Notes under the pieces: model-generated | The model's input: the letters and a program-made list of their open reading frames with translations, nothing else | Told to the model about the DNA's origin: nothing | Databases searched by the model: none | Program-made: the position numbers and the translations under genes | Assembly: GCA_964016885.1 (NCBI GenBank) | Contig: OZ024765.1 | Coordinates: forward strand, 16,926,001-16,990,000 | Direction: 5' to 3' | DNA: 64,000 nt | From: Eledone cirrhosa | Lineage: Eukaryota | Shown here: piece by piece, positions 1-64,000 of the stretch | Layout: each line of letters begins with the position of its first letter | Position numbering within the stretch: the first letter of the stretch is position 1

Positions 1-895
1 AATAATCTCTTTGTTCATTCCATGTTTAGTCTCACAAAATATTGTTAATGCAAGATTTTGCTCTAATGTAATAAATGTTACTTTTAAAAGCCCGAAGTTC
101 TCAATTTTCTTCTTTCTCTTGTATATTGATATCTAAAGGATGACAAATGTATGAATTATGTGGTAGGGAGGAAAAAGCCACGACCTTCTTCTCTCGTTAC
201 AGAAGGCTAACTGACAACGTCTTTCGCAGGAGTGACTAGTACTACTGCCTTTTATATACCGTGACAACTGTAAAGACGTGACAAATAAGGATACACTCTG
301 CTCTCCTTATCAACATTGTCCGAGTCTGAAGACCTTTCCTCCCTGGTTAAGGAGTGAGATAACATATTAGGGATCAATCTCTAGCAATAATTTCATTAAA
401 TCATATTTAACCAGAGACTGTTATGTCGTGGTTGTTGCTATATTTTATAGTCGTGGTTTCAATGTTTAACAGGGCTTGTAGAATTAGCTTTATCTAATTA
501 TTATCAAACAAAACAGATTTATATATTGTCGCCGTTGTACGTTAAAATCGCATATATATTTATATACACACCAAGGATGGAGGGACGACGGAATTGAAAA
601 CCATTATTGCTGAGTACATCACGGCAAGATCTAATACACACACACTCTCCCGTATATATTTAATAATCAGCTATGACCATGAAGAAGGTCCCTGTAGATC
701 ATCTGGTTGTAGGATCTAATGAACCCGAAAGAAAGTGAAAATATATTTTATGAAAGCCCCAGAAGAATAAATGTAAACATTGACCCGATTATAGTAGAAA
801 TAACAATGAGAAAGCCATGAACGCCAGCACATCTATTTTGCTTGGAAATTAAAAGTAGGTTTATAAATATTAATTTTTTCTTATGTTCTTGTATC

Positions 896-980
896 TGTTT
901 GGTAGGTGTTAGAGACTATGTAGACACTGATGTGGTGTTCAATCTCAGTCCGAATCTGTACTATATATTTTTAAATTTAA
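896..980 (+). ncRNA. Degenerate tRNA-like Pol III gene D (copies ~5462-5546, ~10043-10127)
   Basis: Shared upstream AAAGTAGGTTTATAAATATTAATTTT (TATAAA 862-867), truncated A box, B-box-like GTTCAATCTC 937-946, T-run ~976-982. Confidence 0.35.
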
Positions 981-998
981 ATTTTTCTCTAGTAAAGT

Positions 999-1093
999 AA
1001 AAAATGAAATTATTATCTATAGACTTTGACTGAGATCGAAACCCAGAGCAGGTTCTCCACCGTGTCTAATACCTACCATTAGGACACGGAGAC
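999..1093 (-). ncRNA. tRNA-like Pol III gene C (copies ~5565-5659, ~10146-10240)
   Basis: Minus strand GTCTCCG-TGTCCTAATGG (TGGCCTAATGG in units 2/3) at +8, TTTCGA at +53, TATAAA at about -30, T6 downstream. Confidence 0.5.
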
Positions 1094-1157
1094 AGATATA
1101 AAAACAGTGTGAAAATTAATATTTATAAAGTTACTTTTTTATTTTTGTTTTATACTA

Positions 1158-1246
1158 TAAAAAATATAATACAACACACTGCCAGTGATCGAACCCCGGA
1201 CCTGGACCTCCACCGGCTCATATACTTACCACTAGGCTAAAGGGAC
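1158..1246 (-). ncRNA. tRNA-like Pol III gene A (copies ~5724-5812, ~10305-10393)
   Basis: Minus strand GTCCCTT-TAGCCTAGTGG (A box +8), GTTCGATC (G at +53), TATAAA at -29..-34, T6 terminator; no full cloverleaf. Confidence 0.6.
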
Positions 1247-1296
1247 GGTTACAGAAACTCACTGAAAATTGATATTTATAAACCTACTTTTTCATT

Positions 1297-1470
1297 ACTA
1301 GAAAAAACCGGAAGTGGAGAAAATTGAAAAACATCTTCTTTTTCTTCCTCTGATTTTTTTTTAATCCAAAATTTGGATTTAAGTCAGAGACGAGTTATCG
1401 TTCGTGGCGAAAATCAGAGGAAGAAAAAGAAGAAGTTTTTCAATTTTCTCCACTTCCGGTTTTTTCTAGT
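1297..1470. promoter_or_regulatory. 61-bp inverted repeat (1297-1357 / 1410-1470) with ETS-type CCGGAAGT in each arm, between divergent genes A and B
   Basis: Arms are reverse complements with one mismatch; CCGGAAGT 1308-1315, ACTTCCGG 1452-1459; present in every unit. Regulatory role is inferred. Confidence 0.6.
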
Positions 1471-1511
1471 ATAGGTAAGTAAATATTAATTTTCAAAAAA
1501 TTTTTGTTACC

Positions 1512-1584
1512 GTCCCTGTGGCCTAATGGTAAGCACTAGAGACGGTGGAGATCCTGATTTAGGGTTCGATTTCCGTTAGGTTTT
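1512..1584 (+). ncRNA. tRNA-like Pol III gene B (copies ~6078-6150, ~10659-10731)
   Basis: GTCCCTG-TGGCCTAATGG (A box 1519-1529, +8), GGTTCGATTTCC (G1564 = +53), TTTT 1581-1584. Confidence 0.6.
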
Positions 1585-3924
1585 ATACTAATAACTGCGT
1601 ACTTGTTTCTTTTATTAAGTAAGATTTGAACTAATAATGCTGTACTTTGTAGTAATATCCCATATTATATTCAACATATTTTAATTAAAATTTATTTTTT
1701 TTATAAAAGAAAGAACAAAAAACCTTATTGAAATTAAGAAATGAATTTTATTCAGTAAAGTTGTTTTTATTTTGTTTTCACTTCATTAACTGCTGAATAC
1801 GTCTTTTGTTTTTGTTTTTGATTCTTTCTAACCATTGTTTACTGTGAATGGTGACTGCAACGAACCTGGATTATTACCAAGTTTCACTGGATGATTGTAT
1901 TATTTTGTTGTCAGTGGACATCTGGACATCTATCTAAATACCTGGAATAAACACAAGGTGTGTGTTTTACGTAACATTTCATTTTAATGTCTGATGTTCC
2001 TGTATTTCACATTTAAAATGTAACCAAAAATAAACAAGACAGGGACGCTACATCAAAATAAACCACACAGACGAGGTACGAATAATCTAAAATTAATTTT
2101 AACAAACTATAAACGATGTTTAAAGAGAGACGAACATTAAAATAGGATTTCAAACAAACACGTAAACACAAAGACAATTACAGCCGCCATAATCTAATAT
2201 CTGAAGATCAACATTTTTCACGATAGAAATAAAACTAAATAAGTAAAGTTTAGTGGCCCCTGATTTACTTGTTTTAATTTCATTTTGATAATCTGTATTC
2301 TGTAGACATATATTTATGATTTTAATGATGAAATTTCCTCTTGTCTTTAAAAGATTATTACTTATAAAAATTATAATAGTCACCTCCTCCTCTCGATTAA
2401 TATATAGCATCATTCGAGGTAGCTTACCCACAGGGGTTCCTCAACTGGGCGGTTTCAACTGTTGGGTGGGCGATGAGCAGCTGAACAGAAAATTGAGGGC
2501 CATTGGAAACTTTGGTGGCCGATATAGAATTTTGAGATTTAAGAAGGTATGCTACCCGAAAACCTATTCAAGGAATATATGCAAAGAACCTGAATAAATA
2601 TCAGGAAGCTAATTGGGAAAATTAAACCAGGAACAAACATTTACGAAACATATTTGGTATACTTTGGAATATTTACTATACAGGTGGCTGGTGGAACATT
2701 TTTTCATGTGAAAGTGGGAAATGACGCCAAAATATTTGGCAACCCTTGGCTCACACCTTACTAAATGTTCTGGAGACAAGCCTCTTCGCTATATATCATA
2801 GTTCTTCAATCCTTCATCTTCCACAGTTGGTGAAGTATTTCGATTTGATATGACGATCGCAGAGTTAGATTTAGGACGTGGTGGCGTTCATGGGTTTCTT
2901 AGTGTTGTTACTAGAAAGGGTCGACTCTGTCTTTCACACTTCAGGTTTTTTCATGAATTAAATATCCATTTTCTTTCTGATCGGTCTAACAATGATTTGA
3001 ACCTACAATGACTCCGTCTGTAATAATGTTCTCTTATTTGAAATATGCCATACCTAACTCCCGTGTCTGTGTGTGTGAAAAATATTCCAACTTAGAGCGA
3101 CGTGCCCGTAAATTATTTAGCCTGATTCCTATATATAGATAATGTGTAATATTTGAACCTTCATGGAGGGTCTTTGCCGTAATTTCCCGTAACTCCGACT
3201 AGAAGTCATTATGTAGTTTTTTCGTCCGTTAAAAATAATGATTAAAACAATTCTATATCCACAGTTATATACACCTCTTCATCACATATTATATTATTTC
3301 CACCAATAACTACATTATATCCTTAAATATGACACCAAGACATATAATTTGTAAATAAAAGATAAAATATTAAAACCTCAATTTTTAAATAATTTTACCC
3401 CACCTTTGTGTTCTCAGTGTTTAGATTAACCCATAATTTTATGATTTTGGAGCATATAACTTATAGTACCAGTCATGTACTGGGATCAATTTAACGGATT
3501 GGTTCCTCCCGGCAAATTACTTGACTTTTGCCTAAGTAAGACATACTCACAAAATGTATCGATGTATATGTATGAATGTATATATATATTAGTATATTTT
3601 ATGTTTACAATAAAAATAGACAAACAATTTAATGATATGCAATGAAATTATTATTATTTATTAATAATATTTTTATTGTTTTCACTGCATTAACTTCTGA
3701 GTGACTTTTATTTTCTACTGTAAATGGCGGCTTAATTGGATTATTACTAAGGTTTACTGGATTGTGGTGTTTCTTTATTGTTTTATATTTCAATCAGTGG
3801 ACATCAGGATAGCTTTCTATATACCTGGAATAAATGTAAACAGTACTGACTTTCATCTGCAGTTCAATGGTGATGTCTTCTTATATTTTCATTTACTTCT
3901 GCAATACTGTATATTGTAGTCTTT

Positions 3925-4365
3925 TCATTATTTTAAATATTTCTATCATGTCACTCGTTTGATATATCTCACCGAAAGATATAGTTATTCAGAGCTTTAC
4001 ATTGGAATAGTGTACTACTATTTAAATATTAGTCCTTTAAATATATATTTCTATCATGTCCCCCCCCCCCCCCCTCTTAGATTTATCTCCTCTAAATTTG
4101 CAATCCCTAAAGTTTAACATCTTTCTTCAGAAGACAGATTTCTTAATAATTCTGGTGTTTTCTGTTTTGTTCTTTTCTGGATTCCTTCAATAGCTTCTCC
4201 GTATTTTCTGAAGTCGTCTGACCATGCCCCAAAACAATATTCTAGGTCGTATCACACATATCATTCAACTAGTGTTTTAGACCTCTCGACATTTAGCTAG
4301 GCAAAGGAATGTTTTATTATTCCTATCATCTGAATTCCTTTTTTTTCTTCAACATGTTTAGCCAT
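3925..4365 (-). mobile_element. Decayed CR1-group LINE ORF2 C-terminal fragment (copies ~8505-8945, ~13086-13526)
   Basis: Minus translation MIGIIKHSFA*..DLEYCFGAWSDDFRKYGEAIEGIQKR..LRNLSSEER..LEEINLRG/DMIEIFKIM matches the CR1 post-RT pattern MLG.I.RSF..VRP.LEY..AWSP..LE.VQRR..L.YEERL..RRLRGD.IE.FKI. Confidence 0.8.
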
Positions 4366-7300
4366 CTTTAAAATCATATTCATACATATTCACAATTCCT
4401 CGTGGAGGGGTATAAGAGACATGTATAAATATAGCTGCATATTACTACAAAATAACTTGAACCATATCGCGAAACATTTTGTAAAGTATCTCTGTAATTA
4501 TTCTCATTTCGATTTTCTGTAGAATGTATTGACGTTTAAGATAGAGACAATTGCCCTTCTTCTAATAATCTCTTTGTCCATTCCATGTTTTAGTCTCACA
4601 AAATATTGTTAATGCAAGATTTTGCTCTAATGTAATAAATGTTACTTTTAAAAGACCGAAGTTCTCAATTTTCTTCTTTCTCTTGTATATTGATATCTAA
4701 AGGATGACAAATGTATGAATTATGTGATAGGGAGGAAAAAAAGCCACGACCTTCTTCTCTCGTTACAGAAGGCTAACTGACAACGTCTTTCGCAGGAGTG
4801 ACTAGTACTGCTGCCTTTTATATACCGTGACAACTGGAAAGACGTGACAAATAAGGATACACTCTGCTCTCCTTATCAACATTGTCCGAGTCTGAGGACC
4901 TTTTCTCCCTGGTTAAGGAGTGAGATAAAATATTAGGGATCAATCTCTAGCAATAATTTCATTAAATCATATTTAACCAGAGACTGTTATGTCGTGGTTG
5001 TTGCTATATTTTATAGTCGTGGTTTCAATGTTTAACAGGGCTTGTAGAATTAGCTTTATCTAATTATTATCAAACAAAACAGATTTATATATTGTCGCCG
5101 TTGTACGTTAAAATCACATATATATTTATATACACACCAAGGATGGAGGGACGACGGAATTGAAAACCATTATTGCTGAGTACATCACGGCAAGATCTAA
5201 TACACACACACTCTCCCGTATATATTTAATAATCAGCTATGACCATGAAGAAGGTCCCTGTAGATCATCTGGTTGTAGGATCTAATGAACCCGAAAGAAA
5301 GTGAAAATATATTTTATGAAAGCCCCAGAAGAATAAATGTAAACATTGACCCGATTATAGTAGAAATAACAATGAGAAAGCCATGAACGCCAGCACATCT
5401 ATTTTGCTTGGAAATTAAAAGTAGGTTTATAAATATTAATTTTTTCTTATGTTCTTGTATCTGTTTGGTAGGTGTTAGAGACTATGTAGACACTGATGTG
5501 GTGTTCAATCTCAGTCCGAATCTGTACTATATATTTTTAAATTTAAATTTTTCTCTAGTAAAGTAAAAAATGAAATTATTATCTATAGACTTTGACTGAA
5601 ATCGAAACCCAGAGCAGGTTCTCCACCGTCTCTAATACCTACCATTAGGCCACGGAGACAGATATAAAAACAGTGTGAAAATTAATATTTATAAAGTTAC
5701 TTTTTTATTTTTGTTTTATACTATAAAAAATATAATACTACACACTGCCAGTGATTGAACCCCGGACCTGGACCTCCACCGGCTCATATACTTACCACTA
5801 GGCTAAAGGGACGGTTACAGAAACTTACTTAAAAATTGATATTTATAAACCTACTTTTTCATTACTAGAAAAAACCGGAAGTGGAGAAAATTGAAAAACA
5901 TCTTCTTTTTCTTCCTCTGATTTTTTTTTATCCAAAATTTGGATTTAAGTCAGAGACGAGTTATCGTTCGTGGCAAAAATCAGAGGAAGAAAAAGAAGAA
6001 GTTTTTCAATTTTCTCCACTTCCGGTTTTTTCTAGTATAGGTAAGTAAATATTAATTTTCAAAAAATTTTTGTAACCGTCCCTGTGGCCTAATGGTAAGC
6101 ACTAGAGACGGTGGAGATCCTGATTTAGAGTTCGATTTCCGTTAGGTTTTATACTAATAACTGCGTATTTGTTTCTTTTATTAAGTAAGATTTGAACTAA
6201 TAATGCTGTACTTTGTAGTAATGTCCCATATTATATTCAACATATTTTAATTAAAATTTATTTTTTTTATAAAAGAAAGAACAAAAAACCTTATTGAAAT
6301 TAAGAAATGAATTTTATTCAGTAAAGTTGTTTTTATTTTGTTTTCACTTCATTAACTGCTGAATACGTCTTTTGTTTTTGTTTTTGATTCTTTCAAGAAC
6401 CATTGTTTACTGTGAATGGTGACTGCAACGAACCTGGATTATTACCAAGTTTCACTGGATGATTGTATTATTTTGTTGTCAGTGGACATCTGGACATCTA
6501 TCTAAATACCTGGAATAAACACAAGGTGTGTGTTTTACGTAACATTTCATTTTAATGTCTGATGTTCCTGTATTTCACATTTAAAATGTAACCAAAAATA
6601 AACAAGACAGGGACGCTACATCAAAATAAACCACACAGACGAGGTACGAATAATCTAAAATTAATTTTAACAAACTATAAACGATGTTTAAAGAGAGACG
6701 AACATTAAAATAGGATTTCAAACAAACACGTAAACACAAAGACAATTACAGCCGCCATAATCTAATATCTGAAGATCAACATTTTTCACGATAGAAATAA
6801 AACTAAATAAGTAAAGTTTAGTGGCCCCTGATTTACTTGTTTTAATTTCATTTTGATAATCTGTATTCTGTAGACATATATTTATGATTTTAATGATGAA
6901 ATTTCCTCTTGTCTTTAAAAGATTATTACTTATAAAAATTATAATAGTCACCTCCTCCTCTCGATTAATATATAGCATCATTCGAGGTAGCTTACCCACA
7001 GGGGTTCCTCAACTGGGCGGTTTCAACTGTTGGGTGGGCGATGAGCAGCTGAACAGAAAATTGAGGGCCATTGGAAACTTTGGTGGCCGATATAGAATTT
7101 TGAGATTTAAGAAGGTATGCTACCCGAAAACCTATTCAAGGAATATATGCAAAGAACCTGAATAAATATCAGGAAGCTAATTGGGAAAATTAAACCAGGA
7201 ACAAACATTTACGAAACATATTTGGTATACTTTGGAATATTTACTATACAGGTGGCTGGTGGAACATTTTTTCATGTGAAAGTGGGAAATGACGCCAAAA

Positions 7301-10300
7301 TATTTGGCAACCCTTGGCTCACACCTTACTAAATGTTCTGGAGACAAGCCTCTTCGCTATATATCATAGTTCTTCAATCCTTCATCTTCCACAGTTGGTG
7401 AAGTATTTCGATTTGATATGACGATCGCAGAGTTAGATTTAGGACGTGGTGGCGTTCATGGATTTCTTAGTGTTGTTACTAGAAAGGGTCGACTCTGTCT
7501 TTCACACTTCAGGTTTTTTCATGAATTAAATATCCATTTTCTTTCTGATCGGTCTAACAATGATTTGAACCTACAATGACTCCGTCTGTAATAATGTTCT
7601 CTTATTTGAAATATGCCATACCTAACTCCCGTGTCTGTGTGTGTGAAAAATATTCCAACTTAGAGCGACGTGCCCGTAAATTATTTAGCCTGATTCCTAT
7701 ATATAGATAATGTGTAATATTTGAACCTTCATGGAGGGTCTTTGCCGTAATTTCCCGTAACTCCGACTAGAAGTCATTATGTAGTTTTTTCGTCCGTTAA
7801 AAATAATGATTAAAACAATTCTATATCCACAGTTATATACACCTCTTCATCACATATTATATTATTTCCACCAATAACTACATTATATCCTTAAATATGA
7901 CACCAAGACATATAATTTGTAAATAAAAGATAAAATATTAAAACCTCAATTTTTAAATAATTTTACCCCACCTTTGTGTTCTCAGTGTTTAGATTAACCC
8001 ATAATTTTATGATTTTGGAGCATATAACTTATAGTACCAGTCATGTACTGGGATCAATTTAACGGATTGGTTCCTCCCCGCAAATTACTTGACTTTTGCC
8101 TAAGTAAGACATACTCACAGAATGTATCGATGTATATGTATGAATGTATATATATATTAGTATATTTTATGTTTACAATAAAAATAGACAAACAATTTAA
8201 TGATAATATGAAATGAAATTATTATTATTTATTAATAATATTTTTATTGTTTTCACTGCATTAACTTCTGAGTGTGACTTTGTTTTTCTTACTATTTTCT
8301 ACTGTAAATGGCGGCTTAATTGGATTATTACTAAGGTTTACTGGATTGTGGTGTTTCTTTATTGTTTTATATTTCAATCAGTGGACATCAGGATAGCTTT
8401 CTATATACCTGGGATAAATGTAAACAGTACTGACTTTCATCTGCAGTTCAATGGTGATGTCTTCTTATATTTTCATTTACTTCTGCAATACTGTATATTG
8501 TAGTCTTTTCATTATTTTAAATATTTCTATCATGTCACTCGTTTGATATATCTCCCCGAAAGATATAGTTATTCAGAGTTTTACATTGGAATAGTGTACT
8601 ACTATTTAAATATTAGTCCTTTAAATATATATTTCTATCATGTCCCCCCCACCCTCTTAGATTTATCTCCTCTAAATTTGCAATCCCTAAAGTTTAACAT
8701 CTTTCTTCAGAAGACAGATTTCTTAATAATTCTGGTGTTTTCTGTTTTGTTCTTTTCTGGATTCCTTCAATAGCTTCTCCGTATTTTCTGAAGTCGTCTG
8801 ACCATGCCCCAAAACAATATTCTAGGTCGTATCACACATATCATTCAACTAGTGTTTTAGACCTCTCGACATTTAGCTAGGCAAAGGAATGTTTTATTAT
8901 TCCTATCATCTGAATTCCTTTTTTTTCTTCAACATGTTTAGCCATCTTTAAAATCATATTCATACATATTCACAATTCCTCGTGGAGGGGTATAAGAGAC
9001 ATGTATAAATATAGCTGCATATTACTACAAAATAACTTGAACCATATCGCGAAACATTTTGTAAAGTATCTCTGTAATTATTCTCATTTCGATTTTCTGT
9101 AGAATGTATTGACGTTTAAGATAGAGACAATTGCCCTTCTTCTAATAATCTCTTTGTCCATTCCATGTTTTAGTCTCACAAAATATTGTTAATGCAAGAT
9201 TTTGCTCTAATGTAATAAATGTTACTTTTAAAAGACCGAAGTTCTCAATTTTCTTCTTTCTCTTGTATATTGATATCTAAAGGATGACAAATGTATGAAT
9301 TATGTGATAGGGAGGAAAAAAAAGCCACGACCTTCTTCTCTCGTTACAGAAGGCTAACTGACAACGTCTTTCGCAGGAGTGACTAGTACTGCTGCCTTTT
9401 ATATACCGTGACAACTGGAAAGACGTGACAAATAAGGATACACTCTGCTCTCCTTATCAACATTGTCCGAGTCTGAGGACCTTTTCTCCCTGGTTAAGGA
9501 GTGAGATAAAATATTAGGGATCAATCTCTAGCAATAATTTCATTAAATCATATTTAACCAGAGACTGTTATGTCGTGGTTGTTGCTATATTTTATAGTCG
9601 TGGTTTCAATGTTTAACAGGGGTTGTAGAATTAGCTTTATCTAATTATTATCAAACAAAACAGATTTATATATTGTCGCCGTTGTACGTTAAAATCACAT
9701 ATATATTTATATACACACCAAGGATGGAGGGACGACGGAATTGAAAACCATTATTGCTGAGTACATCACGGCAAGATCTAATACACACACACTCTCCCGT
9801 ATATATTTAATAATCAGCTATGACCATGAAGAAGGTCCCTGTAGATCATCTGGTTGTAGGATCTAATGAACCCGAAAGAAAGTGAAAATATATTTTATGA
9901 AAGCCCCAGAAGAATAAATGTAAACATTGACCCGATTATAGTAGAAATAACAATGAGAAAGCCATGAACGCCAGCACATCTATTTTGCTTGGAAATTAAA
10001 AGTAGGTTTATAAATATTAATTTTTTCTTATGTTCTTGTATCTGTTTGGTAGGTGTTAGAGACTATGTAGACACTGATGTGGTGTTCAATCTCAGTCCGA
10101 ATCTGTACTATATATTTTTAAATTTAAATTTTTCTCTAGTAAAGTAAAAAATGAAATTATTATCTATAGACTTTGACTGAAATCGAAACCCAGAGCAGGT
10201 TCTCCACCGTCTCTAATACCTACCATTAGGCCACGGAGACAGATATAAAAACAGTGTGAAAATTAATATTTATAAAGTTACTTTTTTATTTTTGTTTTAT

Positions 10301-13300
10301 ACTATAAAAAATATAATACTACACACTGCCAGTGATTGAACCCCGGACCTGGACCTCCACCGGCTCATATACTTACCACTAGGCTAAAGGGACGGTTACA
10401 GAAACTTACTTAAAAATTGATATTTATAAACCTACTTTTTCATTACTAGAAAAAACCGGAAGTGGAGAAAATTGAAAAACATCTTCTTTTTCTTCCTCTG
10501 ATTTTTTTTTATCCAAAATTTGGATTTAAGTCAGAGACGAGTTATCGTTCGTGGCAAAAATCAGAGGAAGAAAAAGAAGAAGTTTTTCAATTTTCTCCAC
10601 TTCCGGTTTTTTCTAGTATAGGTAAGTAAATATTAATTTTCAAAAAATTTTTGTAACCGTCCCTGTGGCCTAATGGTAAGCACTAGAGACGGTGGAGATC
10701 CTGATTTAGAGTTCGATTTCCGTTAGGTTTTATACTAATAACTGCGTATTTGTTTCTTTTATTAAGTAAGATTTGAACTAATAATGCTGTACTTTGTAGT
10801 AATGTCCCATATTATATTCAACATATTTTAATTAAAATTTATTTTTTTTATAAAAGAAAGAACAAAAAACCTTATTGAAATTAAGAAATGAATTTTATTC
10901 AGTAAAGTTGTTTTTATTTTGTTTTCACTTCATTAACTGCTGAATACGTCTTTTGTTTTTGTTTTTGATTCTTTCAAGAACCATTGTTTACTGTGAATGG
11001 TGACTGCAACGAACCTGGATTATTACCAAGTTTCACTGGATGATTGTATTATTTTGTTGTCAGTGGACATCTGGACATCTATCTAAATACCTGGAATAAA
11101 CACAAGGTGTGTGTTTTACGTAACATTTCATTTTAATGTCTGATGTTCCTGTATTTCACATTTAAAATGTAACCAAAAATAAACAAGACAGGGACGCTAC
11201 ATCAAAATAAACCACACAGACGAGGTACGAATAATCTAAAATTAATTTTAACAAACTATAAACGATGTTTAAAGAGAGACGAACATTAAAATAGGATTTC
11301 AAACAAACACGTAAACACAAAGACAATTACAGCCGCCATAATCTAATATCTGAAGATCAACATTTTTCACGATAGAAATAAAACTAAATAAGTAAAGTTT
11401 AGTGGCCCCTGATTTACTTGTTTTAATTTCATTTTGATAATCTGTATTCTGTAGACATATATTTATGATTTTAATGATGAAATTTCCTCTTGTCTTTAAA
11501 AGATTATTACTTATAAAAATTATAATAGTCACCTCCTCCTCTCGATTAATATATAGCATCATTCGAGGTAGCTTACCCACAGGGGTTCCTCAACTGGGCG
11601 GTTTCAACTGTTGGGTGGGCGATGAGCAGCTGAACAGAAAATTGAGGGCCATTGGAAACTTTGGTGGCCGATATAGAATTTTGAGATTTAAGAAGGTATG
11701 CTACCCGAAAACCTATTCAAGGAATATATGCAAAGAACCTGAATAAATATCAGGAAGCTAATTGGGAAAATTAAACCAGGAACAAACATTTACGAAACAT
11801 ATTTGGTATACTTTGGAATATTTACTATACAGGTGGCTGGTGGAACATTTTTTCATGTGAAAGTGGGAAATGACGCCAAAATATTTGGCAACCCTTGGCT
11901 CACACCTTACTAAATGTTCTGGAGACAAGCCTCTTCGCTATATATCATAGTTCTTCAATCCTTCATCTTCCACAGTTGGTGAAGTATTTCGATTTGATAT
12001 GACGATCGCAGAGTTAGATTTAGGACGTGGTGGCGTTCATGGGTTTCTTAGTGTTGTTACTAGAAAGGGTCGACTCTGTCTTTCACACTTCAGGTTTTTT
12101 CATGAATTAAATATCCATTTTCTTTCTGATCGGTCTAACAATGATTTGAACCTACAATGACTCCGTCTGTAATAATGTTCTCTTATTTGAAATATGCCAT
12201 ACCTAACTCCCGTGTCTGTGTGTGTGAAAAATATTCCAACTTAGAGCGACGTGCCCGTAAATTATTTAGCCTGATTCCTATATATAGATAATGTGTAATA
12301 TTTGAACCTTCATGGAGGGTCTTTGCCGTAATTTCCCGTAACTCCGACTAGAAGTCATTATGTAGTTTTTTCGTCCGTTAAAAATAATGATTAAAACAAT
12401 TCTATATCCACAGTTATATACACCTCTTCATCACATATTATATTATTTCCACCAATAACTACATTATATCCTTAAATATGACACCAAGACATATAATTTG
12501 TAAATAAAAGATAAAATATTAAAACCTCAATTTTTAAATAATTTTACCCCACCTTTGTGTTCTCAGTGTTTAGATTAACCCATAATTTTATGATTTTGGA
12601 GCATATAACTTATAGTACCAGTCATGTACTGGGATCAATTTAACGGATTGGTTCCTCCCCGCAAATTACTTGACTTTTGCCTAAGTAAGACATACTCACA
12701 GAATGTATCGATGTATATGTATGAATGTATATATATATTAGTATATTTTATGTTTACAATAAAAATAGACAAACAATTTAATGATAATATGAAATGAAAT
12801 TATTATTATTTATTAATAATATTTTTATTGTTTTCACTGCATTAACTTCTGAGTGTGACTTTGTTTTTCTTACTATTTTCTACTGTAAATGGCGGCTTAA
12901 TTGGATTATTACTAAGGTTTACTGGATTGTGGTGTTTCTTTATTGTTTTATATTTCAATCAGTGGACATCAGGATAGCTTTCTATATACCTGGGATAAAT
13001 GTAAACAGTACTGACTTTCATCTGCAGTTCAATGGTGATGTCTTCTTATATTTTCATTTACTTCTGCAATACTGTATATTGTAGTCTTTTCATTATTTTA
13101 AATATTTCTATCATGTCACTCGTTTGATATATCTCCCCGAAAGATATAGTTATTCAGAGTTTTACATTGGAATAGTGTACTACTATTTAAATATTAGTCC
13201 TTTAAATATATATTTCTATCATGTCCCCCCCACCCTCTTAGATTTATCTCCTCTAAATTTGCAATCCCTAAAGTTTAACATCTTTCTTCAGAAGACAGAT

Positions 13301-14057
13301 TTCTTAATAATTCTGGTGTTTTCTGTTTTGTTCTTTTCTGGATTCCTTCAATAGCTTCTCCGTATTTTCTGAAGTCGTCTGACCATGCCCCAAAACAATA
13401 TTCTAGGTCGTATCACACATATCATTCAACTAGTGTTTTAGACCTCTCGACATTTAGCTAGGCAAAGGAATGTTTTATTATTCCCATCATCTGAATTCCT
13501 TTTTTTTCTTCAACATGTTTAGCCATCTTTAAAATCATATTCATACATATTCACAATTCCTCGTGGAGGGGTATAAGAGACATGTATAAATATAGCTGCA
13601 TATTACTACAAAATAACTTGAACCATATCGCGAAACATTTTGTAAAGTATCTCTGTAATTATTCTCATTTCGATTTTCTGTAGAATGTATTGACGTTTAA
13701 GATAGAGACAATTGCCCTTCTTCTAATAATCTCTTTGTTCATTCCATGTTTAGTCTCACAAAATATTGTTAATGCAAGATTTTGCTCTAATGTAATAAAT
13801 GTTACTTTTAAAAGCCCGAAGTTCTCAATTTTCTTCTTTCTCTTGTATATTGATATCTAAAGGATGACAAATGTATGAATTATGTGGTAGGGAGGAAAAA
13901 GCCACGACCTTCTTCTCTCGTTACAGAAGGCTAACTGACAACGTCTTTCGCAGGAGTGACTAGTACTACTGCCTTTTATATACCGTGACAACTGTAAAGA
14001 CGTGACAAATAAGGATACACTCTGCTCTCCTTATCAACATTGTCCGAGTCTGAAGAC

Positions 14058-14257
14058 NNNNNNNNNNNNNNNNNNNNNNNNNNNNNNNNNNNNNNNNNNN
14101 NNNNNNNNNNNNNNNNNNNNNNNNNNNNNNNNNNNNNNNNNNNNNNNNNNNNNNNNNNNNNNNNNNNNNNNNNNNNNNNNNNNNNNNNNNNNNNNNNNNN
14201 NNNNNNNNNNNNNNNNNNNNNNNNNNNNNNNNNNNNNNNNNNNNNNNNNNNNNNNNN
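14058..14257. other. Assembly gap (200 N)
   Basis: Run of N. Confidence 1.
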
Positions 14258-14840
14258 AAGGGTCTCACTACAATTCCGTCCCACCTAGTAAACTTGTCTA
14301 TAGTTTAGCAGTACCAGTGAGAGACTTGATGACTGTCGTTAGGGAATAGTAACCAGAAATTTTGTTTCTATACCTTTAACATTCTCGGTATTCTTCTATA
14401 TATTTACCCCATATTGTTTTACTTATTGTTTCGACTCCCCCCCCCCCAGTATACTTGCTTGACCTCCTGCCCTGCTGTAGTTGGCACTATCAACGCACGA
14501 GTGGGTTTCCTCCACCCTCTCTCCCTCTTTCTTCTACTGGTAGGTTCAGCTACCCCTTCCTTCCACAAATTGCCATGATAGAATTGTGTCTCAACAACAA
14601 ACTTTTGACCAATCCTTGTGACAATCACTTTTACCATATATGGAATTATCCCCTGAGAAGCTCGGCTATTCATATACCAGGATAAAAATGTTCATTTAGT
14701 CCAGAATTAGCCGTTGAAACGGCTTGAGCTCAGCCGTCGGGGTCCTACTCGTTCCTATTACCCACTCTACTACCCTAAGTATTGAGTACTTTGGTGCGTT
14801 ATGGTCCACCTGGTTCCTTACCACATTTCCTTCGTTATAT
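14258..14840 (-). mobile_element. Probable Penelope-like element fragment plus a terminal sequence also at 41860-42013, 51760-51920, 52590-52695
   Basis: Disrupted minus frame ends ..TIDKFTRWDGIVVRP at the gap (resembles PLE IVIRPxDKG); the 14730-14840 segment recurs, always next to (TA)n. Confidence 0.45.
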
Positions 14841-14890
14841 ATATATATATGTATATAATTATTATATATATATATATATATGTATATAAT

Positions 14891-14936
<46 letters not shown>

Positions 14937-15028
14937 CAAGCTGAGAAGAGCGGACGTTAAATGATGATAATATATAAATATTCGTTTGCTTAGCTGCAGC
15001 CAGGGCTTCGATTATGCTGTACTAAATT

Positions 15029-15077
<49 letters not shown>

Positions 15078-15857
15078 GAATATAAAATGAAAGTGCTTTT
15101 ATAAAGGAATTTATTACGTATTGACATATGTTTCTGTAACAGACGGAATACCTATGTATCGCTGCTTGCGTAATCATATAATGTTAGCAAGTATTCGATA
15201 GCAAATGTATAATCAGTTGTTACTTATTCAGAGATATTGGATAAATTGGAAAAAATCGGAAAAATTGAAGTATTTATATTAGTTGTAAGAAAGGCAGAAG
15301 AGAGGGAATAGTATATGACAGATGGCAATTCAATTTGCTGGTAAACAAATATATAGAAGGTTTTTAATGAGAATACAATGTGTATATAGCTTATTTTATC
15401 TAAATAAGAATTTTTGGGAGTGCCTATTTTAATCTATATTTGACCAATTGAACAATGGACAGGGATGGTCGTTTGGTGTAGTATTATTAATACATCTGTA
15501 TTAATACCATAATTATATGGTATATATATATACCATATAATTATGGTATATATATATATACCAGAAACAAGATGGCGTAGGACAGAACAAAGGAGAGGCA
15601 CAAAAACAAAGAAAATAATCCCCAGTCACTGAAAAGGTCACAGAATGTGTGACGAAAGAACTTTGACAATATATATAAACAACCATCTGGTTGTGAAACC
15701 AACCAACCGGAAATTTATAAATTCCTAAATTTTTAAATTTATTATAATAAATTGAAGTGAAGGCATCTGGTGCGTGTGTTTCTTATTGGCAACATGACCC
15801 TCCCAAAGTATAACAATATATATATATATATTTAATAAATATATATATATATATTTA

Positions 15858-15953
<96 letters not shown>

Positions 15954-16103
15954 ATAAATATATATATATATATATATTTAATAAATATATTTATATATAT
16001 ATATAAATATATATATTTATATAAATATATATATTTATATATATATATAAATATATATATTTATATAAATATATATATATAAATATATATATATAAATAT
16101 AAA

Positions 16104-16540
16104 ATATAAGAACAAAAGATGGTTAAAGGAGTTCCATGTATTTTATTATGCGCATTTCAAAAACAAAGATCATCATGCAATAATATTTGTGTTTTCATCA
16201 GATAAAACAGGAGGACATGATATGAAGGCTAAAAAACACTTGTGGATAGTGCAGTTTTAAATCAACAGTTTTAAATCAACATATGTTGATTTAAAACTGC
16301 ACTATCCACAAGTGTTTTTTAGCCTTCATATCATGTCCTCCTGTTTTATCTGATGAAAACACAAATATTATTGCATGGTGATGTTTGTTTTTGAAATGCG
16401 CATAATAATATACATGGAACTCCTTTAACCATCTTTTGTTCTTATATATTATGTATACTCCAGTCCTACAAACTGTAGAGTGCTTCTTATCCGATATCTG
16501 CATTGCTTTATTGTACTACAATAAAACTCACCTCCTACAT
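16104..16540. mobile_element. Fold-back hammerhead-bearing element, family F1 (copies 28547-28952, 42172-42532)
   Basis: ~170-bp inverted arms centred ~16283, shared ~90-bp tail, flanked by (TA)n. Confidence 0.8.
16342..16412 (+). ncRNA. Minimal type I hammerhead ribozyme (mirror copy on minus 16139-16209)
   Basis: TGTTTTAT-CTGATGA-stem II-GAAA-TGCGCA-TA-ATAATATA. Confidence 0.75.
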
Positions 16541-16547
16541 ATATATA

Positions 16548-16598
<51 letters not shown>

Positions 16599-17069
16599 GT
16601 AGATAAATCTACCAAGAGTTTACGGTATATATTTCATTATTTCTGAAGACGGCATATATATGAGTTGGTATGTATATTTGATTTTGATAGTTTGTATAAT
16701 TTTGTATAATTTTGTACATAGATCTGTTAAATATACATGCCAATTCTAACACATATATATCCCAGAAACGATCGTTAAATAATGAACTTTTTTTGTTTAA
16801 TATAAGGAACTGTTTCATTGTTTTATTCATTATTTTTTTAATATTTTATATATATATATAAATGTGAGAAAAACCACAGACCCTCCATCTCAACTCTACT
16901 TTTGAAAAGCAAAAGAACTGCGAAACCGGTAAAGGAACCAAATAAATATATATAATTTTAAAAAAAATAAGACTCCAGTTGCATTTTCGATTTCATCTCT
17001 TTTTCTTTATACTTTAACTCGTGTAGGACACCGGTTATTTTTCAATTTGTAAAAAAAACCTCACTTTCT

Positions 17070-19140
<2,071 letters not shown>

Positions 19141-19212
19141 TCTTGATTCGTGTCGTATTGCTTCACAGACGCACATTTGCTGTGCCTGGGTGAATGTAAT
19201 CAGTATTCCACA

Positions 19213-19256
<44 letters not shown>

Positions 19257-19670
19257 TGTGGAATACTGATAACATTCACTAGCGAGTTTTAAAATTCCCT
19301 TTTTGGCATATAAATCTGCGAGAGTCCTGGTTATCTGTTGAGCTCTACTGACGATTGAAATCCAACCGTGAACATCTCCACTGAAAGTTTTCATGAAATA
19401 GTCTTTAAGACTATACAGAGCATTTGAAGTTTTTCCAAATTGAAGGATGAGTATTTTAGACTTTATTTTATCATGAGTTAAGGGTCTATTGATTTTTCCC
19501 TGGATTTCACTAAATTCTGTGGATGAATTTATATCCTGATTCTATTTGAGATGATTTTGAATTATTTTTCCCACATCTTACGTTAACTATTTTTCCCATC
19601 CTGACGACATAGTCGCATATATGTCATAGAATACTGTTAGCTTCTCGCTACAACAATTTCTATACCTTTC

Positions 19671-19706
<36 letters not shown>

Positions 19707-19779
19707 GTTATTCCGGGTTGAATCGGAGGTAACCACAGTAAGTAAGGTACTCAATACATAGCAGAGTATACACATTTTA

Positions 19780-19884
19780 ATATAGATGAGATTCTACAGG
19801 ACTAGAACTGCTTCATTCTTTAGAAATCATCAGAAACCTGATGATTTCTAAAGAATGAAACAGTTCTAGTCCTGTAGAATCTCA

Positions 19885-19891
<7 letters not shown>
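19780..19891. mobile_element. Palindrome with hammerhead core (CTGATGA 19838, GAAAC 19857, GTC 19869); related to 43660-43800 and 44480-44610
   Basis: Near-perfect ~55-bp inverted arms; core motifs in order; stem I strand is displaced. Confidence 0.6.
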
Positions 19892-19944
<53 letters not shown>

Positions 19945-19983
19945 TTTGGACACAAAGCATATATCTATTACACACACACACAT

Positions 19984-20015
<32 letters not shown>

Positions 20016-20050
20016 TTATGTATACGTGATTTGGACATAAAGTATATATA

Positions 20051-20084
<34 letters not shown>

Positions 20085-20411
20085 ATTTGGACACGAAGCA
20101 TATATCTATTACACACACATGCACACACATATATATATACATATATATTTATGTATACATGATTTGGACATAAAGTATATATATGTGTGTGTATATATCA
20201 TTTGGACACAAAGCATATATCTATTACACACACATACACACACACATATATATATACATATATATTTATGTATACGTGATTTGGACATAAAGTATACATA
20301 TGTGTGTATATATATATATGACACAAAGCATATATCTATTACACACACACACACACATATATATACATATATATTTATGTATACGTGATTTGGACATAAA
20401 GTATATATATA

Positions 20412-20474
<63 letters not shown>

Positions 20475-20568
20475 TTTGGACAAAGCATATATCTATTACA
20501 CACACACACATACACACACATATATATATATATTTATGTATACGTGATTTGGACATAAAGTTTATATA

Positions 20569-20611
<43 letters not shown>

Positions 20612-20713
20612 TTTGGACACAAAGCATATATCTATTACACACACACACATACACACACATATATATATACATATATATTTATGTATACGTAATTTGGACA
20701 TAAAGTATATATA

Positions 20714-20763
<50 letters not shown>

Positions 20764-20848
20764 TATATATATCATTTGGACACAAAGCATATATCTATTA
20801 CACACACATATATATATATATATATACGTGATTTGGACATAATGTATA

Positions 20849-20910
<62 letters not shown>
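19892..20910. repeat. ~120-150-bp variable minisatellite with TA/CA runs
   Basis: ATCATTTGGACACAAAGCATATATCTATTAC..GTGATTTGGACATAAAG repeated ~7 times. Confidence 0.9.
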
Positions 20911-20912
<2 letters not shown>

Positions 20913-21159
20913 TGTGTGTGTGTATGTGTATGTGTGTATGTTGAAATCACTTTTCTGGAGCCTTTTAGATTATTTCTCGTATTATCTCGCATATTCTCAT
21001 TTCCCGTTTTACCACATATTCCTATTGTGTCTAACCCACCCCACTCTCCCAATCTACTACATTCTATTCCACAAACAAATTCCATGTATTCTTATATTCC
21101 CTCATCCTTATATTCCATCCTTTTGCGTCATCCAACGTCCTTCTCTCTTTTTAAGCCTG

Positions 21160-22160
21160 CTTCTCTCTCTCACTCACTCACTCTCTCTCACTCACTCTCT
21201 CTGTCTCTCACTCTCTCTGTGTCTGTCTGCCTCGCACTCTCTCTCTCTGTCTATCTCTCTCTCTCTCTCTCCCACACATTCTCCACCTTCCTCTAGCTCT
21301 CTATCCCACTCTCTATGTCTGCCTCTCTCTTTATCTCTATTCCTCTCTCTCTCCTTCACGCTCACAGACCCACAAACAAACACACACACACACACTCACA
21401 CACTCTCACACACAAACACAAGCCCACACAAATACACACACCCTCCCTCACACACACTCACACAAACACACTCTCTCACACACACACACACACACACACA
21501 AGCCCACAAACACACACAAATACACAAACACACACAGGTCCACAAACACTCACACATACACATACACACATCACCCACTTCCTACCCCCTCTCTCTCTCT
21601 TCCTCTTTTCCTAACGATCTCAATCAAACCTCATTTCCGGTACAAATCACCTGACACATCCGGTCACTTAAAAGTGACTTCCACCATTTTCTCACTTACC
21701 TAAAGACCCATTCTTTTCTTTGTCACGCCATTTATCGACAATTCTCGTTTCGTTTGTTCGACGCCATTTCCTCTTATCACAATCCACTCATATCCACCCC
21801 GTTAGTTCCACTCTTCTCACCCTGCCCCACTCCACTCTTCTCACCCAAACCCACCCCACGCCGCTCTACTCACCCCACCCATTCCACTCCACTCCACTCT
21901 ACTCTACTCACCCACTCCACTATACTCACCGCACCCCACTCCACTCACTCCACTCTACTCACCGCACCCACTCCATTCCACTCCACTCTACTCTACTCTA
22001 CTCATTCCACCCCACTATACTCACCGCACCCACACACTCACCCCACTCTACTCTACTCACCGCACCCACTCCACTCTACTCTACTCACCCACTCCACTCA
22101 CCGCACCCACTCCACTCTACTCACTCCACCCACCCACTACACTCTACTCACCCCCATTTC
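21160..22160. repeat. CT/CA and (CCACT)n low-complexity tracts
   Basis: Direct inspection. Confidence 0.9.
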
Positions 22161-22305
22161 CGCAATATTCTCTCGACTTTCCAATTTCCGAAGGAAATTA
22201 CTTAAGTTTCCTTTAACGTAAATTGAAATATAGTTTTCCTTCCACCCAATAGCGAAAACTACATCTATCTTTTGTCACGAGTTTTGGGTGTCCTTTTGGC
22301 CTGAC

Positions 22306-23125
22306 ATGGAGGAGGCGGAGAGGGTGCTGGAGGGGGAGGGGGGGGCACAAGAATAGGAAGAAGAAGAAGAAAGAGACGACGAAGAAGAAGGAGAAGTGAA
22401 GAAAAAAAAGAAGAAAAAAAAGGAGGAGGCGGAGAGGGTGCTGGAGGGGGGGGGGGGCACAAGAAAACGAAGAAGAAGAAGAAAGAGAAGAAGAAGGAGA
22501 AGTAAAGAAAAAAAGGAGGAGGCGGAGAGGGTGCTGGAGGAGGGGGGGGGCACAAGAAAACGAAGAAGAAGAAGAAAGCGACGACGAAGAAGGAGAAGTA
22601 AAGAAAAAAAAGGAGGAGGCGGAGAGGGTGCCGGAGGGAGGGGGGGGCACAAGAAGAAGAAGAAGAAGAAAGAGACGACGAAGAAGGAGAAGTAAAGAAA
22701 AAAAAGAAGAAAAAAAAGGAGGAGGCGGAGAGGGTGCTGGACGGGGGTGGGGGTGGGGGGCAAGAAAACGAAGAAGAAGAAGAAGAAGAAGAAGAAAGAG
22801 ACGACGAAGAAGGAGAAGTAAAGAAAAAAAAGAAGAAAAAAAAGAAGGAGGAGGCGGAGAGGGTGCTGGACGGGGGTGGGGGTGGGGGGCAAGAAAACGA
22901 AGAAGAAGAAGAAGAAGAAGAAAGAGACGACGAAGAAGAAGGAGAAGTAAAGAAAAAAAAGAAGAAAAAAAAGAAGAAAAAAAAGAAGGAGGAGGCGGAG
23001 AGGGTGCTGGACGGGGGTGGGGGTGGGGGGCAAGAAAACGAAGAAGAAGAAGAAGAAGAAGAAGAAGAAAGAGACGACGAAGAAGAAGGAGAAGTAAAGA
23101 AAAAAAAGAAGAAAAAAAAAGAAGA
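22306..23125. repeat. Purine-rich minisatellite, 7 units of ~95-140 bp
   Basis: GGAGGAGGCGGAGAGGGTGCTGG-G-run-(GAA)n-AGAGACGACG repeated. Confidence 0.9.
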
Positions 23126-23209
23126 CAGTTGCAAGTTCAGACTACATTTCCAGTAAGTTCGAGTTTAGTTTGTAATAACATTACATCTCTAAATGGTGCC
23201 ATCCCATAC

Positions 23210-23680
23210 TGCTACACTGTGACCTCTGACCAACCTGACCTCTGACCTTAAAACACCAACAACGTGACCCCTAACTTCAAAACACTAACAAGGTGAACTG
23301 ACCTCAAAACACCAACAACGTGACCTTTGACCTCAAAACACTAACACTGTGACCTCTGAGCGCAAAACACTAACACTGTGACCTCTGACCTCAAAAGACC
23401 AACACTGTAACCTCTGACCGCAAAACATTAACTCTGTGACCTCTGAACTCAAAAGACCAACACTGTGACCTCTGACCGCAAAACACCAACACTGTAACCT
23501 CTGACTTCAAAACACTAACACCGTGACCTCTGACCGCAAAACACCAACACTGTGACCTCTGACTTCAAAACACTAACACCGTGACCTCTGACCGCAAAAC
23601 ACCAACACTGTGACCTCTGACCTCAAAATTTCAACAACGTAACCTCTGACCTCAAAATTTCAACAACGTAGCCTCTGACC
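23210..23680. repeat. ~30-bp minisatellite AAAACACYAACACTGTGACCTCTGACCTC
   Basis: About 15 diverged copies. Confidence 0.9.
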
Positions 23681-25184
23681 AGTAAAAAAAGAAAATTTGA
23701 CATCAAACACCAAAACTATGGAATTTGAACTTAAAACGCACAATAAACCTAACCAGATCCCACAAATCATTGTTTGACTTTATTTATCGATCCCAAAAGA
23801 ATGGTTTCTAATTTAGACACGAGACCAACAATTTGGGGGGGAGGGGAAAGTCGATTAAATCGACGTCAGTGCATTACTGGTATTTTATTTTATCGACTCC
23901 AAAAGTTAATTGAGAAGGCACAGAACTGGATCAAATACCGGAAAATATCTTCACTGACTCTTTAAAAATTTCGCAAATACTAGTCCTACTTTACTTATCG
24001 ACCTCTACTGTACTGGCGTTTGAGTTAACAGCCCACGAAAGGATAAAAGTCAAAGTTGACCTCGGCGGAATTTGAACTCGGAGAGCAGCGAACCGGATCA
24101 AAATGCGACGCTCAAACGACTCGCTTGTCTCGCTTGTCTGTCTCGTGTTAACACAGTTCTGAATGTTAACAATTTCAACAGCAACTGCAAGCACGAAGCA
24201 GCCATTGGGAGCAAAAGTAAAACCCAGCAACTACTCAGCTCTTTACCCCCAGGGAATGCAGATAAAATATAAATATTTAAAGGATACCAGCATATAAAAA
24301 TCAACGATCTAAAATTATCAAAAAAAGAAAAGCCGGTTTTCCGATAAAAAGTCCTTTTTGTGAACTCGCTAATAGACTTCCATTTTGTATTAAGTTTACC
24401 GTCTCCTACTGCATTTAACTTTTGATATTGTCGCCCGAAGGCAAAGCAGACAAATGGATAGAATTGCACGTCGACAAATATATGTAAAATTTAATTTATA
24501 AAGTAAAATTCGGCAGACACAAACTGTAAAAGCCCGTAATATATATATATATACCCTCTTCGGATTTTAGTCTTCACATTTATTATTTTCTTCTTACCTA
24601 TTTCTTTCTTCCTCTCTCTTCGCTTTCACTCATTCCTTCATGGCCTTTTGATAGATAAAAAGCAATAGGCGCGCTACGGAGCGATGTTCTGTTTATAACG
24701 TGCCGAAACATCCATGATCCGTAGTAAACAGCTGACGAAGGGAAACTTTTCATCTCTTGTTTGTGTCCCCTTACCTTCTAACACTTCGTTTTCAGTAACC
24801 ACACAGCCTCGCCTTCTTAACCCATTTTTTTGTATATATATATATATATAAAAATTCTATTTAAATGGTTTAATAAAACTCGTTTATTCTGGTATTATTT
24901 TATTTTTCCTCTCACATAAATAGATACACACACATATATGTGTGTGTATTTACACACACACATATATATATATACATGTGTGTGTGTGTATACATGAATA
25001 TGTGTGTGTATAGATATATACATATATATATGTATACATATATATGTATATATATATATATGTATACATATATATATATGTATACATATATATATATATA
25101 TATGTATACATATATATATATACATATATATATATATCTGTATACATGTGTGTGTGTGCGCGCGCTGATAGGAAATGCATAGTT

Positions 25185-25995
25185 AGCAAGTTAACCTCAC
25201 AAACTAACTGCAAAACTAGGAATGTAGTATATAACATAAGATGTACTGAAGGACAGTGTAGGAATAAGAATATAACATAACATAGATGAAACAGCCTGTA
25301 GTATAGGAGAAAGGATAAGTGAACACTGGTGAGAACTCCAGGATGGTAATAACTCATCAGTACTCCACCAACATGCCAAAATAGAACATAGGGACACATT
25401 AGAGAGCATAGAGATAACAATTATATCCACACACAGAAAAGATGCAATGCTCAGATAAATCACAGAGGCAACAAATATAAACGAACTCCAACCAAAACTA
25501 AACAGGAAACGAGTGGAATAGCAACATCACAACTAGTAATTAAGGACAAGATGAAGACATAGACACACACAAAAACCAAACTAACAAAACAACTGAGACT
25601 CACACAGATAGAACAAACAACCAACTAGCGACAAGTAAATAAACAAATAAATAAATAAATAAACACACACACACACACACACACACGGATATAACGCATG
25701 CGCAAACTAAGCTCACAGCACACAATACAAGATGGTGTAGGACAGAACAAAGGAGAGACACAAAATAAAAACCTAGTCACTGAGGAGGTCACAGAATGCG
25801 TGACAAAAGAGACGATATATAAACAACCATCCGGATATCGAACCAACCAACCAATCGGAAATTTATAATAAATTGAAATGAAAACAAACAGGTGCGTGTG
25901 TTTTTATTGGCAATATGACCCACCCAAAGTATAACAATATATGTTTCAACACAAGTTTTCAGATAGGAAATCTTGCAAAACAAATTCAAAAATGC
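25185..25995 (+). mobile_element. Penelope-like element 3' part: GIY-YIG endonuclease pseudogene and 3' region with degenerate hammerhead (~25775-25815)
   Basis: [58 protein letters not shown]; homologous to 47640-47920. Confidence 0.9.
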
Positions 25996-26014
25996 AATAT
26001 ATATAGTAATGATA

Positions 26015-26635
26015 AAAGAGATAGAGAAGAAGAATTGACACCAGTACTAAACTGGTACATCTCAAAAGGAGGAAATGCAAATTGAACATGGCGGAACTTG
26101 AACTCAGACATAAGAGATAGAGAAGAAGAATTGACACCAGTACTAAACTGGTACATCTCAAAAGGAGGAAATGCAAATTGAACATGGCGGAACTTGAACT
26201 CAGACATAAAAGATAGAGAAGAAGAATTGACACCAATACTAAACTGCTACATCTCAAAAGGAGGAAATGCAAATTGAACATGGCGGAACTTGAACTCAGA
26301 CATAAAAGATAGAGAAGAAGAATTGACACCAGTACTAAACTGGTGCATCTCAAAAGGAGGAAATGCAAATTGAACATGGCGGAACTTGAACTCAGACATA
26401 AGAGATAGAGAAGAAGAATTGACACCAGTACTAAACTGGTACATCTCAAAAGGAGGAAATGCAAATTGAACATGGCGGAACTTGAACTCAGACATAAAAG
26501 ATAGAGAAGAAGAATTGACACCAGTACTAAACTGGTACATCTCAAAAGGAGGAAATGACAATTGAACATGGCGGAACTTGAACTCAGACATAAAAGATAG
26601 AGAAGAAGAATTGACACCAGTACTAAACTGGTACT
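26015..26635. repeat. 96-bp SINE-derived minisatellite, ~6.5 copies
   Basis: Period 96; unit resembles SINE core (CCAGTACT..CTGGTAC..AAAGG..GCAAA..GGCGGAA.TTGAACTCAGA) and runs into a SINE at 26610-26767. Confidence 0.85.
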
Positions 26636-26979
26636 GTTCTTATTTCCACTGCGAAAGGATGAAAAAGGCAAAGCTGACTTGCATGGCATCTGAACTCAGA
26701 GAACCGGAACCAATACCACAAAATCATTCTCTACGACGCTCTAACGACTTTACCAAATCACTGCCTTACTGTACATCTAGATATACAGAAACAACTGTGT
26801 ATTTTAAATTTACAGTTTATTTAGTTTCTCATCATTAGCCAATCATTACAAAGGGAATCATATTTTCTTGTTTTACGGCTTTAATCTACGTAAAGATCTA
26901 AGAATTACTGAAGAACATAAACAACTGCAAAATTACAGTTATTGGCCTTTAATGTTTGTGTAGTTTATATTAATAATAA

Positions 26980-26996
26980 ATCTAGCTATCTATCTA

Positions 26997-27027
<31 letters not shown>

Positions 27028-27586
27028 AGCCATCTCTCTATCTATGTAGCTATCTCTCTCTCTCTTACCATCTATCTATGTAGCCATCTCTCTCTCTCTT
27101 ACCATCTATCTATCTATGTAGCCATCTCTCTCTCTAACCATCTATCTATCTATGTAGCTATCTCTCTCTCTAACCATCTATCTATCTATGTATCCATCTC
27201 TCTCTCTCTCTCTCTCTCCAACCATCTATCTATCTATGTAGCCATCTCCCCCCCCTCTCTCTAACCATCTATCTATCTATGTAGCCATCTCTCTCTCTCT
27301 CTCTAACCATCTATATATCTATGTAGCCATCTCTCTCTCTCTCTCTCACCATCTATCTATCTATGTATCCATCTCTCTCTCTCTCTCTCCAACCATCTAT
27401 CTATCTATGTAGCCATCTCTCTCTCTCTCTAAACCATCTATCTATCTATGTAGCTATCTCTCTCTCTCTCTCTCTCTCTCCAACCATCTATCTATCTATG
27501 TAGCCATCTCTCTCTCTCTCTCTAACCATCTATCTATCTATGTAGCCATCTCTCTCTCTCTCTCTCACCATCTATCTATCTATGTA

Positions 27587-27629
<43 letters not shown>

Positions 27630-27691
27630 ATCTATCTATCTATGTAGCCATCTCTCTCTCTCTCTAAACCATCTATCTATCTATGTAGCTA

Positions 27692-27722
<31 letters not shown>

Positions 27723-28350
27723 ATCTATCTATCTATGTAGCCATCTCTCTCTCTCTCTAAACCATCTATCTATCTATGTAGCTATCTCTCTCTCTCTCTC
27801 TCTCCAACCATCTATCTATCTATGTAGCCATCTCTCTCTCTCTCTCCAACCATCTATCTATCTATGTAGCCATCTCCCCCCCCCCCTCTCTCTCTAACCA
27901 TCTATCTATCTATGTAGCCATCTCTCTCTCTCTCTAACCATCTATCTATCTATGTAGCCATCTCTCTTTCTCTCTCTAACCATCTAGCTATCTATGTAGC
28001 CATCTCTCTCTCTCTTTCTAACCATCTATCTATCTATGTAGCCATCTCTCTCTCTCTTTCTAACCATCTAGCTATCTATGTATCCATCTCTCTCTCTCTC
28101 CAACCATCTATCTATCTATGTAGCCATCTCCCCCCCCCCTCTCTCTAACCATCTATCTATCTATGTAGCCATCTCTCTCTCTCTCTAACCATCTATCTAT
28201 CTATGTAGCCATCTCTCTTTCTCTCTAACCATCTATCTATCTATGTAGCCATCTCTCTCTCTCTCACCATCTATCTATCTATGTATCCATCTCTCTCTCT
28301 CTCTCTAACCATCTATCTATCTATGTAGCCCCCTCTCTCTCTCTCGCTCT
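26980..28350. repeat. Composite (CT)n/(ATCT)n satellite
   Basis: AACCATCTATCTATCTATGTAGCCAT(CT)n repeated. Confidence 0.95.
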
Positions 28351-28510
28351 CTCTCTCTATATATATATATATATGAAATTAGGAAGAAAAATATATTTAT
28401 TTTCCTTTTTTGTTTCTCTCTCTTTTTTCTGGGTTAGTAAATCATTAAAACGAAATGTTTTACTTTGTGTGAAGTGTTAAGGTATTAGTTGATTTATTTA
28501 TTATTTAACA

Positions 28511-28554
<44 letters not shown>

Positions 28555-28756
28555 AGATCAAAAGATGGTTAAAGGAGTTCCATATATTTTATTATGCGCA
28601 TTTCAAAAACAAACATCATCAAGCAATAATATTTGTGTTTTCATCAGATAAAACAGGAGAACATGATATGAAGGCTAAAAAACACTTGTTGATAGTGCAG
28701 TTTTAAATCAACTGCACTATCCACAAGTGTTTTTTAGCCTTCGTATCATGTTCTCC

Positions 28757-28827
28757 TGTTTTATCTGATGAAAACACAAATATTATTGCTTGATGATGTT
28801 TGTTTTTGAAATGCGCATAATAAAATA
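28757..28827 (+). ncRNA. Minimal type I hammerhead ribozyme (mirror on minus 28585-28655; related minus copy 42208-42278)
   Basis: Stem I TGTTTTAT/ATAAAATA, CTGATGA, long stem II, GAAA, palindromic TGCGCA, ATA cleavage triplet. Confidence 0.85.
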
Positions 28828-28951
28828 TATGGAACTCCTTTAACCATCTTTTGATCTTATATTATGCATACTCCAGTCCCACAAACTGTAGAGTGCTTCT
28901 TATCCGATATCTGCATTGCTTTATTGTACTACAATAAAACTCACCTCCTAC

Positions 28952-29004
<53 letters not shown>

Positions 29005-29035
29005 CCATATATCTGTCTAACCATCTATCTATCTA

Positions 29036-29490
29036 ATGGGTTGCACTTTTTCGGGGGAGGGGAGTGCGACCCCCCAAGACGCCTCCTTCCTATTGAGGAT
29101 TTTGTTATTCAATTTATTTTTGTTATATTTTATATCCTATATTTTTATATTTTGTTATTGCCTCCTCCTTATTGAGGACGCCTTTTTATGTAAACTCCCC
29201 CCATTGTACTTGTCCCACGCTTTGATGCCCTGGTGGCAAATAAAAAGAAAATTATCTATTATCTCTCTCTCGCTCTCTTTCTTTCTTGTCCCTTCAGGCG
29301 CTCACAGCCCTCTACCAAGAAGAAACGGCAATCAGCGGAGACTCCACTTCGGCATTCTATAGGGGATTAGTGGAGGATAAGTGCGACGACATTCTCGTGG
29401 AAACTCTAGGCATCGGGAAGGACGAACTGACCAATCTGTCCGGGAGGACTTTCTGTCCAGGGCCTACGGATAACTCCCGGGTAGCAAGTG
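29036..29490 (+). mobile_element. Probable Tx1/L1-group LINE fragments (3' end with AATAAA, then ORF2 piece)
   Basis: GC-richer coding piece STSAFYRGLVEDKCDDILVETLGIGKDELTNLSGRTFCPGP; family recognised from memory only. Confidence 0.45.
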
Positions 29491-29511
29491 TGAACACGGT
29501 TCAAATTAATA

Positions 29512-29700
29512 ATTGTTTCTACTTTTGGTACAAGGCCATCAATTACCCAGTACATTACTGGTACTTTATTTTATCGACCCCGTAAGGATGAAAGGCAAAG
29601 TTAACCTCGGCGGGATTTGAACTCAGAATGGCAAGGGCCGTAACTCTATGCTTGTAAAGCATGGCGTGCGACTCTCTACCGATACTTCCAACCCACCGCC
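29512..29700 (-). mobile_element. Full-length tRNA-derived SINE, family S1 (Meta/MESC-like central domain), with 15-bp TSD
   Basis: B box GAGTTCAAATCC, core GCCTTTCATCCTTACGGGGTCGATAAAATAAAGTACCAG; CGGTTCAAATTAATA at 29497-29511 and 29701-29715. Other copies/fragments near 23800, 24030, 30840, 30990, 32560, 33940, 34150, 42560, 52450, 53700, 57980, 59000, 61320, 61555. Confidence 0.9.
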
Positions 29701-29814
29701 CGGTTCAAATTAATATTATTAGTTTAACCTTCATTAGATTCCAGCCCAATATATTATGGCTTTCGTCTCCAGCGACCTCTCACTTATTATTTATGAACTC
29801 ATAGACATGTAGCT

Positions 29815-30622
29815 CTACCACCACTACTACTATTACCACCATTACCACTACTACTATCACTACAACTACCACCACTACCACTACTACCACTACTACCACC
29901 ACTACTAATTTTACCACCATTACCACTACTACTATCACTACCACTACCACTACTACCACCACTACCACTACTACCACCACTACTACTATTACCACCACTA
30001 CTACTATTACCACCATTACCACTACTACTATCACTACCACTACTACCACCACCACGTCTACCACTATTACCACCATTACCACTACTACCACCACCACTAC
30101 TATTACCACCATTACCACTACTACTATCACTACCACTACTACCACCACCATTACCACTACTACTATCACTACCACTACTACCACCACCCCCACTACCAAT
30201 ACTACCACCACTACTAATATTACCACCATTACCACTACTACTAACACTACCACTACTACTACTACTACTACCACTACTACCACCACCACCACGTCTACCA
30301 CTATTAACACCATTACCACTACTACTATCACTACCACTACTACCACCACCACTACCACCACCATTACCACTACTACTATCACTACCACTACTACCACCAC
30401 CACCACCACTACCACTATTACCACCATTACCACTACTACTATCACTACCACTACTACCACCACCACCACCACCACTACCACTATTACCACCATTACCACT
30501 ACTACTATCACTACCACTACTACTACTATCACTACCACCACCACCACCACTACCACCACTACTACTACTATCATTACCACTACTACCACCACCACCACCA
30601 CCACCACCACCACGTCTACCAC
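29815..30622. repeat. (ACC/ACT/ATT)n triplet tract
   Basis: Direct inspection. Confidence 0.95.
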
Positions 30623-31219
30623 TGATAAACTGTCTCCTCTAGACACAGCTCCGTGAAAACCTGGCTTTTATCACGATTTATTTGATGAAAGAATTTGTTT
30701 TTCCATTCTTTCAATTTGGATAAAGAGGACCTCTGGAACTTTGGGACGTCTGTACCATTATCAGGGGTACCAGGAAGCCCTCTCATTTAGTTATCTATAT
30801 TTGGCGCAACGCCATAGAAAAGAAAGGAGAGAAAGTCGATAAAATAGCCCCCCCAGTGTATTACTGGTACTTTATTTTATCGACCTCGTAAGGATGAAAG
30901 GCAAAGTTAACCTCGGCACGATTTGAACTCGGAATCACCCACAGCTACTCCATGTTGCAAATAATGGTGCATAGAGTTATAGCTATTTACGTTCTGAGTT
31001 CAAATCCCGCCGAGGTTAACTTTGCCTTTCATCCTTACGGGGTCGATAAAATAAAGTACCAGTAATACACTGGGGTAATTGCTGGCACTGTGCCAAAGGT
31101 AGAAAGAATAATACAAAAAGAAAAAAGAAAAATATTTGTTTACACATTATTCAAGATCTGATCTTTATTTGTGTGTATATGAGGGAGGGAGGGGGGTTAA
31201 CAGTGGTAAGAAGTAGATA

Positions 31220-33050
31220 TAGTTATAGCGAACTTAACTACACAGCCACTCCTGTGGTTATAGCGAACTTAACCTCACAGCCACGCCTGTAGTTATAGCG
31301 AACTTAACCTCACAGCCACTCCTGGGGTTACAGAGAACTTAACCTCACAGCCACTCCTGTGTTTATAGCGAATTTAACCTCACAGCCACTCCTGTGTTTA
31401 TAGCGAATTTAACCACACAGCCAATCCTGTATTTATAGCGAACTTAACCTCACAGCCACTCCTGGGGTTATAGAGAACTTAACCTCACAGTCAATCCTGT
31501 GGTTATAGCGAACTTAACCTCACAGCCACTCCTGTAGTTATAGCGAACTTAACCTCACAGCCACTCCTGTAGTTATAGCGAACTTAACCTCACAGCCACT
31601 CCTGGGGTTATAGAGAACTTAACCTCACAGCCACTCCTGTGTTTATAGCGAATTTAACCACACAGCCACTCCTGTAGTTATAGAGAACTTAACCTCACAG
31701 CCAATCCTGCGGTTATAACGAACTTAACCTCACAGCCACTCCTGTGTTTATAGCGAACTTAACCAGACAGGCACTCCTGTAGTTATAGAGGACTTAACTT
31801 CACAGCCAATCCTGTGGTTATAACGAACTTAATCTCACAGCCACTCCTGGAGTTATAGAGAACTTAACCTCACAGCCACTCCTGTAGTTATAGCGAACTT
31901 AACCACACCCACTCCCGTGGTTATAGAGAACTTAACCTCACAGCCCTGCCAGTGGTTATAGCGAACTTAACCACACCGACACTCCTGTTGTTATAACGAA
32001 CTTAACCTTACAACCCTGCTAGTGGTTATAGAGAACTTAACAACACAGCCAGGCCTATGGTTATAGCGAATCTAACTACACAGCGGTATTCAAGTCTAGA
32101 GCGATCTCCTTAACCGCACATATGTATCTACAGTAATAGCGAACTCCTTAACTACACAAACATGGCTTCATCAATAGCGAATTGCCTAACCATATAACCA
32201 CAACTGTAGCTTCAGTGAATTCCTTAAAAACGTTGCCTTGTCTGCCCCTATTACGAATTCTTACACCACACAGCCACTTCTGCATCTATAGCGAAATCCT
32301 TAACTACACGGCGTCAATTGTATTTTGTATTTGCATGGTCCCATAACTCCTGGTGGAATTGTAGGGTCAATGTATTGACATGCGGCCTTTCTTGGGTACT
32401 TTAAAACCTGGCAGAGCTCATCCCTCTCCAGGTCGAACACAGCAGATATTTTCCCAGAGAGATAGAGAGTTAGAGAGAGAGTGTTAGAGAGAGATAGAGA
32501 GTTAGAGAGAGAGATAGAGCGGGGGGGGGGGTACATCGACCCTAGAACAAGTAATAATACATTTTTTTATAGACCTCGAAAGGATGAAAGGCAAAGTTGA
32601 CCTCGACGGGATTTGAACTCAGAAAACAGAGAGCAGTAATGAATACCGCAAAGCATTCTAGCTGACATTCCAACGAATCTGTTAATTCACCTTGATCTGC
32701 GTCTATAGAAAACTCTTTAATCACACAACAATACCTCCGCATATAGAGACTTCCTTAACTATAAAGTCATACCTGCGTTTATGGCCAACCCGTTAACCAC
32801 ACAGCCACGCCTGTGACCACGGCGAACTGCTTGATCACATATCTACGCCTGTGACCATAGGCGAACTGTTTAACTACAGAGCCACGTCAGTGATTATAGC
32901 GAAGTTAACCACAACAGCCCCCACCTGTGGCCATAGCGAACTGCTTAACCATACGGCCACGACTGTTGCCATAGCGAACTGTTTAACTATAACAGCCCCG
33001 CCTGTTGCCATAGCGAACTTAACTACAACAGCCCCGCCTGTGTCTGTAGA
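31220..33050. repeat. 35-bp minisatellite GTTATAGCGAACTTAACCTCACAGCCACTCCTGT; homogeneous to ~32070, then diverged and interrupted
   Basis: ~24 similar copies then decayed copies; a SINE is inserted at ~32540-32690. Confidence 0.9.
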
Positions 33051-34599
33051 GTAGAATTTTAAATAATTCCATTAGCTTGCTCAATTAAATTGTTGAGAGT
33101 TTAAAAGTCAGTGGCTTGTGGACTTTCGATAACTAATATCACGCCAGCAGTTGTCAAAATCTTCGTGTTCAACTCTACGCAGAACAAATATTTAGTGAGC
33201 AATATTAGATTTATCAAACGAATATTTCGTAAGGGCCTTGCATGCTGCAATCGATTTTCGTTTTGTATCAGTTAAAATTTATTTCATCTATTTATTTTTG
33301 CCATAATTTTGGAAGATACGGATTTTTTTTTATTCGTTGTTTCGATTTTCGTTATATTTTATTTTTATATTTTCGCTCCAGAAATTTTATGTTCTTTATC
33401 AAATGAAGTTGAAACAGTTGAGTCCGCCATTTTGTGTTTGTGAAAAAAAAAAAATCCCATATTCTTAGACTGCATGAAACACATAATAAAGAAAAGCAAT
33501 CGTTACTTGTGACACATCATTAGCGAAGACGGAGCAGGTTTTTATAAGCTTTTTCTATTTTCTGAATTTTCTGTAATGGAATGCAGACGAGAAAACGTGT
33601 ATTATTTTGTGGGCTTTAAAACGTAGAACGTTGCTTGACCAGACGAATGTTATTTGGGTTATGTGGCTCCGTCTCTCTTTAATCTTGTATGTACATGTAT
33701 CGTTGGTTGCTTTTCAGGGAGTTGTAGGGGCACTGTATTGACAGACGACATTTCTAGGGTATTTTTAATACCTGGCGGGGTATTAATTCGTGGTAACAGC
33801 GCAGGAGTATCATTTACAGGTCTGAATACAGCAGAGTTCTCCCTGAGAAGGATTCAGAGTGAGATAATGGAAATGAGAAAGATATATACAGGAAGAATTG
33901 ACCCCAGTACTTGACTGATAGGGATATATCGACCACAGTTGTATGAAAGGCAAAGTTGACCTTGGCGGGATACAAACTGAGAGAGGGCAGAGCTGGAATG
34001 AATACCGCAAGGTATACGACGTCCCAACGAATCTGTCAATTCCCCATCTCCATACATACATACAAACATACAAACATACATACATACATACATACATGAT
34101 GGCTGCCCCCTCGTTATCGAGTATGGCCATTGCACGATATACCATTATTGCCGAGGTTAAATTTGCCTTTTATCCTTATGGGGTTGATAAAATAAAGTAC
34201 CAGTAATACACTGGGTAATTGCTGGCCTTGTGCCTAAAGTAGAAACAATTAATAATTATTAATTAATTCTATCGTACAATGCCTGTGGGTGAAACATTTT
34301 TTTAAAGTGAGGAAAGACTGTGCACTGAGCCAATCCCACTCTCTGAGCGACAGTAGCTATAACCCGAAAAGAAGAAAAGATCAACATCATCGGTAACCAC
34401 TGGGCCGCAGGTTTAATGTCAGAGTTATCCTAGTTTCCTGAGTTGCCTTCTAGAAGAATGTCCAGACGAAGGCTAGGGGTCCTTCATTCTCAGTGGTTTA
34501 ACTGCGCGATCGGGTGTCCAGCCCGACTATTTCTATGTCCCCGTGCATATACATACACATGCACACATGCATATACATACATACATAAACACATACATA

Positions 34600-35030
34600 C
34601 AAAGAGTTCGGACAAGTTTAAGACATCCCGCATTGAAGAATATCTCTATGCAATACAGGAATAAGAAATTCCTACCAAATATCTGCTACACAAAAGAGGA
34701 GGGCCATCAGTCGAATATAAATGTAGGCTTTGTAAAACAAAAATCGAAGATGTTAACCATATTATTGCCAACTATGAAATAATGTCGTCTCGTTCCTACC
34801 TCCCTATGAGACGCGATGTGATAGCTAGAACCATCTGGAACGATTCAAAACATATGAGGAGGAATATGTTGAGATAGATGGCACTAAACAATACTGGTGG
34901 AACCTGAAAATAAAAACTGCAACCAAATTAAAACACAACCGGACTGATATTGTTGTTGGGGACCACACAATGAAAATGTGATCTGTTGTAGAGGTCAGCT
35001 GTCCACTTGATGTCAATATCAGATATTCAA
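34600..35030 (+). mobile_element. R4/Dong-clade LINE fragment (zinc knuckle + restriction-like endonuclease)
   Basis: EEYLYAIQE*EIPTKYL..KCRLCKTKIEDVNHII..LPMRRDVIA..YWWNLKIKTATKLKHNRTDIVV..VVEVSCPLDVN. Confidence 0.8.
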
Positions 35031-35502
35031 AACAACAAACAGCGGAGGACGCGTTTCGCACCTGTCCGACACACAACCTTTCCCCCACCCCAGAAAAAAA
35101 ACCCAGTTGATGGATGTGAATCCGAAATATATAGGGACAATTAAATCTCTCCCAAGGTAACTCTCTCTCGTGTTGTTATTTTTATTTTATCCTTTATACT
35201 CTTTCTTTCATTCTTCTACACATCTTATACACACCACGCATCTCAACGTACACCCACTTACATCTCTCTCTCCACCACCGGATCTTGTTACCCGGAGATT
35301 TACCCATTTGCATTGTCGAGGCTTCCAAACGACTTAAAGATATTTACATATATATATATATATATATATAGCGGCGATGAATTAGTTTTGCGAGGTTTTT
35401 TATATGAAATCGTGTGTCAAACAAGCAAATAAATAAATAAATATATAGACAGACTGAATAAAAATGGCGTAGACATACAATACAACAGGAGGAAAATATA
35501 AC

Positions 35503-35544
35503 ACCACTGACGATGTTGCAGATGTGCAACGAAAGATTTATGAT
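35503..35544 (+). ncRNA. Minimal hammerhead-like motif in a PLE 3' region
   Basis: CTGACGA-T-GTTGCA/TGCAAC-GAAA-GATT-TA; stem I is weak. Confidence 0.5.
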
Positions 35545-35750
35545 AAACTATATATATGTGTTTGTGTCTATATTGTATCTGTATTATTTTTGACCGTCGG
35601 TCAGTCAATGGCAACATTGAGGACCGAGTAAGTTAGATTACCGATATAAAAGACACAGATGCGAGAAGCGAAAACCAACCAAACAGTGAGTGTGTTCTGT
35701 TATTAATTCTGGCAATATTACACAAATATGACCCTCCCCAAGTATAACTA

Positions 35751-35795
<45 letters not shown>

Positions 35796-36039
35796 GTATA
35801 TATATTTATTTATATAAATATATGTATATAGTATATATATATATATTCAATGATATTAAATATATGGAAACTATATTTATAAAACCATATTTATTCTATT
35901 ATATATATTTCAAGGGTACCAAAACTTTGGTACGCTATCATCAAATAAAATACGAAATTTATAAAGTGTATTTTATAAATTTTGACATAACCAAGGAAAA
36001 TACCTATATATTTATTTAGATATAGATATATATCCAAGT

Positions 36040-39000
36040 CGCTCTTCAGTCACCAATGACTATGTAATTTCCACCTAGAAAGTTCCCCTCTGAGGCACAA
36101 GTCCGGACAAGGTTGTTTGTGGGAGACCATCAGTCTCCTATGTATACTAGTCTCACCTCTACAGGACACCGATGTTGTCCAAGGGAAAGGCAATTGCTGA
36201 TACACCTTGGTACCAGTAATATCACAATTTACAATATATACACGATATATACTCAAGATATACACTCTATACTGTATATATACACGATATATACTCAAGA
36301 TATACACTCTATACTGTATATATACACGATATATACTCAAGATATACACTCTATACTCTACATATACACTCTATACTCTATATATACACTATATTCTCAA
36401 CATATACACACTATACTCAATATATACACTATATACTCTATATATATACACTATATTCTCAACATATACACTATATACTCTATATATACACTCCATATTC
36501 TAAATACATACACTCTATACTCTATATATACACTATATCCTCAACATATACATTATATACTCTATATATACACTCTATACTCAAGATATATATTATACTC
36601 TATATATACACTCTATACTCAAGATATACATTATACTCTATATATACACTATATAGTCAATATATACACTCTATACACTATATATACACTCTATACTCAA
36701 TATATACACTCTATACTGTATATATACACGATATATACTCAAGATATACACTCTATACTCTACATATACACTCTATACTCTACATATACACTCTATACTC
36801 TATATATACACTATATACTCTATACTCAAAATATACACTCTATACTCTATATATACACTATATTCTCAACATATACACTCTATACTCAATATATACACTA
36901 TATACTCAACACATACATTATACTCTATATATACACTATATAGTCAATATATATACTCTATACACTATATATGATGTTGTCCAAGTGAAAGACAATGACT
37001 GATACAGCTTGGTAACAGTAACATCACAACATATAATATATACACTATATATACAATATATATACAATATATATAATATATACACTATATATGATGTTGT
37101 CCAAGTGAAAGACAATGGCTGATACAGCTTGGTAACAGTAACATCACAACATATAATATATACACTATATATACAATATATATACAATATATATAATATA
37201 TACACTATATATGATGTTGTCCAAGTGAAAGACAATGGCTGATACAGCTTGGTAACAGTAACATCACAACATATAATATATACACTATATATACAATATA
37301 TATACAATATATATAATATATACACTATATATGATGTTGTCCAAGTGAAAGTCAATGACTGATACAGCTTGGCACCAGTGACATCACAACATATATGTAA
37401 TATATACACTATATATACACTATATATACATTATATATACAATATATATGTAGTTGTCCAAGGGAAAGGCAATGACTGATACAGCTTGGCACCAGTGACA
37501 TCACAACTATATATGTAATATATACACTATATATACACTATACATGTACTTTATATATACACTATATATACACTATATATACATTATATATACACTATAT
37601 ATGATGTTGTCCAAGTGAAAGACAATGGCCGATACAGCTTGGCACCAGTGACATCACAACATATATGTCATATATACACTATATATACACTATATATACA
37701 TTATATATACACTATATATGTAGTTGTCCAAGGTATAGACAATGGCTGATACAGCTTGGCACCAGTGACATCACAACATATATGTCATATATACACTATA
37801 TATACACTATATATACATTATATATACACTATATGTGTAGTTGTCCAAGGTATAGACAATGGCCGATACAGCTTGGCACCAGTGACATCACAACATATAT
37901 GTCATATATACACTATATATACACTATACATACATTATATATACACTATATATGTAGTTGTCCAAGGTATAGACAATGGCTGATACAGCTTGGCACCAGT
38001 GACATCACAACATATATGTAATATATACACTATATATACACTATACATACATTATATATACACTATATGTGTAGTTGTCCAAGGTATAGACAATGGCCGA
38101 TACAGCTTGGCACCAGTGACGTCACAACATATATGTAATATATACACTATATATACACTATATATACATTATATATACACTATATGTGTAGTTGTCCAAG
38201 GTATAGACAATGGCTGATACAGCTTGGCACCAGTGACATCACAACATATATGTCATATATACACTATATATACACTATATATACACTATATATACACTAT
38301 ATATGTAGTTGTCCAAGGTATAGACAATGGCTGATACAGCTTGGCACCAGTGACGTCACAACATATATGTAATATATACACTATATATACACTATACATG
38401 TACTTTATATATACACTATATATACACTATATATACACTATATATACACTATATATGTAGTTGTCCAAGGTATAGACAATGGCTGATACAGCTTGGCACC
38501 AGTGACATCACAACATATATGTCATATATACACTATATATACACTATATATACACTATATATAGTATATATACACTATATATGATGTTGTCTAATGGAAA
38601 GACAATGGCTGATACAGCTTGGCACCAGTGACATCACAACATATATGTCATATATACACTATATATACACTATATATACACTATATATAGTATATATACA
38701 CTATATATGATGTTGTCTAATGGAAAGACAATGGCTGATACAGCTTGGCACCAGTGACGTCACAACATATATGTCATATATACACTATATATACACTATA
38801 TATACACTATATATACACTATATATACACTATATATGATGTTGTCTAATGGAAAGACAATGGCTGATACAGCTTGGCACCAGTGACGTCACAACATATAT
38901 GTCATATATACACTATATATACACTATATATACACTATATATACACTATATATACACTATATATACAATATATATACAATATATATGTAGTTGTCCAAGG

Positions 39001-39287
39001 GAAAGGCAATGGCTGATACAGCTTGGCACCAGTGACGTCACAACATATATGTCATATATACACTATATATACACTATATATACACTATATATGATGTTGT
39101 CCAAGGGAAAGGCAATGGCTGATACAGCTTGGCACCAATGACGTCACAACTCATTTTTACAGCTGAGTAAACTGGAGCAACGTGAAATAAAGTGTCTTGC
39201 TCAAGGACACAACACATCACCCGGTCTGAGAGTTGAACTCACAACCTTCCGATTGCAAGGCCAATGCTCTAACCACTAAGCCATGCG
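36040..39287 (-). mobile_element. CORE-type tRNA SINE (family S2) split by an internal minisatellite expansion
   Basis: Head and CORE-like domain (GTGTCCTTGAGCAAGACACTT) at 39150-39287, 3' part at 36040-36228; the ~55-bp segment between them is repeated ~19 times with TA spacers. Confidence 0.85.
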
Positions 39288-40366
39288 TGTGTGTGTGTCT
39301 GTCTGTGTTTGAGTGTGTGCGCGTGTATGTGTGTTTAGGTTTGTGTGTGAGTGTGTGTGCGTGTATGTTTGTGTGCGGGCTTGTGTGTACGCGTGTGTGA
39401 GTGTGTGTACGTGTGTGTGTGCGTGTGTGTGGGTTTGTGTGTGAGAGTGTGTGAGTGGGGGGGGTCTGTGTGTGTGTGTGTGTGGGGGTGTGTGAGTGTG
39501 AGTGTGTGTGCGTGTATGTGCGTGTGCGCGTGCGTGTGCGTGTGTGAGTGTGTGCATGTGTGCGTGTGTGTGTGTGTGTGTGGGTGGGGGGTCTCTGTGT
39601 GTGCGTGTATGCGCGTGTGTGTCTGTGTGTGAGTGTGCGTGAGTGTGCGGACGTGTGTGTGTATATGTGTGTGTGAGTGGGTGTGTGTGAATTAGTGTAT
39701 GTGCGTGCATGTGTCTGTGTGTGTGTGTGTGTGGGTTTGTGTGTCTGTGTGTCTGTGTGTGAGTGGGTTTGAGTGTGGGTTTGTGTGGGTTTCTGTGTCT
39801 GTCTGTGCGTGCGTGTGCGTGTGCGTGTGTGTGTGTGAGTGTGTGCATGTGTGTGTGGGTGGGGGGTCTCTGTGTGTGCGTGTATGCGCGTGTGTGTCTG
39901 TGTGTGAGTGTGCGTGAGTGTGCGGACGTGTGTGTGTATATGTGTGTGTGAGTGGGTGTGTGTGAATTAGTGTATGTGCGTGTATGTGTCTGTGTGTGTG
40001 TGTGTGTGGGTTTGTGTGTCTGTGTGTCTGTGTGTGAGTGGGTTTGAGTGTGGGTTTGTGTGGGTTTCTGTGTCTGTCTGTGTGTGTGTGTGCGTGTGTG
40101 TGTGCGTATTTGTGTGTGGGTTTGTGTGTCTGCCTGTGAGTGAGTGTGTGTATCTGTGTGCGTGTATGTGTGCGTGTTTGTGTGTTTGTGGGGGTCTGTG
40201 TGTCTGTGTGTGTGTGCGTGTATGTGTGTCTATGTGTGAGTAAGTGTGTGTTCGTGTATGTGTGTGTTTGTGTGTGTGTGGGGGGCGTCTGTGTGTGTGG
40301 ATCTGTGTGTGTGTGTGTTTGTGTGTGTGTGTTTGTCCCATCTGCGAGTGTACGAATTGCTAGATC

Positions 40367-40402
<36 letters not shown>

Positions 40403-41660
40403 TGAAAGAGGGAGTGAGAGAGATAGGGAGAGAGAGATGGGGGAGGGAGAGAGAGATGGGGGGAGGTAGAGAGAGATGGGGGAAGGGAGAGAGAGATAGG
40501 AAGAGAGAGATGGGGGTAGGGAGAGAGAGAGACAGGGAGGGAGAAAGGGAAGAAGAACAATGAGAGAAAGAGATAAAGGGAGAGTGAGAGAGACAGAAAA
40601 GAAACGCATAACCACCGCCACCACCAACAATACCACCATCACCACCACCATCACAACCACTACTACACCACCACCACCACCACCACCACCACCACTACTA
40701 CACCAACAACAACAACACAAACAAACCAGCGAGCGAGATAAAGGAAGGATGTTTTATGTAACACGGCTGTGTTGAGGTGTTTTAAATATGGAATAACAAC
40801 AACAACAACAACAGCAACAACCACAACTATCACAATAACAGCAACAGCAACAACAACAACTATCACAACTACCACAACAACAACCACAACAACAAAAACA
40901 ACGACTACTTCACCAACAACACCACCGCCACCACCACTAACCTCACCACCACCATCACTAACCTCACCACCAACAACAACAAACACACCACCACCATTAA
41001 CATCACCACCACCAACAACAACCACACCACCACCACCACCATAACTAACCTCACCACCATCACCAACAACAACCACACCACCATCACTAACATCACCACC
41101 ACCATCACTAACAACAACAACCACACCACCATCACTAACCTCACCACCACCACCAACAACAACCACACCACCATCACTAACATCACCACCACCACCAACA
41201 ACAACAACAACACCACCACTAACCTTACCACCAACAACAACAACAACACCACTAACCTCACCACCAACAACAACCACACCACCACTAACATCACCACCAC
41301 CACCACCACCATAACTAACCTCACCACCACCACCAACAACAACCACACCACCACCATTAACACCACCACCACCAACAACAACAACCACACCACCACCATT
41401 AACATCACTAACCTCACCACCACTAACAACAACAACCACACCACCACCATTAACATCACCACCACCAACAACAACAACCACACCACCACTAACCTCACCA
41501 CCAACAACAACCACACCACCACTAACATCACCACCACCACCATCACTAACCACACCACCACCACCACCACTAACATCACCACCACCACCAACAACCACAC
41601 CACCACCACTAACATCACCACCACTAACAACAACAACCACACCACCAACACCACCACACC
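39288..41660. repeat. (GT)n, (GA)n and (ACC/AAC)n tracts
   Basis: Direct inspection; includes a ~275-bp duplication within the GT tract. Confidence 0.95.
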
Positions 41661-41829
41661 ACTCAGCATCAGCAGTGTTTTCTATGGAATTACAGTTCAA
41701 CGACAGCTACCGAACTGTTGTCGTCTGCTTTCTTCAATTCCTCTAACAGGTCTGTATCTCTTAGAATTTATTGTTTTATATGTTTCAACCTCATACCAAA
41801 CAGACAATTATTATAGCTACATGTTTAGA

Positions 41830-41860
<31 letters not shown>

Positions 41861-42011
41861 AACGAAGGAAATGTGGTAAGGAACCAGGTTGACCATAACG
41901 CACCAAAGTACTCAATACTTAGGGTAGTAGAGTGGGTAATAGGAACGAGTAGGACCCCGACGGGTGAGCTCAAGCCGTTTCGACGTCCAGCCGTCGGGGT
42001 CCTACTCGTTC

Positions 42012-42048
<37 letters not shown>

Positions 42049-42829
42049 TATATATATATACACACATACATATATACACACACATATATATATGTATACA
42101 CACACACATATATATATATATGTATACACACATATATATATATATACACACACATATATATATACACATATAATATAAGATCAAAAGATGGTTAAAAGAG
42201 TTCCAAGTATTTTATTATGCACATTTCAAAAACAAATATCGTCATGGGATGATATCTGCGTTTTCATCAGATAAAATAGGGATGCATGATATGAAGCTTA
42301 AAAAACACTTGTGAATAGTGAAGTTTTAAATCAACATATGAAAAATAATTTAAGATGAAAACGCAGATATCATCCCATGATGATATTTGTTTTTGAAATA
42401 ATAAATATACTTGGAACTCTTTTAACCATCTTTTGATCTTATATATTTATACTCCAGTCCTACAAACTGTAGAGTGCTACTTATCCGATATCTGCATTGC
42501 TTTATTGTACTACAATAAAACTCACCTCCTACATACATATATACACATATATATATATATAATTGTTTCTACTTTTTGGCACAAGGCCAGCAATAACCCA
42601 GTGCATTACTGGTACTTTATTTTATCGACCCCGTAAGGATGAAAGGCAAAGTCAACCTCGGCGGGACTTTGCCTTTCATCTATAATGATATATATGTGTG
42701 TGTGTGCACACAAACACACATACACACATATATATATATAATGTTATATGTGTGTGTGTGTGCACAAAGACACACACACATACACACATATATATATATA
42801 TATATATATATGCGTACACAACTAAGGTT

Positions 42830-43080
42830 ATGCTGCACGTCGGGCTGAGGAGGCCAAACTCCTCAAATGCCGGTCGCTCTCCGACAGGTTTGCGGTCGTA
42901 CCCCTGGCAGTGGAGACTTCTGGTGTTCTAGGGCCTAGGGCTACTACCTCCCTACTCACCACCATAGGCGCTGAGCTGTCCAGCCGCAGGTGTCAACCCG
43001 GCGAGTTGGAGTGGCATTTCCAGCGCGTCTCCCTTCTCCCTTGCCGTCCTCCGAGGGAACGCCTTCTCCATCCTGTCCGC
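42830..43080 (+). mobile_element. CRE-clade LINE 3' fragment
   Basis: AARRAEEAKLLKC..FAVVPLAVETSGVLGP..FQRVSL/AVLRGNAFSIL, typical CRE endonuclease C-terminus. Confidence 0.75.
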
Positions 43081-43199
43081 CGGGGCTGTGTGTATGTGTG
43101 GGGGTGTGGGTGGGTGGGGGGGGGGGCGTAATCGCGTAACATTCCATATTTAAGTATGTGCACTGGCAACAGTAGGGTTGTAAAAGAAATTCTATTTTT

Positions 43200-43202
43200 A
43201 GC

Positions 43203-43245
<43 letters not shown>

Positions 43246-43630
43246 CATACACACTCAAATGCATAAATATATAAGCATATATATATATATATATAAATAT
43301 ATATATGCGTACACACTCAAATGCATAAATATATAAGCATATATATATATATATAAATATATATATGCGTACACACTCAAATGCATAAATATATAAGCAT
43401 ATATATATATATAAATATATATATGCGTACACACTCAAATGCATAAATATATAAGCATATATATATATATAAATATATATGCGTACACACTCAAATGCAT
43501 AAATATATAAGCATATATATATATATATAAATATATATATGCGTACACACTCAAATGCATAAATATATAAGCATATATATATGCGTACACACTCAAATGC
43601 ATAAATATATAAGCATATATATATACATGC
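43200..43630. repeat. ~60-bp minisatellite GCGTACACACTCAAATGCATAAATATATAAGCATAT..
   Basis: ~7 copies; one inverted copy at ~44650-44680. Confidence 0.9.
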
Positions 43631-43654
43631 TAAAAATAGAATTATATATATATA

Positions 43655-44611
43655 TATAAGTTTATCCCGGATTTAATCGGGAGTAACCACAGTAAGTGAA
43701 GTACTCAATACAAAGCAGAGTACAAATATTTAATATAGAAAAGATTCTACAGGACTAAAACTGTTTCATTCGTGAGAAATCATTGTAGAAGCTTTTCTAT
43801 ATTAAATATATATATATATATGTGTGTGTAAAACTTCTATTTAAATTGTTGGGATACAACAAGCAAATATTTTTATAACTGATATAAAGCACTCAACAAA
43901 TATTTGGAGTAAAAATACGATATATTAACAAATGGAAACTATATTTATTAAACCATATTTATTTCATTATACATATTTCAAGGACACCAAGTTAAATTAT
44001 GGTGTGCTTTCATCAGATAAAATATAATATAGATCAGTTTTATAAATATATTTCTCTCTCTGTTGTTCTGTTCTTTCTCTCTCTTTCCTTCTCTATCTTT
44101 CTCTTTATCCGTAACCCAACGGCTTATTTTAAATATCCAATACTAATAATATAATTAAGCTACAACTCCACTATCCGGGAGCTTCCAACAGTAATGGTTG
44201 CATTCTTTAAGGGTATGTCAATATTTATTTATAAAACTGATCTATATTATATTTTATCTGATGAAAGCACACCATAATTTAACTTGGTGTGCTTGAAATA
44301 TGTATAATGAAATAAATATAGTTTTATAAATATAGTTTCCATTTGTTAATATATCGTATTTTTACTCCAAATATTTGTTGAGTGCTTTATATCAGTTATA
44401 AAAATATTTGCTTGTTGTATCCCAACAATTTAAATAGAACTTTTACATATATATATTTATATATATTTAATATAGAAAAGCTTCTACAATGATTTCTCAC
44501 GAATGAAACAGTTTTAGTCCTGTAGAATCTTTTCTATATTAAATATGTGTACTCTGCTTTGTATTGAGTACTTTACTTACTGTCGTTACTCCCGATGGAA
44601 TCCGGGATAAA

Positions 44612-44620
<9 letters not shown>
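43655..44620. mobile_element. Large fold-back (arms ~390 bp, spacer ~175 bp) of PLE-type termini
   Basis: 43660-44048 is the reverse complement of 44225-44615. Confidence 0.85.
44250..44314 (+). ncRNA. Minimal type I hammerhead ribozyme (mirror on minus 43960-44024; decayed relative 35892-35952)
   Basis: ATTTTAT-CTGATGA-AAGCACACCA/TGGTGTGCTT-GAAA-TATGTA-TA-ATGAAAT. Confidence 0.85.
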
Positions 44621-44656
<36 letters not shown>

Positions 44657-44938
44657 GCATTTGAGTGTGTACGCATATATATTTATATATATATACAAAT
44701 GTAAGCGCAGGATATTCGAATCCATAACCTTAGACAACCCGACGAATGCTCTCAGCAGTGCAGCCAAGCACTCTACAAGGTATAGGACCTCAGAGTAAAA
44801 ACATACAGTTTAAAGGGCTTTGCAACATGAAGACAGCGACTGGTAATTTGGCCGGGGTCCGTAGCTCCGAAAGGACTGACTCGTGAGAAAAAAAATTCAT
44901 ACACATATATATATACATATATACATTAGGTTAACACA

Positions 44939-45120
<182 letters not shown>

Positions 45121-45548
45121 ATCCGTTCCCCTCCTTAGCTTCTATATTTTAACTACTTTTACATTCTTTCTTCTCAAGATGCTTTTTTTATTTTTCTATT
45201 AAATTGTTTTTACTTTTTAGTAGGTTATAAGAATTTGCAGAAATATATATATATATATAAATTAATAAAAATAATGAATAAAAACAAAGAAACAGTTCCT
45301 TATATTAAAAAATTCATCATTTTACGATCGTTTCTAGGATATATATGTGTGTGTTGGTCTGTATATCATATAGATCTATGTAAAAGAGGGAATATACATA
45401 TCTACACATATATATGCTGTCTTCAGAAATAATGTGTTTTTCATCGAAAAAATGTTGAATACATCTTCTCTTTTCATGATATTTGGATTACATTGAGTTC
45501 TTCATACGGATTGGACACTACCGTATATTTTGGTAGATTTATCTACAC

Positions 45549-45582
<34 letters not shown>

Positions 45583-45751
45583 GTAGAACACTGGAAGGTA
45601 ATATCCGTAGTGGTAGAGCACTCAGTCCGTGGGACGAGTTAGGTAGAAGTGGTTACACAACAGTTAGTTCACCATACCGAGAATAGAGCTGAGGATCCGG
45701 TTAGGTGAAACACTTGTTCTCGGTATGGTGAACTAACTGTTGTGTAACCAC

Positions 45752-45803
<52 letters not shown>

Positions 45804-45927
45804 CAGATTGACTTTGTTAGTTTCAGAAGATCCCGTTAAGGGTGAAAGCAACGATTCTTTGCTTAAACTTTAATCTGTTATTTTAAAAAATATAACATAT
45901 ATATATATATATATATAACATATATGT

Positions 45928-45968
<41 letters not shown>

Positions 45969-46053
45969 CATATATGTAACATATATATATATATATATAT
46001 ATAACATATATGTAACATATATATATATATATATATATATATAACATATATGT

Positions 46054-46119
<66 letters not shown>

Positions 46120-46137
46120 CATATAAATATAACATAC

Positions 46138-47920
46138 GTACCTGCGTTGTATGGGCTTCGAAAAGACCATAAAACGAGCAGTGACCCTGTCACAGGACCA
46201 CCAACACGGCCAGTCTGTGGAGCTAACATTGCTAGTAACTACAGACTTTCCTACTTCCTCTCCTTGATCATACGCCCCATCATTGAAATGTCCCCAGATA
46301 TATGTGACCACACGGAGGACCCCCTCAGCAGAATCAACGAAAGTAACCGATCTAGGGACCTAACAAACTGTATAATAGGCAGTATGGATGTTGTGTCCCT
46401 ATATCCATCCATTGACGTGGATTTTGCTGTGGAGAAATGCATAGAAATGATCAGTGAGAGCAATGTTGAATTCCGTGGGATTGATACCAGTGAGCTGGGA
46501 CTCCTACTTAAACTTACCTATAGTAATGATTATCTAGATACGTGTGACCCCAGCGGCCTGTGCCCTACAAGACCAGCAAGAGGCAGACCACCTACCATTA
46601 CCTCAATGGCAAAGAAAAAACCCACACGGATAGATGGAACGGGTGGACCAGAGCCATATGGACCTCCGAAAACCACGATGAACTGAAGAAAATGATTGCA
46701 CATGCGGTGGGGGCCAGTATAAAATTAACCCTTAAGGAACATATGTTCAAATTTAATGGAAAAACATATGCCTAAGAGGAGGGAGCAGCCATTGGTGTTA
46801 GCATCGCAGGTGACATAGCTAACCTATTCATGGTATGGTGGGACAATAGACTTAAACTTAAACAACAATTAGAAGATAGCAACCTCTTAACCCTGATAAT
46901 GTACTCCCGCTACGTTGATGATATAAACATCGTAGTAGAAACACCCCCACTAGGGACAGTCAGGAATTAGAGAAAAACACCATGGAAAGCATCCAGCAAA
47001 TAGCTAACTCCATCCACCAGAGTATTAGAGTTACTATAGACTACCCAAGCAAACACCCCAACCATCGATTACAGAGCTCTGATTAGAAACCATTAATAAC
47101 AAAAAAAAAAATCCTCCATTCCCATTATGCCAAACCCATGACTTCCAAATATCTGATCCACCGAAACTCAGCTGTTTCGGACCACACCAAAATAAACATA
47201 CTGATTGCGGATTTGGTACGGGTGATGAGAAACGTGTCCCGCATGTGCAACCCCAAAGAACTAGAGAGACACATACAACATCCACGGTATGCACTTCTCT
47301 GGTTACAATCAGAGAGATAAAATCAGAGTATATAGAGGAGCCAGAACAAAATGGGAAAACATGGTAAATAATGATACAAATGGGACCTGCCCCTTGTATA
47401 GGAGCAAATTTTGGAATAGAATAGAAAGAACTAGGAATAAGGTTAATAGAATAAACTCATGGTATGATAGCAATAAATACCAGAGCGTAATGTTCATCAA
47501 TACAACCCCTAGAGGTGAATTAGCTTATAAATTTAGAAGGGCCCTAGATAAACATAAACTCAATATTAAGATAGTAGAAAGACCAGATACCTTTTCAAAG
47601 ACCTCCCTGTATAGATAAGAAATGCGTAATCTGTAAACTAAGCCCCCATATTAACTGTAAAACTAGAAATGTAGTATATAGCATAAGATGTACTGAAGGA
47701 CAATGTAGAGATAATAATATAGTGTACATAGGTGAGACAGCTAGGAGAACGGATAAAACCAACCAACCAACCGGATATTTATAAATTTAACTTATAATAA
47801 ATTGGAGTGAAAGCTTATGGTGCCTGTGTTTCTTATTGGCAACATGACCCTCCCAGAATATAACAATATCGGTTTCAACACACGTTTTCAGATAAAGAAT
47901 CTTGCTAAACAAATTCAGAA
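46138..47920 (+). mobile_element. Penelope-like retroelement, 5'-truncated pseudogene (RT + GIY-YIG start)
   Basis: [57 protein letters not shown] (46911), [18 protein letters not shown]; several frameshifts and stops; flanked by (TA)n. Confidence 0.93.
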
Positions 47921-47921
47921 A

Positions 47922-47971
<50 letters not shown>

Positions 47972-48006
47972 CATAGATAAACATATATAACATAAATTAT
48001 ATATAC

Positions 48007-48040
<34 letters not shown>

Positions 48041-48432
48041 CATATATATACATATATATATGTTATATATATATATCATATATATACATATATATATATA
48101 CATATATATGTTATATATATAAATCATATATATACATATATATATATACATATATATGTTATATATATATATCATATATATACATATATAACATATATAT
48201 ATATATATAACATATATATATAACATATATATACATATATATGTTATATATATAACATATATATATAACATATATATGTATATATATAACATATATATAT
48301 AACATATATATGTATATATATCATATATATATATAACATATATATACATATATATGTTATATATATATATAACATATAAATACATATATATGTTATATAT
48401 ATATATATATGTATAACATATACATTTATATG

Positions 48433-48480
<48 letters not shown>

Positions 48481-48571
48481 CATATATATACATATATATG
48501 TTATATATATATATATATATATATATAACATATATATACATATATATGTTATATATATATACATATATATG

Positions 48572-48605
<34 letters not shown>

Positions 48606-48649
48606 CATATATATACATATATATGTTATATATATATACATATATATGT

Positions 48650-48680
<31 letters not shown>

Positions 48681-49794
48681 TATGTTACATATATATATAT
48701 ATAACATATATATATGTTATATATATATATAACATATATATACATATATATATGTTATATATATATAACATATATATACATATATAAGTTATATATATAT
48801 ATAACATATATATACATATATATGATATATATATATATAACATATATATACATAGATGTTATATATATATATAACATATATATACATATATATGTAATAT
48901 ATATATATAAAACATATATATACATATATATGTTATATATATATATAAAATATATATACATATATATGTTATATATATATATAAAATATATATACATATA
49001 TATATTATATATATATAAATAATATATATATACATATATGTTATATATATATGTATATAATATAAATACATATATATGTTATATATATATATATAACATA
49101 TATATACATATATATGTCATATATATACATATATATAACATATATGTTATATATATATATATATAACATATGTATACATATATATGTTATATATATATAA
49201 CATATATATACATATATAAGTTATATATATATATAACATATATATATACATAGATGTTATATATATATAACATATATATACATATATATGTAATATATAT
49301 ATATATAACATATATATACATATATATGTAATATATATACATATATATAACATATATATATACATATATATATAAAACATATATATATATATATATGTTA
49401 TATATATATATATAACATATATATACATATATATGTTATATATATATAACATATATATACATATATAAGTTATATATATATATAACATATATATACATAG
49501 ATGTTATATATATATAACATATATATACATATATATGTAATATATATATATATAACATATATATACATATATATGTAATATATATACATATATATAACAT
49601 ATATATATACATATATATATAAAACATATATATACATATATATGTTATATATATATAACATATATATACATATATATGTCATATATATATATAACATATA
49701 TATACATATATATGTTATATATATATATATATAACATATATATACATATATATGTCATATATATATATATATAACATATATATACATATATATG

Positions 49795-49831
<37 letters not shown>

Positions 49832-49960
49832 TATGTCATATATATATATATATATATATACATATATATGTCATATATATATATATATGTTATATATATA
49901 TATATAATATATATATATAACATATATAACTTATATAAATATAACATATATATATATATA

Positions 49961-50001
<41 letters not shown>

Positions 50002-50040
50002 ATATATATATATATATAACATATATATATGTTATATATA
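47921..50040. repeat. ~2.1-kb TA-derived satellite
   Basis: Direct inspection. Confidence 0.95.
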
Positions 50041-50042
50041 GT

Positions 50043-50255
50043 GTGACCAGCTCTCTGGATACAGAAGTAGGTCTACGTGTTAGTAAGGCAAGTGAGTCAT
50101 TTGGAAAGCTCAAAGACCGTCATTGGTGCAGGCGAGGAATCACAATAAGGACCAAGGTGAGAGTGTATGCTGTATGTGTACTGTCAGCTTTGCTGTATAC
50201 ATGTGAGACATGGGTTGCCTACAAACGCCATATACACAGACTGGAACACATGACC
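50043..50255 (+). mobile_element. RTE-clade LINE ORF fragment
   Basis: SLDTEVGLRVSKASESFGKL..TKVRVYAVCVLSALLYTCETW..HRLE is the RTE post-RT motif. Confidence 0.9.
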
Positions 50256-50384
50256 ACGATATTTGGTGAGTTTACCCTCCTCAGCGTGAGGTTCTTCGGA
50301 GCACGGAACGAAAAGCTTGCTGCCACAGTAAGACAAATATTATGAGAATAATGCTTGTAATATCTCATTGTATGAATGAGTATC

Positions 50385-50442
<58 letters not shown>

Positions 50443-50605
50443 CATCATCATCATGTATATGTATGTGCGCGTGTGTATGTATACATGAACATGTATGCAA
50501 TTATATGTATGTATGCATGGCTGTGAATGGACGTAGTATATACATGTACATATGTACGAAAGTATGTATGTATGTATGTATGTATGTATGTATGTATGTA
50601 TGTAT

Positions 50606-51212
50606 GTCAGGTCACCAGTTGGTGCTACTGGTAACATGTATCCCAGTACAACCTGTCTCATGGTCGGGTCGTTGGCGACTAAACTGGCAACCCCACCAAG
50701 GTTTCTTGGTGAGGAGGGTGACTTTGGACATCCTGCAGGACTAAAAACAAAACCTGTCAAAGGGCAAAGGAGCTCTTAAGAGTCAATGGCCATCCAAAAT
50801 CACCGGGAGAGATGACCCCTTAGCCTTTGTCAAGGCAGAATTCTAGGAGAAGGAAAACTCTGATATAACACCTGCAACCCTGATGGTATCCAATGATGTT
50901 GACTTGTTCTTCTTTTTGGTAAATATCATCTTGGTTAAGAGAGTGGGACTGGCTTTGTGCAGTGCCTTTGCTCACTATAAAAGCTTCACGGCACAGGCAT
51001 TGCTTTATATCTGGAGATCTCTCTGCACTTGTCGTCACATGGTACCATGGGCCCAACACTATGTGTCAATAATTGTCACAAGTGTAGTCTTTGTACCAGA
51101 GTTTTCAAGTCGCTGGCTGGACTAAAAAGTCACACTCGTTCAGCGCATCGGTAGGGGTTCTCCTACATGGATATAAAGTAGTGGCCGTACTCGAAAACGA
51201 GTTGGCAGCCAC
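50606..51212 (+). mobile_element. RTE-derived non-autonomous element (5'UTR-like part + C2H2 C-terminus + 3' tail)
   Basis: CSLCTRVFKSLAGLKSHTRSAH* at ~51080-51153; tail TGGCCGTACTCGAAAACGAG..GGCAGCCA is also found inverted at 34097-34135. Confidence 0.6.
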
Positions 51213-51332
51213 CATATATATATATACATATATATATACATATATGTACATATATATATTCTTTCAGTGTTTTCCATCTCCTCCTCCCCCTAGACATAGC
51301 TAGCACAACACTATATATATATATATATACAC

Positions 51333-51384
<52 letters not shown>

Positions 51385-51730
51385 GTATATATATATTTCA
51401 CAAGTATTTGTGATATCTCTACCATATTACTCTGTATATGCCTAATACCTCCGCCATCTTACTGTCTATATGTATATGTACCATTAATGTCCTCATTTGT
51501 GAGAACCCTTCTTTTCTACTCTGTATTATACCCCTTGCTACAGACCTCCACATCTTCACTCTCTTTAAATATGGCAATATAGATAGCAACGATAATATCA
51601 ACCTAATAACAAATGTTTTGATAATCCAAAATGGAGAAGTAAGCTTTACTAACATCAATGTTTGTACATATTATAAAGGTACTTTATATATATATCAGGT
51701 GCGTTTTTCAAACCCCTTTTCTTTTATTTT

Positions 51731-51762
<32 letters not shown>

Positions 51763-52239
51763 CGAAGGAAATGTGGTAAGGAACCAGGTGGACCATAACG
51801 CACCAAAATACACAATACTTAGGGTAGTAGAGTGGGTAATAGGAACGAGTAGGACCCCGACGGCTGAGCTCAAGCCGTTTCGACGACTTGAGACAGCCGT
51901 CGGGGTCCTACTCGTTCTTATATATATATATATATACACATATATATATTATATCAGAAGATCCTATCCCATAAAAGGATGGAAACCGCGATTCTTTGCT
52001 TAAACTTTAATTTATACATTTATACAAATATATATATATATAAAAATACAGCTATTAATAAAATAGATGTTCTTTTGATCAATTACATTTTATTATACAT
52101 ATTTCGGATGTACAACAGCACGTCCTCATCAGACAAAATATAATGATACATCACACACCCTGAGATGTTAAATGGTTAAGATTTAATCAAGGTAGTAAAT
52201 CTTAACCATTTAACATCTCAGGGTATGTCATGTATCATT

Positions 52240-52296
52240 ATATTTTGTCTGATGAGGACGTACTGTTGTACATCCGAAATATGTATAATAAAATGT
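52240..52296 (+). ncRNA. Minimal type I hammerhead ribozyme in fold-back 52035-52328 (mirror on minus 52085-52141)
   Basis: ATATTTTGT-CTGATGA-GGACGTAC/GTACATCC-GAAA-TATGTA-TA-ATAAAATGT. Confidence 0.85.
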
Positions 52297-53109
52297 AATT
52301 GATCAAAAAAACATTTATTTTATTAATATTTGTATTGAAAATTATTTAACGTAGAGTGCTTCCATCTACTGTAAAACTCATTCTTTGATATACTCATTGA
52401 CTCTTGTTTAACTCTTTAATATATATATTTATATATAATCATCAAAAATAATTCTTTGTACTTTTGGCACAAGGCCAACAATTACTCAGTACATTACTGG
52501 TACTTTATTTTATCGACCCCGTAATGAATGAAAGGCAAAGTTAACCTCAGCGGGATTTGAACTAATAATATTATATATTTTGGACTGATCTGCCGTCGGG
52601 GTCATACTTTTTCCTATTTACCACTCTACTACCCTAAGTATTGAATACTCTGGTGCGTTACGGTCCATCTGGTTCCTTACCACAATTCCTTTGTTATATA
52701 TATATATATATATATATATTATTTTTGATGATTTATTGTTGAAGAATTAAAAAAATCTAATGATAATATAAAAATAAAAAGGATGGTGTGCCCCTCAAGG
52801 GCATGTGGTGGGCCTAAGGTAGAGCCTACAGCCATGTCCACCAATGAAATCTTTGCTAAATTAACTTATTGGTTACCATCTAATGAAATATAAGTGAAAT
52901 ATGTCAGTGCTATAAATTAAATAAACTAATATCAAAATATGTTGGTGAATCCTCCTGTCATGTGCATATAAAACAGGTAAATCTTGCCTTTTCATATATT
53001 TGTATAATATTAGTAAACTCACAAACACACATACAGCAACAACAAAATACTACCCCGGGGTCATTATGTTTGCCAAAATACATACATACATACATACATA
53101 CATAAATTG

Positions 53110-53305
53110 ACCAATTTACAGAAAAAGTTGTGCATGGATACTTGTGACATAAAACACAGACCGTAGAGAGGATAAACAATTCAAAAAGCCTGGCATGGAG
53201 TTCCGACAAGTTTATGACATCACACCTTGAGGGATATTTCTATGCAATACAGGAACACAATCTCCCTACCAAATATCTGCTGCACAAAAAGAGGAGGGCC
53301 ATCAG
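53110..53305 (+). mobile_element. Second R4/Dong-clade LINE fragment
   Basis: EKVVHGYL..SLAWSSDKFMTSHLEGYFYAIQEHNLPTKYLLHK; homologous to 34600-34710. Confidence 0.75.
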
Positions 53306-53391
53306 CTGACAGTGAGGGCTGCATGAATTTTTGGTGTGGCACCTCCACGACCACTTTGTAGTGGAATGATAGGGACCCCAGTCCTTATCAT

Positions 53392-53530
53392 CTCATTTCT
53401 ACAGCTGAGTAAACTGGAACAATGTGAAATAAAGTGTCTTGCTCAAGGAAACAACACATCACCCGGTTTGAGAATTGAACTCACCACCTTTTGCAAGCCC
53501 AATGCTCTAACCACTAAGCCGTGTGCCTCC
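53392..53530 (-). mobile_element. CORE-type SINE (S2) 5' part
   Basis: Close match to 39150-39287; minus strand GGAGGCACACGGCTTAGTGGTTAG..GAGTTCAATTCT. Confidence 0.85.
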
Positions 53531-53532
53531 AA

Positions 53533-53599
<67 letters not shown>

Positions 53600-54034
53600 G
53601 AATATCCCAAATTAAGATGGTACAATAGATTTATCAATTCATTTTATAAGTTTACAAATGTTTCATCCCGAGTTATATAACTGATACTTACGTTATTGGC
53701 AGTGTCGGTAAAGGGTTGGACGCCTGCTTTTCATCATAGTTACGTCCCTTTACGGTCTGAGTTCAAATCCCGCCGAGGTTAACTTTGCCTTTCATCCTTA
53801 CGGGGTCGATAAAATAAAGTACCAGTAATGCACTGGGGTAAATGCTGGCCTTATGCCAAAAGTAGAAACAATTTAGTAAAAGAGGGGAACATATATTGAG
53901 TATAACAATGCATCATCATTATGTACATCTTCAGAAGCAATATAAATGATTACGTTGACCTAGTAATTAACAAAAGTAAAAGATTGTTGTACCCACCGAG
54001 GCCAACATCTTTAATATATACATACATATTTCAC

Positions 54035-54100
<66 letters not shown>

Positions 54101-54143
54101 ATACACACATATATATATATACATATGTACACACATACACACG

Positions 54144-54188
<45 letters not shown>

Positions 54189-54191
<3 letters not shown>

Positions 54192-55098
54192 GAGGTGTGT
54201 CAGAAAAGTTCCAGGACTGATGTCACAAAAGATTTATTTCAAACGTAAACTTCACACAAAGAGTTTTCTCCTTCAAAGTAATCCCCCTGGAGTAACTGTA
54301 ATCTTAGCTCTCTGCAGCGATCACACTTTTTTCTTCATAATTTTATATATATGTTCTCATATACATGTTTCAGGTCGTCAAGCAATTAGCACAGAGCAAC
54401 GAACACACTTGAAAACTCCGTCAGAAGCATTGGGATTGCTGCAGCAAGTGTATGGAGATGAGACGATGTCACGCTCATGTGTTATGAGTGGTGCAAGAGG
54501 TTTAAAGCAGGACGAGAGGACGTGGAAGATGACCCCAGGAGCGTAAGGCCTTCAACAACCAGGACTGAGGCCAACGTTGAGCGCGTCAGGCAGATGGTGC
54601 GTAGCGATCGTTGGCTGACTGTTCGACTGATGGCAAATGAGCTGGGCATGAATCGGGACAGCGTCTAGAAGATTCTCACTGAAGATTTGGACATGCGGAA
54701 AGTCTGCGCGAAGATGGTGCCAAAACTGCTGAACGATGACCAGAAGGGTCGACGCATGCAAGTGTGCCAGGACATCCTCGAGCGTTTTGAAACCGAACCA
54801 GACTTGCTAGGGACAGTCATCACCGGTGATGAGACATGGATCTTCGAGTATTCGAGCACGACCCGGAGGGGACACGTTTTGAAGACGTGGACGACATCAA
54901 AAAGGCCGTGGCAACGGAACTGTGGAGGATCCCGGCCGAATCATTCCAGGAGTGCATGCAAGCGTGGCAGAAAAGGATGAAAAAATGCATTAGACTCCAG
55001 GGGGATTACTTTGAAGGAGAAAACTCTTAGTGTGAAGTTTGGGTTTGAAATAAATCTTTTGTGACATCAGTCCTGGTACTTTTCTGACCCACCTCTTA
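54189..55098 (+). mobile_element. Mariner transposon, internally deleted, ~68-bp TIRs, in TA context
   Basis: TIR TATGAGGTGTGTCAGAAAAGTTCCAGGACTGATGTCACAAAAGATTTATTTCAAAC.. mirrored at 55031-55098; EDDPRSVRPST, KVCAKMVPKLL, VITGDETWIFEY, CIRLQGDYFE; frameshift, stop, catalytic middle missing. Confidence 0.95.
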
Positions 55099-55814
55099 TA
55101 TATATACACGCACACACACATATATATATATATATACATACATAAATATATACACATACATATATACCGACAATTATAACATATACAAACACAACTTACT
55201 CTTATTTTCTTTATTTTCAGGTATCATTCTCATTCCCAATTACTCTCTCTTTATAGAATCATCCCTCTCACTGGTCACCCCCAGAACATCATAAACGCCA
55301 CAACATCTCACCACTTTGTCCATCCTTTCTAAATCACAAAAAAAAGAACAGATTACCCATGTCCGTAGTTTGGTATTCATGAAAGTCATATACTAAAACA
55401 TCACGTCTTCTTCCCGTCCTCGCCTTCCGCTTTTCCTTTTAGCCTCCTATTTCCGTTTCCGCTTTCGTTCTTCCCCCTCATTGGCCCTCTACTCACACTA
55501 TCTCCCCACCCTCCCCCTCCTCCCATTGTCTACACATTTAATTACGTCATCCATTCACGTGTTCGGTTTTATAATGATTTCTTACGCACTCTCCTCCCAC
55601 CGAACCTCCCGTCTGGCTGCTTCTATCCGCTCCCTCATCAGGTTTATTATATAGTTGGTGGTGGAGTTGGTGGTGGTGGTGGGGAGTGGCTGTTTGGGTC
55701 GGAATTCTTTTGATGAAGGACGGTATTTAGGGGACACGATTCTTTTGTCTTTCTGGTATCAGTCTGTCTACCTGTCTATCTTTCTATTCGCTCATCTCTT
55801 TCTCTATCATTCAA

Positions 55815-56640
55815 CGTACCTACCTATCTACCTACCTTGGTACCTACCTACCTACTTGGTACCTACCTACCTACCAACCTACCTATCTATCTACATTGGT
55901 ACCTACCTACTTGGTACCTACCTACCAACCTACCTATCTATCTACATTGGTACCTACCTACTTGGTACGTACCTACCTACCTACCTACCAACCTACCTAT
56001 CTATCTACATTGGTACCTACCTACTTGGTACGTAACTACCTACCTACCTACCAACCTACCTATCTACCTACCTTGGTTCCTACCTACCTACCAACCTACC
56101 TACCTACCAACCTACCTATCTATCTACCTATTACCTACCAACCTACCTACCTACCAACCTACCTACCTATCTACATTGGTACCTACCTACTTGGTACGTA
56201 CCTACCTACCTACCTACCAACCTACCTATCTACCTACCTACCTATCTACCTTGGTACCTACCTACTTGGTACCTACCTATCTACCTACTTGGTACCTACC
56301 AACCTACCTACCTAGCTACCTACCTACCTACCTACTTGGTACCTACCTACCTACCAACCTACCTATCTACCTACCTCGGTACCTACCTACTTGCTACCTA
56401 CCTACCTACCTACCAGCCTACCTACCTACCTACTTGGTACCTACCTACCTATCAGCCTACCTATCTACCTGTTTGGTACCTACCTACTTGGTACCTACCT
56501 ACCTACCTATCAGCCTACCTATCTACCTGTTTGGTACCTACCTACTTGGTACCTACCTACCTACCAGCCTACCTACCTACCTACTTGGTACCTACTTACC
56601 AGCCTACCTACCTACCTACCTACATACCTGCCTGCCTGCC
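55815..56640. repeat. (ACCT)n-derived satellite with TTGGT interruptions
   Basis: Direct inspection. Confidence 0.95.
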
Positions 56641-57075
56641 TATCAATCTAAAAATATCCCCCCCCCCCATCATCATCATCAATACCCCGCTCCCCCACCG
56701 CTACAAATATTCCCCCTCCTCATCATCATTAATACCACCACCACCACCATCATCTACACAATCATCAGCATCATCACCACCGCCATCAACAGCCCCCTCA
56801 CCACCCACTCACCACCACCACCACTGCCATTAACAAAAAAAAACAAAAAACCCCACAAACTTCCGTCCAGACAGAGAGACGGAAAGATGAAGGAAAGAGG
56901 AAAGTACAAAAGGCACAGCATAGTAGCCACCACATCACTGCCACAGAACAATAGTAGTGTCATGACAGAAGACAACAACAACAACATTACAGAAGAAAAG
57001 GGATTATTACAAACTCATTACACCGCAGGTAGGTTTACAGAATTGTCTTATTACTCAATTTCACGGTTTACTCCT

Positions 57076-57111
<36 letters not shown>

Positions 57112-57112
<1 letters not shown>

Positions 57113-57330
57113 TAGCAGTGGTACCCGGCGTTGCACGGGATAAGGTAGTTTGGAACGCGGGCCGCCAACAGACCTAATCGTGGAAAAACTGCATGCCTGG
57201 ACAATATCGAAAATAAAATAAACCGAATACTCTGATGGCTGGATATCTTTAAGATTTTCCTCGATGAAGCAGGAAAAATGTAGGTTTTCACCTAATGCTG
57301 GCTCTAGGAGATCAAGAAAATGAATTTTTT
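57112..57330 (-). mobile_element. Helitron 3' end
   Basis: Minus strand CCCGTGCAACGCCGGG hairpin, ~8 nt, then CTAG followed by T. Confidence 0.7.
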
Positions 57331-57644
57331 TATAAATATGGTTTTATAAATATAGTTTCCATTTGTTTATATATATATATTTCGTTTCTGAATTTGTTTA
57401 GCAAGATTCTTTATCTGAAATCGTGTGTTGAAACCGATATTGTTATACTTTTGCGAGGGTCATGTTGCCAATAAGAAACACACGCACCAGTTGCTTTCAC
57501 TTCAATTTATTATAATAAATTTATAATAAATTTATAAATTTATAAATTTCTGGTTAGTTGGTTGGTTCCACAACCAGATAGTTGTTTATATATTGTCATA
57601 GAGAGAACAAAGGAGAGGCACAGAAACAAAGAAAGGAATCCCCA

Positions 57645-57687
57645 GTCACTGAAGAGGTCACAGAGTGTGTGACGAAAGAACTATGAC
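57645..57687 (+). ncRNA. Minimal hammerhead in the loop of PLE fold-back 57438-57842 (decayed copies ~15625, ~25775)
   Basis: GTCA-CTGAAGA-G-GTCACA/TGTGAC-GAAA-GAAC-TA-TGAC. Confidence 0.7.
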
Positions 57688-58700
57688 AATATATAGACAA
57701 CTATCTGGTTGTGGAACCAACCAACCAACCAGAAATTTATAAATTTATAAATTTATTATAAATTTATTATAATAAATTGAAGTGAAAGCAACTGGTGGGT
57801 GTGTTTCTTATTGGCAACATGACCCTCCCAAAGTATAACAATATATATATATATATATATCGATTATAAAACTAAACTGTAAAGAATATTGATGTTTTAC
57901 ATTGAATTTACGAAGAACAATTTCTCACCCATCTATATATTACCAAAACTCTGAGTTTGCTTGCTTGTCTGTAATATAATTGTTTCTAATTTTGGCACAA
58001 GGCCAATATTACACAGTACATTACTGATACTTTATTTTATCGACCTCGCAAGGATGAGTGGCAAAGTTAACCTCGCCGAGATTTGAACTCAGATCGTAAA
58101 GGGAAGTAACTATGCTGGAAAGCATGTCCGACCCTCTACCGATACTGCCAATTCGTAATATAATACAGCCTAAAGGGCGTATGATGGGAAGATACTTTGA
58201 AAGGAAGTTGACTCTGAAATGGGAATACAAATGGAATATAACAAGTTTCGCGTAAATCGGACCACGGGTCCCCGAGATATGGGGTTTTCTGGGTACCTTC
58301 ATAAACAGAGAGAGAGGGGAGGGGGAGAAAGAGATAGTAGTTGAGAGAGAGAGGGGAGGGGGGGGGAGAAAGAGATAGTAGTTGAGAGAGAGAGATATAG
58401 AGAGGGGAGGGGGGAGAAAGAGATAGTAGTTGAGAGATAGAGATAGAGAGAGGGGAGGGGGGAGAAAGAGATAGTAGTTGAGAGAGAGAGATAGAGAGAG
58501 GAGACAGAGAAGGAGAATGGAAGAGAGCTGGTTGTGTTGTTGTGTATATATATATGCGTGTTTGCGTGTATATATATATATATGTGTGTGTATATGTGTG
58601 TGTGTGTTTGTGTGTCTATGACCAGTGCATATAGATTACAGATACCCACATATATACATACACACATACATACATATATATATACATACACATACACACG

Positions 58701-58732
<32 letters not shown>

Positions 58733-58862
58733 CACACGTATATATATATGGACCTTCCAGTTTAATTTCACATTATATACATGTCTGTGTATATTTTTAT
58801 TATTAAAAAATTACTTTTAAGTGAACGTGACCCAACGGGTGAGGGGTGATCTACTAATAATT

Positions 58863-59812
58863 CTAAGTCTAAAGCCTGTCTCGAGCGCGGAGCTCATCAG
58901 GCCGGTGCTTCTCAAGGTTGGTTTCAGTGGCGTCAAACGACTGAGAGTACAACACTCCACCCAAGATAGGACGACATTCCATCTCATATTATTTTCGGGG
59001 TCGATAAAATAAAGTACCAGTAATACACTGGGTAATTGCTGGACTTGTGCCTAACGTAGAAACGATTATTTTCAGCTGAGTTGACTGGAGCAACGTAAGA
59101 TGAAGTGTTTTGCTCAAGTACACAACACACAACCCAGTACAGGAATCGAACACACGACATTACGGTCGTAAGTCTAGCACCTTAACCACTGGAACAACGT
59201 AAAATGAAGTAATTTTCTCAAGAACACAACACACAACCCAGTACAAGAATCGAACACACGACATTAAGGTCGTAAGTCCAACACCTTAACCACTGGAACA
59301 ACTTAAAATGAAGTAATTTTCTCAAGAACACAACACACAACCCAGTACAGGAATCGAACACACGACATTACGGTCGTAAGCCAACACCTTAACCACTGGA
59401 ACAACGTAAAATGAAGTAATTTTCTCAAGAACACAACACACAACCCAGTACAGGAATCGAACACATGACATTACGGTCGTAAGTCTAGCACCTTAACCAC
59501 TGGAACAACGTAAAATGAAGTAATTTTCTCAAGAACACAACACACAACCCAGTACAGGAATCGAACACACGACATTACAGTCGTAAGTCTAGCACCTTAA
59601 CCACTGGAACAACGTAAAATGAAGTAATTTTCTCAAGAACACAACACACAACCCAGTACAGGAATCGAACACACGACATTACGGTCGTAAGTCTAGCACC
59701 TTAACCACTGGAACAACGTAAAATGAAGTAATTTTCTCAAGAACACAACACACAACCCAGTACAGGAATCGAACACACGACATTATGGTCGTAAGCCTAG
59801 CCATGTCCCTTC
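58863..59812 (-). mobile_element. CORE-type SINE with its head amplified ~7 times as a ~104-bp tandem repeat (59087-59800) and an S1 fragment inserted
   Basis: Unit on minus strand carries CAGTGGTTAAGGTG..GTTCGATTCC..GTGTTCTTGAG. Confidence 0.8.
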
Positions 59813-59889
59813 ACGGCCATGTAATACCTTTAGCGCCACAAACCCCTATTTCCAGAGAGACACTGTCTACACGCAAATTGTAAATAATA

Positions 59890-60976
59890 TCTCTCTATAT
59901 AAAATGCTTTGCCTGTCTGTCTGTTCCTATGCATTCTCAAACGACTTGACCAAATCAAATCAATGTTATCTAAAATAATTTACTATAGACAACTATGACA
60001 TTTTATCTAAAATAATTTACTATAGACAACTATGACATTTTATCTAAAATAATTTACTATAGACAACTATGACATTTTATCTAAAATAATTTACTATAGT
60101 CAACTATGACATTTTATCTAAAATAATTTACTGTAATCAACTATGACATTTTATCTAAAATAATCTTTCTATAGTCAACTATGACATTTTATCTAAAATA
60201 ACCTTTCTATTGTCGACTATAGTAAAGGACATTTTATACTACTACCATCAGAACAACGACGTCACATTTTGTATATGAGTGTGTGTGTGTGTGCGTGTGT
60301 GCCTGTGGGTGTGTTTGCAAGTTTGTTACATATGTTAGGCATCAGAGAATTAAACACACACACAAACCTACACATACATATAGCGTTAGTAATTTGCATA
60401 CACATTATCTTCACACAGAGAATTAAACACACACACGCATCTACACATACATATGTATATGTGTGACTGAATGTATGTCAGTGTGTGTGCCTTAGTATAT
60501 ATTAGTCAGTGTGGGTGAGTGTGGGTGAGTGTATGTGTGATAATTTTAATTTGCGAGTTTCTAAGGTATGTTATTAAATACACACAGACACACATCTACA
60601 CATACATATGTAGCGACTGACGAAAAAAAAAAAAAGAAATGAGGTGAAAAGCTATGCTTGTGTCTGCATGAATGTGTGTCTGTGTGTGTCTGTCTTAGTA
60701 TATATATGTGAGTGTGTATGTGTGTGTTCAGCAATAATTTATTCATTTGGACACCAACAAAAAATTACACAATGAATATTGTTTACCCTAAAGTGCTTGA
60801 AGATTGACAGATTTTCATTTCTAAATCTATTATCATTACAATTTTTGATATATTTAAAAAAAAAAAAATGAATATTTTGAAATAAGTATGAGAAAAAAAA
60901 TATAACTTCATATTTATTGTTTACTAATCTGAGTAAGAATAGCACTAACCCCGGCAACGCCGGGTAATTCAGCAAG
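59890..60976 (+). mobile_element. Non-autonomous Helitron-like element with an internal ~38-bp minisatellite (59965-60215)
   Basis: 5' A|TCTCTCTATATAAAA..GTCTGTCTGT; 3' CCCGGCAACGCCGGG hairpin then CAAG|T (variant of CTAG). Confidence 0.6.
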
Positions 60977-61808
60977 TGTATAATAAATTAAATCGTTAAT
61001 TTATATATAATAAATATAATAATATATACTGTATGAATAAATATATATATTTAATTTCTTCTATATTTATATAATATGTATCAGTTGATATTTAATATAC
61101 TATTATATTATCACTAGCACCCCTCCCCCACTGTCTTAGGTCCTAGCGACTCCCAGGACCTTCTCAATGCCCCCGGGGTGTAGTAGCACCCACTAGCAGC
61201 AACCTCTAGTGTAATATATATATAATTCATTGACGGAATATACAAGAGTAAATTCTATGAAAATCTTCGTAAACTAGAGCGTTGCTGTATCTACTTAATA
61301 TAAGTACACAAGAGGGAGCTGGATTAGTAGTGTTGGTCGCGAGACAGACAACATGCTTTATGGCATAGGGTTATGGCCTTTTACGCTCTGAGTTCAAACC
61401 CTGCCGAGGTTAGCTTTGCATTTCATCATGACGAGGTCGGTAAAATAAAGTACCAGTATTGCACTAGGGTAGATTTAATCGACATTCCCCTCTCTCCATA
61501 TTACTGGCCTAGTGTCTATAGTAGAAATCATCATTATTAATATAAAAGACAAGGGCGGTGGATTGGCAGTATCGGTACAGGGTCGATACCATGCTTTGCA
61601 GCATAGAGTTACGCCCCTTTACGGTCTGAGTTCAAATCCCAAATAAAGTATCAGTAATACACTGGAATAAATTGGTGGCCTTGTGCCAAAAGAAGAATCA
61701 ATTACTAATATCCAAAAAGAGGCGTTTCTCTGTCTGTCACACTTATATGTATATAGGACTGTAGAAGGAGCGGGCACCGTCTTTCCCCGCCCCCAGAATT
61801 GTTGGACT

Positions 61809-62760
61809 TGTGTCTAAATCAGAAACCAATATACACAAGACAACACCCAGTCCAAGAATTGTTCCCATGACATTATATTCGCAAGTCCAGACTTACCCCT
61901 AAGTCACCCGCTTTGTGTCTAAATCAGAAACCAATATACACAAGACAACACCTAGCCCAAGAATTGTTACCATGACATTATATTCGCAAGTCCAGACTTA
62001 CCCCTAAGCCACCCGCTTTGTGTCTAAATCAGAAACCAATTTACACAAGACAACACCTAGCCCAAGAATTGTTCCCATGGCATTATATTCGCAAGTCCAG
62101 ACTTACCCCTAAGTCACCCGCTTTGTGTCTAAATCTGAAACCAATATACACAAGACAACACCTAGCCCAAGAATTGTTCCCATGACATTATGTTTGCAAG
62201 TCCAGACTTACCCCTAAGTCACACGGCTTTGTGTCTAAATCAGAAACCAATATACACAAGACAACACCCAGTCCAAGAATTGTTTCCATGACATTATATT
62301 CTCAAGTCCAACAGACTTACCCCTAAGTCACCCGCTTTGTGTCTAAATCAGAAACCAATATACACAAGACAACACCCAGTCCAAGAATTGTTTCCATGAC
62401 ATTATATTCTCAAGTCCAACAGACTTACCCCTAAGTCACCCGCTTTGTGTCTAAATCAGAAACCAATATACACAAGACAACACCCAGTCCAAGAATTGTT
62501 ACCATGAGATTATATTCGCAAGTCCAGACTTACCCCTAAGTCACACGGCTTTGTGTCTAAATCAGAAACCAATATACACAAGACAACACCCAGTCCAAGA
62601 ATTGTTACCATGAGATTATATTCACAAGTCCAGACTTACCCCTAAGTCACCCGCTTTGTGTCTAAATCAGAAACCAATATACACAAGACAACACCCAGAC
62701 CAAGAATTGTTCCCATGACATTATGTTCGCAAGTCCAGATTTACCATTAAGCCAGCCACT
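61809..62760. repeat. ~105-bp minisatellite, 9 copies, SINE-derived chimera
   Basis: TGTGTCTAAATCAGAAACCAAT.. at 61809, 61914, 62019, 62124, 62230, 62338, 62446, 62552, 62657. Confidence 0.9.
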
Positions 62761-63067
62761 TCAAGCTTAACCATGATTGCTTCTTGAATAAGTGTGTTGA
62801 AACATTTTCCTTCGGCTTACGTAATATATATTTAGTTGATGTAATATGCAATAAATATCATTAAAATCTTTATAATTGTAAAACGCGAACGTTGCTATCT
62901 CTTCTAAATACACACATTAGATTTATAAGCAGGATTGGTAAATAGATGTATCACATTAATATTCTATAGAATATTGTGACTCAATTATCTCATTCTTCTG
63001 ACAATATATTCTAAACTATTTATCAACAGGCCAAAGCAGATTTTCATTTAATATCTCTATAAATTAT

Positions 63068-63178
63068 AATTGTTTCTACTACAAGCACAAGGTCGGTCAT
63101 TTGGGGAGAGGGAAATGTCGATTAAATCGACCCCAGTATATTACTGATACTTTATTTCATCGACCCCGTAAGGGATTG

Positions 63179-63218
<40 letters not shown>

Positions 63219-63256
63219 TTTCATTTATTAGTCACAAGGGCCGACATGTAGGGGAC

Positions 63257-63304
<48 letters not shown>

Positions 63305-63812
63305 TGTTTCTACTTTTGGCACAAGGCCAGAAATACCCAGTGTATTACTGGTACTTTATTTTATCGACCCCGTAAGGATGAAAGGCAAAGTTAACCTCGG
63401 CGAGATTTGAACTAAGAATGGAAAGGGCCGTAACTCTATGCGTCAAAGCATGGCGTCCGACCCTCTACCGATACTGCCAATCCACCGCCCTTAATAATAA
63501 TAATTGTTTCTACTATAGGCACAAGGCCAGCAATTACCCAGTGCATTACTGGTACTTTATTTTATCGACCCCGTAAGGATGAAAGGTAAAGTTCACCTCG
63601 GTGGGATTTGAACTCAGGGTTTGAACTTTGAATAAATGATTGTTTCTACTTTTTGGTACAAGGCCAGCAATTACTCAGTGTATTACTGGTACTTTCTTTT
63701 ATCGACCCCATAAGGATGAAAGGCAAAGTTAACCTCGGCGGCATTTGAACTCAAAATGGCAAGGGCTGTAACTCTATGCGTCAAAGCATGGCGTCCGACC
63801 GTCTCCCGATAC
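63068..63812 (-). mobile_element. Head-to-tail cluster of four S1 SINEs with (AAT)n spacers
   Basis: Copies ~63068-63172, 63302-63490, 63501-63617, 63638-63812. Confidence 0.9.
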
Positions 63813-64000
63813 TTTGAATATTACATAAATTATCTACTAAATTTCGTGGCTGTTGATTAAATGTTTTGTTTATTTAAAGATTCACTTCTTTAAAATTTCT
63901 GAAATGTCAACACTTCCGGTTGGCCGTCGCTTAAATAAACATACTAATTTTCTGTCACTAATTTTCTCCTAATGTAGTTTATATATAATATTGTCTTTTT

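Follow-up and report, generated by a model that had tools for sequence, protein, structure and literature searches.

The window (the whole stretch of DNA analysed, 64,000 nt) begins with a tandem array, 1..14057, of ~4.58-kb units, three complete plus one 333-bp start; the units are 98.6–99.3% identical to one another and the array runs into a 200-N gap. The units carry a cassette of four homologous elements in the order and on the strands given by the first-pass annotation, D(+), C(-), A(-), B(+), which align over about -45 to +75, and its statement that the cassette is amplified in every macrosatellite unit holds for 3/3 complete units. The features are as follows.

860..877, + strand, upstream motif of element D, TATAAA plus AATTTT (exact match)
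897..972, + strand, element D, +1 at 897, T5 at 968-972, B box with two consensus mismatches
999..1093, - strand, element C, +1 at 1093, A box 1086-1076, B box 1042-1032, T6 at 1004-999
1112..1129, - strand, upstream motif of C (exact match)
1159..1246, - strand, element A, +1 at 1246, A box 1239-1229 (matches the consensus), B box 1195-1185 (C61A)
1164-1159, - strand, terminator of element A, T6
1265..1282, - strand, upstream motif of A (exact match)
1296..1471, no strand assigned, central inverted repeat, flanked back to back by the promoters of A and B
1476..1493, + strand, upstream motif of B, TATA altered (from alignment)
1512..1584, + strand, element B, +1 at 1512, A box 1519-1529 (matches the consensus), B box 1563-1573 (C61T), T4 at 1581-1584
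5426..6150, no strand assigned, unit 2 cassette, +1 at 5463, 5659, 5812 and 6078 (alignment, motif match)
10007..10731, no strand assigned, unit 3 cassette, +1 at 10044, 10240, 10393 and 10659 (alignment, motif match)

The upstream motif that the elements had been said to share is an 18-bp AT-rich sequence with TATAAA at -34..-29 in A, C and D and an altered form in B. A search of the 64 kb returned nine matches, all exact (A, C and D in three units), where 0.18 are expected by chance and nine were reached in 0/100 shuffles; the motif of B is not among the matches when two mismatches are allowed. The A box begins at +8 and the B-box G lies at +53, ungapped, in A, B and C, which is the tRNA spacing originally noted. 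A, B and C2 (the C of unit 2) have no mismatch to the A-box consensus, the two A-box differences of A both being at R positions, and the G10T mismatch of C is found in the unit 1 copy and is absent from units 2 and 3. The B-box consensus base C61 is mismatched in 4/4 paralogues, with further changes at T53 in C and T52 in D; no published account of the effect of C61 loss was found in the literature searched. Element D as it stands in the window has a 12-nt deletion, present in 3/3 units, that takes out 8/11 A-box bases, and a public DNA contig from run X1 (depth 696) has 12 letters inserted behind 899 that restore this A box, so a second version of the cassette with an intact D exists in public DNA. 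Among 13 public runs listed, nine contain part of the window and none is recorded as RNA, which speaks neither for nor against expression; four of the nine were compared with the window. The elements end at T-runs, as had been proposed for A, B and C, the first of at least four T being at +83 in A (T6), +70 in B (T4) and +90 in C (T6), and that of the shortened D at +72 (T5). The complete set of A and B boxes, upstream TATA-like box and T-run is found fully in A and, for C, in C2 and C3; B has it with an altered TATA, and D only as the intact version. The sequence CGGTGGAG, earlier placed at +32..+39, is invariant in 8/8 columns among A, B and C and in 5/8 when D is added.

A and C are direct tandem repeats with a period of 153 bp that abut without an internal part, and A/B and C/D are inverted pairs. 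Homology among the elements does not begin at the transcript 5' end, as is characteristic of SINEs, and instead reaches ~45 bp upstream (28–36/45 identical pairwise); no 3' simple-repeat tail was found. The proposal of DNA-level duplication is supported by this flank homology, by the direct and inverted pairs and by low-depth public contigs in which the upstream motif is joined to element heads. The central inverted repeat has 62-bp arms (1296-1357 and 1410-1471) that are 98% complementary around a 52-bp spacer, and may be either a MITE-like insertion or a homogenised foldback centre.

Likeness of the elements to tRNAs reaches best z values of 5–6 (up to 6.3) against a panel of 71 virus-encoded tRNAs that includes no host tRNAs and lacks several isotypes. 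The best values are split among Gln, Ile, Arg and Glu, with Gln enriched by the search pattern used; B and a viral tRNA-Gln are identical in 47/75 columns, this tRNA itself having been retrieved with a pattern from B (the yardstick used for SINEs is at least 60% tRNA identity over 60 nt). A, B and C are far closer to one another (z 10–14) than to any tRNA tested, and this closeness, together with the shared non-tRNA features (the +32..+39 motif and the non-C61 base), suggests that they diverged from an ancestor that was already not a tRNA. Descent from the SINE heads of the window itself is unsupported by the profile search and by the z comparison (at most 4.2 to its four SINE heads). U33 of tRNA is invariant, and the elements have G where it is expected. 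ARAGORN calls no gene (0), Rfam gives no tRNA match at E 10, and the canonical register is 42% paired against 35–50% in slid controls, in agreement with the initial observation that the elements do not fold as cloverleaves. By these features the elements appear to be tRNA-derived but are not tRNAs, and any RNAs made from them could not act as such.

No conserved RNA structure across the paralogues passed the controls. A shifted cloverleaf drawn by eye is 68% paired (0/500 shuffles), but 402/3000 shuffles with the same register freedom equal it, and the T27-A44 double change in A that supported it is missing from the main X1 and X5 alleles (1220 A>T); it was rejected for these two reasons. A two-hairpin fold is equally stable in 81–99/500 shuffled alignments, single-sequence folds have z between -1.4 and +0.4, the consensus fold has z -1.0, and the covariation term is unfavourable. 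A stem of positions 1-7 with 66-72 has 14/24 cells paired, which 490/3000 column shuffles equal, and sliding by -1 gives 15/24.

At gathering scores Rfam gave nothing. At E 10 (A, B, C2 and the whole unit) the vault RNA family was unmatched, and the matches obtained were treated as chance: hairpin models fell on the central inverted repeat, and ST7-OT3_4 matched weakly (E 0.44–8). The upstream-plus-A-box pattern had 0 metagenome matches and the internal pattern 0 viral ones; four metagenome matches of the latter cover only 13 model positions (E 0.49) and were rejected, and the best phage blastn match among the best 20 of 72 (E 0.2) is chance. The description of the family as undescribed thus stands as far as Rfam and the literature searched are concerned, and that literature yielded no lineage-specific macrosatellite-amplified Pol III RNA from cephalopods or molluscs.

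The comparison with vault RNA and EBER genes drawn in the first-pass annotation is weak. Such genes do share internal A and B boxes plus upstream elements with the cassette (PMC7058938), but they are without a canonical TATA and have CREB/ATF sites near -50 (PMC7279448); the elements have TATA at the tRNA-gene position, a fixed tRNA A–B spacing and no significant 5'/3' stem, they are without a variable central domain, and no CRE-like element was noticed near -50. Distant vault RNAs can evade homology search (PMC7058938). The rodent 4.5SH/4.5SI and primate snaR genes are closer analogues, taken as a kind of gene and not as sequence families. 4.5SH genes occur in hundreds of copies in 4–5-kb tandem units, with A and B boxes and a TATA-like box as in the cassette elements (PMC7279448), and 4.5SI is related to tRNA/B2 (PMC10137851). 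The snaR genes, SINE-derived and transcribed by Pol III, form tandem arrays of diverged subsets that arose through segmental duplication (PMC3045588), much as the cassette was multiplied by DNA-level tandem duplication. Where 4.5SH or 4.5SI has a single gene, each unit here has four divergent paralogues on both strands, with a canonical TATAAA and a B box without C61. The 4.5SH/4.5SI product is a Pol III RNA of ~95 nt known from few taxa, a likeness to the RNAs predicted here; snaR is derived from Alu/7SL, expressed and protein-bound, whereas the cassette is a tRNA-derived candidate.

Among A, B and C, conservation is 0.88 in the A box, 0.89 in the B core and 0.93 over -28..-19, against 0.46–0.69 in the spacers, and the literature-defined promoter columns are invariant in 21/28 cases versus 49/92 other columns (Fisher p 0.032); these and the following statistics come from three or four paralogues only and are borderline. 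When the promoter mask is shifted, the observed 17/22 inside the element body is reached by 2/75 shifts; the shift test over the whole region gives 16/120. The best 18-column window in A, C and D has 17/18 (297–348 of 20000 permutations), the omission of B having been decided post hoc on data already seen; this test is not significant with all four (2571/20000) or with A, B and C (7687/20000), and runs tests were null. The upstream motif has variant sites at 0/72 positions and the adjoining spacer at 10/72 (p 0.001, or 0.028 once neighbouring sites are counted as one), counting differences among the window's units and those contig differences that were listed, in which 80% likeness may mix paralogues. 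Among the same listed sites the A and B boxes overall are not depleted (5/80 vs 15/280), and 3/5 of theirs are at the degenerate positions R15, R57 and Y60. No distant homologue was found for a further conservation test. The better preservation of promoter positions than of spacers gives modest support to selection on transcription.

We give about an even chance to the explanation that the elements are a lineage-specific, DNA-duplicated, tRNA-derived family of Pol III transcription units that is competent for transcription. The ancestor would have been a single tRNA-like sequence, either a tRNA gene or the head of a SINE, that carried an AT-rich 5' flank and was copied at the DNA level, both directly and inverted, as a ~150-bp unit; the resulting four-gene cassette would afterwards have been amplified within the 4.58-kb macrosatellite. 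Transcription and its start sites, as predicted from sequence, would depend on TFIIIC bound to the internal A and B boxes and on TBP/TFIIIB bound to the TATAAA at -34..-29, which would offset the B box without C61; Pol III would start a few bases before +1 and stop at the T-run. A, B and C, together with any D that has kept its A box, are predicted to yield unprocessed oligo-U RNAs of 75–95 nt. That the cassette makes a functional RNA is unlikely. Since the promoter is apparently kept and the fold is not, the likeliest role would lie either in an abundant, short-lived array transcript comparable to 4.5SH and snaR or in the Pol III complex assembled on the array.

It is somewhat unlikely that the elements are decaying tRNA or tRNA-like pseudogenes that were locally duplicated and are carried passively by the macrosatellite among old repeat fragments, silent or transcribed as noise. 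With clustered tRNA genes and pseudogenes they share the A box at +8, the B box at +53, the T-run terminator and the exact tRNA spacing, and their TATA at -34..-29 lies where it is found in those tRNA genes that have one (PMC3082873), although animal tRNA genes rarely do (PMC7279448). The 68% four-arm pairing with three double changes is close to the 70–75% and two to three expected after neutral decay from a paired ancestor, D and C1 carry lesions, C61 is lost, and divergence between units is no lower in the cassette, which has 12/46 difference events in 16% of unit length and thus not fewer than the rest. Decay accounts poorly for conservation that is uneven and centred on promoter elements, and for the greater mutual closeness of the copies than their closeness to the viral tRNA panel.

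Quite unlikely is an origin as source genes or heads of a SINE-like family, in which the elements would be transcription-competent masters of a simple retroposon of tRNA origin scattered through the rest of the genome, a status that would account for the retained 5' flank. Simple SINEs of head plus tail exist (PMC3531059), and SINE pieces build minisatellites in other parts of the window. Summed depth in run X1 is 9888 in the bin over the head of B (1518-1568) against 906–1093 alongside, and two low-depth contigs carry 55-bp repeats of the B-head set end to end; the depth excess comes from the single run X1, as the bin is outside the coverage of run X5, and run X8 was left out because it gave nothing but identical 151-nt pieces and chance matches rich in AT. 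Against such masters, the copies seen are tandem, where a SINE is marked by at least 100 interspersed ones: nhmmer had no match at E 10 in window 14258-64000, the other 50 kb, and a covariance-model search gave nothing below E 0.4 beyond the 12 known copies. No contig end starts at +1 among the 24 of 188 listed, and no SINE body, tail repeat or target-site duplication was seen around the elements. TRNA-derived SINEs and Helenus TRIMs likewise have degenerate tRNA-like sequence in which A and B boxes are kept, and in Helenus the 5' flank is present because the tRNA-like part lies inside an LTR (PMC10886601); unlike these, the cassette copies are local, tandem and inverted, and inspection by eye saw neither paired direct LTRs with PBS/PPT nor the 4-bp target-site duplication of Helenus.

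A role at the DNA level only, in which a cluster of TFIIIC/TFIIIB sites with a foldback serves as a chromatin boundary or as a replication or recombination feature and the RNA is irrelevant, is very unlikely. In its favour, barrier activity of tDNA/TFIIIC is established, promoter columns are kept and the fold is not, and four promoters in both orientations surround a 98% inverted repeat; against it, terminator T-runs lie behind each element, and TFIIIC binding alone is not known to need a TATA.

A fuller form of the Pol III transcription-unit family is more doubtful than its bare competence for transcription, and we consider it improbable. The family would be expressed, with a tRNA ancestor refolded into two hairpins, at least four paralogues, macrosatellite dosage and back-to-back promoters that share a foldback control element, and would be an invertebrate (probably cephalopod) counterpart of 4.5SH/snaR, possibly acting on the SINE transcripts of this genome. 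Lineage-specific macrosatellite-amplified Pol III RNAs are known from rodents and apes. If transcribed, the cassette would be an invertebrate case that escapes ARAGORN and Rfam, and it would show by natural example whether a B box off the consensus can be compensated by a canonical TATA; should it be silent, it would be an ordinary case of satellite-borne tRNA-like relics. We note that 21 stop-to-stop frames of 50–101 aa are listed in positions 1-4600.

The four paralogous elements of the cassette (850..1590) lie in the order and orientation D(+), C(-), A(-), B(+), as the first-pass annotation described them, and can be aligned from about -45 to +75, where +1 is the tRNA-equivalent first base.

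Features of the cassette (+1 positions from the alignment)
897, + strand: +1 of element D
1093, - strand: +1 of element C
1246, - strand: +1 of element A
1512, + strand: +1 of element B
1296-1471: central inverted repeat

A and C form a direct tandem with a period of 153, and A/B and C/D are inverted pairs. The cassette does occur in every macrosatellite unit, for a covariance model of A, B and C recovers 12 copies in the three units of the 64 kb (D at E 0.0006); outside these known copies the same model gives no match below E 0.4 in the 64 kb. The 18-bp upstream motif, with its TATAAA at -34..-29, the TATA location in those tRNA genes that have one (in the accessible part of PMC3082873), occurs nine times against 0.18 expected. 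The claimed T-run ends are also present, starting at +83 (A), +70 (B), +90 (C) and +72 (D, a shortened copy). By the consensus given in PMC7279448, A boxes free of mismatches occur in A, B and unit-2 C; that of unit-1 C has one mismatch, and that of D is mostly deleted. All four B boxes lack the consensus C61; that of C further carries T53 and that of D T52. Two changes private to unit-1 C, at 1064 and 1084 (+30 and +10), are minority alleles in the public DNA sequencing run X1; jointly they extend a 5' hairpin, yet disrupt the A box, and may represent a template-switch mutation.

ARAGORN finds no tRNAs, and the Rfam search that had been proposed gives no match at gathering scores and nothing relevant at E 10. 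Global alignment of the elements to 71 distinct virus-encoded tRNAs from 11 loci, a panel from which several isotypes are absent, gives z up to 6.3, divided among Gln, Ile, Arg and Glu (the Gln rank is biased, since these tRNAs were fetched by a B-derived pattern); z is at most 4.2 against four SINE heads of the window, and 10-14 among A, B and C themselves. By these values the elements are tRNA-derived, with an isotype not fixed by the viral panel, and descend from one ancestor that already carried non-tRNA features.

TFIIIC bound at A/B boxes positions TFIIIB upstream, and output rises where a TATA-like box precedes the gene (PMC7279448). By this scheme TFIIIC on the internal boxes would place TFIIIB upstream of the elements, the TATAAA would compensate for the imperfect B box, and A, B, C and an intact D would yield 75-95-nt oligo-U transcripts. 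Judged from sequence, the chances are about even that the elements constitute a transcription-competent Pol III family. In the accessible parts of the sources, the closest working likeness is to rodent 4.5SH/4.5SI, which have A and B boxes plus a TATA-like box (PMC7279448, PMC10137851), the 4.5SH genes lying, like the cassette, in 4-5-kb tandem units (PMC7279448); snaR, with its segmental duplication and tandem arrays, is likewise close in manner (PMC3045588). Membership of either family is not claimed for the cassette. The construction had been likened to vault RNA and EBER, but these fit less well than 4.5SH/4.5SI and snaR (accessible parts of PMC7279448, PMC7058938). Vault candidates have reportedly been identified in two lophotrochozoan lineages (PMC2770079, in part), and C. 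elegans miRNAs have Pol III A/B-box leaders (PMC12487709, in part). No description of the family is found in the full-text literature searched, most subscription papers and repeat libraries being beyond that scope, and as far as this search goes the macrosatellite cassette, a real feature that is tRNA-derived and of Pol III type, is apparently undescribed. The first-pass proposal of an undescribed multicopy Pol III ncRNA family thus holds as to description, and its transcription stays a prediction. If expressed, the cassette is a further case of a known kind of Pol III gene; if not, it is an ordinary relic.

That the elements are passive pseudogenes is the less likely but still serious alternative, and conservation bears on it. 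When A, B and C are compared pairwise, the A box reaches an identity of 0.88 and the B core one of 0.89; the segment -28..-19 reaches 0.93 and +32..+39 1.00, versus 0.46-0.69 in spacers. With promoter positions taken from literature definitions, 21/28 of these columns are invariant versus 49/92 of the others (p 0.032); a mask-shift test gives 2/75 within the body and 16/120 across the whole region. For the best 18-column window, significance is reached with A, C and D (~0.015), and not with all four elements or with A, B and C; runs tests on paralogue conservation are null. Among 25 variant sites pooled from unit-to-unit and public contig differences, the upstream motif has 0/72 versus 10/72 in the adjoining spacer (p 0.001; 0.028 with adjacent sites merged), and the A/B boxes 5/80, three of them on degenerate positions. 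The signs of promoter constraint agree in direction but are weak.

No conserved fold is demonstrated. Single folds of 10 sequences are no stabler than shuffles (z -1.4 to +0.4), and the canonical cloverleaf, with 42% of cells paired, resembles slid controls, in agreement with the earlier statement that the elements do not fold as cloverleaves. The consensus fold from RNAalifold has two hairpins, but its covariation term is unfavourable and it is not supported, since shuffling the alignment gives equal stability in 81-99 of 500 cases. A by-eye cloverleaf in a shifted register (68% paired) was rejected as evidence: given equal freedom, 402 of 3000 column shuffles match it, and a paired ancestor decaying neutrally arrives at 70-75% pairing and 2-3 double changes.

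Parts of the stretch are found in 9 public runs (5 studies, 6 organism labels), four of which were compared at 80% likeness, all sequences seen being close relatives. Eight of the X1 contigs listed cover the stretch as a tiling path; seven of them have depths of 760-1165, against 3.5-33 for contigs at joints. These depths, which do not equal copy number, hint at a large array. One X1 contig (depth 696) has a 12-letter insertion behind 899 that makes the D A box identical to that of B, and both X1 and a second run, X7, hold a diverged form of D's far upstream region, so the cassette exists in a second version. The upstream motif is also linked to element heads in contigs of low depth, which would fit additional paralogues keeping the flank. 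A third run, X5, spans 868-1427 in contigs of 189, 155 and 245 nt with 3, 4 and 10 other letters, and X7 spans B in a single 276-nt contig with 8, the 7 listed ones all outside the body. A SINE source is improbable, although the reading is kept alive by a summed X1 depth of 9888 in the bin over B's head and by two low-depth X1 contigs that bear a B-like head (1512-1556) twice running, 10 or 16 letters apart, which suggests a putative 55-bp head minisatellite elsewhere; none of the SINE criteria in the accessible part of PMC3531059, nor of the Helenus features in that of PMC10886601, is established for the elements. A role at the DNA level only is the most doubtful reading.

The central inverted repeat (62 bp, 98% complementary) lies between A and B, whose surrounding arms are ~75% alike. 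Both its ends read TA-CTAG, and each arm contains CCGGAAGTG, which we take to be an ETS-type motif; the arms have a depth of 9000-11000 in X1, to which simple-repeat contigs may contribute.

Window bases 1-14,057 are a tandem array of three complete ~4.58-kb units plus the initial 333 bases of another, running up to a 200-N gap. The units are 98.6-99.3% identical, with 46 difference events in their alignment, units 2 and 3 being almost the same. The partial fourth unit (13725-14057) is 100% identical to 1-333 of unit 1, units 2 and 3 differing there at several sites, which may reflect either higher-order organisation of the array or a join made in assembly. Beyond the array the window is AT-rich with many microsatellites and SINE pieces, and minisatellites made from SINE-like repeat pieces lie at 31222-33042, 36927-39150 and 59069-59784 (periods 35-39, ~117-126 and ~104 bp). 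Each unit also contains a second old duplicated element (66% identity; 1676-1951 and 3586-3850 in unit 1), without a match in Rfam, with a common hairpin near 1881-1920 and 3752-3802 followed by ACA (fold z -0.6 and -2.3); X1 contigs hold variant versions of it. Finally, 2428-2750 is likely an old DNA transposon remnant within the unit, its ends by eye resembling what we take to be hAT/Charlie-type terminal inverted repeats.
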